Virus record (IMG/VR): IMGVR_UViG_3300010167_000019
Location: 1-64,000 of that record
Length of the DNA: 64,000 nucleotides
Direction: 5' to 3' (one strand)
From: a virus
Lineage: Duplodnaviria > Caudoviricetes
Under the pieces are notes generated by a model that was not told the DNA's origin, searched no databases, and saw only the letters and a program-made list of their open reading frames with translations. Shown piece after piece: positions 1 through 64,000 of this stretch. Positions within the stretch are counted from its first letter, which is position 1, and each line of letters opens with the position of its first letter. The position numbers and the translations under genes were made by a program.

Positions 1-1
1 C

Positions 2-709
2 CTCTATGAAAAGTCTCATGGGAATTTAAAATACACTTACCGGATGGGATTTGATCCTCTGACTGGGAAACAAGTAGCAGTAGAATTCCTCCTAGAACCA
101 GATAAGATCACTTCTGTGGGAGATCCTATCCAGACACGTAAGTTAGCCACTCAGGCTGGTCGCAATCCCTCTGATGAAGAGATTGAGAAAAAACATACCA
201 GTGCTCTGGACATAGTTAAGCAGACTGCAAAGAAGTTTGGCCACATCGATCACATCACTAGACCATTGACCGTCAGTGCTATCTTCGATAGTTCGAGGAA
301 GAAAATGGATAAGGTGAGATTGATTCCGCTGATACCAGCTATCAACAAAATAGGCTTTGCTTGTGCGAAAGATTTAAGTAAAAAGCAAATAATATCATCC
401 GATGAACTAGATTCATTCTTATCGGATAAAAAATTCCAAGAGCTGTTTATTCAAAAGGCAAAAGATTATCTAGGTGATATTGAAAACTACCATGTCAGTA
501 GAAACAACTCTGAAGGTGAGAAACAAGGGAACGGGAAGTACAAGTCCACTAAACTATTCTGGGGAGTGAATACGTTCCAAGCTAATCAATTTACTCCAGT
601 CATAAGAGGATTTGTTCAACAGAATCGTGATCATCGTAGAGAGAATGCTGGGGAGCTTTATGACAACTATACTGTTTATAATAAACCGAAGCGAAAATCA
701 TCGCAGTGA
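2..709 (+). CDS. Hypothetical protein, 5'-truncated by the window edge; paralog of the central domain of 1414..2775
   Basis: The frame is open from base 2 (LYEKSHGNLKYTYRMGFDPLTGKQVAVEF) and aligns by eye with MLEKSHRLLQHTYRVGYDIDTGHKVAVQF of 1414..2775. Confidence 0.7.
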   Translation, partial: LYEKSHGNLKYTYRMGFDPLTGKQVAVEFLLEPDKITSVGDPIQTRKLATQAGRNPSDEEIEKKHTSALDIVKQTAKKFGHIDHITRPLTVSAIFDSSRKKMDKVRLIPLIPAINKIGFACAKDLSKKQIISSDELDSFLSDKKFQELFIQKAKDYLGDIENYHVSRNNSEGEKQGNGKYKSTKLFWGVNTFQANQFTPVIRGFVQQNRDHRRENAGELYDNYTVYNKPKRKSSQ

Positions 710-756
710 AGTTAAGATCATGAAATAGAAAAGGTTTTGAAGGGAGGGTTAAGATC

Positions 757-1407
757 ATGACAGATGAAACTGTGTATGTTAACACTGAACTTAGATCGAA
801 TGTACCAATTGGATCAATAGAGGACTATGTCAATTTAAATGAAACAGAAACAGCTGTCAGGTTGTATCAACGGTTGAATCGAAATCGTGCTTCGGGTCAG
901 ATTGTGTCGATGCAGAAATGCGTTGAGTATGCAGCCCCACTGGTGGAGAAATGTTTAAACCTCTATCTGGGGGATCCGTACCCAGGGCATAATGGAAGTG
1001 AAGTTCATCTGGAGATGGCCCAGGCTGGAGCTTATCATCCCAAAGGTCAGCCCGATCCAAAGGATAAAAATACAATCAGTCTATGGATATACGGAGAGAA
1101 ACGGCCAATGAAACACTTTCATTTCTATCGGGGCAAGGATCGAAAAGCTGGCGGTTGTATCAGACTTGATAAACCAGAGTATTTCCCACATGATGGTCAC
1201 ACTGATACCTTAGGAGAAGATGAGGTTCTTGATCTGGTTAAGTTTCTTCAGACCGTCAATCCGGAGGGTGGTTGGACGATCTGGAAGACAATTTTATTCC
1301 TGTGGAACACTCAGAACTTGGATTGTAAAATTGAGATGAATGCTCCTATTCCACCCTATCGGATGGCATTAAATGATCATCGATATAGTGAAAGAGAAAA
1401 GAGTTGA
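757..1407 (+). CDS. Hypothetical phage protein; shares its N-terminal ~50 aa with 1414..2775
   Basis: ORF with SD GGAGGG; N-terminus DETVYVNTELR...RNRASGQ is nearly identical to that of the next gene. Confidence 0.75.
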   Translation: MTDETVYVNTELRSNVPIGSIEDYVNLNETETAVRLYQRLNRNRASGQIVSMQKCVEYAAPLVEKCLNLYLGDPYPGHNGSEVHLEMAQAGAYHPKGQPDPKDKNTISLWIYGEKRPMKHFHFYRGKDRKAGGCIRLDKPEYFPHDGHTDTLGEDEVLDLVKFLQTVNPEGGWTIWKTILFLWNTQNLDCKIEMNAPIPPYRMALNDHRYSEREKS

Positions 1408-1563
1408 TAAGCTATGAATTACCTGAATGAGACGGTGTATGTAGACACCGAGTTGAGATTAAATGTTCCCGTTGGATTATTAGAGGACTATGTCAATTTA
1501 AATGAAACAGAAACAGCTGTCAGGTTGTATCAACGGTTGAATCGAAATCGTGCTTCGGGTCAG
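818..1563 (+). repeat. Identical 83-bp direct repeat (818-900 and 1481-1563) in the 5' ends of two adjacent genes
   Basis: tagaggactatgtcaatttaaatgaaacag...gcttcgggtcag reads identically at both positions. Confidence 0.9.
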
Positions 1564-2775
1564 GTCTTGAGCATTCAGGAGTGTACCGAATATGCTCAGA
1601 GGATTCGGAGTAAGGGAGAGTTAGCAGATCAGCTTAAAATTGAAGATCGCTTAGGTTACTTGGAGAGCAAGATGTTATTCAACGAAGCTAACCCGGTGAA
1701 TTATGAGAACTGGCCAGTGGTGAGCACATGGGACAAATATCAACATGATCCGTTCTTTGTCTCTCGTGCTCGTACGGAAATGAAAAGTGAATTAGATGAG
1801 CTGTATTCGGTCATGCTTGAGAAATCGCATAGGTTGTTGCAGCATACCTACCGGGTTGGTTATGATATCGATACTGGCCATAAGGTCGCAGTTCAGTTTG
1901 AGTTAAAGCCGGAAACAATCACTGGTGTCGGAGATCCCAAGTTTACTCCAATGAAGAATGGTCAAACTGCAGAAGATATCAAGAAATTACACGACGATGC
2001 GATACCAGAAGTTCAATCAACTATTAAACGCTATGGTCACATAGATCATGTCACATCTCCCTTAAAAGTAACAACAATATTTCATCGCAATGGTAAACAG
2101 CTGTCATCGGTACGGATGGTTCCTATGTTTAGCAACGACATGCCTGATTTCTTCCAGAAGGTTCTTGATTTGGCTGAGAAACAAATACCTGAGATACGCA
2201 CAAAGTATCCGAAGCCCGATGATTTCTTTGCATCAGGTGAGTTCCCAAAGTTCTTTGTAGCGGTTGCCAGAACGTATAAGTTTTCCCAAGTTGAAAATTA
2301 TCACATAAGCAGATCAGACCAAGACCTTCAGGGTAAAGACATGTATAAGACAACTAAGTTATTCTGGGATCAAGGAAAATTTACCTCATTTCAGTTTAGT
2401 CCTAAACTCAGAGGATATGCTCCGGTAAATACAGATCCGGAAGGAGAAAAGAAGAAGTACAATCTAAACAACAGCCCATCGAAAGGAAATCTCCCCTCGA
2501 AGATAACACCCGCTAGCTACAAATCATATATCACAAAGGCTGAAGGTCAACTTCAGAAGGCTAAGGAGCTTGCAGCTAAGGTTACTGATGAAAGCAAACG
2601 TAAGCTAATCTTAGATAATATCACCGCTATACAGAAAGATATCGATGACTTTAAGAAACTACCATCGGATACCGCCCCTGGTAATGTCATCGGGTGGATT
2701 GAGCGGACTAAAGAGATGATTCATCGGCACGTGTATAAATTACTGCAAGAAGCCTCATCCGGTAATGGAAAGTAA
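1414..2775 (+). CDS. Hypothetical, probably virion-associated mosaic protein
   Basis: 453-aa ORF sharing its N-terminus with 757..1407 and its centre with 2..709. Confidence 0.75.
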   Translation: MNYLNETVYVDTELRLNVPVGLLEDYVNLNETETAVRLYQRLNRNRASGQVLSIQECTEYAQRIRSKGELADQLKIEDRLGYLESKMLFNEANPVNYENWPVVSTWDKYQHDPFFVSRARTEMKSELDELYSVMLEKSHRLLQHTYRVGYDIDTGHKVAVQFELKPETITGVGDPKFTPMKNGQTAEDIKKLHDDAIPEVQSTIKRYGHIDHVTSPLKVTTIFHRNGKQLSSVRMVPMFSNDMPDFFQKVLDLAEKQIPEIRTKYPKPDDFFASGEFPKFFVAVARTYKFSQVENYHISRSDQDLQGKDMYKTTKLFWDQGKFTSFQFSPKLRGYAPVNTDPEGEKKKYNLNNSPSKGNLPSKITPASYKSYITKAEGQLQKAKELAAKVTDESKRKLILDNITAIQKDIDDFKKLPSDTAPGNVIGWIERTKEMIHRHVYKLLQEASSGNGK

Positions 2776-2810
2776 TGATAACACGGAAGGGATTCCCTTC
2801 CATGTTATCA
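2776..2810. terminator. Inverted-repeat terminator
   Basis: tgataacacggaaggg-att-cccttccatgttatca directly after the stop codon. Confidence 0.7.
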
Positions 2811-2847
2811 TGCTTATTTCCATAATTTTTTCTTTTCCTTTTACAAT

Positions 2848-2859
2848 TATATATTCTCA
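2848..2859 (+). promoter_or_regulatory. Putative phage early-type promoter motif (TATATTCT)
   Basis: ttatatattctc about 20 nt upstream of the nuclease start; same motif precedes many minus-strand clusters. Confidence 0.5.
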
Positions 2860-2877
2860 ACCTACAGGGGTGATTGC

Positions 2878-4035
2878 ATGTATAGGATTCTACTTTTCAG
2901 TGATTTGCATATCGGCAGTATTAAAGAAATAACTCATGTCTATGATACCCTTACCAGAATCCTAGATACGGAATTAGTCTATCGTAAGTCAGATGCTATT
3001 ATCATCCTAGGAGATTTCTTCCACAAGCTACTTCGAGTGAACGAAGAGCATACCACCTTGGCCATAAACATCATGTCCTACTTGGTGCGTCTCTGTAAGA
3101 AAAATAAGACCAAGATACGTTTGTTGTATGGAACAGAAAGTCATGAGGCTTCGAGCTACACTCTTTTCAATTATCATCTGACTGATCCGGACTTAGACAT
3201 GAAGTTAGTTACTACTGTCAGTGTAGAAGAGCTTTTTCCTAAGGTCAATATTTTGTATGTTCCTGAAGAGTATGTGGAGAGTAAAGAAGAGCACTACCGA
3301 AAATACTTGGATAAAAAATATACCTACATCTTTGGTCATGGGATCATCAGTGAAGGTATGCCGATGATTGGTTTAGAAAATACTTCTGTACAGGAAAGGA
3401 AACTTCCTCGTTTCAAGGTAGGGGAGTTGAGTCAAGCTTCCACACTGACAGTCTTCGGCCACTATCACAAATTTACTGAATTGCCAGGTAATGTCTACTA
3501 CCTGGGTTCACTTTTCCGAGATTCCTTTGGGGAGGAAGAACCTAAAGGCTATGGCATCGTCGAAGGGAATAAATTGACCTTCATAGAAAATCCAGATGCC
3601 TACATCTATAAGACCTATGAGTATCCAGCCGATTCGGATATCTACACCAGCACTGCTAACCTCTTAGCGGAGATCAATAAGATTAAAATGGAGAATGAGG
3701 AAATCTTCACAGAGAATCGTTATGGGAAGATCAGAGTCATTTTTAATCTACCAGCAGATATTAATTCTAGCTTTTCGGAAAACTTAAGGCTATTATTAAT
3801 GAAGGAAAAAAATATCCGCTATATTTATAAGGAGGCTTCTTCTATTCCAGAAGATTTAAGTGCAGAGATTCAAGTCGAATATGATTTCATCTTGGATGAC
3901 TCTCTAAGTGTTTGGGAAAAGATTTGTAGATACATCGATAAAAATTTTCCCGGTAGTGATTTAGACTTAGCTGAGATAATTAAACTTACCAATGAAAGAT
4001 TGGAAATTTATCGCAATGAAGGAAAGGGTCCTTAA
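2878..4035 (+). CDS. sbcD: SbcD/Mre11/gp47-like metallophosphoesterase recombination nuclease
   Basis: Motifs SDLHIG, GDFFH, GTESHE, FGHYH and YLGS. Confidence 0.85.
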   Translation: MYRILLFSDLHIGSIKEITHVYDTLTRILDTELVYRKSDAIIILGDFFHKLLRVNEEHTTLAINIMSYLVRLCKKNKTKIRLLYGTESHEASSYTLFNYHLTDPDLDMKLVTTVSVEELFPKVNILYVPEEYVESKEEHYRKYLDKKYTYIFGHGIISEGMPMIGLENTSVQERKLPRFKVGELSQASTLTVFGHYHKFTELPGNVYYLGSLFRDSFGEEEPKGYGIVEGNKLTFIENPDAYIYKTYEYPADSDIYTSTANLLAEINKIKMENEEIFTENRYGKIRVIFNLPADINSSFSENLRLLLMKEKNIRYIYKEASSIPEDLSAEIQVEYDFILDDSLSVWEKICRYIDKNFPGSDLDLAEIIKLTNERLEIYRNEGKGP

Positions 4036-4052
4036 CTAGGACCCTTTCCTTC
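4018..4052. terminator. Bidirectional terminator between the nuclease gene and the 3' end of the TIGR-like transcript
   Basis: gaaggaaagggtcc-ttaacta-ggaccctttccttc, 14-bp perfect stem at a convergent junction. Confidence 0.75.
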
Positions 4053-4069
4053 TCAGTATTTTCTCTATA

Positions 4070-4458
4070 GGGTTGCTTAGACTGAATGACATACTAATTG
4101 TGTTAGGTTCCTTTTCATTTTTTAGGTAAATTTTCCTTCGTAGGGTTACTAGGAGTGCACTGATACATTTTTAGCACATGGGTTGATTATTACAGGCAAT
4201 GCAGTTTGTTGTATAGGATTGCTAACAATTCCTTGATGTAATTATTTCTGCGGAGATATCAGTTTTCAGTTACACTTTTCTGCTCAGGGGGTAAAGTTAA
4301 TACGCACGGTACAATCAAGGCGCATGGACTCTTTCGTTTTTCAGGTACACTTGCTTCATTGGGTTGATTAATTGTAATGGTGCACTTTGGGGTGATAGGG
4401 TTACTAATAATACCTGTTGCGTTTGTGACAATGGATTGCTAAGGAACATTGGCTAAGT
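4070..4458 (-). ncRNA. TIGR-like 36-nt dual-repeat array, distal segment (~11 units)
   Basis: Alternating + strand motifs GRTACAHT and GGRTT at ~18-nt spacing, e.g. gggtt-actaggagtgcact-gatacatt-tttagcacat-gggtt. Confidence 0.8.
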
Positions 4459-4459
4459 T

Positions 4460-4535
4460 ATGATAGCAACTCACCGCGGTGATTCCTGTTATTAGCAGGC
4501 ATTGTTCCGGTGTGCTCCACCGTACTATCGTTTTA
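4460..4535 (-). ncRNA. TnpB omega-RNA 3' part / IS200-IS605 right end
   Basis: After the tnpB stop the minus strand reads TACGGTGGAGCACACCGGAAC...GCCTG-ctaataa-CAGG-AATCACCGCGGTGAG-TTGCTA-TCAT: typical stem-loops, a GAATC-stem-GAG subterminal hairpin and a TCAN end. Confidence 0.7.
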
Positions 4536-5684
4536 CTATTTGGCTAAACGTAGACCTTCTCTCAGTATATTTTTGGCAGCATTGATATCTCGATCATGGA
4601 TCACACCACACTGTTTACACTGCCATTTCCTTACCAAGGGAACTGTAATGTCCTTGTCCACCTTTCCACATTCGTAACAAGTCTGGCTGGATGCATAGAA
4701 CTTACCGACCTTCACCAATTTCTTATCATACCATTCAGCCTTGTACTCCAATTGTCTTACCAGTTCACCCCAAGCTACATCATGGATCGATCGGTTGATG
4801 TTCTTGCTCTTCTGACCTGGTTCCACAGCTTGCATCCTTGGAATAATAAGACTTTCCACACAAATGATATCGTACTCTCTGACTAAGTGAATAGATACTT
4901 TGTGGAGATGATGGTTTCTTTGGTTACGAATTTTCTGATGGATTTTGGCTAACTTGATACGAGTCTTGATGTAATTCTTACTACCCTTTGTTTTTCGGGA
5001 TAGTAATTGTTGCATCTTTCGTAGTTTGTGTTCCGATTGCTTGAGATGCTTTGGGTTGAGAATTACCATGCCATTGGAGGTGACTACTAACTTACGAATG
5101 CCTAAGTCAATGCCTATGCTGTTTCCTGTTCTGGGAAGTGAATCTGGCACCACATCAGTGCAACATACGGCAACGTGATATTGACCACTAGGATTTTGAG
5201 ATATGGTAGCATTTAGTATCCTACCCCGAATTGGTCTATCAATGACAGCCTTGACTAAACCAAGTTTTGGTAGCTTGATACGATCGGTATCGATGACGGC
5301 TATATTCCCACCGTCGGTACCACTAGGAGCAAATCTAGATGTGTAGGATTTGTGGTTATCACGCTTGCGTTTGAATTTAGGATAGCCTATAAAATTACCC
5401 ACCTTGAGTCCTTGGAAGAACTTTTGATAAGCCCTGTCCAGATTTCTCAAGGCATTTTGCAGAGCGGCATTCTCTACCTCATATAACCATTCCTTCTCCT
5501 GCTTCAACTTAGTGAGTTCCAATGCGCATTGATAATAGTTTAACGTTTGCTCATTCATGTCATAGACTTCTTGTCTTTTGGCTAGGAAGTGATTGTATAT
5601 GAATCTAACACAGCCAAAGGTTTTTTGGATGAGGGTTGCTTGTTCAGCATTGGGATATATCCTGTACTTGAATGATTTCTCCAT
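4536..5684 (-). CDS. tnpB: TnpB RNA-guided endonuclease (IS200/IS605 family)
   Basis: N-terminal KSFKYRIYP...FGCVRFIYN; RuvC motifs GIDLG, VESL and DRDINAAKNI; Zn finger CYECG/CKQCG. SD GAGGAGGTGA supports the ATG at 5684. Confidence 0.95.
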   Translation of the reverse strand: MEKSFKYRIYPNAEQATLIQKTFGCVRFIYNHFLAKRQEVYDMNEQTLNYYQCALELTKLKQEKEWLYEVENAALQNALRNLDRAYQKFFQGLKVGNFIGYPKFKRKRDNHKSYTSRFAPSGTDGGNIAVIDTDRIKLPKLGLVKAVIDRPIRGRILNATISQNPSGQYHVAVCCTDVVPDSLPRTGNSIGIDLGIRKLVVTSNGMVILNPKHLKQSEHKLRKMQQLLSRKTKGSKNYIKTRIKLAKIHQKIRNQRNHHLHKVSIHLVREYDIICVESLIIPRMQAVEPGQKSKNINRSIHDVAWGELVRQLEYKAEWYDKKLVKVGKFYASSQTCYECGKVDKDITVPLVRKWQCKQCGVIHDRDINAAKNILREGLRLAK

Positions 5685-6599
5685 ATACAATCACCTCCTC
5701 ATCGATACAATACTTTTATGAGGATTTCTCTTGCTTGAAGGTTACAGTTACAAATCCCGGGTTTCTCAATACTACGGCACATTTCAGGTACATTACGCTA
5801 CTCAGGGTTATAGATTACGGTCGATGGTACCAGTGTATTTTTTAGGGTTACCTTAAACTTTAGGAGACAATCTCACCTAATGGGTTATTTACGTACATAG
5901 GTCATTTGAATACCGGGGTTACTATATCCCTCTGGTACACTTTTTACGCCCGGGTCATTATAAGGATCTGATACGTTAGTGAATCTGGGTTACTTTTACT
6001 GGAAGGATACATTTTTCTTTTCCGAAGATCTCTCTGTCTCTTGATACACTTTACACATACGAATTTTTTGATAAGCTAGGTGCCATTCACAAGCATGGGT
6101 CTCTCAAAAATCTAATGCAATTATTTAGTATGGGACATTCTTGTTTTCGGATACATTACCAAACTAAGGTTGACTTGCTGACTGTAATACACTTATATGA
6201 GCTGGCTAGTCGTCTGGGTAGTAGAGTTGTCAGTCATGGTACACTTTTTACGCCCGGGTCATTATAAGGACGAGGGTACATTTGATGCTGAAGGTTTTCT
6301 ATTATCTTGAGATAAATTCAAAGACTACGGGTTAATTGTTGACTATGATGCATTTTTTCTGTCGAGGGTCTTTCATATCGCCGAATACATTTAAATGTTT
6401 CGAGTTAATACTTTTACCAGGTACGCTTATAATCGCTGGTTTTATCTATATCATGACACACATTTTCCTTATTAGGATTCATTGACTGTTGAGGTTACGA
6501 TTATATCCTCTGAGTTGTTTTGAAACAATGGCACGTTATCAGTGTTTGGTTTACTTTGTTATACTGATACATTAGACTGAACTGAAATTATTTATGCAC

Positions 6600-6651
6600 A
6601 TGATAGCAACTCACTGTAGTGATTCCTGTTATTAGCAGGCATTGTTTCCGG
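6600..6651 (-). mobile_element. Orphan copy of the tnpB right end / omega-RNA 3' hairpins inside the array
   Basis: atgatagcaactcac(tgta)gtgattcctgttattagcaggcattgtttccgg versus 4460-4510 atgatagcaactcac(cgcg)gtgattcctgttattagcaggcattgttccgg. Confidence 0.85.
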
Positions 6652-9600
6652 ATTGGGCTAATTTTAAGTGCACTAGACAGAATAGGGTTAATTTGTATTA
6701 CTGGTACAATGGCAATACTAGGGTGACTAATTGTTTTAGGCACATTTGTTTGCAAGAGACAATCTATATCTGTGATACGATTTAGTTAATAAGGATTGCT
6801 AATTGCTTTCGACACATGCATTTCTCCCAAGGGAATTTTTATACTGCTGATACAATCAGTTTCTATGGGTTATTTATCTATCCACGGTACACTAGATAAT
6901 CCAGGGATTTTTTGATGGGAATAGTACATTCACATCGTAGGGCTAATAACATAATACGGTACGTTTCAGCATACTGGGTTTCTAGGAAAACTATAACTCG
7001 TTGCTACAACATGAGGAAATATTCCATGACGACATATTTGTGTTCTACGGGTTGCTACATGTATCTGATGCGTTGAATATGATCGGTGTACTTTCATCAT
7101 ATGAGACATTGTTGGCTTTCGGAGTCATTTAGACGAATGATACACATTTGTGGTGTGGGATAACTAAGACCATGTGGTACAGTAAATAAGTTTGGGTGGA
7201 TCAACCATTCCGGCTACATTGAAGCTCTTTGGATTGCTAATTTAATCTGATAAATTACATTGACATACCACTGGGTTGTTTTGTAGTGCCGATGCATATA
7301 GGGCAATGGATTGTTAAATGGTCTAGATAAATTATATTCTCCTTTATGGATTGCTAATGATCGTAGATACAGTTATATCCTATGGGTGTCTGGCTGCCTC
7401 CGGTAAATTTTATGACACGGGTTGAGTTTTCAAAGGATGATAGGCTCATTTCTTTAGGATGAGTATCGTAGTATGACACAATTACATGTTATGGGTTTAA
7501 CACATTATCGGTACATTCTATCGTTATGGAGGTCGATGTTGCAATATGACACACTTATTTGCGTTGGGTCACTAGTCTGTTAGGATGCATTACATTGATA
7601 TGGGTTGATCTCTGAGACTGGTACAATTATGATGATCGGGTTGATGCAACTTTAAGATATAATCACTCTGTCTGGGACAATCTGCATTTGAAGGTAAATT
7701 AGATGGAAGCAATTAATTCTACTGGGCTGATGTGGCGACTGATACATTTTTTATTGCTGGGCTGATGACTCTAGACGGTACATTACATTCCATAGGATTT
7801 ATTTCTGAATCCGGTACAATTCCCGCTAATGGGTGATTCTAAATCTTTTTGGCACACTATTACTAGGTAAAGGTAAAATTAATCATCAGGGTACATGGAT
7901 GGTAGACCCACATCTCAAGATACATTAAAGCTCTTTGGATTACTTCGAAGGTATAATACAATTCCATATTTTGGGTGACTAGCTACTGAAGGCAGATTGC
8001 TCTTTGAGGTTGACTATTCTTGATTGGTACATTTTCCACTCATGGGGTTATAAGTGTTAAGCGATACACTGGGTCTTGATGGGTCATTGGTGTATTGAAG
8101 GTACGCTCTTGACAACGGGCTAATTAGAACTAGGACACGTTAATAATTTATTGGTTTTTGTTTCTGTTCCTAACACATTCCTCTGCATTGGTTTATTCCG
8201 CGTGCTAGATAAAATTACATTCAATGGATTGCTAGGTGAGCTTGATAAGATATTTTTCTTATGGGTTTATCTTCTGATACTGGTACGCTTCCCTATGGCG
8301 AGTTACTATGTTATCCGTGGCACACTCTCATCTTTCAGGATCATTCTGTTGTTTAGGTACATTAGCGAGATACGGATTAATCGTTGATTACGACACATTG
8401 CCTTTCTTAAGGTTTCACATTTGTAGTTCTGGTACATTGATTGTTTTAGGGTTACTTACCTCCTCAAGTTACATTGAGCTTCTGAGGGCTTTCCCTGCAA
8501 GATACAGTTAATGGTCCCAGGGATTATTTTTGAATCAGATACATTTGTAACTTATGGTCTGGACTTTCTATCTCGGTAAGTTTAGTATATCAGGGGTGTC
8601 TTACTTTCATCGGCACAATTACTTCATTGGAATTCTTTGGGACGATGTTACATTAGTTCACAACGAGTTGCTTCTCTGTGAAGATCAAGTTTATCGTGCT
8701 GGGTTTATGTGAGGCTATGGTACAATTTATTTTTTGGGTGATTAAAGAAGTAGGTTACATTTCGGAAAATAAAATTTTTTACCCAATGGGATACATTGAC
8801 TACCTCTGGGATAACTCCTGCCAAATGATGAAATAGCTGATTTGGGGGATAGTCGATACACATGATATATTATTTTAACTGGGCTGCTATGTCTTGCTGG
8901 TACAATTTATGGTATCGGGTTGCTTAGTGTTAATGAAGCATTAAGTGTAATTGGAAGGCTGGTTTATCACGGTACAATTTCTCAGCGTGGGATTGTCAAA
9001 GTTATCGGTGCAGTGAGATTCAAAGGGTTTCTTTCGGGTTATGATAAAATTCTACATCATGGACTGATAGAGGGTAATGGTACATTTCGTTGTAATGGGA
9101 TCATACTCGAAAGTGATACAATAGAAATTTCTGGGATAGTTGCTTCATAGGGTAATGCTCATGATAAAATTTGTAAACATGGGTTCAGTGTTGCTGGTTG
9201 GTACACCTTTTTACAGCGGATTGGTAAATCTACATGGTACAATCACTCTACGTCATTGGGATCTTAAAATATTTAGGTAGAAATCATTATTCTATGCTGG
9301 GTTGGTAATTGAAGTTGATATAATTGTATTGGGTGGGTCATTGGTTGAGTATGATACGTTTCATTAGCATGGGTTACAAAGGGACAATGGTACAATTATG
9401 ATTCCGGATCACTTGCTCTCAAGGTATAATAATCTTGACTGGTGTACTGCATATATGTGGTACAATTATGCTCTGAGTTGCTTAAACTATTTAGGTGCAA
9501 TAAAGTTTTCGGATCAGTTGTTCTGATTGATACATTTCATACATGTGGATTTATACCTGCTTAGGATACATTTCTTGGTGTAGGGTTAGTAAGGATTTTT

Positions 9601-10686
9601 GATACAATTTACACATCTGGGTCACTGAGGGGTTAGGATGAATTTTCACTGATTGGTTTATTACTACTATCTTGATACAATCTCATATGTTGGATTACTG
9701 ATGCAACCTGATGCAATTTACATAATTGGCTTCCTACCAACCTCTGGTACATTTGGAGATTTTGGATTCCTAGATGTGAAAGGTACAATCTTTATTGTAG
9801 GATTATGTTATACATCTCGATAGGCAATTTGTATCGATGGGTCCCTAAACTGTCATGGTTAATTTTCTATCTTGGAAGGTAGTAGATCAAAAAGATACAT
9901 TTGATGCGTAAGGTTTTTTAAACGAGTTTGATGCAATTAAAAATCATGGGAATAGTCTAGCGTTCTGATACAGTAGAAACTTCTGGATTTCTTAGATGAA
10001 GCAGTTACATTTTACTCATTACGGATCTTAGTGGATTTTGATACATTGCTTGTACAAGGGCCTCTAGGTATCAATGATGCAATTGCAGATGTAGATATTG
10101 GGAGACTAGTCAATCTAGTCTCCCTCACTCATTCCTTCACTATGGATTATTTGCGTCTCATGTTGCATTACTGCGCTTCAATAAAATGGATCAACTATGC
10201 TATTTTGACACACTCTGGGGTCAAGGGCTTCTTCATCATTTCGGAACATTTTCAGGGATCGGACTACTACAGAACAAAGATACACTGGTGCTACCAGGAT
10301 CCCTTCATCAGGGAAGGTACATTTCCTACGGCTGGATTAATTCAGATGGTGCGGTACATTTTCAGGTCTTGGGTTTCTACAATACCATGGACACATTTGC
10401 TAAAAGCGGATTGCTAGGCCATCCGGGATTCAATTCCAATTTCTGGGTTGTTACACCTAGTGGGTACATTAATTTTTTTTGGACTCATTCGCACTTACGA
10501 TACATTGCATCAAACCGGGTTATTTCATACCATCGGTACATTAACATAGACTGGGATTTTTACTTACCGGGATACATTATTGATGCCTGGGTTATAACAT
10601 ATCGATATTCGATAGCAAGGGTTTCTGAGAACACAAGATACAATTTTTCCTCTTCAGGATTATCTAAGTCATAGCAATACATAGAG

Positions 10687-10720
10687 TAGGGATTAGTCTG
10701 GTTAACCAGACTAATCCCTA
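10687..10720. other. 34-bp perfect palindrome near the start of the array (terminator, attenuator or processing hairpin)
   Basis: tagggattagtctggtt|aaccagactaatcccta. Confidence 0.7.
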
Positions 10721-19379: not shown

Positions 19380-20468
19380 TTAAGCTGGATGTGAAATTAA
19401 AATTTCTTTAAACGCTGGAGCAACATTCTCAAAGCTCTTGACGATGTTGGGATCAAATTGTGTACCTGCACCTTGGAAAATAATCTCGCGGGCTAGTTCA
19501 TGGGTCATCGGTTCCTTATGCGTCCGAGAAGAAGTCAAAGCATCGTAGACATCGACGATGGCTAAAATTCTTCCTTCTAAAGAAATGCTGGTATCAAATA
19601 AGCCATTGGGATAACCTGTGCCATCCCATCTCTCATGGTGAGTCCCCACAAATAGTTTAGCTTGTCTCGTCAGCTCACTGTCACCGACCATCTGGATCAT
19701 CTGGTCTAAAATCTTCTCTCCTATGGCTACGTGATCTTCCACCATGGAACGTTCACCTTCATTGAAGATTGAGATCTTATTGAGCAGGGAACCGCTAATC
19801 CCCATTTTACCGATGTCATGCAGTTGGGAGATATCGATCGTTTCCGTATTCCATTTTTGTAATTGCGGCTTATAGGAATCATCTTTACGTAGTTCCTCCC
19901 ACATCGTTTCTAAGTAGAGTGGACAACTGAGAGAGGTGAACTTACCAACCAACAACATGCAGGAAGCGATGAAGCTTTGGATCACATCGTGGACAACAGT
20001 CTCTGTTCCTAACTTTACTGATTTAAGGTTGAAGTTAATCACATCGGAAATGGATAAGTTCATCTTGCTTAACTCAGCATTGCGACGACCGATATTGCCG
20101 TAAGCTCGTACTCTCTTCATCAACAATACAGGGGATACGGACTTGAAGAGAATGTCACAGTTGAAAGGTAAGATTTTCTTAGTCTCTTCTACGAATTTGA
20201 AATCACTGCTCAGATAGATGACAGAAATATTTTTGAAGAGGGGATTGTTTTGTACTTTGCTGATAGCCTTGGTAGCAGTAGTCTCCATATCATCTAAGTC
20301 TAATAGAACGACGTCTGGGATAAGTGTTCTAATCATAGTGATCAAGCCACTGTACGTTGTAGCTTGGTAAACATTATGGTTTAAGAATAAATACTTATAC
20401 ATTCCGATGATCTCTTGACTAGGGGTCAAGACAAAAATATTTAGAGCATTATCCCAGCCAGCACCCAT
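19380..20468 (-). CDS. Response regulator with HD-GYP (RpfG-like) cyclic-dinucleotide phosphodiesterase domain
   Basis: REC-like PDVVLLDLDD...LFKSV; HDIGK, HHERWDGTGYP and RILAIVDVYDAL. Confidence 0.9.
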   Translation of the reverse strand: MGAGWDNALNIFVLTPSQEIIGMYKYLFLNHNVYQATTYSGLITMIRTLIPDVVLLDLDDMETTATKAISKVQNNPLFKNISVIYLSSDFKFVEETKKILPFNCDILFKSVSPVLLMKRVRAYGNIGRRNAELSKMNLSISDVINFNLKSVKLGTETVVHDVIQSFIASCMLLVGKFTSLSCPLYLETMWEELRKDDSYKPQLQKWNTETIDISQLHDIGKMGISGSLLNKISIFNEGERSMVEDHVAIGEKILDQMIQMVGDSELTRQAKLFVGTHHERWDGTGYPNGLFDTSISLEGRILAIVDVYDALTSSRTHKEPMTHELAREIIFQGAGTQFDPNIVKSFENVAPAFKEILISHPA

Positions 20469-20557
20469 AGCTATCTCTCCTTCACAAATAATGTGGTCTC
20501 CCAGCGATTATACTTTAGTTTTTCTCTACCTTACAAATAAGAGGTGGTGATCGGAGA

Positions 20558-21889
20558 ATGAGCGGTCAACGGTTATATCAATCTAATCCTTCTGTGGCTA
20601 ATCCGGATGTTCGCTTGGAAGGAATCAGTTACGAAAGAAATCCCGGAGCAGAATATGGCGATCACATTCGATCGACAACAGCCATTGCTTGCTTAAGTGC
20701 TTCACATGTTTATGGCAATTGTTTAGCTACCTTTGAAAAATATTTTCTGGATTTATTTCCTAAGGATACTTTTAAAACCATCACGGCTACAACCACCTTG
20801 GCTAGTCGACAGCTAAGGCATCTACCCAGACAGCTGATGAAGCTAGAGATGCCTACCATGGTCTTAGCACCTCGGATCAGTTTTGGTCAAGAAGACAATC
20901 GCTTCTTGGCTCATACCATTATGAACTCAAGGTATACCAATACTTTTGCCAACTGGGGAGAAGGGTCTTTGATCCCTTTAGCTTTAGATAAAAAGAATAA
21001 GATTGCTATTCACGGACACTACAATCGGAATGTCATGTACATCGATATGGTTTTAAGTTTTGAAACCTACATGCAACAGACCAATTGGATGTCCTTCTTG
21101 CATAACATGATGCCCATCAACCATAACTTCTTCATCAAGGCTCCTTTGGAACTCTACCTACCCGAAGAATTTTGTATGCTCTTAAGTAAATTGGCCAAAG
21201 AAGAAATTCGTTCGGAAGAACAGAGTTCGGTACAGAGCTTCTTACGTTACATGAATTCCACTTGGTATTACCCAATTACCTATAAGCTCAAGGGTGGTTC
21301 CCAAACCGATGAATTCTTCATGTACTATGTCGCCGATATCGATACGGTTATTCAAGAGCCAACTCCTAATCCGGGAGTAAAGGATGGTCAAATTCGGAGA
21401 AACTTTGACATTGCCTTTACCGTACGCTGTGATTTTAACAGCATCGGTTATTTCACAATCAACAGCCCGGGTATCAAAGATCCCATCAAGATCATGCATG
21501 CTAAAGATGCTAATACGATCATCCCAATGTATACTGACGTCATCGATTTGAATAATTTTACTCTACCCGTGGGATGGACTGTTCTAGGCTTTCCAGTTTT
21601 CAAGATAGGGATGGGTGAGCGTTCAGTCAAATTAACTCCCATCTTGAATAAGTCTATCTCTACAGTCTTGCGTTATCATCTAGAACACGGCATACCGATT
21701 GAACGCTTTCTGCAGATTCAATTTCGGGAGAATGGCAATATCTTAGAACATGAAGGCTACTACATCGATTGGCCGAATGAGGAATTGTACGTGATTCGTC
21801 CGGACTATCATCGAACGTATCGTTTATTAATTTCGGTATCCTATGATTACGTTAATAGTTTGATTAAAGAGTTATATAATCTTGCCTAG
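20558..21889 (+). CDS. Conserved jumbo-phage virion structural protein
   Basis: 443-aa ORF in the structural region; no specific motif recognised. Confidence 0.55.
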   Translation: MSGQRLYQSNPSVANPDVRLEGISYERNPGAEYGDHIRSTTAIACLSASHVYGNCLATFEKYFLDLFPKDTFKTITATTTLASRQLRHLPRQLMKLEMPTMVLAPRISFGQEDNRFLAHTIMNSRYTNTFANWGEGSLIPLALDKKNKIAIHGHYNRNVMYIDMVLSFETYMQQTNWMSFLHNMMPINHNFFIKAPLELYLPEEFCMLLSKLAKEEIRSEEQSSVQSFLRYMNSTWYYPITYKLKGGSQTDEFFMYYVADIDTVIQEPTPNPGVKDGQIRRNFDIAFTVRCDFNSIGYFTINSPGIKDPIKIMHAKDANTIIPMYTDVIDLNNFTLPVGWTVLGFPVFKIGMGERSVKLTPILNKSISTVLRYHLEHGIPIERFLQIQFRENGNILEHEGYYIDWPNEELYVIRPDYHRTYRLLISVSYDYVNSLIKELYNLA

Positions 21890-21974
21890 TCTACTGATCT
21901 TAAGACAACATGCCATTAATATGTGTATCGGAAAACCGTCTTATCAATAAAAGAGTAAAGGAGATAAAAATAAC

Positions 21975-22796
21975 ATGGAAGATATTTTTAGTTTGAGAAT
22001 TGATGACTTGATCAAGGAGTCAAAGTCTAATGACCTGGATGATTTATTCACGCTAAGAGTTTTTGGTGAAGATACTTCTCTTCCGCCTTTAGGAAGTAAA
22101 AAGAATTACGATGCCATGAACATCACAATTCCTCAATCCAAGGAGATTGACGCCGACGTTTATAATCAAGCCTTAACAGATCTGCAGAAGAGTTTCAAAG
22201 AGACAGTTGAGCTGATGGATGGTGCCTTAGATAATCTCAAAGGGGTGACAATCCGCCCAAAGTCTCTGGATAGTGTCCAGGAAGATTACACGGAACTAGC
22301 TATTCAAAAAGCCATGTATGAATCTGTTATAAATGGTCCCTACTTTGAAGCAGTTAAGGCTGACAATAAAGAAGAAATCAAAGAAATTGTTCAGTCCTTA
22401 AAAGCAACTGTGTTAGAAAAGGCGGCTAGAGAGGCTGGCGGCAAATTCATCAAGCCAATGTGGATCGCCCGTTTCCTTTTAAATAGTATGAGCCAGATCA
22501 TGCAGGTAGCCTGGAATAATCGTCTCTGGCAAATAGTCGGTATTGTTTACTGTGAACGCGGCAACATCGAAAAATTTATGGATGATCTGAATGGAAAGTT
22601 TGCCGATGAGCTTGGAAAATATAAATTGTTAAATACCACCCTGATCGATATAACTATTGCTGATTTCATCCATAAGAAATTAAACTATAAGAATGATCTC
22701 AATGCGTATTTATTGGTCGTTGATAAGAAACTTCCGAGCGAAATTAAAAAGATCGCCTCAGCCAGTGTTAGCACAGATAAAAAAGAAAAAGAATAA
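21975..22796 (+). CDS. Putative head protein
   Basis: SD AAGGAG; AACA-N6-TA at 21907-21918. Confidence 0.6.
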   Translation: MEDIFSLRIDDLIKESKSNDLDDLFTLRVFGEDTSLPPLGSKKNYDAMNITIPQSKEIDADVYNQALTDLQKSFKETVELMDGALDNLKGVTIRPKSLDSVQEDYTELAIQKAMYESVINGPYFEAVKADNKEEIKEIVQSLKATVLEKAAREAGGKFIKPMWIARFLLNSMSQIMQVAWNNRLWQIVGIVYCERGNIEKFMDDLNGKFADELGKYKLLNTTLIDITIADFIHKKLNYKNDLNAYLLVVDKKLPSEIKKIASASVSTDKKEKE

Positions 22797-22798
22797 TT

Positions 22799-22841
22799 AA
22801 TTATGAAGATGGGAGGATCTGATCCTCCCATCTTCATAATT
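22799..22841. terminator. 21-bp perfect stem with 1-nt loop, bidirectional terminator
   Basis: aattatgaagatgggaggatc-t-gatcctcccatcttcataatt. Confidence 0.8.
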
Positions 22842-22847
22842 ATCTTT

Positions 22848-23531
22848 TCAATCAGATGGCTTATCGTTGTTCAATAGGATCTTAGCAATCCGATCAGGGT
22901 TTAAAGATTTTAAAACTCCTTCTACATCAGCTTCATTTAATTTAGAATTTTCTTTCTTACCACGAAAACGATTCCAAATCAAGTCAGCTAAGTTCAGCGG
23001 CTCTTCTTCGGACTGAGTATCTAGGGGAGCAGTCATAGTCATGATGATCTCATGAGCCAGATCAGGATTCTCATTGAATAATTCCGATAAGAGCATTTCT
23101 TGCTCTACTTCAGTTTCTGACCTAATCTCATCATTAGATTCTTTAGGAAATAAGATGAGAGTGGGACGCTGATACCCTCCCTTGACTTTATTCTTAGTTG
23201 TATCCCCCCTTTCTACTATTACAGTGTAGCCACTATTAGTGGAAAATGTATCCTGATCAGAATAGATATACGCATAGTCTAAAACACCAGGTCCTTTCTT
23301 TCCCCTGATGCTAGTTTCCAACTTTGTCTCTGAAGGATAATAGCTATCACTTTTCTTCTCTCCAGCAGTGGATTCTGTCTTGTAGAGTACATTCTTTCCA
23401 GTAGTACCCTCTGTCAGGTAGGATATATTTTTTCCAGTAGATTCTCTCCGATAGATGACACCCTTAGCACTGCTAAGTAGAGCTCGCCAATAGGTGGGGT
23501 GTAAATTCCCCCTGCGATCATAAAATTTCAT
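22848..23531 (-). CDS. Hypothetical protein
   Basis: ORF with SD in the minus-strand operon. Confidence 0.65.
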   Translation of the reverse strand: MKFYDRRGNLHPTYWRALLSSAKGVIYRRESTGKNISYLTEGTTGKNVLYKTESTAGEKKSDSYYPSETKLETSIRGKKGPGVLDYAYIYSDQDTFSTNSGYTVIVERGDTTKNKVKGGYQRPTLILFPKESNDEIRSETEVEQEMLLSELFNENPDLAHEIIMTMTAPLDTQSEEEPLNLADLIWNRFRGKKENSKLNEADVEGVLKSLNPDRIAKILLNNDKPSD

Positions 23532-23552
23532 CTTCAGCTTCCTTTCTTGCTT

Positions 23553-24422
23553 TTAAGATTCTCCGTACTCAAAGATGACCTTGCCATGCTCATAGATGGT
23601 TATCCGATAATTCAAATTAACCATGCGCATGAAACGGCTAAAGAGTTGAGCCGAAAAAGGTTTAGGGGAGATCAAGGTGGTCATCATATTATTGATCGTG
23701 TAATCATCTGTTTCTTCAGACTTTAAATTATACTTACTTAAATTTTCCAACCGGAGGATCAACTTGACAATTTTCTTCAAGTGGTCATCTGCACTTTCAA
23801 TAATTTCTTCATAGCCTGTACAATCAAAAACATCTTCCGGATAATGGTAGGTCAATAGCTTAACTTCCTTACGGTAGATGCTAAGAGTATAATTAAGATG
23901 AAAGATTTGGCTGATCCAAATTTTCCATCTCTCCATACGCATAAAGGCAATCTTATTTAAAGCAGCGTAGTAATTGGTAATGATCGAAGTGTTCAAGCCG
24001 CTCATATCGACCAAGTCGACTAATGTGATGCTCTTATTTAAAATAAGACCCTTGACGATCTGGGTAAAGATATTGTCTTGAGGATTGATGGTAGGACGTA
24101 AAATATCATCGGCCAAAGACCGACGGTGGAGGTAGCGCACAGTGGCAGCTACCTCCGGATTGATCTTTTCTGATAATTCAGCTAGCTTGGTAGAAATGAC
24201 TTCGGATAAATATCTCCGATTGGAATACTGGGAGATTAATTTCTCCTTCCCATTCCAAATGGGAAAGAAACCATTTTCGGGATGGGAGCGAGTGTGTATT
24301 TCCGAATAATAGTACAGACGATCATCTGCAGGATCATGGTAAATTTTACCCTCTACCCCTGTACCCCCCATCGGGCCCAAATATTCAAAATTCCATTTTT
24401 GTCCAACGACAATTTTATCCAT
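23553..24422 (-). CDS. Hypothetical protein with two HTH-like repeats
   Basis: Internal repeat: ITLVDLVDMSG...LNYTLSIY and LSKYNLKSE...LNYRITIY. Confidence 0.55.
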   Translation of the reverse strand: MDKIVVGQKWNFEYLGPMGGTGVEGKIYHDPADDRLYYYSEIHTRSHPENGFFPIWNGKEKLISQYSNRRYLSEVISTKLAELSEKINPEVAATVRYLHRRSLADDILRPTINPQDNIFTQIVKGLILNKSITLVDLVDMSGLNTSIITNYYAALNKIAFMRMERWKIWISQIFHLNYTLSIYRKEVKLLTYHYPEDVFDCTGYEEIIESADDHLKKIVKLILRLENLSKYNLKSEETDDYTINNMMTTLISPKPFSAQLFSRFMRMVNLNYRITIYEHGKVIFEYGES

Positions 24423-24434
24423 TCTCTTGTCCTC

Positions 24435-25142
24435 TTACAGTAAATCCTCGATGTCTGCTGCCTTAGGCAGAATGTCAACGACTGGACCTTTACGGATGGT
24501 ACTAACTTGAGGTTGATTGACATTTGTTTCCCCCGTACGCAAATAAGTCAAGTACATCAGCCAGACAATTGTGTCTATATCTAGATTGGTCAAAGTGAAG
24601 GATAGAGAATCAAGATCATTCAGAGTTAATAAGACGCTGGACTGTTCATTGTTAAATTTTAACTTGATTCCTTCAACTCGAGTATCATCAGGCTGAGTGA
24701 TTACTAAAGGTAACATTTCAAAGGTGGTGCTGCCGATCGTAAAGACTCTGCGATATTTATTGGCTAACTCTTCATTGACTTGTAACCTTTTATTGAAGTA
24801 GGAAAACATTTCCGGAATACGGATAGCTTCATGGATCCGTTGCAGTTCAGCGATGAAGATAGACAGCTGATAGCGAGTCAAGCCGATATTATCATCCCGA
24901 GAGAAGGGAGCCTTACGCCAAACACCATTTTCATCCAGATCACCTCTTCGGATGATATTGATATTGATAAAGGGAAATAGGTTGACTGAAGTATAGAAAT
25001 CACCATTTAATTCAGTAGTGGTTTCTCCAAAGGCAAAGGTTCGATTTTGTTGTATGGCATTATTGGTATCAGCGGTGAGTCTAATATCAACTGCTAATTT
25101 ACTCTGAATTGTTAAGACACGATATTTCACTTGACGTTTCAT
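24435..25142 (-). CDS. Hypothetical protein downstream of RNAP beta
   Basis: ORF with SD GGAGGTAG. Confidence 0.7.
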   Translation of the reverse strand: MKRQVKYRVLTIQSKLAVDIRLTADTNNAIQQNRTFAFGETTTELNGDFYTSVNLFPFININIIRRGDLDENGVWRKAPFSRDDNIGLTRYQLSIFIAELQRIHEAIRIPEMFSYFNKRLQVNEELANKYRRVFTIGSTTFEMLPLVITQPDDTRVEGIKLKFNNEQSSVLLTLNDLDSLSFTLTNLDIDTIVWLMYLTYLRTGETNVNQPQVSTIRKGPVVDILPKAADIEDLL

Positions 25143-25152
25143 CCACTACCTC

Positions 25153-25488
25153 CTACTGTGGCGATGTAATTTCCGTTCTTTCTTCTACTAAATTCTTTTC
25201 ATTGAATTTACGATACTTTTCGCGGATATCATCTTCTACGACTACCTCCACATTGTTATGACTGACAGCATGGATTTGGATACTCTGGTCACCATATCTA
25301 GCCAAGGAGTCTAGGATTTCATTGTATTCCTTCTCTGTGCTACACTTAAAAATCATTTCTTCATAGTCGCCACCTAAGGGATGTTTATCCAAGTATTCTT
25401 TAATCTTAAAATGCATCTCATTCTCATATAATGTATCATCGAAATAAAATGATTCCAATGGATTCCAGGGTGACAATGATAAACTCTG
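25153..25488 (-). CDS. rpoB: Phage RNA polymerase beta N-half, exon 5
   Basis: Splicing gives SSSDPG|QSLSLSPW; the 3' splice site follows ...GAAGATAGAG (omega G). Confidence 0.75.
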   Translation of the reverse strand, partial: QSLSLSPWNPLESFYFDDTLYENEMHFKIKEYLDKHPLGGDYEEMIFKCSTEKEYNEILDSLARYGDQSIQIHAVSHNNVEVVVEDDIREKYRKFNEKNLVEERTEITSPQ

Positions 25489-25949
25489 CTCTATCTTCAT
25501 GTGGCTTGCAACACCACACCGTACTATTCAAGTACTGCTCTAGGCTTTCCCTAGATGTTGAGACTATATCTTCTCTACTACACTGTTACCATGTACATAG
25601 AGCCTCTCGTTTCCAGTTGCCATAATATCCTTTAAAGATATTATCCCTGCAGTATGCATCAGGGTGTACTTCCACTTTACTACGCTGATAGGTCTTTCTC
25701 CATATCGGTAGTGTTTGGAATAGTCGTTGAACCCGTGTCTAGCAATAGACACTTGGCTGCGGATTAAGTAATCTCTAACCTTTTTACTGTATTCCAGCAA
25801 TTACTCTGGACCCTCATGTGTATCACTACCATAAGTTAGTAGTTAGAGCTCTAAACAACTTCCCGCAATTATGAGAGGACCGGCCAACATATCTTCACTA
25901 CCATGGACATGTAATTACAAACTACAGTTTTAGATGATAGCGAACTACA
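25489..25949 (-). mobile_element. Group I intron 4 of RNAP beta (461 nt)
   Basis: P AATTGCGGGAAG, Q AATCCGCAGCCAAG, R GTTCAACGACTA, S AAGATATAGTCT; IGS TTGGCCGG pairs with CCGGU|CAG. Confidence 0.85.
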
Positions 25950-26060
25950 ACCGGGGTCACTAGAACTTGTTTCAGCGATATCGATAGTTGATAGCATGGA
26001 AGGATGTAATAATCTTTGTCTAACCGGAATTCTCTTTTCGTTACTGTTACCCAAACTATT
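25950..26060 (-). CDS. rpoB: Phage RNA polymerase beta N-half, exon 4 (37 aa)
   Basis: NSLG...RLLHPSMLSTIDIAETSSSDPG corresponds to the RpoB RDVHPTHYGRVCPIETPEG region. Confidence 0.85.
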
Positions 26061-26505
26061 CAAAAGTCTTCACATGTATTCGCTACATACATGCAGTTCT
26101 CTTACGAACTTCTCTAGGCTTTCCCTAGAGTTGAGACTATATCACCTAGAAATACTCTGTTACCAAGTAATTCTAGCCCTCCATTTCGATTTAAGGGATT
26201 CTCACCCACCGCAATCGCTTCGGCCCTACTCTACTCACTTCTTCACATAGAGTTTTCTTCTATGCTATGTTTTCGATAGTCGTTGAACATGCCATCTGCT
26301 TGAGACAACATGCTGCGGATTGACCATCTATCTTCAACCTTACTTACTGTACCTATGATGGTTAGTCATAGCCATCATACCATCACTGATATGATTTAGT
26401 AGTTGAAGCTTTAGGCATCCGTAGTTAGAATTAACTACAGATGGAACAATACGTTCCCGTTCCCGTCAATTAAGAGGGTTTAAAGCCCCAATTGTTTATT
26501 CTATT
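26061..26505 (-). mobile_element. Group I intron 3 of RNAP beta (445 nt)
   Basis: TAATTGACGGGAAC, AATCCGCAGC, GTTCAACGACTA, GATATAGTCT; ends TTTTG; IGS ATTGGGGCTTT at 26482-26492. Confidence 0.85.
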
Positions 26506-26508
26506 AGG
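26506..26508 (-). CDS. rpoB: Phage RNA polymerase beta N-half, exon 3: 3-nt micro-exon CCT (Pro)
   Basis: Needed to restore KKG-P-NSLG; both flanking IGS sequences predict exactly these junctions. Confidence 0.8.
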
Positions 26509-28061
26509 CTGTGTCTTCACATGTATTCGCTACATACATGCAGTTCTCAGTACTAACTTGTACATGAACTTCTACATCTCTCGATGTAGTCGAGACTATA
26601 TCTTCCTCATACACTCTATGACCAAATGTATGAAGTCCCTTCGTTTCCCATTGCTCCATGTCCGTCCAAGACATTTGGCCTCCAATCGCTTGAGGGGTAC
26701 TCTACTGACTACGTGATAGGGTATTTACGCCGCTATCGGTAGTTGGTCGATAGTCGTTGAACGTTCCTTCTTTAATTGAAATTTTACCAAAGCGATATAT
26801 TTTCTATTGACTCGATTATCTGGCAAATCGAGCAACGTTACTATTTCCCCAGGCTCACTCAACCCACTGTCCAATAGCTCAATCACCCTACCCCGTAAGT
26901 TATCGGGCCTAGTCTTGCTCTCCGGTTCAGGAATCTCATAATCCCTGGAAATGGACATCCAAGACATACGCTGTTTGATAGAATGGGGTAATGATACAGG
27001 TACGGATAGCAGTCTAGATATTTCTGCCAAGCCTTTACCTTCTTCCAGTAGCTTACAGACAGCATGGATTTGTTCATGGCTGTAGGTGGAAGAAGTTCGT
27101 AAGAATCCCTTTTCACGTGGCATTTCTCCAGCCGCAGGTATATCATACTGGGATGAGATATGTTTCCATTTACCAGCATACTTGATAGATCTAGCCAGAC
27201 CGATTGACACACCAACCTTTTCAGCTGCTCGTTTACAGTTATGACCTCCTTCTAGCAATTTACAAATAGCATGAGCTTGCTCATCTGTGTAAACTGCATT
27301 GGGTCGATCAGTTCCGACTCTAGTAAAGGAGGCATTGTCATAGCAACCCATCTCCATAGCATGTTGTTTATTCTCAGCTGAAGTAGCCCATTCCAAGTTG
27401 CGATACCAGTTGTTAGTCTTGACTCCATCGATGTGGTTGATCTCAGGTTTATTTTCTGGATTAGGTATGAAGGCCTGTCCCACCAATCGATGTACTCTGA
27501 ATGTCCCATATTTTGTTTCTGTACGTAGACTAACTCTTTCATACCCTTGATCAGATAAACTCTTCTTTACTAGGCGACCAAGAGCATTGCTATACACTTC
27601 TCCTACATTGCTGATCATGTAATCCAGTTCCTTGCCTTCAAAGACGATAGGTTTCCATTCGGGGTTTGCAGTGTCCCAGATCCTATCATTGAGCATATCT
27701 TCCATCATACTTTCCATATTCTTACTCATAGTCTCATCCTTATTCTTAGCCATTAATTTCACTCCTTCATCTTTTTTGTTTTTACTTTTACTTTTACTTT
27801 TAGACATCATTCTCACCTCCTTAAAGAAATATATTTTGCCAGATCTCACTTTATAATATATCATCATAAAATATCATCAATTAAAGAAGACTCGCTGCGG
27901 ATTGTCCAATCTCTAACCTTACTTACCCTACCCATGTTAATTACTCATGGCCATTACACTGTCACCAGTGTAACTTGGTAGTTAGAGCTCTAAGGATGTT
28001 CCCGTCACCTTGTAGGAATTAGGCCCTGCTCAGTACAAAGTCATCCAACTTTATACACATT
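26509..28061 (-). mobile_element. Group I intron 2 of RNAP beta (1553 nt) carrying an HNH endonuclease ORF
   Basis: GACGGGAAC, AATCCGCAGC, GTTCAACGACTA, AAGATATAGTCT; IGS AGGGCCT (28021-28027) is exactly complementary to AGGC|CCT. Confidence 0.85.
26725..27810 (-). CDS. Intron-encoded NUMOD4/HNH homing endonuclease with tandem HTH repeats
   Basis: YMISNVGEV, VHRLVGQAFIPNPENKPEINHIDGVKTNN...LEW; SD AGGAGGTGAG supports the ATG at 27810; the C-terminus overlaps the intron R element. Confidence 0.9.
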   Translation of the reverse strand: MMSKSKSKSKNKKDEGVKLMAKNKDETMSKNMESMMEDMLNDRIWDTANPEWKPIVFEGKELDYMISNVGEVYSNALGRLVKKSLSDQGYERVSLRTETKYGTFRVHRLVGQAFIPNPENKPEINHIDGVKTNNWYRNLEWATSAENKQHAMEMGCYDNASFTRVGTDRPNAVYTDEQAHAICKLLEGGHNCKRAAEKVGVSIGLARSIKYAGKWKHISSQYDIPAAGEMPREKGFLRTSSTYSHEQIHAVCKLLEEGKGLAEISRLLSVPVSLPHSIKQRMSWMSISRDYEIPEPESKTRPDNLRGRVIELLDSGLSEPGEIVTLLDLPDNRVNRKYIALVKFQLKKERSTTIDQLPIAA

Positions 28062-28282
28062 GCCTTTCTTCGTTGATTTCCACCGGATCGAGAAGTCCAT
28101 ATCATTGTTAACATCGGCATATCTTAAGATACCTGAACCAAAGATTCTGGAGAGTAAAATGTCATTGGGGAATCGGAAAGCAGAAAGATAATCACGGATA
28201 GTAGCCTTATCACCTAGAGAGACTAAGCGATTGATCCTCTTGCTAACTTCAGCTGTCATCAGAGATCCTACATATTCATTAC
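28062..28282 (-). CDS. rpoB: Phage RNA polymerase beta N-half, exon 2
   Basis: (C)NEYVGSL...WKSTKKG; in frame with exon 1 through the split codon T|GT. Confidence 0.8.
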
Positions 28283-28698
28283 CAAATACCTTCACATACA
28301 TTCGCAACATGCATGCAGTGCACCTAAGCACTTCTCTAGGTCTCCCTAGACGTTGAGACTATATCTTCATCCTACTACTGTGACCATAGTAGTGATGCCT
28401 CTCGTTTCCAGTTACCCCACCTTCAGTTCTTCCAGTGGCCTAGCATTAGCTTCTAGGTGTACTTCCTCTTTACCACTCTAAGGTTTTTCTCCCGTATCGC
28501 AGTGTTAGGAATAGTCGTTGAACGTGTAACTATTTTTCTCCAGATTTAATAGTTACTTCGCTGCGTTTGATGACCCTAGCTCCATAGCTTTTACTATCCC
28601 TGGATCGTTATATCCAGTGCTACACTATCTATCACTAGTAGCTGCAGTGTATGGAGAGTTACAGGGATTCCCCGCAATTATGAGAGAATGGGCAAACT
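28283..28698 (-). mobile_element. Group I intron 1 of RNAP beta (416 nt)
   Basis: AATTGCGGGGAATCC, AAACGCAGCGAAG, GTTCAACGACTA, AAGATATAGTCT; junction U|...G restores KRLR-C-NEY. Confidence 0.8.
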
Positions 28699-29743
28699 AC
28701 CGCAATCGCTTATGCACCATGGAAAGATTATCTTTGGCCCATAGGGTATGATAATTTTGTAAGATCCAGCGAAGCAGATAGTAAATGTTTTGCTTATCAT
28801 AGTCATTGATTTTTAATTCAGCCCGAGTAACATCATCCAATAGGCGATTGAAGAAGATATGCTGATACTCACCTCGTCGTATGGTATTCTTCCCTCCGAC
28901 GATGATCATCCATTCGTCTCGGTTGTCGATATTGTGATAAGCAATTTTGTATTCTTCAAATAGCTTCAACAAGCAACCTGTGATTGAGCGTACGTATATA
29001 AACTCTTCGAATGGTTCTGCTTGCACCGCTACGACGATATTCGACTTCTTATTGCACTCGAAATACAAGTAGCCTTCTTCTCTACTGTAATCATCTTTGG
29101 CTAAGATTTTAATGAAGCGATAGACTTCTAGAAAATTTAGCATCTTGGTAATTGTCAAATGGGAGTAGATCAATAGAACGTTGATGGCATTTTTAAAGAT
29201 TTGAATTTTGTAGATGGGCACTGTATAAGATTGATGATTGACGTCTACTAATTCCTCCTTGAAGGTTTTGACAGAGATGGGCATCAAGGACTTAACAGTC
29301 ACTGCTCCAATGGAAGGGTAGGATAATTTATCTACCAGCTGGAAGAGAATATAGGCTGACTTACCTTTGATCTTGTAGTAGCCATGTTCATCTTGGATGG
29401 GTATGATGATGGGTTTCTTAATATAGTAGACTTTGTAATCACCGGATTTATCATAGGCAGAAATCTCCACATCTAGATAGAGTACACCACATCTAGTCTC
29501 AGCCATATTCTTGATGATCTTATTTTTGTTAGAATTTCTTCTGATGACGTGATCATTGACATTATAGTTTTCCTCATTAGGATCCCATTCGTAACCTAAG
29601 ATCTTGATATTGGGAATGATAGAAAATCCTAAGAAACTCATGTAGACAAACTCATGCAACTCTTTGTCAAACTCTCGGCGCATTAAAGGTAAATTTAAAT
29701 TATCGACAAATTGATTGGGAATGGAATTTAAATACTTGAGCAT
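28699..29743 (-). CDS. rpoB: Phage multisubunit RNA polymerase beta N-half, exon 1 (spliced product ~571 aa)
   Basis: SD AAGGAGG before ATG 29743; IIIPIQDEHGYYKIKGK...FQLVDK and KDNLSMVHKRLR resemble phiKZ/AR9-type beta subunits. Confidence 0.8.
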
Positions 29744-29756
29744 TATTAACCTCCTT

Positions 29757-29879
29757 CTACCAGTACCAGAGAGAGAAAACAATTACTCCTAAGACTAGGC
29801 CACCTCCTAAAATTGATAAGATCAACCAACTGTGGTCAGACGGTGGTTTGAACCATTCATCGTCTTCAGAGAATTTCAC
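29757..29879 (-). CDS. Small (40-aa) membrane protein missed by the ORF track
   Basis: SD GGAGGTGAG + GTG; MKFSEDDEWFKPPSDHSWLILSILGGGLVLGVIVFSLWYW. Confidence 0.6.
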   Translation of the reverse strand: MKFSEDDEWFKPPSDHSWLILSILGGGLVLGVIVFSLWYW

Positions 29880-29916
29880 GTGCTCACCTCCCTATTAGTT
29901 GAGTTGTCTTTGTTAG

Positions 29917-30597
29917 TTAGGGAAATAATAGCATGGGCAATTTGCCCATGCTATTATTTGTTTTCTCTTGGTTAAATTCTTGATCTAAGTGGATTCTGGA
30001 TTCAGTTGCTCCTACCTGAGTATTATACTTCGATCCTCTTACGATGGAATAGGGTGTCTTAGCATACTGGGATTTGATAAACCAAACTTGGACAATGCGC
30101 ATATCGGGATAGAGTACAACCGGATAGGCAGACAGATTGGTGATTTGTAGGCTGACTGTTCCTTGGAAGCCAGAATCACATAAGCCACCTGATTCGATAT
30201 GGATAGAGAGTCGAGCAATAGAAGATCGGCCGGCAATAAAACCCATGATACCCTCAGGGATAAATAAATATTCTTCAGTGGTCATCAAGACAAAATCTCC
30301 AGGCTCAATAATATAACAATTCACCAAGTGTTGTGGTTTTTCTCCGGGTTCTCTTAAAATATTGCCTCCACTAAAGCGAGGCGGTTGACGAGGATCGATG
30401 ATGGCTCTACCCTCCTTTGTCTTGTGATTGGGTTGTGGGATACGATAGGATCCTCCTAAAGTTAAATCAACTGAATTGGGTTGCAGCTGATAAGGCTGAA
30501 TCGGTGTACGAACCAGCATACCTCGTTCGATATATTTTTGAATGGCTCGATCACTTAAGATTGGAGAAAATAAATCTTTAAAGAATCTTCCAAACAT
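29917..30597 (-). CDS. dcd: dCTP deaminase
   Basis: LQPNSVDLTLG, GRSSIARL, DSGFQG.V.LQI.N, GSKYNTQVGATESR. Confidence 0.92.
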   Translation of the reverse strand: MFGRFFKDLFSPILSDRAIQKYIERGMLVRTPIQPYQLQPNSVDLTLGGSYRIPQPNHKTKEGRAIIDPRQPPRFSGGNILREPGEKPQHLVNCYIIEPGDFVLMTTEEYLFIPEGIMGFIAGRSSIARLSIHIESGGLCDSGFQGTVSLQITNLSAYPVVLYPDMRIVQVWFIKSQYAKTPYSIVRGSKYNTQVGATESRIHLDQEFNQEKTNNSMGKLPMLLFP

Positions 30598-30630
30598 GAG
30601 TATCCAACCTCCTTAACTTTTTAACTCCTG

Positions 30631-30642
30631 TAGAATATATCA
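30631..30642 (-). promoter_or_regulatory. Putative early promoter of the dcd-rpoB operon
   Basis: TGATATATTCTA about 35 nt upstream of dcd. Confidence 0.55.
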
Positions 30643-30707
30643 TTGAATGTTGGTGAAAACGTAGACACGGGCAACACCCGTATAAGTTTTGAGAGGGGGA
30701 GGATACA

Positions 30708-31190
30708 GTGGGAATCCCAAAGGCCAGTCTCTTATCTCATACTTCCAATGAAGTATTAGGGATGGAAAATTCTGCCGATAGCAGTACTCAGCGCAGCTAT
30801 GTTTTAACAGTGGACCTACCAGAGAATGATAGTACGACTGATAGCATCCACAAATATAGTTTGCTCATAAACGACCAGCCGACTAACTTGAGCATTGACA
30901 TTCGAGTCTTAAGTGCCGATAATCTGTTAGAGATCACCGAGAGATTAAATTCTTTCAACGATGCCTTACACTGGAATACTTTAGACCAAGACTATGATAT
31001 TTTATTTCTGGATGCTCAAGTAGTTGGGGAAAAGGAGATTCTGGGTAGAATCATTGAATTGGAAAATGCTTTGACTCCTGGCACTTATGATCAATTGATT
31101 CTCCCGGCTGATTATAAAAATGACTTTGGCCATCTGATGGCTCGGATCGATTTAATTGAAAAGTGTCTGACAATTGAGCGTTGGATTTAG
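30708..31190 (+). CDS. Hypothetical tail-module protein
   Basis: SD GGAGG + GTG; AACA-N6-TA at 30673-30684. Confidence 0.6.
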   Translation: MGIPKASLLSHTSNEVLGMENSADSSTQRSYVLTVDLPENDSTTDSIHKYSLLINDQPTNLSIDIRVLSADNLLEITERLNSFNDALHWNTLDQDYDILFLDAQVVGEKEILGRIIELENALTPGTYDQLILPADYKNDFGHLMARIDLIEKCLTIERWI

Positions 31191-31203
31191 AGGAGGTAGC
31201 AAA

Positions 31204-32388
31204 ATGGGTAGGCTGAAACTAGTGGAGGCAACTCTGGATAGACTGATGGGTGAATCTGTGGTTCCCGGTAGGTTGATTGTGACTTATGATGGGCGAATGT
31301 TCTACGAGAGCATCGATGGCCTTCGTTTAGAGATAACGGATATCCTTGAACTTCCTTCAGATGGCAGTAGGTTAGAATTATTGGCTCCCTTGGATCGATT
31401 CTATTGGATCCAAGAGACAGAAAAGTTATGGAAACATCATAAGGGCAAATGGAAATGTTTAAATCCGGATATGCCATTCTTCGACTCTGAAACAAATATG
31501 ATCAAGAATGAGTTCTTAACCTTTTACGATCAGGCGAGTAAAACTTTCTCCAATGACTACTTCAGCTTTTATAACAGCGAGACCAATACCTTCATCAACC
31601 AATACTTCTCCTTCATCAATGAAGAGACCGGAGAAATTAAATTGGATGCTCTACCTTCAGGTGGAAGTGATGGCAGCTTACCTGGAGAACCCGGACAACC
31701 TGGTGCGCCCGGTATACCAGGAGCAGCTGGCGGTGTAGTTATCCTAGGTAAAGATGGTACAGTTGCTGAAGGTTATCTGCCCTTGGCTACTGTCATCCAA
31801 AAAGGCATAGCCACTCTAGGATCTACCGGAGGAGCTGCTCGTTTTGGAGAGAAGAAGGATGTTGGCTTAGATAAAGTCAGCAATGATGCTCAAGTCAAAG
31901 AAGCAGACTTGGGTGGTGCTTTAAACACCCTAGCGTCTACTATCAAAAAAATCATTCCAGCCATCAACGAATTGTTTGAGAAAAAGTTAAATATAGACTC
32001 CAAGGACTATGTTAAATCTCCTGGTAATCAGGGGGAAGAAAAAGTGATGATTGCACCTTTGGTGAAGGGAGATCCCCTTACCTTGATTGAGCTAAGTAGA
32101 TTTGCTCGAACTTATGGACCAGGCGCTATCGTTGGTTCAGATTCCACACCTAATGAAATTCTCATGGATACTCCAGGTCAGGCTGGTAAGGATTCTGCCT
32201 ATGCTCGAGCGGATCATGCTCATCCCATTAAAATCAGCTTTGAGGGTACACTTAATAATATCAAACCGGATGGTGCTAACGCCTCCTTAGGTAGCACGGA
32301 TAAAATTCCTAGATCCGATCATGTTCATAAACAAAAATACACTCTAACTCTAAGTGGTACCACTTTAACCATCACTACGAATAATTAG
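31204..32388 (+). CDS. Tail fibre-like protein with collagen-like stretch
   Basis: PGEPGQPGAPGIPG; YARADHAHP and PRSDHVH motifs; short internal F..S.TN repeats; SD AGGAGG supports ATG 31204. Confidence 0.7.
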   Translation: MGRLKLVEATLDRLMGESVVPGRLIVTYDGRMFYESIDGLRLEITDILELPSDGSRLELLAPLDRFYWIQETEKLWKHHKGKWKCLNPDMPFFDSETNMIKNEFLTFYDQASKTFSNDYFSFYNSETNTFINQYFSFINEETGEIKLDALPSGGSDGSLPGEPGQPGAPGIPGAAGGVVILGKDGTVAEGYLPLATVIQKGIATLGSTGGAARFGEKKDVGLDKVSNDAQVKEADLGGALNTLASTIKKIIPAINELFEKKLNIDSKDYVKSPGNQGEEKVMIAPLVKGDPLTLIELSRFARTYGPGAIVGSDSTPNEILMDTPGQAGKDSAYARADHAHPIKISFEGTLNNIKPDGANASLGSTDKIPRSDHVHKQKYTLTLSGTTLTITTNN

Positions 32389-32396
32389 TAGCAGAG

Positions 32397-33098
32397 GTGA
32401 AAAATTCAATGCCGATCATCATGGATGGCATACTCATTCCTGAAGAAAGCAATATGATCACAGCTAATGGAGTCAACATTCGCCGAGTGATTGTAGACGG
32501 TACGGTCGTCTGGTTCTTTAATCGTAAACCGACAACCCCTGAGCTAACAACTACTATTCCTGAAAGTAATATTGTTGCACCTGGCACCCCAGTTCGGATC
32601 ACTGCTGCTTCCACCGATCCTGATGGCGACAAAATAACTTACCATTGGGAAAATATTCCTTCCTCTGGTTTACCGGTAGCTTACAATCAAGGACAGGCTA
32701 GTCAAAATAACTATTATTCCCTAGGCAAGCAACTGGTGAAAGTTATTGCCAGAGACGAATGGGGAGCTGAAGCAGGTGCAGCTATTGTCTTTGGTGTTTC
32801 GAGTGGCAACAACTTTGGTACTGCTCAAATGGGTGAATTCACAACGAGCATCTTAGAAGAAGGGGTGGCTAACTTCTCTATCATCTATGCTTACATGAAT
32901 GCTCCTGGAGCCAGTGGTCATAATAGCAGCAATAAGGACGTAGGAACAATCTGGGGACGTAAGACCAGTGATAACGAATGGGAAGTTTGGGTTCAAGGTA
33001 CCACTAGCAACGGTATTACCTTGACGGCAACTGCTGAACCAGGAGTTTATTGGCAAGCGAAGTTTGTCTACCAAGTTGATCTTGGACACGGATCCTGA
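32397..33098 (+). CDS. Tail fibre/adhesin-like protein with Ig/PKD-like segment
   Basis: STDPDGDKITYHW...VKVIARDEWGAE. Confidence 0.6.
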   Translation: MKNSMPIIMDGILIPEESNMITANGVNIRRVIVDGTVVWFFNRKPTTPELTTTIPESNIVAPGTPVRITAASTDPDGDKITYHWENIPSSGLPVAYNQGQASQNNYYSLGKQLVKVIARDEWGAEAGAAIVFGVSSGNNFGTAQMGEFTTSILEEGVANFSIIYAYMNAPGASGHNSSNKDVGTIWGRKTSDNEWEVWVQGTTSNGITLTATAEPGVYWQAKFVYQVDLGHGS

Positions 33099-33166
33099 CT
33101 AGCTAATTTTAGGTCCGGGATGACCTATGACGTTACCTTCCACTTTGACGGTTAAGGAGGTCAAAT

Positions 33167-33847
33167 ATGAAAATTATTTCTCTCGCTGAAGCTAATAGTT
33201 TTAAGGGAGGCTATCTACAGGAAAGATTGCTAGTCACACTGAAGGAAGCTTCTTTCAAGGAAATTTTAAAGTTAAGACTGAAGCCTATCAGCTTCCATGA
33301 ATATACTTACGCTGGTTATACTCGTTTGATCACAATCACCTACGATCTGGAAAAGGCTCTTTTTACAGTGGAACTTTCTAAAGATCCGGCCTTAGCCTTG
33401 AGTGAAGATTTATTTACCAGCGAAGGCTTAGACACTCGTCGTCAAATGAAAGCAGAAGAGTTAGCCAGTGAAGTCAATCGGATCATTGATGAGGGAGTCG
33501 ATGTTCTTACGACTAAAGGTCAAGAACGTTTCACTTTGACTATCAGTGATCGTCTTACCTTACAAGAGGCTGTCAATGAGCTAGTTATTAAATCCCGTAC
33601 TCTCTTCAGAGCCAGTGGTCAACCCTTTCGTTTATTTAGCCGAGAAGAAGTTATGGCAGTCAATAAAGCAGCTCTTCGGCATATTAAATTTCATCAGATC
33701 TGTTTAAGTTTTTACCAAGACTACCTGTATAGACTGAATACAGAAGAAGAGCTGGCCCAAGTTAACTATGGGGGAAATCTTCCCGATGATCTTATATCAG
33801 CCCTGAGTGATACACTTGGACGGATGGAAGGAAAGTCCTTTGGTTAA
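33167..33847 (+). CDS. Tail fibre assembly-type (DUF4376-like) protein
   Basis: C-terminal FRASGQPFRLFSREEV...HIKFHQ...EELAQVNYG pattern. Confidence 0.55.
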   Translation: MKIISLAEANSFKGGYLQERLLVTLKEASFKEILKLRLKPISFHEYTYAGYTRLITITYDLEKALFTVELSKDPALALSEDLFTSEGLDTRRQMKAEELASEVNRIIDEGVDVLTTKGQERFTLTISDRLTLQEAVNELVIKSRTLFRASGQPFRLFSREEVMAVNKAALRHIKFHQICLSFYQDYLYRLNTEEELAQVNYGGNLPDDLISALSDTLGRMEGKSFG

Positions 33848-33875
33848 TTAGACTTTGTGAAGGGGAGTAAATGAG

Positions 33876-35549
33876 ATGGCTGTTATCACCTCCAAGAATC
33901 CTAAGGTGGAAATTCTTTCCCATGATCAGCTAGCACCTAGTAAGAAAACTGCAATCCTGACTACCCCTGATCAGTATAGCTGTACTTGGGAAATTCCTAG
34001 CAATGAAACCATGGATCCTATTCTCTATACCTTTGAACTTTTAATCGATGAAAAGTCTACTGGCATGTTAGCCTACGTAACTGTTATGCCAGAAGGTATC
34101 ATCATTGAAAATTCGGATGTCGTTGATTTTTGGGTATCGCCTGATGTTATGAGCAGTAACGGAGGAGTAGCAACCTTCTACATCAACCTTCGTGTGGCTA
34201 TGCAACCAACCCTGAAGATTTTGACTGATCTCCCTATCGTGTTGCAAAATTCTGAACTCTACCTCTACGGCACTAAGGATGATCATATTTTACTTTCTGG
34301 CTCTGATCCCTTTGCTGGCTTGTGGCTTTACGATTGGGAATCTAACACTTTAGAATCCATTTTCAATTGGGGAAGTTATGATCGCTGTATTGAAACAAAA
34401 AAGAAGGAACTTTTCCTATTGAATAGCCAGAATAATAATACCCTCTACCTGAAGGCTGTACCAGATTGCCTTCCTCTTGGTCCAAGTGGCGATCTCTATT
34501 TTGAAAATTCTCTAGGTGATTTATTCTGCCTAGATAGCAACACTCAGACCCTCAAACATTGGAATGGTGCTAGCTTTGTTAATCTGGCAACTGACCTGAC
34601 AGGCTACGCTAAGTTTAACTTCTCTGAGAGTAGAGGGTATCTTTTCTTAACTTGCTCTAAGGGATCAGAGACTAAAGTTTTCCATTGGCAAAATAATTCC
34701 TTCCAATCTAATTCTATCCTTTCTGCAGAGGATGATTCTGTCCACTGGTTTGAAACTACTGATGCTATCTGCTGTGCCGTAGGTCAACATATCTTAACCT
34801 GGGATGAAGAAGACAGCTGCTTCATCAAGCTAACTACAGTCCCCGGAGTAAAGTTTACCAAAGTGCATGTGACTAGAAGGAAAAGAATTTTCTTACTGGC
34901 TGACTCTTCAACCTCTAAGAAAATATACACTTGGCATAAAAATAGCCAAGAGATCGTAGAGGTATATTCTTCTCCAAGTTCCTTCAAGCATTTTTATGAA
35001 ACTCGCAGTGGAGAAGTATTTATAGGCTCAGAGGGAACAGGAGGGATTATTCGTCTAGTCGATCATTCTTTTGTTTCGGTGTATGAAAATGGTTCTGACT
35101 GGGAATGTTGGCATGACACTTACAATGACTTAGTATTTGTCTCCTCAGGCTATTCCACTACCTCTGGTGTCTACCGATGGAATGGTAATTCTACTCTCTC
35201 GCAAGTTTTTCCTTCCGGCTATGGGTGGAAATATTTAGACCAGAGGTCCAGTAAGATTCGTTTGGCTAATGATCGAGCTGAGGGTTGTTTAATCTGGGAC
35301 ACCAGTCTGAATAAATTTATCCTAGACCCAGATGTCAATTCTGATTTTTCTGGACAGCCTATTATCTTTCATGCCTCTGGTAGTACAGTCAATGGGGAAA
35401 CAAAGATTTGGAATTACAAACGTCTCTTCACCAAGGTAGATGGAAATTACGATTTAAGTAAAGTGGTCCGAGCCAACTATCACTTTGCTATTCCGGAATT
35501 GGCTGATCATGTCACTAAACTAGTGATCGGTAAAATGGAATCTGATTAA
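33876..35549 (+). CDS. Beta-propeller-like virion/tail protein, paralog of 49428..51245
   Basis: W/F-spaced beta-rich repeats; YDWESNTLE shared with the paralog (YDWEANTLE). Confidence 0.55.
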   Translation: MAVITSKNPKVEILSHDQLAPSKKTAILTTPDQYSCTWEIPSNETMDPILYTFELLIDEKSTGMLAYVTVMPEGIIIENSDVVDFWVSPDVMSSNGGVATFYINLRVAMQPTLKILTDLPIVLQNSELYLYGTKDDHILLSGSDPFAGLWLYDWESNTLESIFNWGSYDRCIETKKKELFLLNSQNNNTLYLKAVPDCLPLGPSGDLYFENSLGDLFCLDSNTQTLKHWNGASFVNLATDLTGYAKFNFSESRGYLFLTCSKGSETKVFHWQNNSFQSNSILSAEDDSVHWFETTDAICCAVGQHILTWDEEDSCFIKLTTVPGVKFTKVHVTRRKRIFLLADSSTSKKIYTWHKNSQEIVEVYSSPSSFKHFYETRSGEVFIGSEGTGGIIRLVDHSFVSVYENGSDWECWHDTYNDLVFVSSGYSTTSGVYRWNGNSTLSQVFPSGYGWKYLDQRSSKIRLANDRAEGCLIWDTSLNKFILDPDVNSDFSGQPIIFHASGSTVNGETKIWNYKRLFTKVDGNYDLSKVVRANYHFAIPELADHVTKLVIGKMESD

Positions 35550-35583
35550 AATAAGAGGTCCCAAATTGGGACCTCTTATTTTA
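35547..35583. terminator. Bidirectional terminator
   Basis: taaaataagaggtcccaa-a-ttgggacctcttatttta. Confidence 0.8.
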
Positions 35584-35586
35584 ACT

Positions 35587-36126
35587 TTAATCAGGCAAGT
35601 AGGAAAGTAAATCATCTAGATCATTGGTAATTATTTCTTCCAGTGTCCATGGACATTCTGATGGTAATGCTGTCAGTATCTTTTTAAGATTAGGAGTCTT
35701 GATCTTACTTTCTGTGGCATGCTCTCTGTAGGCATCGATACCATCTAAGTAGATATCAGGTAAAGCTTCTTTCAAATGATTGATCAGATTGGTTTGCTGA
35801 TCCTTTCGTCCCCAATTCAAATCATCTCTTAAACTTCTACGAAACTCCACTATTTCAATTGAGATGTGATTGTGGCTATCTTCATCCATCCCGTATTTCA
35901 AGATGAGCAGGTGTTCAACGATGAGTCGTAAATAGCTCTTAGAGGATTTGAGAACATTTCTACTTTCATTGAAGATCTCGGCACATAGTTCAACGAACTC
36001 TCCCTTGGTGATTGTATTCTCAGTGAAAGCAATTAGCAGTTGAGCAAATCTTTGTCCCTGATCAACTATCTCTTCTAGCCTCTGTATAGCAGCGTTCACA
36101 ATTTTTTCATCGGTCATCTTTTTCAC
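35587..36126 (-). CDS. DUF29-family protein (copy 6 of 6)
   Basis: SYLRLIVEHLLILKY...EIVEFR...ECPWTLEE. Confidence 0.75.
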   Translation of the reverse strand: MKKMTDEKIVNAAIQRLEEIVDQGQRFAQLLIAFTENTITKGEFVELCAEIFNESRNVLKSSKSYLRLIVEHLLILKYGMDEDSHNHISIEIVEFRRSLRDDLNWGRKDQQTNLINHLKEALPDIYLDGIDAYREHATESKIKTPNLKKILTALPSECPWTLEEIITNDLDDLLSYLPD

Positions 36127-36129
36127 CTC

Positions 36130-36651
36130 TTAGATTTCAGGTAGCTCAAGGATTAAGTCTGCTACTCTACTCTCGAGTAATTCCTCTAAAGTCCAAGGGC
36201 ATTCTTTTGGCAATGCTACTAATATCTTTTTGAGCTTAGGAGTTTTGATTCTACTTACTGTGGCACGTTCTCTATAAGCATCGATGCCGTATAAGTAGAT
36301 AGCAGGGAGAGAATCTTTCAAATGATCGATCAGATTGGTCTCTTGATTCTTTCTCCCCCATAACAAATCGCACCTTAAGCTTCTGCGAAATTCAACTATC
36401 TCCCAGAGAAGGAAATTCCGACTCTCTTCCTCTACCCTATATTGTAGTAGGAGTAAATGTTCAATGATAAGTCGTAGATAACTCTGAGAGGTTTTATAAA
36501 TGTTAGATCTATCTAGATGATTGAAGATTTTCCTACATATTTCGATGAACTCATCCTTGCTGATCTTATTCTCTGTGAAGGCGATTACTATTTCCGAAAA
36601 TCTTTCTTCACTATCGATTATTTCGTCTAGTTTCATCTTCTCGTTGGCCAT
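36130..36651 (-). CDS. DUF29-family protein (copy 5 of 6)
   Basis: SYLRLIIEHLLLLQY...ECPWTLEEL. Confidence 0.75.
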   Translation of the reverse strand: MANEKMKLDEIIDSEERFSEIVIAFTENKISKDEFIEICRKIFNHLDRSNIYKTSQSYLRLIIEHLLLLQYRVEEESRNFLLWEIVEFRRSLRCDLLWGRKNQETNLIDHLKDSLPAIYLYGIDAYRERATVSRIKTPKLKKILVALPKECPWTLEELLESRVADLILELPEI

Positions 36652-36665
36652 CTTCTCACCTCATG

Positions 36666-37205
36666 TCAGATTGTAGGTAGTTTAAGAAGTAACACGTTGA
36701 TGCTCCCTTCCACTAATTCCTCTAAGGTCCAGGGACAATCTTTTGGTAAAGCTTTTAAAATTAATTTAAGATTAGGATTTGGGAATGGGTTGCTATCATC
36801 TTCTTCGTGATCCTTATATGTTTTGATTCCCCTCTTATAGATCAGAGGCATGATCTCTCTTAGGTTATTGATTATAACAGTTTCCCTGGTTTTAAGATCC
36901 CAATCCAAACAATCGCTCAAGTTCAACTGGAACGTTCTAATTTCCTGTCTAAGGTGGTTCCAAGCAGTTGTGTCCACTCCATATTTTAATATGAGTAGGT
37001 GTTCAATGATAAGTCGTATAAAACTTCGCGCTGACTTTTCGATGTTTTGATCCTCATGAAAGATGTCACTACACTGTTCAATGAACTCTTCATCCGTGAG
37101 TTCATTTTTTGTGTAGGCAATAAAAGTTTTAGCAAATCTTTGTCCGTCACTTACAATATTCTGTAACTCTTGCAGCAAGGCCCTTACCATTTTTTCTTCA
37201 GCCAT
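36666..37205 (-). CDS. DUF29-family protein (copy 4 of 6)
   Basis: SFIRLIIEHLLILKY...W..EIRTFQ...DCPWTLEEL. Confidence 0.75.
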   Translation of the reverse strand: MAEEKMVRALLQELQNIVSDGQRFAKTFIAYTKNELTDEEFIEQCSDIFHEDQNIEKSARSFIRLIIEHLLILKYGVDTTAWNHLRQEIRTFQLNLSDCLDWDLKTRETVIINNLREIMPLIYKRGIKTYKDHEEDDSNPFPNPNLKLILKALPKDCPWTLEELVEGSINVLLLKLPTI

Positions 37206-37221
37206 CTTTCTTCACCTCATG

Positions 37222-37743
37222 TCAGATTGTAGGTAGTTTAAGAAGTAACACGTTGATGCTCCCTTCCACTAATTCCTCTAAGGTCCAGGGACACTGTTCA
37301 GGTAAGGATCTTGTGATTGTTTTCAGGTTAGGATTCTCTTTATCGTGATCGCGGTAGGTTCTAATGCCCCTTAGATAGATCAGAGGCATAAGCTCTCTCA
37401 ATTTGTTGATGACAGTCGTCTCTTGGGTCTTGAGCCCCCAGTTTAAATCCTCATCTAAATTTTTCTGGAAGGCTTCGATTTCATTACTGATATGACGATG
37501 TGCAGTTATATCCACCCCGTACTTTAGTAAAAGCAGATGTGCAATGATAAGTCGTAAGAAGCTCCGGGATGATCTTTCAAGATTTCCGGCTTCATTGAAG
37601 ATCTCGGCACATAGTTCAATGAACTCTCCCTTAGTAATCGTATTCTCAGTGAAAGCAATTAACGTATGAGCAAATTTCTGACCATCATTCGCGATGTTCT
37701 GTAGTTCCTGTAAAATAGCTCTGGCCATGTCTTCCTCAATCAT
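37222..37743 (-). CDS. DUF29-family protein (copy 3 of 6)
   Basis: SFLRLIIAHLLLLKY...QCPWTLEEL. Confidence 0.75.
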   Translation of the reverse strand: MIEEDMARAILQELQNIANDGQKFAHTLIAFTENTITKGEFIELCAEIFNEAGNLERSSRSFLRLIIAHLLLLKYGVDITAHRHISNEIEAFQKNLDEDLNWGLKTQETTVINKLRELMPLIYLRGIRTYRDHDKENPNLKTITRSLPEQCPWTLEELVEGSINVLLLKLPTI

Positions 37744-37757
37744 TCCTCTACTCCTTT

Positions 37758-38279
37758 CTAAAGTTCAGGTAACCTGAGAATTAAGTCTTCAGGTTCACCT
37801 TCTACTAGCTCATCTAAAGTCCAGGGACATTGTTCCGGTATAGACTCTAAGATCACCTTGAGATTAGGATTCTTTTTGTCGCTATTCGTATAGGTCCTAA
37901 TTCCAGCAGCATAGATCTGAGGCATCTCCTCTTCTAGATTATTGATTATCAATGTCTCCTGGGTCTCAAGATCCCAATCCAAATAGATGATCAGATCCAT
38001 TTGATTTTTTATGAGCTCGTACTCAAAATCATCCCAGGGACTCACATCTATCTGGTACTTTAACAAAAACAGATGTTCGATGATCTGCCGTAGAAAATTC
38101 CGTGCTTCTTTCTGAATGTTTTTATCCGCGGGGAAAATGTCACTACACTGTTCAATGAACTCTTCATCCGTGAGTTCATTTTTTGTGTAGGCAATAAAAG
38201 TTTTAGCAAATCGTTGTCCATCGTTTATGGTCTTCCGCAATTCTTCTATCAAGGGATTCACTGCTTTTTCGTCACTCAT
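37758..38279 (-). CDS. DUF29-family protein (copy 2 of 6)
   Basis: NFLRQIIEHLFLLKY...QCPWTLDEL. Confidence 0.75.
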   Translation of the reverse strand: MSDEKAVNPLIEELRKTINDGQRFAKTFIAYTKNELTDEEFIEQCSDIFPADKNIQKEARNFLRQIIEHLFLLKYQIDVSPWDDFEYELIKNQMDLIIYLDWDLETQETLIINNLEEEMPQIYAAGIRTYTNSDKKNPNLKVILESIPEQCPWTLDELVEGEPEDLILRLPEL

Positions 38280-38294
38280 TCTTTTCCATCCTTT

Positions 38295-38816
38295 CTAAAG
38301 TTCAGGTAGTCTGAGAATTAAGTCTTCAGGTTCACCTTCTACTAGCTCATCTAAAGTCCAAGGACACTGTTCAGGCAAGGAGTTCATGATCTGCTTGAGG
38401 TTTGGATTCTTCCTATCATGTCGCTTGTACGTTCTAATCCCTTGTAAATAGATCAGGGGTAAAAGATCTATTAAGTCGTTGATAATTGTTGTCCGTCGAG
38501 GACCATGCCACCAGGCTAAATTCTTAGCCAAACTTTTTTGATATCCTCTGATCTCATGAGTGAGATGTTTACGGGCGGTCGTATCTATTCCGTACTTTAA
38601 TAGAGGTAGATGTTCAATGATATTTTTTAAAAAACTCTTTGAGGATTTTTCGATACTCCCATCCTCTTGGAATATCTCTGTGCATAATTCACTGAATTCA
38701 TCCTTGGTAATTTTATTTTCGGTAAAGGCAATCAGTGTCTGAGCGAACCTTTGACTGTCATTCGCAACATTCTTCAGTTCCAGTAAAATAGCTCTGGCCA
38801 TGTCTGCACCAATCAT
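38295..38816 (-). CDS. DUF29-family protein (copy 1 of 6)
   Basis: SFLKNIIEHLPLLKY...QCPWTLDEL. Confidence 0.75.
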   Translation of the reverse strand: MIGADMARAILLELKNVANDSQRFAQTLIAFTENKITKDEFSELCTEIFQEDGSIEKSSKSFLKNIIEHLPLLKYGIDTTARKHLTHEIRGYQKSLAKNLAWWHGPRRTTIINDLIDLLPLIYLQGIRTYKRHDRKNPNLKQIMNSLPEQCPWTLDELVEGEPEDLILRLPEL

Positions 38817-38966
38817 TCTTCATATCCTCCTATCACAAACTCGGTGTCATTGCCTACTCTCAACTGACTATCATTTGGATCATACATAATTTTGCCTCCT
38901 TTCTTCATGCTTATTTCTTTCCCTGTACTTTAGAATATATATTCATAGAATCAGCGAATACGTTAG

Positions 38967-39000
38967 ATAAAGAGAGGGAGGAATTCCTCCCTCTCTTTAT
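38967..39000. terminator. 34-bp perfect palindrome terminator
   Basis: ataaagagagggaggaa|ttcctccctctctttat. Confidence 0.75.
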
Positions 39001-40502
39001 CATAACATTTGTACTCCGACAATATTTTCAATGTAGGTGTCAAAGGTGGAAGCTAATTTATCTGCTCCCTCAGTCACATTATTTTTCTTAAGTAAGTCAT
39101 TATATTTTTCAGCTGTCTTATAAACAGCCTTATCCGTTATGGCAAAGAAAATCACCTCATTGGCACTAGCAGCAAAGAGCAAAAACTTTTTAAAGTCATT
39201 GCGAGGATTAACCTTCTTAAGTTCAGATAAAGCAAAGAAGGTCAAATCATCTTCTAGGACACAGAGCAAAGGATTGGCTAGACGATAAAAGTAGCGCATC
39301 TCATCAGGGACAAAGGGATAGGTGAGATCAAAGGCATCTTGATCAAAGACACTGCCGAAAGTATTTTTAGGACGTAAACGTTTAGAGTACTCGATGAACT
39401 CAATGTAGAGCGCTTTACGTTTAACACCATTCTTCGGACTTTCATCCCGATCAGTTTGCTTCGGTCTACTTTCTCCCTCTAGGCTAGGAGGTTCTTCAAT
39501 CTTTTCTACTTCGACAGGTTCTTCGACAACAGGTTCTGGATCTTCAGGAACTTCTTCTACTTCCGGTGGAATCTCTTCAGGAATTTCCTCTGGTGGGACT
39601 TCCTTCTCCTCTTCCTTTTGCCGAACTCGATTTAAGACAGCTGTAGTGACATCGACTGGTTTCTCCTTTTCCTCAATGTCAGCATCCTCATCTACACTTT
39701 CTTCCTCTTCTGGGATGTCAGGTGGAGGATCTTCCGTTGCTTCTGTAATAGCCTTGCCGTAAGGAACAGCAAACCATTCCCAGGTGTATTGCTCCTTCCC
39801 AGGTTTAGAGTAAAAGCGATGATCCTGTTCCTTGAATTGGTAAGTAAGATTCTTTCTAGATTTACACATAGCCTCACTGATGATGGTAGCCTTGATTCCT
39901 TTATATTTACCAGAACTGACTGTAATCTCAGATTCTGATCTACCGAACCTAACCCCTTCCAGAGAGTTGAGAATTTTTTGAAATTCTTCTGGGACTTCCG
40001 GTTGGTAAGATTCAGTAAGGTATGAGTTTATATCTTCGAAGTTGAAATCAATTCTTTCTGAAATAGACATGGTAGAGTCTTCATAGATTTGCAGTTCCTT
40101 GTAATGACGCTCCAGGTGTTCTTTCACATCACGGCTAAAGATACCCTGTTGCTTAGCTCTTTTGTAGGCAGCTACCACCCCAGGTTTAGATAAGACCAAT
40201 TTATCTCCTCTGATCGTATGATGCGGGTACTTACATCCACTACGACTATAGGGTGTTACACCGTGAGGACTATTTTTGATCTTGTTGACAGGGGCTATCA
40301 AATAAGTCTCCTTCAGAAAGTCTTGCCAACTTTTGTTGTTAGGATTATTGGCTGTCTCATAACCGTCATTGTTATCCGTATCATCAAAGTAATGACTGCC
40401 CAACAGCTTATCGTATAATTTAGCACCTGGGTCTTTCCATGTCCCTGACTTAATAGCTGCTTCCTCCGAATTGTCTATTTTTAAATTGATGAATCTACTC
40501 AC
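39000..40502 (-). CDS. Putative virion protein; acidic linker and possible SMI1/KNR4-like C-terminus
   Basis: 500-aa ORF; the C-terminal resemblance was judged by eye only. Confidence 0.5.
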   Translation of the reverse strand: MSRFINLKIDNSEEAAIKSGTWKDPGAKLYDKLLGSHYFDDTDNNDGYETANNPNNKSWQDFLKETYLIAPVNKIKNSPHGVTPYSRSGCKYPHHTIRGDKLVLSKPGVVAAYKRAKQQGIFSRDVKEHLERHYKELQIYEDSTMSISERIDFNFEDINSYLTESYQPEVPEEFQKILNSLEGVRFGRSESEITVSSGKYKGIKATIISEAMCKSRKNLTYQFKEQDHRFYSKPGKEQYTWEWFAVPYGKAITEATEDPPPDIPEEEESVDEDADIEEKEKPVDVTTAVLNRVRQKEEEKEVPPEEIPEEIPPEVEEVPEDPEPVVEEPVEVEKIEEPPSLEGESRPKQTDRDESPKNGVKRKALYIEFIEYSKRLRPKNTFGSVFDQDAFDLTYPFVPDEMRYFYRLANPLLCVLEDDLTFFALSELKKVNPRNDFKKFLLFAASANEVIFFAITDKAVYKTAEKYNDLLKKNNVTEGADKLASTFDTYIENIVGVQML

Positions 40503-40559
40503 TGTTCACTCCCCCTTTCTTTTAAGAAACAGTGAGTTGGTGGTAAAAAAAGGAGCCAA

Positions 40560-40874
40560 TTAGGCTCCTTGCAATTCATAGAGTATATTGGTTATTTTTA
40601 TGATGATAGTATGCCAATTGATAGTGTGAACCTCGCTAAATAGCCTTTGTCTAATCTCATCAGCTTCTTCACTTCTCATATTGAGTTTATATAAGTACGG
40701 ATTGCCCAAACTTTGTCTCAGCTGATAGAAGAAGCTCTCTAGATCGAAATCAAGTTGATACAACTCAATTTCCATTTCCTTGGCTAGGACCAGTTTCATA
40801 CCTGCATCGAAGAAATAATCGATCACACTATTGGCTTCCCTTAACAGCTGATCATCAACATGGCTCATGCTCAT
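40560..40874 (-). CDS. Hypothetical early protein
   Basis: SD GAGGAGG. Confidence 0.65.
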   Translation of the reverse strand: MSMSHVDDQLLREANSVIDYFFDAGMKLVLAKEMEIELYQLDFDLESFFYQLRQSLGNPYLYKLNMRSEEADEIRQRLFSEVHTINWHTIIIKITNILYELQGA

Positions 40875-40880
40875 ACCTCC

Positions 40881-41411
40881 TCAAGAATTTACAACATACA
40901 TGAATTCTTCCCAACCATTAAGGTTGAGGTTGATTCCGTTCCATCCAGAATATTCTTGTACACCACTGTCAGCTTCAGGAAATATCACTTTACCCTCCGG
41001 TGAGATAACCGAAATAACCTTGGCCACTCTATCCTCATTGTAGATTTTTATCTTCTCAGCCAAGGTCAATAAGGGATTTTCAAACTCGTATTCATCAGTT
41101 TCCTTTCCCTCTAAGATGTTACCATCGAATTGTAGGGATAGGTCTGAGAGGTGCAAGTATTGGCTAAATCTCCATGGCAAGCCATAGCCGTAATTGTTAG
41201 CAATTCCTTCTCGAGTACGCAACCATTCCACGTAGAAATATCCGTGATGTTCACTGACGGCAATGTAATACCCATGGATTTCAGGCCAGAGATAAGACCT
41301 TTCGTAGCCATACTCCAACATATCCCAGTAATAAATGATGCCCTTCGAAGCAATCGTCATGCACTGATACGCTGTGGATAGAGCCTCATCGTAATTTCTG
41401 AATCTAATCAT
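40881..41411 (-). CDS. Hypothetical early protein
   Basis: SD AGGAG; tightly packed operon. Confidence 0.65.
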   Translation of the reverse strand: MIRFRNYDEALSTAYQCMTIASKGIIYYWDMLEYGYERSYLWPEIHGYYIAVSEHHGYFYVEWLRTREGIANNYGYGLPWRFSQYLHLSDLSLQFDGNILEGKETDEYEFENPLLTLAEKIKIYNEDRVAKVISVISPEGKVIFPEADSGVQEYSGWNGINLNLNGWEEFMYVVNS

Positions 41412-41425
41412 CTTCTCACTCCTTT

Positions 41426-41878
41426 CTAACCGTTGACAAATTCATCAATAACCATGCTGTCCGTACGGGCATGATAAAACTCTCGAAGGATTAATCCAGC
41501 CCTTCGATAAACCTCTTTACACTCGCCCGTAAAATCAACAAGCCTCTGGATGGAGTCACTTGGTGACAAATGGAAGGAATAAGTTCCTCTCACCTCTGGA
41601 CAGGCACGGGTTATCACCATGAGGTTATTCCAGCCTCTCCCAATATGTATGAGGAACCTGTCATGAGGATCATAAACACTAATACCTCTCGAGGCTGTCC
41701 AATTACCTCGAACTTTTGGTCCGTAGGTACAAACTATCTTGCCACCCCAAAGCCTTTGTTCTTTGATGCTGAGACTCAGATCCATAATCTCTCCAAAGGA
41801 GATACAATCTCTTTTCTCTCCAGTTTTCATTCTTATCCCTCCTTCAACTACAGCTAGTGAGGACTTCATCATCATCAC
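41426..41878 (-). CDS. Hypothetical protein, paralog of 41844..42257 (true start probably MKTGEK)
   Basis: ISFGEIMDLSLSIKEQRLWGG versus ISLGEIMDLTSSIGEQKLWSG. Confidence 0.65.
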   Translation of the reverse strand: MMMMKSSLAVVEGGIRMKTGEKRDCISFGEIMDLSLSIKEQRLWGGKIVCTYGPKVRGNWTASRGISVYDPHDRFLIHIGRGWNNLMVITRACPEVRGTYSFHLSPSDSIQRLVDFTGECKEVYRRAGLILREFYHARTDSMVIDEFVNG

Positions 41879-42257
41879 GGATTCCTGTCCGTTTCACCAG
41901 ATGGTAAAACTCTTGCATTACCAACACAGCCTGATGATAGGTTTTCCAATCCTCGAATTCCCATAACTTATAGATTGACTCATCCGAAGACAGATGGAAG
42001 GTTGTAGTTCCAATCAGATCAGTACAGGGATATGTGAGAGATAATAACTTTTCCTCTCCCCACACCTTTCTGATATGGAGAATATCATTCATATGGGGAT
42101 CATAAATCTTCAAGCCGTTATCCCAACCCTTGGCTCCAGGATATCTATGGTATATCGATCTAATCAGACTGCCACTCCAGAGTTTCTGCTCTCCAATGCT
42201 GCTAGTCAGGTCCATAATTTCTCCCAGGCTTATTTGAGTTCTTTCACTGCCTTTCAT
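41844..42257 (-). CDS. Hypothetical protein, paralog of 41426..41878
   Basis: Shared IYDPH...HI and FHLS..ESI motifs. Confidence 0.65.
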   Translation of the reverse strand: MKGSERTQISLGEIMDLTSSIGEQKLWSGSLIRSIYHRYPGAKGWDNGLKIYDPHMNDILHIRKVWGEEKLLSLTYPCTDLIGTTTFHLSSDESIYKLWEFEDWKTYHQAVLVMQEFYHLVKRTGIRDDDEVLTSCS

Positions 42258-42352
42258 CTTGTCTCCCCCTTGCTTTTAAAGTATAAAAGATGTTTCTTAT
42301 TTCATCTTCTATCTACTATTAGAATATATCAGCATAAAGGATTAAAATACGA

Positions 42353-42388
42353 AAAAATAAAGGTGGTACTAGTACCACCTTTATTTTT
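42353..42388. terminator. Perfect palindrome terminator
   Basis: aaaaataaaggtggtact|agtaccacctttattttt. Confidence 0.75.
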
Positions 42389-42392
42389 GCTT

Positions 42393-43271
42393 TTAACGAA
42401 TATTGCGCAATCGGATAAAGTATTCCAAGAGATCGATCAGATCAGCAGCTCTATCCCAATGTAGATTTTCCAAAGCTTCATCTAGGTAGGAAGTATATTT
42501 TAGAATAGTATACCCTCCACCTGAAACAGTCATCTTGATCAGAGCCTTTCCTGTTGTCTGTTCCAACCATTCAAATGTTATCCTGCGATCACCGATGCTA
42601 AGATCGAAGTATCGATCGTCATTGCGAGATGACAGTATAGATCCAACGGCAAGTTCCACTGGTCTCTGGTCACAGTAAAGGACTTTGATCAAATCAGCAA
42701 AAGTTGTTTTAGTAGTGCGAAATTTCATATGTGAGCTATCAGGTGGTATTAGTGCCGCAATGGTATCTCTGTAATAAAGTTGGTGGAAATTGAAGTGTTC
42801 AACCCTTTGGATTAGACTAAGGGTCTCTTCTTCAGTGTTGTTAACAGAGGTAGTGAGAGGGGGAAGAAGAGGTTCAGAAATTGGTTGGGCATAGACCATA
42901 ACTTTACCATCATTACGAGATGATAGATATGGTCTTACACCTTGTAATTCCAACCAAGTGAGTCGATTATCACCTCGAACCAAAAGGGTCATGAGAGAAG
43001 AGAATTCCTTTTCCTCTTCGTCGGTTTTATAAATAAATTTCCCACTATCAGCAGTGAGTACTTCCATAATCTTCTGGCCTTCGTTTATGGCAATATCAAG
43101 ATCAGATACAGGTTTAATTTCCTTCGAGTCCGTCTTAACCTTATCTAATTCTTCTTGGATTAATTTTTGTACCTCTCGAGTTATATATTCCACATTAAAC
43201 CATTGAGCCCTCACACCAATCGTACTAGACACTATTTGCTCTATCCTACGTTTTAATTCATTCCTTTCCAC
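42393..43271 (-). CDS. Hypothetical protein
   Basis: SD AGGAG; 292-aa ORF. Confidence 0.65.
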   Translation of the reverse strand: MERNELKRRIEQIVSSTIGVRAQWFNVEYITREVQKLIQEELDKVKTDSKEIKPVSDLDIAINEGQKIMEVLTADSGKFIYKTDEEEKEFSSLMTLLVRGDNRLTWLELQGVRPYLSSRNDGKVMVYAQPISEPLLPPLTTSVNNTEEETLSLIQRVEHFNFHQLYYRDTIAALIPPDSSHMKFRTTKTTFADLIKVLYCDQRPVELAVGSILSSRNDDRYFDLSIGDRRITFEWLEQTTGKALIKMTVSGGGYTILKYTSYLDEALENLHWDRAADLIDLLEYFIRLRNIR

Positions 43272-43311
43272 TCAATCATCTCCTCACGGTGAATTTTTAT
43301 CCCAAGTACTT

Positions 43312-43614
43312 TCAACCGGATCCAATGATATACCATTGGGCTCTGTAGGAGAGTCCACAAGACCAAGCTTTTCTTACTCCCAATTCAGTAGAGATAAGTG
43401 CTTCTTTATATAAGCTACAGGACCTTCCAGAGCATATAGGTGATCCACCCGTACCACTACTACTTCCAACAACCCGAGCCATCTGTTTAAGAGGACAGGT
43501 TACATCCATAGTAACCATGCCTTCGATGAAGGTATCGATGATCTCATAAGGGAGAGTAGTTGTAGCATATTCTTCATTAGCCTTGACTCTGAAAATACCT
43601 AGTCCCTTTTCCAT
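43312..43614 (-). CDS. Small Cys-containing hypothetical protein
   Basis: TCPL...ICSGRSC...WSCGL; upstream TATATTAA motif. Confidence 0.6.
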   Translation of the reverse strand: MEKGLGIFRVKANEEYATTTLPYEIIDTFIEGMVTMDVTCPLKQMARVVGSSSGTGGSPICSGRSCSLYKEALISTELGVRKAWSCGLSYRAQWYIIGSG

Positions 43615-43647
43615 TTTAAAACTTCCTTCCTATTTAATATATCAATT

Positions 43648-44139
43648 TTAATGAGCGTATTTATTGACCTTGACTGTTTCAGCTACAGGAATACTATCTT
43701 CCGTTACAGGTGTGCAGGTAACTTTCCCAGCCGTATTCAGGACTGTGAACTCATAATTCTTATGACAGAATGTGAGTAGGTAGCTGGAAAAATCTCCGCC
43801 ATCTTGATATGGGACTTGATAGACATCGATCAGCAGAAGCATCTTCGCTTCACGGATATAATCGCTCATATACCGACGTTTTATTTGGTAGCCTAAATGA
43901 CCTTGGCGCAACGTTCTATTTGCATCAGAGGGAATCGTTTCCTTCTTCTCCCAGACCAAGAGGCAGATGGTAGTTAACTTCCCAGCCAGCATCTCCTCCA
44001 CTTCAGCCTGCAGATCCTTGGGATCAAAGTTGTCGATTAGCTCTGGCATTGCATAATCACTTAAGCCCCCTTTCAAATCTCCGGTAGAAATTTTACTGTA
44101 TAAGGCTCCAGCCAATCTTTTTAAAATAGAATCACTCAT
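43648..44139 (-). CDS. Hypothetical protein
   Basis: SD GGGAGG. Confidence 0.65.
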   Translation of the reverse strand: MSDSILKRLAGALYSKISTGDLKGGLSDYAMPELIDNFDPKDLQAEVEEMLAGKLTTICLLVWEKKETIPSDANRTLRQGHLGYQIKRRYMSDYIREAKMLLLIDVYQVPYQDGGDFSSYLLTFCHKNYEFTVLNTAGKVTCTPVTEDSIPVAETVKVNKYAH

Positions 44140-44140
44140 A

Positions 44141-44725
44141 TCATTTTCCTCCCTTACTTCTTAAGATTGTTTCCAAGATTGGACCACCGCGTTCTCTAAC
44201 TAGCAGGGCAGAATAACTGGAAAGCAGATCATAGAAAATATCCCACTTGAATATGTACAGACAACGAACGACAGGTCTATGTCTAGTATCGTTACCAGTC
44301 TCAACCACCCAGCCGTTGTAAAGGATCAGGAAGCTGTAGACTGTACCCTTACGTCTTATACCGGATTTCTCACCTCGAGCAATGAAGCTACATTCCAATT
44401 TGTCCAAAGTCACCAAGGTGTCAGATTGCCATGGAACCCTACCTAGATATTGATGAGAGATCAATTTGAGATCTTCTATTTCGTCTTCCTCGACATCTGG
44501 GAATACCGATTCCAGCAATCCGCTGTCTCTATAAGTTTCCCTAATTTTGAAAAGAGTATTGTTAAAGGACCAGCTGACCAATTCTTCTGTTACGTCCTCC
44601 AGCTTAAAATCAGTAAATAATTCATGCACCGGAATTTCTAATACTAGGTCTTGGGGCAAACGGAATGGTGGTAGCTTTTTCTTAAGGGCTCGGAGAAATC
44701 TTCCTACATAATTATTAGCCAACAT
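44141..44725 (-). CDS. Hypothetical protein
   Basis: SD AGGAGG. Confidence 0.65.
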   Translation of the reverse strand: MLANNYVGRFLRALKKKLPPFRLPQDLVLEIPVHELFTDFKLEDVTEELVSWSFNNTLFKIRETYRDSGLLESVFPDVEEDEIEDLKLISHQYLGRVPWQSDTLVTLDKLECSFIARGEKSGIRRKGTVYSFLILYNGWVVETGNDTRHRPVVRCLYIFKWDIFYDLLSSYSALLVRERGGPILETILRSKGGK

Positions 44726-44817
44726 TTAAACTCCTCCTAATTCATTCTGCCATGGTAGAGTATATAATCATAATCGGAGCAACGATTTGATAACGTTGGC
44801 AAGGGAGAGATGACTGA

Positions 44818-47049
44818 ATGCGCGTTATCAAGAATCGTAGTCGCCTGATCTTCTCAGAGTTTACAAGCACTGAACGGAAGATGATCGAACAGCTTGTATC
44901 CACTATGAATAATATTTTCATCTTTCATGACCAAGATAAACAAAAAATGTACCTTCCCCCAGGGGTAGAAGATTCCATCAGAAAATTATTTCCCCGAGTA
45001 GCAATTGAAGATGAATCTTCTGAATATTGGCCTTTTAAAAAAGCAGCACCTGCAGCTGATGGTCATTTTGAGCCAAGAAGTCAAGTACAAATTGACTGCA
45101 TTGATTTTGCTTTAAAAAATGCCAAGGATATGTACCCATTGCTTGGATTTATTTTAGGTCCAGGAACTGGCAAAGCAATCCCAAATTCCACTGCAGTCCC
45201 AACTCCAACCAGTAGAGGCTATACGAAAATGGGAGAGTTGCAGGTTGGAGATTTGGTATTTGGGTCCAATGGTCAACCCATTGAAGTATTGGCTGTGTAT
45301 CCACAAGGAGAAAGAGATATCTATCAAATTACCTTTCAAGATGGGAGATCAAGTTTATGCGACCTTGAACACTTGTGGTCAGTCTTAAACTGTACTGGTC
45401 AAAAGGAAGTGTTGACCACAGCTCAGCTGATGCCAGAACCAACTGCTTACAAAATTCCTACTTTATCTGCCCCCTTACAATATAAATCTGGTGTAGTACC
45501 AATGGATCCTTACATCTTAGGAGCGTGGTTGGGTGACCATGGCCCAACCATTGCCGAATCCTATTTATACAATGATCTGCATACCCGCTTGAAATTATTA
45601 CAGGGCTTGCTGACCAATCATGCTACGGTGGATGATAATTTTGTCATAACCTACACCCCCGCAATTCCGGAATTGTTGGAGCAAGTTAGAGACTTGATTT
45701 GGAGCATTGGTTACCAGGCAAAAATAAAAGAGAATAAAGTGATTGTAAATGTGCCGAATGAATTCAAGACTGAGCTCTTCACTAATCCTTTCAAGCAATC
45801 GAGAGCGAATGCCATTAAAGCTTTCTCTCACCCCAATGCCCAAGAGTTTAAGTACTTGGGGATTCAGGATATAAAATTTTCTCACCGAGAGGAAGCTACT
45901 TGTATTCGGGTGGATTCCTTAGATTCTCTCTATGTGATTGACCAGTGTATCTTGACCCATAATACCTTTGTTGCTTCCTACTGTGCAGTTAAGGTTGGAG
46001 CGAAAGCTTTATTTATTGCCCCCACTAGTAGTACCAGAAATCAGTGGACGGAAACATTGGTCAATATGTTAAAAGTTTCTCCTTCTGCTATCACAACCGC
46101 AACAACAGCCAGAGAGTTCATAGCTGCTAAGACAGATTATGTGGTAACTTTACAAGCCACACTAGCCAATATCAATAACAACTACGACTTAGAAAGAATA
46201 TTGAAGGATAAGCAATTTGGCATTAAGATCATCGATGAGTGTCAGATGTTTTTCCAGAACATTATTAAAGTAGATGGCTCTGCTAACATTGCTCACAACT
46301 GGTATCTTACCGGTACTTTTGGCAGAAGCGCCGATGTGGAAAATAAAATCTACCATGAAATGTTTGGGAAGATTAAACTCTTCACAGTGCCTGATAGAAA
46401 ACCTACTCTATTCAATAGGAAGCCAGGTAACATCTACGGTGAGAAGCCTCATATGAACGTAGACATGTATTGGATGGATAGTGGCATAACTGAGGAGCAA
46501 GCAGAATCAATGCGTAGGGCTACACGTTATGGAATTAGTCTACCGCTATACACAGAGATGGTAATCCCATCAGATGGTACAGAAACCATATTCATCAAGA
46601 AAGTGCTAAAGATCATTAAAACAGCTGAGAGGAAAACTCCTTATGGCAGTACGTTGATTCTAGTTCCCACTATTAAATCTACCGAGGTTTTGGCTAGACA
46701 TGTTCGCAAGAGCTTTCCCGACAAAAAGGTAGGAACTTATCATTCGCACAATGATAAAAAAGAAAATGCTCGTGCTAAAGCAGAAGATGATATTCTCATC
46801 TCTACTGTAAAATCTGCAGGTACCGGCTTTGATCGGAAAGGCTTAGCCAAATTGATTGTCTTGGAGCAATTCAAAAGCTGGATCTTAACAACCCAGGTGG
46901 CTGGCAGGCTTAGACGAAGGGATGACGGGAGAGAAACATATATGTATGATATCGTGGATCGTAACATCAAACAACTTAGAGCATGGGGTTCTGTACGTGG
47001 GAAGTTGCTTAAAAAGCTCTCGAAAAAATTTACTTTAATAGAATACTGA
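44818..47049 (+). CDS. uvsW: SF2 DNA helicase (UvsW-like) interrupted by an intein
   Basis: Walker A GPGTGK|T, DECQ, LTGTFGRS, SAGTGFD and QVAGRLRR. Confidence 0.8.
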   Translation: MRVIKNRSRLIFSEFTSTERKMIEQLVSTMNNIFIFHDQDKQKMYLPPGVEDSIRKLFPRVAIEDESSEYWPFKKAAPAADGHFEPRSQVQIDCIDFALKNAKDMYPLLGFILGPGTGKAIPNSTAVPTPTSRGYTKMGELQVGDLVFGSNGQPIEVLAVYPQGERDIYQITFQDGRSSLCDLEHLWSVLNCTGQKEVLTTAQLMPEPTAYKIPTLSAPLQYKSGVVPMDPYILGAWLGDHGPTIAESYLYNDLHTRLKLLQGLLTNHATVDDNFVITYTPAIPELLEQVRDLIWSIGYQAKIKENKVIVNVPNEFKTELFTNPFKQSRANAIKAFSHPNAQEFKYLGIQDIKFSHREEATCIRVDSLDSLYVIDQCILTHNTFVASYCAVKVGAKALFIAPTSSTRNQWTETLVNMLKVSPSAITTATTAREFIAAKTDYVVTLQATLANINNNYDLERILKDKQFGIKIIDECQMFFQNIIKVDGSANIAHNWYLTGTFGRSADVENKIYHEMFGKIKLFTVPDRKPTLFNRKPGNIYGEKPHMNVDMYWMDSGITEEQAESMRRATRYGISLPLYTEMVIPSDGTETIFIKKVLKIIKTAERKTPYGSTLILVPTIKSTEVLARHVRKSFPDKKVGTYHSHNDKKENARAKAEDDILISTVKSAGTGFDRKGLAKLIVLEQFKSWILTTQVAGRLRRRDDGRETYMYDIVDRNIKQLRAWGSVRGKLLKKLSKKFTLIEY
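45175..45963 (+). mobile_element. Class-3 (Ala1, WCT) intein, 263 aa, with degenerate LAGLIDADG domain
   Basis: Starts AIPNST after GTGK; block B CDLEHLW, block F EATCIRV, block G ILTHN|T; block C LGAWLGDHG, block E decayed (LQGLLTNHA). Confidence 0.88.
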
Positions 47050-47052
47050 AGA

Positions 47053-47081
47053 ATGAGGGATGGTCACTGACCATCCCTCAT
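47053..47081. terminator. Bidirectional terminator
   Basis: atgagggatggtca-c-tgaccatccctcat. Confidence 0.8.
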
Positions 47082-47085
47082 CGAT

Positions 47086-47439
47086 TTAATTCCAAATAAA
47101 CCAAAATTCCTTAGGCGATAATTTTTTCCATCGGTTAATGGTTTCAAGAGTTATTGGTGCATCATCTTCGATCAGAGACGGATCATTTTGTTCTGCGATC
47201 CTATCCTCCTCAAGTCCTCTGATGAAATCTCTTTGTATACCCGACACCCTCTGCTCAACATGTTTTACAAGGTCATGATATCTCTTTTCTGTAAGATGGA
47301 ATTCGGATATAAGGTGTTTGTTCAAATCATCGGCACAATTTGATCTGAACACTGTATTGGCTCCGATGAAGGCTTCATAAGTTGTTAAACTTATTTCAGC
47401 CCCTCTGTTAGCCTTTTCAACGTATTGATCTCTGAGCAT
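47086..47439 (-). CDS. Hypothetical protein
   Basis: SD GGAGGTG. Confidence 0.6.
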   Translation of the reverse strand: MLRDQYVEKANRGAEISLTTYEAFIGANTVFRSNCADDLNKHLISEFHLTEKRYHDLVKHVEQRVSGIQRDFIRGLEEDRIAEQNDPSLIEDDAPITLETINRWKKLSPKEFWFIWN

Positions 47440-47660
47440 CTTTCAATCACCTCCACCACACCTACCATATAGTTGCCTTCCCTTGTAACGATCTCATCAT
47501 TACGGTATATGGTAACGATTTTAAAACTATCTTCAGATATAGCCACATTTCCAAGACCAACTGCTACATAGAGATATACTATGCCTTCTGGATGGTCCTG
47601 GAGTAACATGATTGCAGACCTATCCATATAATCCTGACCAAACTCCTTCCTTAGATTCAA
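47391..47660 (-). CDS. Hypothetical protein (true start probably MDRSAI)
   Basis: SD AAGGAG upstream of the internal ATG. Confidence 0.5.
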   Translation of the reverse strand: MNLRKEFGQDYMDRSAIMLLQDHPEGIVYLYVAVGLGNVAISEDSFKIVTIYRNDEIVTREGNYMVGVVEVIERCSEINTLKRLTEGLK

Positions 47661-47907
47661 TGATATACCTGCCAGGCTGAATGTTCTTCATCCACTTTCG
47701 TTTTATGGGAACGATCTCACCAGTGGTTGGTTCGAACACGTAACCACCTTCCATAGGATGCTCGGGATGGTAAACTTTTTCATAGACCTCTTGAGTGAAT
47801 CCTTTGTCTGGGGTATAACCTACCATCACTAATTGTTCATAAGTCATACTAAAAGCGTTTTTCAGACGGTGGTACTGATTGTCAAATACTTCTAGACTAT
47901 ATATCAC
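47620..47907 (-). CDS. Hypothetical protein
   Basis: SD GGAGGG; upstream TATATTATA motif at 47926-47937. Confidence 0.6.
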   Translation of the reverse strand: MIYSLEVFDNQYHRLKNAFSMTYEQLVMVGYTPDKGFTQEVYEKVYHPEHPMEGGYVFEPTTGEIVPIKRKWMKNIQPGRYIIESKEGVWSGLYG

Positions 47908-47968
47908 AATACTTCCCTCCTACTCTATAATATATCATTTAATTATTACCAGTATTTTAAAAATTAAA

Positions 47969-47994
47969 AAAAGGGATCCAATTGGATCCCTTTT
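47969..47994. terminator. Perfect palindrome terminator
   Basis: aaaagggatccaa|ttggatccctttt. Confidence 0.7.
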
Positions 47995-48017
47995 ACCTTT
48001 TACTTACCCTTCCTGTC

Positions 48018-48557
48018 TTAATAACTCTTCTTAGCCAGCTCGACACACTCTTCTTCGGAAAGACCTGCAGCCTTTCCAGCCTCATACCTAGCTTTCTTAG
48101 CTATAGCATCGGCGTCAATTCTTCTGGTCAGGGAGTTATAGGTTTCCGTATAAATTTCCGCCAGACTCTTCTTGTAGTACGGGTAACCAGCATCAATAGT
48201 GTTATTCTCCTGTAACTCTTCCGTGATTGGCCTGACTGGCCTTTTCTCGAAATTCTCCCGAGCTTCTTTTTCAGCCTTCTCCTTGATAGACTCGATACGA
48301 AGTTCTCGTTCTGTCTTCTCATAATGCTTTTGGTAAATCTCTTCATCCGTAGGCTCTGAAGGCTTTGATGATAATTCACACAGTTCATCTTTCAATGTCT
48401 TTTCAACCATCTTCATGGAATACTCCATGTAGGGACCTAATACTCCAGCCCACTTATCTATTTGGAATATTTCCATCAGCCGATTCATTGTGTCTACGCA
48501 TTCCACGGTCTTTTCACACGCTTCCTTGAATTCCTTGTTAGTAATAGTTATTTCCAT
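48018..48557 (-). CDS. Hypothetical protein
   Basis: ORF with SD and conserved leader. Confidence 0.65.
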   Translation of the reverse strand: MEITITNKEFKEACEKTVECVDTMNRLMEIFQIDKWAGVLGPYMEYSMKMVEKTLKDELCELSSKPSEPTDEEIYQKHYEKTERELRIESIKEKAEKEARENFEKRPVRPITEELQENNTIDAGYPYYKKSLAEIYTETYNSLTRRIDADAIAKKARYEAGKAAGLSEEECVELAKKSY

Positions 48558-48611
48558 ATTATCCCTTCTCTCTTTGTAGTATAAAAGATTTTTCTTATCT
48601 TTTATCTACTA

Positions 48612-48845
48612 TTAGAATATATAAGTGAATAACGACAATGTACGGTCAGGATCTAGCTCTTTACAATAAGCCTTCAGATAGGAAAGATCACGATCATCGG
48701 CAACACGTCGATAACTGTCGGACCAACAGTTTGGACACCAAGTTCCTTTATAAATTATACTGGTTTCCGGTAGTAGAAAGATCCTACCACAATGATTACA
48801 CTTGAACATTCCCTTTTCCCCCTTAACGTATATAGATAATAACAC
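48612..48845 (-). CDS. Small Zn-ribbon protein (true start probably MFKCNHCG)
   Basis: CNHCG...CPNC. Confidence 0.6.
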   Translation of the reverse strand: MLLSIYVKGEKGMFKCNHCGRIFLLPETSIIYKGTWCPNCWSDSYRRVADDRDLSYLKAYCKELDPDRTLSLFTYIF

Positions 48846-49044
48846 CCACTAGTACGAATACCAGGATACCTGTTGATATTATAAAATACCAAGGTACCTT
48901 ACTAGAGATACTGATGAAGCCTTCACATTTTTTAATACCACCCGCCCTACACATGTCTAAAGAATCTGGGAAACAACTTCCACACTCATGTTGCAACCAT
49001 AAGTGTTGTATGCATTTTTTGCATAAGCATTTTTTATCACACAT
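48823..49044 (-). CDS. Small Cys-rich membrane-anchored protein
   Basis: Cys-rich N-terminus plus a C-terminal hydrophobic helix. Confidence 0.6.
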   Translation of the reverse strand: MCDKKCLCKKCIQHLWLQHECGSCFPDSLDMCRAGGIKKCEGFISISSKVPWYFIISTGILVFVLVGVIIYIR

Positions 49045-49090
49045 TTTATTTTTTCCTTCCTATTATATATATCACAAAGGAGGTTTATAA

Positions 49091-49399
49091 ATGGACATTG
49101 ATATTTTGAAAAGAGCCACAGCTAAACTAGATTCATTTCTTACGGATATTTCGGAACTCCTGCATGAGGATCAAGTCACCAGTGAAGAAAAGGAAGCCTT
49201 GACTACCATCCTCGATGTAACGGGAAGTGTACTGCTCAAACTACTCAATGATGTCAAAAGTCTGGTGGGTGAAGAGATTGATTTTTTGCAAGATCTAGAC
49301 CTCTACGATGATCAGATTTTTGATTCCCCATGGGATTTATCCGAGGAGATAGACCCTTTGAACAGTATGATTAATATCGGGAACGACGATGACCTGTAA
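49091..49399 (+). CDS. Small acidic hypothetical protein
   Basis: SD AGGAGG. Confidence 0.65.
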   Translation: MDIDILKRATAKLDSFLTDISELLHEDQVTSEEKEALTTILDVTGSVLLKLLNDVKSLVGEEIDFLQDLDLYDDQIFDSPWDLSEEIDPLNSMINIGNDDDL

Positions 49400-49427
49400 G
49401 ACATAAAATTTGAAAGGAGATTAGCTT

Positions 49428-51245
49428 ATGGCTAAAGTTATTACCCTATATCCTAAAGTGACAGTTTGGTGTCCTGAGTTAAATGAGTTTTTTAAAACTA
49501 CTCCCGGTGCCATCGAAGGGCAATATATTCTGCAGGTAACATTGCCCCAGAATGATACTGATGACATCCAATTATATAATTTCGAAATATATGTGAAACG
49601 CGGTGTAGCACCAGCGGTTGGTACTGGAATCTATACGACTGTCACGGTTGGCTACCAAACCATCTACGAATACTACGAAGTCAATCATATTGTGGCTAAT
49701 CCTGATACTCTACCATGGACTGGTGGTACGGTACTCATTACCATCAACTTCGATGATGCTGATCCGGAAATGCCCTATATGAAAGTCTTAGATCTAGTTA
49801 ACAGTGGTCTGACTCCTCCTCTGAAAACTTATGTTTCCCGTCAGGGTGATATTTTCATCTACGGAAGTAAGGCTACACCACCGGAGAATGTTATCCGTCG
49901 TTACGATTGGGAAGCTAACACTTTAGAAGTAGTTGGTTATCCGGGAATACCAGCCATGACTCCTCCGATCGAATCCTTCATGGAATTAGAAGCAGAGGAA
50001 GCACTTTGGGTTCTCCCAGCTTGGGCTTATTATGATCCTGATACCAAGAGCTTCCAATACTATGGTGGAGGTGCTGGAGAGAAGGCTGAACATCTTGGCA
50101 CAATTGGAACCTACAACTACATCCTGGGTCCTGCTGCTCTGTTTAATTACAATGCTAGCAGCAAGCTCTTTGAAAATTTGAATTTGGCTGCTCTGCCTAG
50201 TGCTGTCAGTCTTAAAGTGACTGAGTTGAAAAATAACAATCTTCTGCTGACTTATGAAGATGGCAGTGGTAACAAATACGCTTACGTCTTAGGACCAACT
50301 GGTCCAGCTCGTGTAGAACTTAACCTGCCAGTCAGCCTTAATAGCATCCTAGAAGGAGAAGCAGATATCCTCTTTGCTGCTGGCAGTGTTTACACCACTA
50401 ACTACTACTGTCTCAGTGGAACACTGATCGAATATTCTTTAGAGTATGAGGGTGGTCCACTTAATCAAGGTGACTCTCTGGAAAGTTGTTATATCTTCCC
50501 TAAGAATTGGAATCAGAATATAGAGTATATCGCTACTGGCAATGCTCAAACCTTATCCATCGGAATTGCTCCACGTAACTTTTATGAAGATCCGGACAAT
50601 GACAATTTATACTTCGTGGAAGGGGAAGAGAATAATGGGACTGTCTATCAAGTCAAAGGCGATAGTCTCAAAACTTTCTTAACTCAACAGGGGTGGGATC
50701 AAGTGTCTGGTGTTTATGGCTTAATTACCTCAGGGAACCTTAGACCACTAGCTCCTACTGTTCCAGGTTCAGGCACGGTAGGTAACGTAACTGATCCCAG
50801 ATTCTTCAAAGATAGTTCCCACTCTGTTTATTTTGTCACAGAGACCAATAACAAAACAGTCTTAGTCAGAACTATTTGGAGTACAATGTCACCAGAAGTC
50901 AATCACACTCTCTTGGAAGTTTATGCTCCCGCTAAAGATTGGCACTTCAAACAAGAAGGCGGTAAAGTCAAAGCTTATTCCGATGCTATGCTAGGACAGT
51001 TTGAATACAATCCTAGTACTAAGGAATTCGAATTGGATCAATCGGTTGATCTAGATTACTGTGGCACACCCTTTGGTATCTACACAGCCTTCTTCGGTTC
51101 AGACTTCACTAAGATCTGGTTGAATGGTGAAGCCTTTATGGAATTAGATGAAGCCTATCTCGATGTCTCCTCTGGTACAGAAATTGGTATAGCTGTCAAC
51201 AAGAATGATCCTAACAAAGTCCTGATCTTAGGACCTAATGAGTAA
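49428..51245 (+). CDS. Beta-rich virion/tail protein, paralog of 33876..35549
   Basis: Similar N-terminus and YDWE.NTLE motif. Confidence 0.55.
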   Translation: MAKVITLYPKVTVWCPELNEFFKTTPGAIEGQYILQVTLPQNDTDDIQLYNFEIYVKRGVAPAVGTGIYTTVTVGYQTIYEYYEVNHIVANPDTLPWTGGTVLITINFDDADPEMPYMKVLDLVNSGLTPPLKTYVSRQGDIFIYGSKATPPENVIRRYDWEANTLEVVGYPGIPAMTPPIESFMELEAEEALWVLPAWAYYDPDTKSFQYYGGGAGEKAEHLGTIGTYNYILGPAALFNYNASSKLFENLNLAALPSAVSLKVTELKNNNLLLTYEDGSGNKYAYVLGPTGPARVELNLPVSLNSILEGEADILFAAGSVYTTNYYCLSGTLIEYSLEYEGGPLNQGDSLESCYIFPKNWNQNIEYIATGNAQTLSIGIAPRNFYEDPDNDNLYFVEGEENNGTVYQVKGDSLKTFLTQQGWDQVSGVYGLITSGNLRPLAPTVPGSGTVGNVTDPRFFKDSSHSVYFVTETNNKTVLVRTIWSTMSPEVNHTLLEVYAPAKDWHFKQEGGKVKAYSDAMLGQFEYNPSTKEFELDQSVDLDYCGTPFGIYTAFFGSDFTKIWLNGEAFMELDEAYLDVSSGTEIGIAVNKNDPNKVLILGPNE

Positions 51246-51251
51246 AGAAAG

Positions 51252-51284
51252 AAATAGACTGGAGCTTTTAGCTCCAGTCTATTT
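51252..51284. terminator. Bidirectional terminator
   Basis: aaatagactggagct-ttt-agctccagtctattt. Confidence 0.8.
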
Positions 51285-51291
51285 TCTTCAT

Positions 51292-51602
51292 CTATAACTC
51301 ATCGTCCTCGATTGGAACTAATTCATTGCGAGGAACTGCATTTTCTCTTTCCCGTCCAATGATATCATTGATATCCGTGGATAAAGATTGAATACTTAAA
51401 ATCTTATCCAAGTGCTTGTCATCCAATAAACGAAAACCATTCTCTTTAGCAAAGGGATGAGCCAGATAGGTAAACTGAGAGAGTTCACTAGCCATGGAAT
51501 CAACCCTTCTTCGTTTGACAACATTCATGACCATGTAACGATTCTCACCCTTCATTTCCATATTAATTATACAGCACCAATCTGCTGTCTCCATTAATTC
51601 CC
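51292..51602 (-). CDS. dnaB: DnaB-like replicative helicase, exon 2
   Basis: Splicing restores VGDA-W-ELMETADW. Confidence 0.85.
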
Positions 51603-52050
51603 CTGGTATTCATTCTCATGTATGCGCTAAGTACATGACGTTCACTTCTGAACTGCTCCGCCTCTCAGCAGACGACATACTATTTCAAGTATGAAGGAGT
51701 ATTTCTACTCGTTTAGATCATATCTTTATTCTGACTACTCTGACCATAGTCAAAATAATTCCCGTTTCCCGTTACCCTGTGTCCTTCCAAGACTAACAGC
51801 CCTCTATCGCTTAGGGGGTACTCTACTGTCCACGCTGTAGGATTTTTAATTCCTATCTGCAGATGGTCGATGATCGTTGAACCCATGTCTACTGCTAGAC
51901 ACTTGGTTGCGGATTGACCCTACCCTATACTTTATTACTTTACCCTAGTTGATTAAACTAGGCCACTAGAATATTGCTATTCTAGCTTAGTAGTATAGGT
52001 CTAACAGGCTATTCCCGCAGTTAGAGAATTTTTAGATGCCCAGGAAGTTA
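51603..52050 (-). mobile_element. Group I intron in dnaB (448 nt, no ORF)
   Basis: CTGCGGGAA, AATCCGCAACCAAG, GTTCAACGATCA, AAGATATGATCT; IGS TTCCTGGGCATC (52035-52046) forms 12 bp with GAUGCCU|GGGAA. Confidence 0.9.
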
Positions 52051-53491
52051 AGGCATCGCCTACACCGTCTCGTCCGACTAATTTAGTAACATCGCTCTTA
52101 CCTTGTCGAATCGCACTATCGACGATTGTGGCTGAGGCTCGATTCATTTGGTGAGCTGTGATCACCGGAATATCTAAAACAACAGCCATGGCCTTTAGCT
52201 CATTGACTATCCGATTCAGTTCCATCTTAACGCTATCCAAGGCTACGACGTTTGGACGAATCCGTTTGATGTAGTCGAAGGATAAGGCTATCACCTCTAA
52301 GTTTTCATCCCGCAAGTCTTGGATGATAGTGAAGAGATCATCGGTATTAATTTCTCGGTAACTGAAATACTTGATGACAATTTCGATATTGGGAACTAAG
52401 GCTTTGATTGGAGCCAAGATGTCTAAGGTTAACTTCTTACCTTCACTGCTGGCATTGGTTTCCCCAGTCTTGACATAAGCATTGCCTTGATCATCATTGA
52501 TGATTTTATTTAAACCTAGCTCATTGCCTAGACGATAGATTGCTTCTTCAGGTGTGTAATCAGCTATAGAATCATCAAAGGAAATGTTCCAAATTCTTTC
52601 TATTGTCTCAGTGAAGGAATTTTCCATAGTAATATAGAGAGCACAAGGTTTCATACCCGGCGTCTTACATTTATAACCCGGATTGTACTTCCGAATGTCT
52701 AAGACACTTTTCAAAAGCATCATACTCTTACCACTGGAGGGAAGTCCAATGTAGATATATAATTTCCCAGGCATGTAACCTGGAGACAATAGGCTATTTA
52801 ATCTTCTTATGCCGGTGACCAAACAGGCATTAGTTCCGGTTAAGGATTCAATCGTCTGAGTTAAAGCCTCCTTGACCGATTCGCTGTCATTAGTATTGAA
52901 GGTCACTTTATTGGTGACGAAGTTGGTACTGTGTTTGATGTCGATCAAGGAATGAGCAATGTCAAATAAACGACCGGCCAATTCTTTAAAAGCTCCCGGA
53001 TGATCAAACGTGATATCTTCCAGAAGAGATTGGTATTCATGCTTGACTGAAGAGAGATAACCGTATTGTAGTGCCTCACCCACCATTTCAAAAATCATCT
53101 TGGCTTCTGCTTCTGAGATGATATGATCATCCTTGATGCAGGCATTGATGATCTCCTCTTTGACATTGTCGAAGTCCGGTTGACGTTTAGCTCCTTCTAC
53201 GATCAAGTCGGTTGTTACGATGCCGTCTAGCCATTGTTTGCTAAACCAAGCGATACACCAAATGTAGGCTAAGAGTTCCGGATTCTTCTTGTATAAGCTT
53301 TCATCGATGTTCGTAAAGAGACGATTGATATTCTTGACGGATTTGAAGGTACGGAAACCACTGTGCTGCATCGTCAAGATCTTTAAGACCAAATTTAAGA
53401 TAGAGCGTTTAAAGAAGACTTGGATTTTACGTACCTGAAGATCTTCGAGTTTGGTAAGTGCATTCTGCTTATCCTTAACACTTTTTGCCAT
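52051..53491 (-). CDS. dnaB: DnaB-like replicative helicase, exon 1 (spliced ~583 aa)
   Basis: Walker A GLPSSGKS, YITMEN, FDYIKRI and PVITAHQMNR. Confidence 0.9.
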
Positions 53492-53559
53492 ACTAACGGA
53501 TTCTTCCTTTCACCATCATATAATTCGGAGCCATACCCGTGGGAAGTGTGTTTTAAAAT

Positions 53560-55731
53560 TTGATATTAGAAATGGGGTTGAGAATTTTGACGAATATTAA
53601 GTCGCTCTATGAAGCTGTCAAAATGGGCTATGGGGTAGAAAGAGTGAATCGACTGACGGCCTACACAGAGGCGGTCAATAAGATTCTTACAGAAGATCCA
53701 GTTTCTTATGTAGCGAATTTAGAATATATCATTTCAAATAATATCGGCTTAGAAACACTTCCTAAGTTCATGGAGAGCTATCCTCTACCTTTAACGGCAA
53801 TTCATCGCTTGCAAGAGTTGAGTGAAGCCTTGATTGAAAAATCAGAGTCCAGGCAGATTCCCAGCAAGCCTTACAAGGAACTGTATGAGATGGCTACTGA
53901 TTATCTGAATCGGCATGAACGGATCTTTGGAATGTACGAAAGTTATTCTGCTGAACTACCAGACTGTTTAGCTGTCTATTACGATAGTCTACCATTGACA
54001 GAAGATGCTACGGACGGCCTACTCAATAAATATGGCATAGGCATTCTAGCGGATCGTTTGCTTCTGGCTAAAGATGTCAACTATGTCTTAGAAGTTGCCA
54101 GCCAGCATCGTACTTGCCAAGATCCGATTAAAAGAGAATGGCTCTTGGAATGCTATCGAGAATTTAACTTAAATCCCCCGATGAATTTAGTAGAAGGGTC
54201 TTTAGAATATGGCTTTAAGAATCTACAAGAGCGTCGAGAGAATCTATACCGGGAATCGGTCTTGATGCAAGCTGATCTGACCTTGGAATATACGACTGCC
54301 GAAATTGAGCTGATCGAAGATTACATCCACTTCAACGAGCATGCTGTTCTGGTCTTACAAACGAAAGAGGCTATCGGGGAAAAAAATAATTTAGCCTTAA
54401 ATGGATATCGGGAATTAGAGCATATTCTACCGGAAGGTGAAAGTACAGCTGATCTAGTCGACCTACTGCCACAGCAACAGATGTTGGAAGAATCTCGTCA
54501 CAGTAAGTTTGGTAATATTCCCGGCTACTTGTCTAAACACCATGCGTTAGGTTATGGAGAAGACGATGACACCGATGAGGATAAGAAACCCGAGCATTAC
54601 AAACGTCCAGAGAAAGTTGAACCAGCCGATGAAGAAGATAGCCCAGCTGTTAAAACAACAGATGAGCCTTCTCCTTCGGCTACGACAACTTCTACCACAC
54701 CTACTGCTACAGCACAACCCTCATCCAATTATTATTACAATTACTATACGACCTACAAAGGCTCTTTCAATAAAAGTAGCGATGCTTCTACTAATGTCAA
54801 TAGCAAAAATAAGAATGCACAAATTCATGCTCGAGAGTCTGCACCTTGGGAACTAAGGCTCCCTTTTGAAAATAGGGAGCTGTACACTGAGAGTTATACT
54901 AAACATAGTGGACCAGCTTATTATAAGACTTGCGATCATTGTGGTGCCAATTTAGATGTGGGAGAAAAATGCGATTGTCAAAATTTAAATGAGTCCTACA
55001 AGAATATCAATCGCTTCAATCCGGTCCCCAAGAACAAAACCGAGATCAACAAGTTCCAACCGGTACCAGTGGAAAAAAATAAAATTGGTCAACATGACTG
55101 GTTACCGGAAGATGACGACGACTATGAAGAATCTTTTGACTTAGATCAGATTCTTTTGGAGAAGGTAGCCCCAGAACCAGAAAAACCAACCTCTGATTCT
55201 ACGACAGAAAACATCACTCACACCTTGCAAGACTTGGATCGAGCCATGGCTAGCAAATCCGCTGGTGCTAAGAAGAAGGCCAATGAAGTAGTCAACTTAG
55301 GCAAGGTGGCTGTCAAACCTTTCAAGCGTACCAGCGGGTGGATCAATAGTCTATTGTCTCGCTTTGCCGATGCCAATGAAAACAATATCAAAGCAAAGAT
55401 GGCTGATCCCAAGTCACGCAATCAGCTGATCAGCACCTTGAAGAAAACCATTCTAGCAGGCTCTTTGTATAAAGCAGGCTTACTCTTAAATCCCATCTTC
55501 TTATTCTTGGCTGTCACGTTGAAGATCAAAGGCAATCGGGATAAAGTCAAGATCCGTAACCAGCTGATCGGAGAATTAAAGCAAGAGTTGGAAATCTTAG
55601 ATGAGAAGATCAACGATGCTCGGAGCAGTGGTGACCGAGGCGCCAAGTATAAGTTGATGCGTTTCCGCAATAAGCTACAAGAGAAGCTAGTCCGGGTTGG
55701 CGGTGATAAAGCCACAGCCAAGGTTCTATAG
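53560..55731 (+). CDS. Large head/virion protein with an embedded Zn-ribbon motif
   Basis: 723-aa ORF upstream of the capsid gene; CDHCGANLDVGEKCDC. Confidence 0.6.
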   Translation: MILEMGLRILTNIKSLYEAVKMGYGVERVNRLTAYTEAVNKILTEDPVSYVANLEYIISNNIGLETLPKFMESYPLPLTAIHRLQELSEALIEKSESRQIPSKPYKELYEMATDYLNRHERIFGMYESYSAELPDCLAVYYDSLPLTEDATDGLLNKYGIGILADRLLLAKDVNYVLEVASQHRTCQDPIKREWLLECYREFNLNPPMNLVEGSLEYGFKNLQERRENLYRESVLMQADLTLEYTTAEIELIEDYIHFNEHAVLVLQTKEAIGEKNNLALNGYRELEHILPEGESTADLVDLLPQQQMLEESRHSKFGNIPGYLSKHHALGYGEDDDTDEDKKPEHYKRPEKVEPADEEDSPAVKTTDEPSPSATTTSTTPTATAQPSSNYYYNYYTTYKGSFNKSSDASTNVNSKNKNAQIHARESAPWELRLPFENRELYTESYTKHSGPAYYKTCDHCGANLDVGEKCDCQNLNESYKNINRFNPVPKNKTEINKFQPVPVEKNKIGQHDWLPEDDDDYEESFDLDQILLEKVAPEPEKPTSDSTTENITHTLQDLDRAMASKSAGAKKKANEVVNLGKVAVKPFKRTSGWINSLLSRFADANENNIKAKMADPKSRNQLISTLKKTILAGSLYKAGLLLNPIFLFLAVTLKIKGNRDKVKIRNQLIGELKQELEILDEKINDARSSGDRGAKYKLMRFRNKLQEKLVRVGGDKATAKVL

Positions 55732-55745
55732 TGTGGGGGTGCAAC

Positions 55746-56264
55746 ATGAGCAGCAGTAGGTCCTTCTTTGAACAGGTGATGTTTAATAAATTCTACGAAG
55801 CCGATGACGATCCTCCAGCCGAAGAAATTCCAGCTGAACCACCCGATGTCGATATGCCAGCTGAGGGAGAAGATCCGGGTGCAGAAATGGACATGGGCAT
55901 GGACATGGGTGGTACAGAAAATGAAGAAGGGGAAGAAGAGTTAGAAATCAGCGATAAGATCAGTCTAGCCATGAATGCTAATCTCTATCAAAGGTATCTG
56001 ACTCTACTCAATACAGTCAACCAAGAAATTAGCAGCATCAAAAACGTCAATGATATAATCTACACGGTGGCCCCACGTTCACTAGAGACACTGCAACCCC
56101 TGAATAAGCTGGCCGAGAATCTCAATCTTTATTTAGCGCATAATTTCTTGGACAACAACTACAGCAAGAATTTATTATTCTACAATAAGTGCTTAAACCT
56201 GTTAAAGTTATTAACCCAAGTCTTCAGTCAAGAGTTAAAGAAGGGAAATACCGAGGAGCAGTAA
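55746..56264 (+). CDS. Acidic head-associated protein
   Basis: ATG at 55746; lies directly upstream of the major capsid gene. Confidence 0.6.
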   Translation: MSSSRSFFEQVMFNKFYEADDDPPAEEIPAEPPDVDMPAEGEDPGAEMDMGMDMGGTENEEGEEELEISDKISLAMNANLYQRYLTLLNTVNQEISSIKNVNDIIYTVAPRSLETLQPLNKLAENLNLYLAHNFLDNNYSKNLLFYNKCLNLLKLLTQVFSQELKKGNTEEQ

Positions 56265-56274
56265 CATCTATTTA
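56263..56274 (+). promoter_or_regulatory. Putative AR9-type late promoter AACA-N6-TA
   Basis: aaca-tctatt-ta upstream of the capsid gene; also at 18436, 21907 and 30673. Confidence 0.45.
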
Positions 56275-56330
56275 AAATTCACCGGGTAATTTATCGTGTA
56301 GAATTGAAAAACTAAGAGTAAAGGAGATAT

Positions 56331-58280
56331 GTGATTATGGCCTATGGTAATACTACTCTCGGAGCCATGAACTGGTTCGGAGAATCAGCTGGAACGGTAA
56401 CTCCAAATTTAGCAGCAAGTAGAAGCTCTTTTGATGTATACTCTGATGGAAAATCTTTTGCCGAACGCTTCGATGAATTATTCCACCATTACAAGACCAA
56501 CGCTGGCTTGGATATCAAAAAGGACTTGGCGGCAATGGTAGCAGATCGCAGCTTCATGGAGCAATACAAAACAGATTTGCTCAGCCCAATCTTTGATGGA
56601 TTCCGGGCTATGTCTCCCAATGATCCACACATTGAATCGCACGTAGAAAACATCGATCGTCTCTGGGATGCGAAGGTCAGACAGTATTCGGAGTCTGCTT
56701 CCACCACAGCCTTTTTACCCATTGCCACTTTGGAATTCCCAGTCTTAACAAAACAATTCTGGGCTTCCATTACGAAAGATATCATCGAAGTAGAAACGGT
56801 GAAAACACCAAACATAGTCAAGCATGTCAAGACAACTTATTTGGTCGACAACCAAACTGGAGACATGTACGAATATCCAAAATGCATCTTCGAAGGCACT
56901 TGGGAAAAGATTTGGGATGCTGCCAAAGGTTATAAATTTGATGATACTCATCCGCTGGATATTACAGGCGACAAAGGCTACAAGCTTAACATGATCAACT
57001 TCGGCATAGCTGGCCCAGGGGGAGAAGGTTTAGCGCTAGATGGACCATCCGCAGGAGCAGACGGAAAGCTCAATCTAACGGAAAACCAAAAACTTTCCTT
57101 CAACATTAAAATCATGGCTATCGACTATGATGATGGTAAGGGCGGTGAATTTACAAGACTTCCGTTAAGGGGCAATGGTAGAGGCACAGGCGCTAATGGT
57201 ATCATTCCGGAACTCTCTACGGGCGGTACTTTAGTAGGCGGAGACATTAACTTCAAGGCTAAAAATGCCAGTGATGAATTGGTTACAGTGGAAGACTACA
57301 TTTCTGGGAGAGTGAATTTCCAAAATGGTACGATGACAGTCACTTCCGGCAATGGTTTTACCAAGGCTGTCTATGTTTCTGGCTACCTCTCCAATGAAAA
57401 CAACATCAACAACGTATCAGTCAGAGAAGTAAGAACGTTGCAAAAATTCATGATCGAAGATGGACCACGCTGGAACATGCCCTTTACTATTGAAGAAATT
57501 GAAGACGCTGCTGCTCTACTCGACATGAATTATTACAACAGAATGGTGGACGAAATTGTCAAGACCCAAGAGATGATTGAATCACAAACCGTGCTCAAAT
57601 TCTACAGAGACGAATTTGAAAAATACATCGATGCTGATTTCAACATTTACAACTTGGAGTCAATCGTCCAACGTACTTCTTGTAATCTGGCTACTCCGAT
57701 GGGTTATGCTGGAAACCCCTTCGAATACATTTCCGATGCCATACAATTCGCCATTAAAGGAGCAATCCATAAGCTGACAGATGCTGCTAAATTAGACAAG
57801 CTATCTTTCATCATCATTGGTAATCCTATGGCGACTCAACTGATTTCCAAATGGACTTCTTGGAAGATGGAACAAGGTACCAGCATCGGTGGTATTCAAG
57901 TCAACAACTCTTATGGTTTTGCTACAGATATGGGAGCTAACGTCAGAGTGGTTGCATCCAATCAAATTCCTGCCTACACAGAAAAAGGCGTAACAGTTAC
58001 CGATGGCAAGATAGACTTCGGCGATACAGGGGACAGAGAGCTCTACATTCGCATTGTTGGTTATCCAACCGATCCTGAGCATATCTCTTTCCGTCACTTG
58101 AAATATACATCCCATCTGTTAGCTACACCAGCTCAAGCAGCCTACATGAACACGAATCAAGGACCTGGGGGTGCGTACACAGTTGTGACAGCTACCAGTC
58201 GCTACAAGGACATCGTCATACAAGGTTTGCAACTTATGATTATTTTCGAGAATTCCAAGAGGGTATATGGACCCAGATAA
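56331..58280 (+). CDS. Major capsid protein (jumbo-phage type)
   Basis: 649 aa; FLPIATLEFPVL.KQF..SITKDIIEVETVKTPNIV resembles jumbo-phage MCPs; strong SD and terminator. Confidence 0.75.
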   Translation: MIMAYGNTTLGAMNWFGESAGTVTPNLAASRSSFDVYSDGKSFAERFDELFHHYKTNAGLDIKKDLAAMVADRSFMEQYKTDLLSPIFDGFRAMSPNDPHIESHVENIDRLWDAKVRQYSESASTTAFLPIATLEFPVLTKQFWASITKDIIEVETVKTPNIVKHVKTTYLVDNQTGDMYEYPKCIFEGTWEKIWDAAKGYKFDDTHPLDITGDKGYKLNMINFGIAGPGGEGLALDGPSAGADGKLNLTENQKLSFNIKIMAIDYDDGKGGEFTRLPLRGNGRGTGANGIIPELSTGGTLVGGDINFKAKNASDELVTVEDYISGRVNFQNGTMTVTSGNGFTKAVYVSGYLSNENNINNVSVREVRTLQKFMIEDGPRWNMPFTIEEIEDAAALLDMNYYNRMVDEIVKTQEMIESQTVLKFYRDEFEKYIDADFNIYNLESIVQRTSCNLATPMGYAGNPFEYISDAIQFAIKGAIHKLTDAAKLDKLSFIIIGNPMATQLISKWTSWKMEQGTSIGGIQVNNSYGFATDMGANVRVVASNQIPAYTEKGVTVTDGKIDFGDTGDRELYIRIVGYPTDPEHISFRHLKYTSHLLATPAQAAYMNTNQGPGGAYTVVTATSRYKDIVIQGLQLMIIFENSKRVYGPR

Positions 58281-58291
58281 TACAAAAAGAA

Positions 58292-58328
58292 AGAGGAGGA
58301 ATAGGCCTTGAAGGCCTATTCCTCCTCT
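58292..58328. terminator. Bidirectional terminator
   Basis: agaggaggaataggcctt-g-aaggcctattcctcctct. Confidence 0.8.
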
Positions 58329-58399
58329 CTTGGTATAACTTACATGAGAATTACATATTCAGATTCAATCTGAACAGACCACGGGAACTTTTGTTTTAT

Positions 58400-58843
58400 C
58401 TAAGGCTGCATCGGACATGTTCCATCATCCTTCACGCCCAGATTCAAGAACCCAGCCACATCCTCTAGAGTATCGAAGGTTTTAGCACCTTTCCTTTCTG
58501 CCAGCTGGCGTATAGACTTTAAGATCCGTAAGTGTTCTTCGCCAAAGGCCCACCAGTTGTACTCGTAGATTACACAGAATATAGTCTTATCGGGAAATTT
58601 ATCGCTGCTATCTATTAATTCGGCTATGGTATACATTCTACCGGCTGATCCAGCCACCGACCCAGCAGCTACCACGTATAGCAAATAATCACAGAGGTGA
58701 TATTGTCTCTCTATTTCCTCTTCGGAAATTGGTGGGTGATAGTCTTCAACCACCGGGTTAAAATAGTCGATCTTCAACATAGGAATCAGATCATCTCGCC
58801 AACTGTTGTCACTGAACCTGCCACCTAAAAAGACTTTCTTCAA
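58400..58843 (-). CDS. Nucleoside 2-deoxyribosyltransferase-like protein
   Basis: KKVFLGG...WRDDLIPMLKIDYFNPVVEDY...YTIAELID. Confidence 0.75.
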   Translation of the reverse strand: MKKVFLGGRFSDNSWRDDLIPMLKIDYFNPVVEDYHPPISEEEIERQYHLCDYLLYVVAAGSVAGSAGRMYTIAELIDSSDKFPDKTIFCVIYEYNWWAFGEEHLRILKSIRQLAERKGAKTFDTLEDVAGFLNLGVKDDGTCPMQP

Positions 58844-59436
58844 TCTTCGTCATCCTTTCGTTCGATGTAGTCCAGCATCTTTTCGTACACGTAGCTTCTG
58901 ACTCTGATATCTTCATCGGCAGTTTCTCTTTCCTTTTCCCACTCACTCAACAGCACCCAATTCGTATACCTCTTGGGAAGACCATATCTCAATTCCTCCC
59001 AATACGTTTCTTCCAACTGGACTATTAACTTTTGCAAGACGTTGCGATAAGTGCCTGGCACCCTCTCCACATAGTTTTCAACCATACGATCGTTCGGATC
59101 CAGATAGTTTTTACGGCCTTCATAGTATTTCTTTTTCAATTTGTGGATCTCACTGTTTTCCAAACGTCTGTAGACTTCTTGCATGATGCAACGGAAAAGT
59201 TGCTCTTCCCTCAGCTGACTGCGACGATAGTGCCTTCCAGGTCGTCTATCATTGTTAACATCGGCGGCATCCATTAAGTCTCGGATGATGGGCATTTCCG
59301 TAGCATCAAAAGTATCGATCGCTTCATCCATTGTAACTTTTAGAGCATAATGTTCAGCGGGGGAAATTGGTCTCTGGCTAAAATTGTTGCAGTACTCAGT
59401 TTCAATTCTCTCGATTAAGCTTCTTTCTTCTTCCAT
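58840..59436 (-). CDS. Hypothetical protein
   Basis: ORF overlapping the downstream start by 4 nt. Confidence 0.65.
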   Translation of the reverse strand: MEEERSLIERIETEYCNNFSQRPISPAEHYALKVTMDEAIDTFDATEMPIIRDLMDAADVNNDRRPGRHYRRSQLREEQLFRCIMQEVYRRLENSEIHKLKKKYYEGRKNYLDPNDRMVENYVERVPGTYRNVLQKLIVQLEETYWEELRYGLPKRYTNWVLLSEWEKERETADEDIRVRSYVYEKMLDYIERKDDED

Positions 59437-59496
59437 TTTTAAACATCCTTTCTTGTGTGCTATATCGGGATAATATATAATTAAAATAGGTGGGTG

Positions 59497-59898
59497 TTAA
59501 ACCAACAGAGTGTAATCCTTGGCCATCTCTTCCAGAATGGCTTTTTGTTCCGAAGAGAAAGTGATCTGTAAAGGTAAGCCTCTATGTCGATCCACTTCGA
59601 TCAAATTTAAGCTGCCTAAGATAATCATCCAAGATACCCAGGTGACTCTTTGCAGACGATTGACCAAGTCTAAACCAAATCTAGTATGGATCAACTTGTA
59701 GTATTCGATTACATCGATCCGACGGAAATAATCTTCTGTCACTTCTGAATCCTTGAGCGTATTGAGAATATTTAACATTAGCTCGGCTACAACACGTGGT
59801 CCAATGTGCATTGTTTTGCCCATCTTCAAAACTTCCTCCCGCAAGTCTACTTTGATCATCATCTCTGTATTCATTCCTTTCCCTCCCTCTCTAACCAT
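59497..59898 (-). CDS. Hypothetical protein (true start probably MNTEMM)
   Basis: SD GGAGGG before the internal ATG. Confidence 0.6.
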   Translation of the reverse strand: MVREGGKGMNTEMMIKVDLREEVLKMGKTMHIGPRVVAELMLNILNTLKDSEVTEDYFRRIDVIEYYKLIHTRFGLDLVNRLQRVTWVSWMIILGSLNLIEVDRHRGLPLQITFSSEQKAILEEMAKDYTLLV

Positions 59899-60208
59899 GG
59901 TACCAGCTTCTTAAGACAGCCATAGTCATGATGAATTTCTCCATGTCCAGACCATACTTTTCTGTTAGCTGATATCCCCAGAGACCACCAGTCACCAGAT
60001 TGGCTCTTTGCCAAAGTTGATCCTTAACCGTAATCGAATAATCACAATACTTTCTGAATTCACACATGCTGGCCCAAGTACAGTCATCTCGATCTAAGGT
60101 ATCACCCGATAATAACTTTTCCCCTAATTCAATGAAGTATTCAAAGACAATTTCCGTGGGGTCTTTTAATAGCTCAACCATTTCCTCTTCTGTTACATAA
60201 GCATCCAA
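59891..60208 (-). CDS. Hypothetical protein
   Basis: SD AGGAGG; conserved leader upstream. Confidence 0.6.
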   Translation of the reverse strand: MDAYVTEEEMVELLKDPTEIVFEYFIELGEKLLSGDTLDRDDCTWASMCEFRKYCDYSITVKDQLWQRANLVTGGLWGYQLTEKYGLDMEKFIMTMAVLRSWYHG

Positions 60209-60412
60209 TTTTCTTCCTCCTTTAAAAGTATAAAAGATTCCCTTCTTAATCTTTTATCCATATTGAGAATATATAAGCATAAGCTAAGGGTAATGCTACA
60301 ACTTTGTAAAGTTCAAAGGGAAGGATGTGATCATCAAAAATCCTTGGTTTAAATTTATTTGAAGAAAACACCAAAGATGCTGCAATACACGGAAGAGAGG
60401 TGTTTTCTGACA

Positions 60413-61009
60413 ATGAATTTGATTAAGGGACGTCCTTTCACTTTTGTCATTGGGGTTTTATTTACCATCGTCTTAATCTTCTACAATATATTCATCATCA
60501 ATCTTTCTTCCTATCTGCTGGAAGAGAAAGTTAAAGATCGACGGATGTTGCTGGATCTACTATGTGACTTGGCTGAGAGTGGTGGCGAACGTTCGGTTTT
60601 AGTTGAGGCCATCGCTGAAATTGATGGGATGGGAGGACGTGGGACTTATTGTGCTATCTTTGATGCTGATCTAAATATTATGTCGGATCGGAGTCAACTT
60701 TTCGTTCCTTTCAATCCCTTGGATAAACAAGACTTCTCTCGAGAAGTGAAAATTAATCATACGCATGGGGAAATGGATATTTGGTACGATGAAGGCAATG
60801 CTCCAGCTCATACTCTGCACATGTACTTCCGTTGGATTGATGTAGACTCTGAATTAGCAGTTGCCATAATTGGGGTTTCAAAATTTTCCATTGAAACAGA
60901 TATTGATTACGGTCTAAGAGTGGGAGCTTGGTTAATTTCTGGAGCTTTTACGATCACTGGTTTCTCCTCCCTGATCGTAGGCTGGAAAAGGAGGAGAGCT
61001 AATGTCTGA
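60413..61009 (+). CDS. Two-TM membrane protein
   Basis: Hydrophobic helices at both termini; SD GAGGTG supports ATG 60413. Confidence 0.6.
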   Translation: MNLIKGRPFTFVIGVLFTIVLIFYNIFIINLSSYLLEEKVKDRRMLLDLLCDLAESGGERSVLVEAIAEIDGMGGRGTYCAIFDADLNIMSDRSQLFVPFNPLDKQDFSREVKINHTHGEMDIWYDEGNAPAHTLHMYFRWIDVDSELAVAIIGVSKFSIETDIDYGLRVGAWLISGAFTITGFSSLIVGWKRRRANV

Positions 61010-61409
61010 AGCCATTGCCATTGTTATGATTTCTACCATGGGAGGTACTTTGTTGACTGTGATCGGCAGTATCGTTCAACAGGGTATGTCTGTACGGGAA
61101 GCTCGTTACAATGCAGAGAAATTATTGAACAACAACAATGTGGGTCGAATTGAAAGTCGGGATTCCTTTGATAGTCTAAAAGATATTTTGAACGATCAAC
61201 AGGATATCTTGAAGAATCAACAGAATATCAATCGCCTTATCTTACGCGATCGCTTACGTTGTTTGTTAAAACAGTATCAGGATGTGGACAGCGTTGCTTA
61301 TGCCGATAAAGAAGATATCGATGCCATGTACGAAATTTATTGCGGCTGGGGTTTTAATGGAACCATCAAAGCTATGTACGAAAATTTCTTAACGAAGAAG
61401 ATTATTTAA
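61002..61409 (+). CDS. Holin-like membrane protein of Firmicutes phages
   Basis: N-terminal TM plus LRDRL...MYEIY..WGFNG...MYE pattern. Confidence 0.55.
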   Translation: MSEAIAIVMISTMGGTLLTVIGSIVQQGMSVREARYNAEKLLNNNNVGRIESRDSFDSLKDILNDQQDILKNQQNINRLILRDRLRCLLKQYQDVDSVAYADKEDIDAMYEIYCGWGFNGTIKAMYENFLTKKII

Positions 61410-61413
61410 CAGA

Positions 61414-61444
61414 AGATCATCTGGGTCTAAGACCCAGATGATCT
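61414..61444 (+). terminator. Inverted-repeat terminator
   Basis: agatcatctgggtct-a-agacccagatgatct. Confidence 0.7.
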
Positions 61445-61493
61445 GACTACTTTATAAAGCTGACAACACACAACGATTTAGGAGGTCAACTCG

Positions 61494-63767
61494 ATGAAAG
61501 AATCCACCGAAGTACTTTCCGAAGGTTTTGCCGACGTGATGAAAAAAGTCGGACAGAGCATTCAGACTGCCGTGAGTAAAGTTAAACGATATTTTTTCTT
61601 GAAGAAAAGTTTACGCAATTTACAAATGATGGACCTGCCTCAATACCGCAACATCAAAGGTGGTCGACTGACCAGCCTGCTCACATCAGAAAAAACTAAA
61701 GGTCTGACTGAATCCTCTTTAACATCTCAGGAATGGTTTACAGAAAAAGTAGCGCCGAAGGATGTCCAAAAGGCATGTAAAAAATTTTCTAAAAAACATA
61801 ATGTCTCAATTCACATTAGCAATCAGAGCACTGCCATCGGACAATATCTATTACAGGCTGAAACACCTGCAGCACTTATGGTCATCGATAAATCGAAGCT
61901 GGAGGATTTCTACCAAGGCAAAGCCGAAGCCTTTCCCACAGAAATGCTACGAGAAAATTATGAGAAAGTAATTATCGTTGATCCAACCTTTTTGGCCCAA
62001 TTCCCTCATCTGAATATTGAGGGACTATACTATATTCTAGAGCATGAATATGGCCACTACCTAACCTATGAAGAGATTACTATGGAAGACTGGGCACAGT
62101 GTATGGTTAAAACGGCCATGCTCAACGATATTGCCGGACTTTGCATTAAAACAGGCATGAATGATCAAGAAATAAATCGTATGGTAGCCGAGATAAATGC
62201 GTGTCGTTGGGAAATAAAACCGGAAAAAATGGCCAATGACAAGATGGGTTTAAAGATACCCGATTTATTCAAAGCTATATTTGGATATGATCTTCCAGTC
62301 GGTTGGGAGAAGTCTGCCTTCTGGAAATTATGTACTGTAGATCTACCATCTGATTATGTTGAATATTGCATGGGATTGGCAGGTTTAAATTTTGATACTA
62401 TGCCACCGGAACAAGCTGTGGCAATAGTAAATAAGGATTGGAAGATCTACCAACAGTTTCTACCTCCCAAATTTAAGAAAATGCTAGCCCCTATTATAGA
62501 AGAGAAAATAGCCTCGTATCGATCTGCCATCGGCGATACAAAAAAACCTGCTACAGAAAGTACAATCACTGAAGCTTATGATCCTACTGAGCAAAGTGGT
62601 CTAGGTCCGGAAAGAGCCTTAACTACCTTAGGCACCTTAGCTCAGTCTATCATCACCAATAAGGATTCCAAAAAATCTATCAACCAGTATACCTTAAATA
62701 CCATAGCTAATCTGATCAATAACAATGGGCTGCTCCATAAGTGGGCTCCTACTTTCAAGTCTATCCAACTCACCTTAACCTCTTCACCTAAACTCGACTT
62801 TGAATTTGTTCCTCCAGCTAAGACATCGGCTGCTGCTAATGCCTTCATCGAACGCTTTGTCAATGGACATGAACATATGAGCGATTATTTAAAACATTCA
62901 CCGGAAGTCCATCTTAAAATATCCAAGGCTTGGTTTAAGAAACTCAGTGAACGGAAACAGCTAGTTGCTACTTTAGAAGCAGCAGTGCGGTACTACGATA
63001 AGGGAATCGATAAAGCTTCTCAAGAAATTATGAAGGAAGTCATCAAGTCTGGCGAAGTGATGAAACGTTTGATCTCAGAGTCGGAATTGAAACAAACGAT
63101 CTTCTATCTGATGAAGCTAGTCTTGATCTTTGATGAGATCGATCCTCAGGCTGTTAAATTTTATCCAGATGACGAAGTGATCAAGACTGTCAACACTTTC
63201 ATTCGTACTGTCTTGCATTCCGGTAAAGCTAACCAAGAGGAACGGATCACTTTGCTCAACGATATGAGAAAGGCTGTGGATGCAGTTTACCAAGTTTCCA
63301 CTTACAGTGAGCTGACCCAAAACTTCCGCTCTCTACCAGTCGCCATTCATCATTTCTCCGAAGGGTATTACGATGAGCAGATCAATCAAATTCGTAGCAA
63401 GATCATTCGAGAAAATACAGAGGATGTTTTCTTAGAGAAGGTCTTTGGGAAAAAAGTTAAGAGATTGAAAAAGATACCTCCTGATCTGGTATCTTATATT
63501 CTGATAGAAGGAAGATCGATAAGAGATGACAATGATCGTCTCTTGATCATCTCTTATCTTTTTGCCAAGGTGGAAATCATCGAATGGTATATTGAGTTGA
63601 TCGATGTGCAGAGTCCGAACTACATCGTTCCGCATACCCGAGATCACTTGGTTCGAATCAAGAATCAACTGATGGAAGCTCACAAAGAAATCATGGCTAT
63701 CAAGCTACGTAGACCTTCAGATCCGATCATACAAATTGGTGGTCTTCCCCCGGGCTATGAAGGATAA
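61494..63767 (+). CDS. Large virion/head protein with an HExxH motif
   Basis: LEHEYGHY; ES/EA-type spaced motifs; SD AGGAGG. Confidence 0.6.
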   Translation: MKESTEVLSEGFADVMKKVGQSIQTAVSKVKRYFFLKKSLRNLQMMDLPQYRNIKGGRLTSLLTSEKTKGLTESSLTSQEWFTEKVAPKDVQKACKKFSKKHNVSIHISNQSTAIGQYLLQAETPAALMVIDKSKLEDFYQGKAEAFPTEMLRENYEKVIIVDPTFLAQFPHLNIEGLYYILEHEYGHYLTYEEITMEDWAQCMVKTAMLNDIAGLCIKTGMNDQEINRMVAEINACRWEIKPEKMANDKMGLKIPDLFKAIFGYDLPVGWEKSAFWKLCTVDLPSDYVEYCMGLAGLNFDTMPPEQAVAIVNKDWKIYQQFLPPKFKKMLAPIIEEKIASYRSAIGDTKKPATESTITEAYDPTEQSGLGPERALTTLGTLAQSIITNKDSKKSINQYTLNTIANLINNNGLLHKWAPTFKSIQLTLTSSPKLDFEFVPPAKTSAAANAFIERFVNGHEHMSDYLKHSPEVHLKISKAWFKKLSERKQLVATLEAAVRYYDKGIDKASQEIMKEVIKSGEVMKRLISESELKQTIFYLMKLVLIFDEIDPQAVKFYPDDEVIKTVNTFIRTVLHSGKANQEERITLLNDMRKAVDAVYQVSTYSELTQNFRSLPVAIHHFSEGYYDEQINQIRSKIIRENTEDVFLEKVFGKKVKRLKKIPPDLVSYILIEGRSIRDDNDRLLIISYLFAKVEIIEWYIELIDVQSPNYIVPHTRDHLVRIKNQLMEAHKEIMAIKLRRPSDPIIQIGGLPPGYEG

Positions 63768-63774
63768 AAAATAT

Positions 63775-63814
63775 AAAAATAAAGGGAGGGTTTTAAAACC
63801 CTCCCTTTATTTTT
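63775..63814. terminator. Perfect palindrome terminator
   Basis: aaaaataaagggagggtttt|aaaaccctccctttattttt. Confidence 0.75.
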
Positions 63815-64000
63815 TCTCTCAACCTATCGATCGGATAGGCACTCATTTAATCAACCGAGAATATTCTCGTATTTTAACCCTACCTGAGAATATCCTCACT
63901 GTTCTTTCATTATTCTCAATCTTCCGTAATATTCACACCGCATAATTCAGTTATACCTATTAGGACAGCGACACTAACCCCAAGAGCTATGCCGACACAG

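Follow-up and report, generated by a model that had tools for sequence, protein, structure and literature searches.

TIGR arrays and TnpB both belong to recently described RNA-guided systems. In 2023, Altae-Tran and colleagues reportedly placed the origin of type V CRISPR-Cas12 in a tnpB gene that had inserted beside an array. The genes of insertion sequences (ISs) can be restrained at the RNA level, by occlusion of the ribosome-binding site in IS200 tnpA mRNA and by fold-back inhibition in IS10. As a nuclease, TnpB serves in the homing or retention of its element (Meers et al. 2023, PMC10055086; Zedaveinyte et al., PMC10690162), and domesticated, nuclease-dead TnpBs termed TldR have conserved gene partners (Wiegand et al., 10.1101/2023.11.30.569447). 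TIGR arrays have been described with box D and box C motifs in a 36-nt dual-repeat layout, where the opposite-strand, gapless arrangement of two spacers yields the reported 3' overhangs (PMC12045711), and nuclease-less Tas proteins of the TasA type repress transcription (10.64898/2026.09.09.750476). TnpB is not a described component in the published TIGR-Tas descriptions that were compared, and a transposon nuclease inside a TIGR array is not mentioned in them.

The locus reported here belongs to a jumbo phage from termite-gut metagenome runs. Its source contig is an IMG/VR virus record of 80,201 bp, estimated to be ~30% complete, and the window, meaning the whole stretch of DNA that was analysed, is the first 64 kb of it. 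On the minus strand, a tas gene is followed by an array with a period of 36 nt that runs down to 4053 and then by a GC-rich hairpin (Table 1), which gives the arrangement of a TIGR-Tas locus, a 36-nt dual-repeat array adjoining a Nop-domain Tas. The Tas protein matches PDB 9mty, a solved chain of the IS110-C/Nop type (E 2e-8), as well as ~90 Tas-like proteins. In the alignment it is ~130-170 aa longer than its relatives, with an acidic insert near residue 100 and another of ~130 aa after the WNYAGVG motif.

Parsing of the array gave three blocks with 115, 25 and 11 units (~151 in all), and the plus-strand unit reads GRTACAWT-N10-GGRTTNNT-N10. On the minus strand both repeats finish in YC/CC, often followed by A, and a UG lies within the first repeat, features that fit the box D/box C layout and transcription in the direction of tas. 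The 11 units beyond the right end of the inserted element are no more degenerate than the rest of the array, giving no sign of polarity-driven decay, and the 25 units between RE2 and tnpB form its least regular part. An exact 34-nt duplication (5933-5966 and 6237-6270, 304 nt apart) covers one A and one B repeat with the spacer between them and part of the spacer that follows, so that identical tigRNA spacers are present twice. Additionally, a perfect 17+17-nt palindrome at 10687-10720 (TAGGGATTAGTCTGGTT/AACCAGACTAATCCCTA) lies within ~100 nt devoid of array units, a stretch that separates the array body from the first unit behind the tas stop, and is a possible operator, terminator or processing site.

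Table 1. Features of the tas-array-tnpB locus (positions in the window)
Feature	Position	Strand	Remark
tas gene, 534 aa	10796..12400	-	upstream of the array, same strand as the array
Main array body, ~115 TIGR units	6652..10795	-	
tigRNA unit, spacers UGAGGAGGU and AAAACAAUC flanking an A-rich repeat	8431..8475	-	
RE2, orphan 52-nt copy of the right-end terminus	6600..6651	-	joins an array B motif; different flank after it
25 TIGR units between RE2 and tnpB	5704..6599	-	first unit, 5704-5740, abuts the tnpB 5' UTR
Shine-Dalgarno (SD) AGGAGG	5694..5699	-	9 nt before the ATG
Predicted long-range stem, 17/18 bp	5584..5699	-	5699-5682 (SD and AUG) pairs with 5601-5584 (codons 28-33, FIYNHFL)
tnpB coding sequence, 382 aa	4536..5684	-	RuvC D193/E277/D366 and 4-Cys zinc finger intact
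3' part of the omega-RNA scaffold and right end RE1	4460..4558	-	outer end 4460; from covariance model and second copy
Predicted 20-nt guide AACTTAGCCAATGTTCCTTA	4440..4459	-	array sequence
11 TIGR units downstream of the right end	4053..4459	-	
15-bp GC-rich hairpin	4018..4052	not assigned	distal array end; common to the convergent SbcD-like gene

The only long ORF within the array (4536-5690, minus strand) encodes a TnpB protein, with ATG 5684 as the likely start, the stop at 4536 and 1,149 nt free of stops and frameshifts. All three TnpB Pfam domains are present (HTH_OrfB_IS605, OrfB_IS605 and Cas12f1-like_TNB). ISDra2 TnpB (8bf8) aligns end to end (E 1e-89), placing D193, E277 and D366 on its D191, E278 and D361, the catalytic triad. 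These three residues and the cysteines C336/C339/C356/C359 (CxxC...CxxC) are invariant across an alignment with 14 relatives, so an earlier, sequence-only reading of the locus was right in calling the RuvC D/E/D residues and the zinc finger intact; it was also right that an SD precedes the gene, its coordinates being corrected from 5691-5700 to 5694-5699. The window protein, which is the outgroup of this alignment, keeps 97 of the 114 columns that are invariant in the 14 relatives, and the 17 lost are mostly conservative changes. Among 5.8 billion clustered proteins, no TnpB is closer than 57% identity, and the GC content and codon use of tnpB are indistinguishable from those of the phage, suggesting that its residence may be old with the ORF still unbroken.

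For comparison, 80 bacterial TnpB relatives of 35-51% identity were gathered, the closest of which (47-51%) come from gut Clostridia, Lachnospiraceae and Eubacteriales genomes. From stop codon to right end the relatives share one plan, in which a first hairpin, a CCTG...CAGG stem carrying a long insert, GAA and then a terminal hairpin lead to the tail GTTCA(A/C). A covariance model of 19 bacterial relatives, made with the window excluded, was searched against 9 kb on both strands and gave a sole match under E 1, at 4464-4558 on the minus strand (23.1 bits; E ~1e-4 on a rough calibration), covering the whole model. The scaffold overlaps the 3' end of tnpB, finishes at the right end and is followed by the guide, the architecture expected of an omega-RNA, and by homology its terminal hairpin is TCAC-N4-GTGA, as in loci L090 and L091. 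The scaffold is shortened, by 23 positions in the stem insert and 10 in the terminal loop (~33 in total), and ends in GTTGCTATCAT where the family has GTTCA(A/C), so its activity is not assured. The single-sequence fold of the region is not distinctive (z -0.75), and Rfam holds no family for it.

The right end itself was defined by its two copies. RE1 and RE2 are 94% identical over the terminal 47-52 nt, with three substitutions and one indel in 52 nt, and the identity ends precisely at 4460 and 6600, beyond which the flanks differ; this fixes both the right end and the predicted guide. The RE2 boundary thereby bears out the sequence-only reading that the omega-RNA end runs straight into array sequence, from which the guide is taken. 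At its inner edge, RE2 meets the array B motif at a CC(GG) microhomology. This truncated second copy shows that the array has undergone IS events more than once. A putative compensatory stem change between the copies was rejected, as all three differences fall in the tetraloop. RE2 as the missing left end was likewise rejected, because RE2 shares with RE1 the sequence on either side of the right-end hairpin; in the relatives, left and right ends have only the hairpin in common. The guide AACTTAGCCAATGTTCCTTA has no other match in the 80-kb contig, and the genome search that the sequence-only reading had proposed for it returned zero matches in 185,579 genomes. The guide predicted from the RE2 flank is absent from the rest of the contig, and no copy of the right-end core was found in viral or metagenome contig collections.

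At the other side of tnpB, array sequence comes almost to the ribosome-binding site. A position matrix trained solely on 6700-10800 scored 19.8 at 5704 and 15.6 at 5741, above every one of the ~103,000 non-array positions used as background (maximum 13.6), demonstrating that the repeats at 5704 and 5722 are real. The array thus extends to 5704 with the two repeats that had been proposed, and only the strict register once ascribed to it is loosened, since the unit spacing drifts from 35 to 38 nt. The full TIGR unit beginning at 5704 is about 20 nt from the tnpB ATG and 4 nt from AGGAGG. Excising 4460-5703 would restore no normal unit, leaving either a 19-nt spacer instead of a 10-nt one or two adjacent A-slots, so the site is not one of clean insertion.

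The proposal that there is no room for a left end or tnpA also held, given the array unit at 5704. The left-end hairpin that would have contradicted it was looked for at 5685-5765, where no significant one was found; within the array region, hairpins of the right-end type, TCAC-N4-GTGA, are confined to RE1 and RE2, and the window has no left end of the IS200/IS605 kind, with a subterminal hairpin and a TAM. Neither a Y1 nor a serine tnpA was detected on the 80-kb contig by the PF01797 and PF00239 profiles or by tblastn with the TnpA of a relative, a search that covers ~30% of the phage.

What should stand upstream of tnpB can be read from the bacterial relatives. Among 79 loci of these relatives, 18 have a co-oriented Y1 tnpA 18-38 nt ahead of tnpB, and most of the closest loci are in this group; several others carry tnpA stubs only and many have tnpB alone. 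The left end is readable in one group, as TTTGAAA, ~85 nt with a hairpin and then tnpA. At L096, L101, L102 and L122, TTTGAAA directly precedes the left ends of independent insertions, ~500 nt upstream of tnpB, which suggests, on comparison of these sites, a TTGAA-like TAM for that Clostridia clade. The left-end hairpin of Clostridia relatives, CCCACTGGCTTTAGACGGTGGG, mirrors the right-end hairpin. In the window, GGAGGTGA-N6-ATG matches the GGTGA-N6-ATG found between tnpA and tnpB in the relatives, and everything further upstream is array. Judged from the tnpA spacing in the relatives and the ~85-nt left end, ~0.5 kb is missing. As far as sequence goes, both IS remnants in the array are left-truncated and right-intact.

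Read-through from the array is the simplest source of a tnpB mRNA, considering that tnpB is co-oriented with tas, lies inside the array and is followed by 11 units and by the only strong hairpin, at the distal array end (4018-4052). Co-transcription of tnpB with the array is plausible on this gene order. Sigma-70 promoter and terminator scans gave chance-level results and are uninformative, because the phage has its own RNA polymerase. Translation is another matter, as a long-range stem over SD and start codon dominates the predicted fold of the tnpB 5' region (z -3.2), with none of 200 shuffles equally stable. The duplex energy is -28.4 kcal/mol, compared with -14.0 +/- 2.3 kcal/mol for shuffled SD segments. 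A ribosome site held within an 18-bp stem argues against efficient translation from a long transcript, and the modelled stem is likely a translational brake on any transcript. It is absent from the five viral relatives examined (L002-L006).

A further possible layer of control lies in the array. The spacers of the tigRNA unit at 8431-8475 match 5684-5701, spanning the tnpB SD to AUG, at 9/9 and 7/9 positions (16/18), on opposite strands with no gap in tandem-spacer geometry. A roadblock on tnpB is conceivable, given the transcriptional repression by nuclease-less Tas proteins. With shuffled spacers, a match arises somewhere in the element in 26% of cases and with the right geometry in 15%, and a chance figure of 0.7% holds only for a window chosen after the fact. 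Contig-wide, the tigRNA target search yielded eight matches of right geometry versus four of wrong geometry, near chance. The match to tnpB is a weak sequence lead, not a finding.

Taken together, the element is best explained, with a probability of roughly 0.6, as a left-truncated, immobile remnant of an IS605-type element that persists as a selfish TnpB-omega-RNA unit guided by the adjoining array. The remnant would correspond to the right-hand two thirds of the IS, from the intercistronic SD through tnpB and the omega-RNA to the right end. After inserting into the transcribed strand of the phage TIGR array, the IS would have been stripped of its left end and tnpA, leaving array sequence fused 4 nt upstream of the SD and a remnant that can no longer transpose. 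If expressed, tnpB would depend on tas/array read-through and be kept low by the ribosome-site stem. The nuclease and the shortened omega-RNA look intact, which makes a still selfish TnpB-omega-RNA unit most likely, and the native pair is probably functional. TnpB would then cut array alleles that lack the element, and recombination during co-infection would copy the element in, amounting to homing or retention. Such homing between co-infecting phage genomes is plausible, and the homing-like drive that the sequence-only reading offered as its alternative is simply this established function of TnpB. Against the remnant reading, the break spares precisely the SD and the complete ORF, as might be the case if TnpB expression were under selection. 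The possibly old residence of an ORF that is still unbroken, and an omega-RNA whose shortening and deviant tail leave activity unassured, also count against it. No empty allele, recognisable TAM or transcript was seen, and no RNA run is listed among the sequencing runs that contain this DNA.

A mis-joining of bacterial IS reads into the repetitive phage array during assembly is scarcely credible. Depth is indeed low (~6x), the unitigs in the array are fragmented, and the unitig that crosses the right-end junction reaches only 22 nt into the array. Yet a Logan unitig of the source run, an independent assembly, spans 5292-5962 and hence the tnpB 5' junction with zero differences, the same protein occurs in two assemblies (contigs of 80 and 91 kb), a second right-end copy lies elsewhere in the same array, and loose ends were not seen at 4460 or 5703. 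Among the unitigs, no joint or loose end points to a tnpB-less allele. Array pieces 3971-4121, 6042-6280 and 7234-7384 recur identically in a termite-gut metagenome of a different study and year, indicating that at least those parts of the array are stable between samples; tnpB is not among these pieces, at a depth of 2-3x that is too low to bear on it. More weight, although still unlikely, is due to the view that the element is an inert relic, immobilised, with its TnpB-omega-RNA dead or not made, and persisting because little time has passed or because array deletions are costly. The buried ribosome site, the shortened omega-RNA with its atypical 3' tail, the 17 of 114 invariant columns lost and the single occurrence would all be accounted for. 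Such a relic sits poorly with an ORF of 1,149 nt that stays unbroken while the right-end copies differ by three substitutions and one indel per 52 nt, with the retention of all catalytic and zinc residues, and with lost columns that are mostly conservative in a protein that is the outgroup of its set. The unbroken ORF set against the RE1/RE2 differences hints at constraint, with the reservation that RE1 and RE2 may not derive from one source copy.

The sequence-only reading had suggested that tnpB may be domesticated, which the comparison with other loci does not support. No tnpB homologue occurs within 10 kb of tas in any of 80 related viral loci (1.0 Mb searched), all of them distant, at 55% identity or less; the nuclease is intact; and decay is common among the bacterial relatives. 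The phage's own proteins were found in only one or two assemblies, the phage collection contained no similar DNA, and none of the collections searched contained relatives close enough for an empty-site comparison or a dN/dS estimate. Exaptation of TnpB by the TIGR locus as its second RNA-guided effector, serving as a nuclease arm for the nuclease-less Tas or as an allele drive, expressed from the array transcript and perhaps checked by tigRNA-Tas on its 5' end, is accordingly improbable. It draws on the co-orientation of tnpB with tas inside one transcription unit with units and a terminal hairpin downstream, on the SD and ORF preserved at the break point, on phage-like composition, and on the 16/18 tigRNA match in 3'-overhang geometry together with the reported repression by TasA-type proteins. 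It is opposed by the 0/80 count, by a guide that is array sequence and has no other target in the contig or the genome collection, by a tigRNA match and contig-wide geometry counts close to chance, and by the nuclease-dead state of the domesticated TnpBs known so far. Such recruitment into the TIGR system is possible with no positive support, and on sequence grounds the setting is unusual and nothing shows that the phage has adopted tnpB. A long shot is the full scenario of TnpB as a TIGR partner, made from the array transcript, held low by both the ribosome-site stem and a Tas-tigRNA complex on its 5' end, and carrying an array-derived guide with which it would either drive the array allele through co-infecting phages or take a first step towards a Cas12-like effector, the orphan right end being a proto-repeat.

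If the element is only a stranded IS, it represents ordinary IS decay in an odd place, which would mean that an interruption of 1.2 kb is tolerable in very long phage arrays and that the jumbo phages of termite guts are within reach of IS605 elements. If TnpB is active, the locus offers a natural test bed for TnpB homing between phage genomes without TnpA, and for the silencing of an IS gene inside a strongly transcribed guide array. It would also raise the question of whether an immobilised tnpB beside a guide array resembles the proposed intermediate in the birth of Cas12.

Among known systems, the closest are the IS200/IS605 elements of gut Clostridia and ISDra2 of Deinococcus radiodurans, with which the window element shares the TnpB domain order, triad and zinc finger, the 3' architecture of the omega-RNA, a defined right end, and a guide taken from the right-end flank. 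It differs from them in having no left end, tnpA or recognisable TAM, in an omega-RNA that lacks distal stem 2, has a 4-bp tetraloop hairpin and ends in GTTGCTATCAT, and in its host and site, a jumbo phage and a guide-RNA array. As in IS200 and IS10, a predicted stem over SD and start codon would limit translation of an IS gene, from outside transcripts as well. Unlike in those elements, SD and start codon pair with a strand 83-100 nt into the ORF, and the five viral relatives do not share the stem.

As in TnpB homing, an intact nuclease with a flank-matching guide would cut element-less alleles and recombination would restore the element. A vacant site made by TnpA is not possible in the window, in contrast to that system, and by analogy co-infecting phage genomes would be needed instead. 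TldRs are resembled in the loss of tnpA and left end and in the position of the gene amid non-transposon genes of a mobile element, whereas the inactivated RuvC and the conserved association with a non-transposon gene that mark TldRs were not found here: the triad is intact, the right end is recognisable, and there is neither a conserved gene partner (0/80) nor an external target. Compared with the proposed origin of Cas12, the array belongs to an unrelated system (TIGR, with a Nop-domain Tas), only one orphan right-end piece is present, and there is no sign that TnpB uses array units as guides. The likeness to that origin lies in an immobilised tnpB whose scaffold reads straight into a short-guide array, and in RE2, which with its own flank resembles a repeat-spacer unit.

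Follow-up and report, generated by a model that had tools for sequence, protein, structure and literature searches.

Results

Organization of the split polymerase gene

The window analysed here, a 64,000-nt stretch included in an 80-kb IMG/VR virus record, derives from an uncultured, AR9-like giant phage. On its minus strand lies a gene, predicted to encode the N-terminal half of an RNA polymerase beta subunit, that is split by four group I introns recognized by Rfam. The bounds of the five exons were set by tblastn of an intronless homolog (P0008) against the window, and the bounds of introns 1 and 4 were taken from the protein alignment. The features are the following, in the order in which they are transcribed.

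28699..29743, minus: exon 1, with the ATG at 29743 (tblastn with intronless P0008; spliced frame)
28283..28698, minus: intron 1, group I, 416 nt, no ORF (RF00028, 50.3 bits, reaching the gathering score)
28062..28282, minus: exon 2, with the 3' end AAG AAA GGC (K-K-G) at 28062 (protein alignment)
26509..28061, minus: the 1553-nt intron 2, a group I intron inserted behind the Gly codon (site A)
28021..28027, minus: guide of intron 2, AGGGCCU (sequence and pairing scan)
26725..27810, minus: gene for a 361-aa HNH homing endonuclease, within a loop of intron 2
26513..26548, minus: 36-nt segment close to the intron 2 3' terminus, comprising a hairpin with GCGA as its loop and then UGUGAAGAC
26506..26508, minus: micro-exon CCT, which encodes the Pro of the conserved K-G-P-N motif
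26061..26505, minus: the 445-nt intron 3, a group I intron lacking an ORF and inserted behind the Pro codon (site B)
26482..26492, minus: guide of intron 3, AUUGGGGCUUU (sequence, pairing scan and folding)
26066..26101, minus: identical 36-nt twin of the above segment, in intron 3 (longest common substring)
25950..26060, minus: exon 4 (NSLGNSNEKRIPVRQRLLHPSMLSTIDIAETSSSDPG), with the first codons AAT AGT TTG GGT at 26060
25489..25949, minus: the 461-nt intron 4, group I (Rfam match of 41.4 bits, E 8.5e-8)
25153..25488, minus: exon 5, extending to the stop codon

When joined, the five exons form a single 1716-nt frame of 571 aa, and the spliced product is 63-70% identical, end to end, to intronless homologs. 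The only gap in these alignments falls inside exon 1, far from the junctions, and every exon junction is free of gaps. Exon 1 ends in ...CGG T, the final T being the first base of a Cys codon, and the spliced frame across this junction reads KRLRCNEY, as it does in the homologs. In the tblastn comparison of the intronless homolog with the window, Pro residue 424 is the sole residue outside all HSPs.

A search with exon 1 returned 257 homologs, 63 of them uninterrupted (565-578 aa), and dozens more end abruptly at a handful of recurrent positions. An alignment with intronless homologs had been proposed in the earlier note as a way to confirm the G-P at the micro-exon junction; indeed, all 63 full-length homologs read G-P at this position, and the CCT codon is therefore required. 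In a comparison of the family profile with the AR9 beta protein gp105 (PDB 7S00 chain c; E 6.6e-51, residues 11-484), SGPQ of AR9 aligned to KGPN, so that the K-K-G-P-N-S-L-G junction and the RpoB-type motif originally read from the window alone now agree with the spliced frame, with the 63 homologs and with AR9. The homology includes the GP...HPS...DPG block, and, as judged from its sequence, the gene encodes the N-terminal half of a non-virion RNA polymerase beta subunit of the AR9 type. The gene is uninterrupted in cultured relatives (AR9, PBS1 and others; approximately 28% identity by tblastn). The polymerase protein matched no Pfam family, and Pfam searches with single exons gave nothing useful. 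Among cultured phages, near-identical DNA was limited to a 53-nt intron-core match to the lysK intron of Staphylococcus phage K. Since this phage has not been cultured and only an 80-kb fragment of it is on record, a second intact gene copy may exist, or the allele may be defective.

Two group I introns flank a 3-nt exon

Rfam family RF00028 matched four times between 25538 and 28753, with 50.3, 41.4, 32.3 and 32.2 bits. For introns 1 and 4, Rfam's own P1 was discarded, because the protein alignment puts the splice sites elsewhere; the guide of intron 4, GCCGG, pairs with exon 4 CCGGU. Intron 3 aligns to the full RF00028 model (1-253) with 32.3 bits and a P1 of CCUAAU/AUUGGG, and although this is below the Rfam gathering score (50 bits), its E value of 4.3e-5 is still significant for a 14-kb search. 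The conserved core of intron 3 (P3-P8, the P7 guanosine-binding site and J8/7) is present, with AAUUGACGGG, AAUCCGCAGC, GUUCAACGACUA and GAUAUAGUCU in order, and the intron starts with AATAGAA at 26505 and ends with CTTTTG at 26061, having both the U at -1 opposite a G of the guide and the terminal G.

The match for intron 2 (26572-26838, 32.2 bits, E 4.8e-5) is confined to the 3' half of this ORF-containing intron, and it is also under the gathering threshold (32 vs 50 bits), which neighbouring intron 1, a member of the same family, reaches. The 5' part of intron 2 has GGUGACGGGAA and CAAUCCGCAGC, its core motifs are 65% identical to those of intron 3, and both the conserved core and the terminal G are present. 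Its 3' end is ACACAG, the final stretch being GAAGACACAG with the last base at 26509, directly followed by CCT. At its 5' splice site there is no U-G wobble; the last exon base, C, pairs with a G of the guide (AGGC/GCCU). The endonuclease gene is located downstream of the 5' strand of P7 and ahead of the core motif GUUCAACGACUA, has an AGGAGG ribosome-binding sequence upstream, and matches Pfam HNH_3 (1.7e-8), NUMOD4 (4.4e-7) and PHROG 59, HNH endonuclease (5e-46). Both introns are members of one family, with the guide directly upstream of P3, and both are predicted to be self-splicing group I introns.

Only CCT (26508-26506) separates intron 2 from intron 3. The earlier note had described a 3-nt exon between two separate group I introns, a description that stands on the Rfam matches, the gap-free spliced frame and the homologs together, and the strings it quoted were all found on the minus strand at the positions it had assigned to them. 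We rejected a twintron, because the 3 nt in between are an invariant Pro codon and each intron is found alone at its own site in other genomes. A second candidate was an 8-nt micro-exon, CCTAATAG, an idea that arose from the AATAG repeat with which both intron 3 and exon 4 start. It would give the same mRNA, but it is non-canonical, with a G as the base preceding the 5' splice site, and it does not work in two relatives (L006 and L036) in which only a boundary after CCU provides the terminal G. Shifted boundaries of intron 2 were considered as well, and, reasoning from the sequence, none of them retains the frame together with the terminal G.

Guide sequences and their pairing

The guide of intron 2 combines two short helices: GCCU pairs with AGGC of exon 2 (P1), and AGG pairs with CCU of the micro-exon (P10). 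As first noted, the guide, AGGGCCT at 28027-28021, is the exact reverse complement of AGGC joined to CCT. In the guide of intron 3, AUU pairs either with AAU at the intron start (P1) or with AAU of exon 4 (P10), GGG pairs with CCU, and GCUUU pairs with AAGGC of exon 2. Altogether, ATTGGGGCTTT (26492-26482) forms 11 unbroken pairs, two of them G-U, with AAGGCCCT followed by AAT, just as claimed. The window P1 extension spans the insertion site of intron 2, and the 8-bp exon-side P1 of intron 3 requires that exon 2 is joined to CCT.

The further claim that only three P1 pairs can form in the unspliced precursor is too strong. Three exon-side and three intron-side pairs form there, and a register shifted by one G (AGCCU/GGGCU) gives five pairs by using the last two bases of intron 2. 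With ViennaRNA, the intron 3 P1 hairpin has a free energy of -6.2 kcal/mol when intron 2 is present, which is the value of this shifted register, and of -13.7 kcal/mol when intron 2 is removed; both figures describe secondary structure only and ignore tertiary contacts and protein cofactors. The extended guide match of intron 3 exceeds chance, as five extra consecutive pairs would arise by chance with a probability of approximately 0.007 by our calculation.

Related introns at the same two sites

The comparison covered loci from viruses (14) and metagenomes (17), together with 11 contigs encoding truncated homologs; the metagenome scan added few loci. Intron occupancy was as follows.

Site A only (after the Gly codon, GGN), complete: L004, L005 (= L030), L007, L008 (= L009), L011, L024 (= L025), L033, L035, L040
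Site A, contig ends early: L032, L041, L042
One base beyond site A (after the first C in GGG CCC): L013
Site B only (after the Pro codon, CCU), complete: L014, L018, L036, L038
Site B, contig ends early: L037, L039
Both sites, with CCT between: the window, L006

Single-site relatives thus number approximately nine at site A and approximately four at site B, and the placements in the window, in L013 and in the other loci define three insertion sites within four bases of the most conserved motif. Every site-B intron has a U at -1 and a terminal G. In a comparison of 14 site-A introns, the last exon base is C in seven and U in seven, always opposite a G, which makes C-G a tolerated state of a synonymous third codon base and marks the C-G of intron 2 as a trait of the site, not an error in the window.

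The single intron of L014 and L018, homologous to intron 3, forms an 8-bp helix like that of the window, its guide GGGACCUU pairing with AAGGUCCU, with a compensatory change at -4. Across site-B introns the -4 pair is C-G in the window, U-A in L014, L018 and L037, G-C in L036 and A-U in L039, and it is unpaired in L038 and L006. The P1 extension is thus a real feature of the family, and it covaries. The number of exon-side P1 pairs also varies, from three (L038) through four (L036, L039) and five (L037) to eight (L014, L018), and so three to five pairs are compatible with persistence of an intron in an essential gene.

A second double-intron allele

A pattern scan of IMG/VR for double junctions gave the L006 contig as its only true match, the other 14 hits being chance. 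L006, an AT-rich locus on a 289-kb contig, has an exon 1 that is 65% identical to that of the window. Its junction reads ...ATTACG, then CCT, then AATATGAATTGGGTGGC..., with two separate ribozyme cores, and the micro-exon layout thus recurs in a distant relative. The pairing scan found zero complementarity between the guide of its downstream intron and exon 2. After ligation, the downstream P1 of L006 has three pairs (-4.0 kcal/mol), and it has five (-9.0 kcal/mol) if the terminal CG of the upstream intron is used. By our calculation the two extra pairs have a probability of approximately 0.14 of arising by chance, and because they could be chance we do not claim a reversed order of splicing in L006. 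Trees of the 5' and 3' parts of the introns were poorly resolved and mosaic. In these weakly resolved trees the closest relatives of window introns 2 and 3 are introns other than those of L006, which weakly suggests that the two double arrangements may have arisen separately.

Discussion

Relation to known micro-exons

The claim that no single-codon exon of this kind is known was overstated. In placozoan mitochondrial cox1, a 1-nt exon is flanked by two group IB introns, and RNA-seq detected both half-spliced intermediates (Osigus et al. 2017, PMC5436844). As in the window, these are separate group I introns at neighbouring sites, the micro-exon is needed to restore a conserved codon, and the proposed origin is similar, namely insertion of an intron beside a resident one. 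The two cases differ in that the placozoan exon is mitochondrial, 1 nt long and supported by RNA-seq, whereas that of the window is in a phage polymerase gene, 3 nt long and known from sequence; moreover, only in the window does a guide cross the micro-exon into the previous exon. Exon 2 of Agaricus bisporus cox1 has exactly the size of the window micro-exon, 3 nt, is confirmed by cDNA and also lies in an intron-crowded gene (Ferandon et al. 2010, PMC2987802). That gene is mitochondrial, however, and the adjoining intron iAbi2 is indicated as group II, so that the exon is not flanked by a group I pair (PMC2987802).

For phages and bacteria, the shortest such exons named in PMC10136302 are the 23-nt exon between I2 and I3 of orf142 in Staphylococcus phage Twort and the 34-nt exon between the intron pair of Coxiella burnetii 23S rRNA. 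These share with the window a tandem of group I introns around a short exon in a phage or bacterial gene, and the Twort pair, like the window pair, consists of related introns. Exons of 23 and 34 nt leave room for ordinary P1 and P10 helices, and skipping was observed there; with the 3-nt exon of the window, in contrast, the downstream P1 either reaches beyond the exon or uses three pairs. An intron comparable in its host gene is that of PhiPA3 gp210 (PMC11620839), a group I intron with an HNH endonuclease in a jumbo-phage RNA polymerase gene. It resembles intron 2 of the window as a mobile group I intron with HNH in a conserved part of a multisubunit polymerase gene of a giant phage. PhiPA3 belongs to a different lineage, and the title and abstract of PMC11620839 describe one intron-encoded endonuclease and mention no micro-exon. 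Intron-rich jumbo phages are also known from the gut (PMC12880540). What is new here is the 3-nt size in a phage, the guide that spans the micro-exon, and a natural set of single-site and double-site alleles.

How the two introns may be spliced

The layout, the protein junction and the pairings can be read from the window itself; from them we infer that splicing takes place, and in what order and how efficiently it would do so. We consider it probable that two independent, complete introns at neighbouring sites leave CCT as an exon, with splicing of the upstream intron first being favoured, not obligatory. Two members of one phage intron family would sit at adjacent homing sites, one behind the Gly codon and one behind the Pro codon of K-G-P-N, where the gene is most conserved. 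As the two occupied sites flank the Pro codon, CCT is left as a 3-nt exon, and the 571-aa protein would need both introns to be removed and CCT to be kept. Intron 2 would locate its 5' splice site by GCCU/AGGC, where a C-G pair replaces the customary U-G wobble, and align its 3' exon by AGG/CCU. Intron 3 would use CCU and the adjoining AAU, paired with AUUGGG and including a U-G wobble, and its GCUUU would reach AAGGC of exon 2 only after removal of intron 2. The upstream-first path appears favoured because intron 2 is transcribed first and the intron 3 P1 gains approximately 7 kcal/mol, and we consider it not obligatory because the family works with three to five exon-side pairs elsewhere. 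Most simply, the extended guide is a legacy of a time when intron 3 was alone at its site.

A possible, albeit less likely, alternative is that the two introns splice fully independently and in either order, the 6-bp P1 being sufficient and the GCUUU/AAGGC pairing a relic of intron 3 alone. Three exon-side pairs are enough for L038 and L006, the closest single homologs (L014 and L018) share the 8-bp helix on an uninterrupted exon, and both intermediates occur in the placozoan precedent (PMC5436844). However, a difference of 7 kcal/mol in P1 should affect how the 5' exon is held between the two steps, and the order of transcription favours intron 2 first.

The earlier note went in the opposite direction and proposed that efficient splicing of intron 3 requires prior removal of intron 2, which amounts to a strict ribozyme cascade in which intron 3 is unproductive until intron 2 is out and the order gates production of the polymerase subunit. 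An upstream-first preference is plausible on the energetics and the order of transcription, but necessity does not follow, and we regard a strict cascade as rather unlikely. The observations that fit it are the eight exon-side P1 pairs that arise only once exon 2 joins CCU, the hairpin energies of -13.7 vs -6.2 kcal/mol, and the -4 pairing that is kept by a compensatory change relative to L014. Against it stand the single introns at the same site with three (L038), four (L036, L039) or five (L037) exon-side pairs, the downstream intron of L006, which lacks exon 2 pairing and has three pairs, or five with the end of the upstream intron, and the alternative five-pair register of the window precursor itself. 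The Tetrahymena ribozyme, moreover, can accept di- and trinucleotides as 5' exons. Both partly spliced intermediates are found around the 1-nt exon of placozoan cox1 (PMC5436844), which likewise argues against a required order.

Very unlikely, finally, is a composite unit or exon skipping, in which the 5' site of intron 2 is joined to the 3' site of intron 3 to give K-K-G-N-S-L-G without Pro, or a defective allele: skipping is documented in tandem group I introns (Twort orf142 with its 23-nt exon, Coxiella 23S with its 34-nt exon; PMC10136302) and is a risk here because introns 2 and 3 share the identical 36-nt 3' segment, which could let either core use either 3' end, but all 63 homologs, and AR9 as well, have this invariant Pro, so that its loss should be harmful, the AGG of the intron 2 guide pairs with CCU and not with AAU of exon 4, and the same layout persists in the second, distant 289-kb genome.

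Implications

The CCT codon is shorter than any other exon that we found between two group I introns of a phage or bacterial gene, compared with the 23 and 34 nt named in PMC10136302. A practical consequence concerns annotation, since gene callers will truncate or misread polymerase genes split in this way; indeed, dozens of the listed homologs are truncated precisely at these intron sites.

A broader idea, which we put forward as a doubtful one, is that adjacent group I introns can become mutually dependent. A 3-nt exon would make the guide recruit bases upstream of it, and the order of splicing would become a tunable trait, with an upstream-first cascade in the window and, in L006, a guide that reads the end of the upstream intron and leaves the order free or reversed. 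If this were true, an essential polymerase subunit would be made only through an upstream-first cascade in the window phage.

The loci described here form a natural comparison set, comprising approximately 13 single-site relatives, two distant double-site genomes, guides with three to eight exon-side pairs, and C-G in place of U-G in half of the site-A introns. This set makes it possible to test how few 5'-exon bases a natural group I ribozyme needs, whether crowding of introns imposes an order of splicing, and how insertion hot spots fill.

Intron insertion at the K-G-P-N codons

Comparison of the polymerase gene among relatives' loci (including L013, L004 and L014) revealed three distinct intron insertion sites within four bases at the conserved K-G-P-N codons:

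Site 1: after GGN, the Gly codon (e.g. L004)
Site 2: after GGG C, inside the Pro codon (L013:7795-7815 and 8870-8890)
Site 3: after CCU, the Pro codon (e.g. L014)

The local context is AAGGGC|CC in both L013 and L004, but in L013 it stands shifted one base against the frame. The L006 copy of the gene also carries four introns, one at the D-P-G site occupied by intron 4 of the window and another at an FKFP site, which is common to many truncated homologs (L006:10183-10475 and 11577-11998).

The normal group I pair at the 5' splice site is a U-G wobble. Among introns examined after the Gly codon, the last exon base was C rather than U in half (7/14), namely those of the window (28062, minus strand), L004, L007, L011, L024, L033 and L040, and in every one of these the C faces a guide G, giving a C-G pair.

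One relative has the following intron at the Gly site:

L005:11369-11604 (L030 is the same contig): compact group I intron, 236 nt, Rfam 63.4 bits

Its 3' terminal base appears from the sequence to be A and not G (...TTTGCCTA|CCGAAC). This 3' splice site is supported by a 4-bp P10 (CCGA/UCGG); ending the intron at the upstream G would shift the frame.

Structure of the window introns

The same 36-nt 3' segment occurs without a difference in intron 2 (26513-26548) and intron 3 (26066-26101) of the window, both on the minus strand. Identity between the two cores is only about 65%, and this disparity suggests sequence exchange between the two neighbors. Family-wide, the 3' element takes the form GAGAACUGCA, a GCGA-loop hairpin and UGUGAAGAUA, and the hairpin stem covaries across the intron family. 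In introns 1 (28283-28698) and 4 (25489-25949), both on the minus strand, the Rfam alignment places P1 inside the coding exon. For intron 1, protein alignment puts the 5' splice site at 28699|28698, approximately 55 nt downstream of the Rfam hit start, and with this site the exon-side P1 would apparently consist of GGU/GCC only.

Genes upstream of the polymerase gene

In L032, L035, L041 and L042 a gene of the dCTP deaminase/dUTPase family precedes the polymerase gene at a short distance; in L033/L034 it lies further upstream. The window has an ORF in the matching position:

29917-30612, minus strand: ORF positioned as the relatives' dCTP deaminase/dUTPase-family gene

Such an upstream gene would fit an AR9/PBS1-like uracil-DNA lifestyle.
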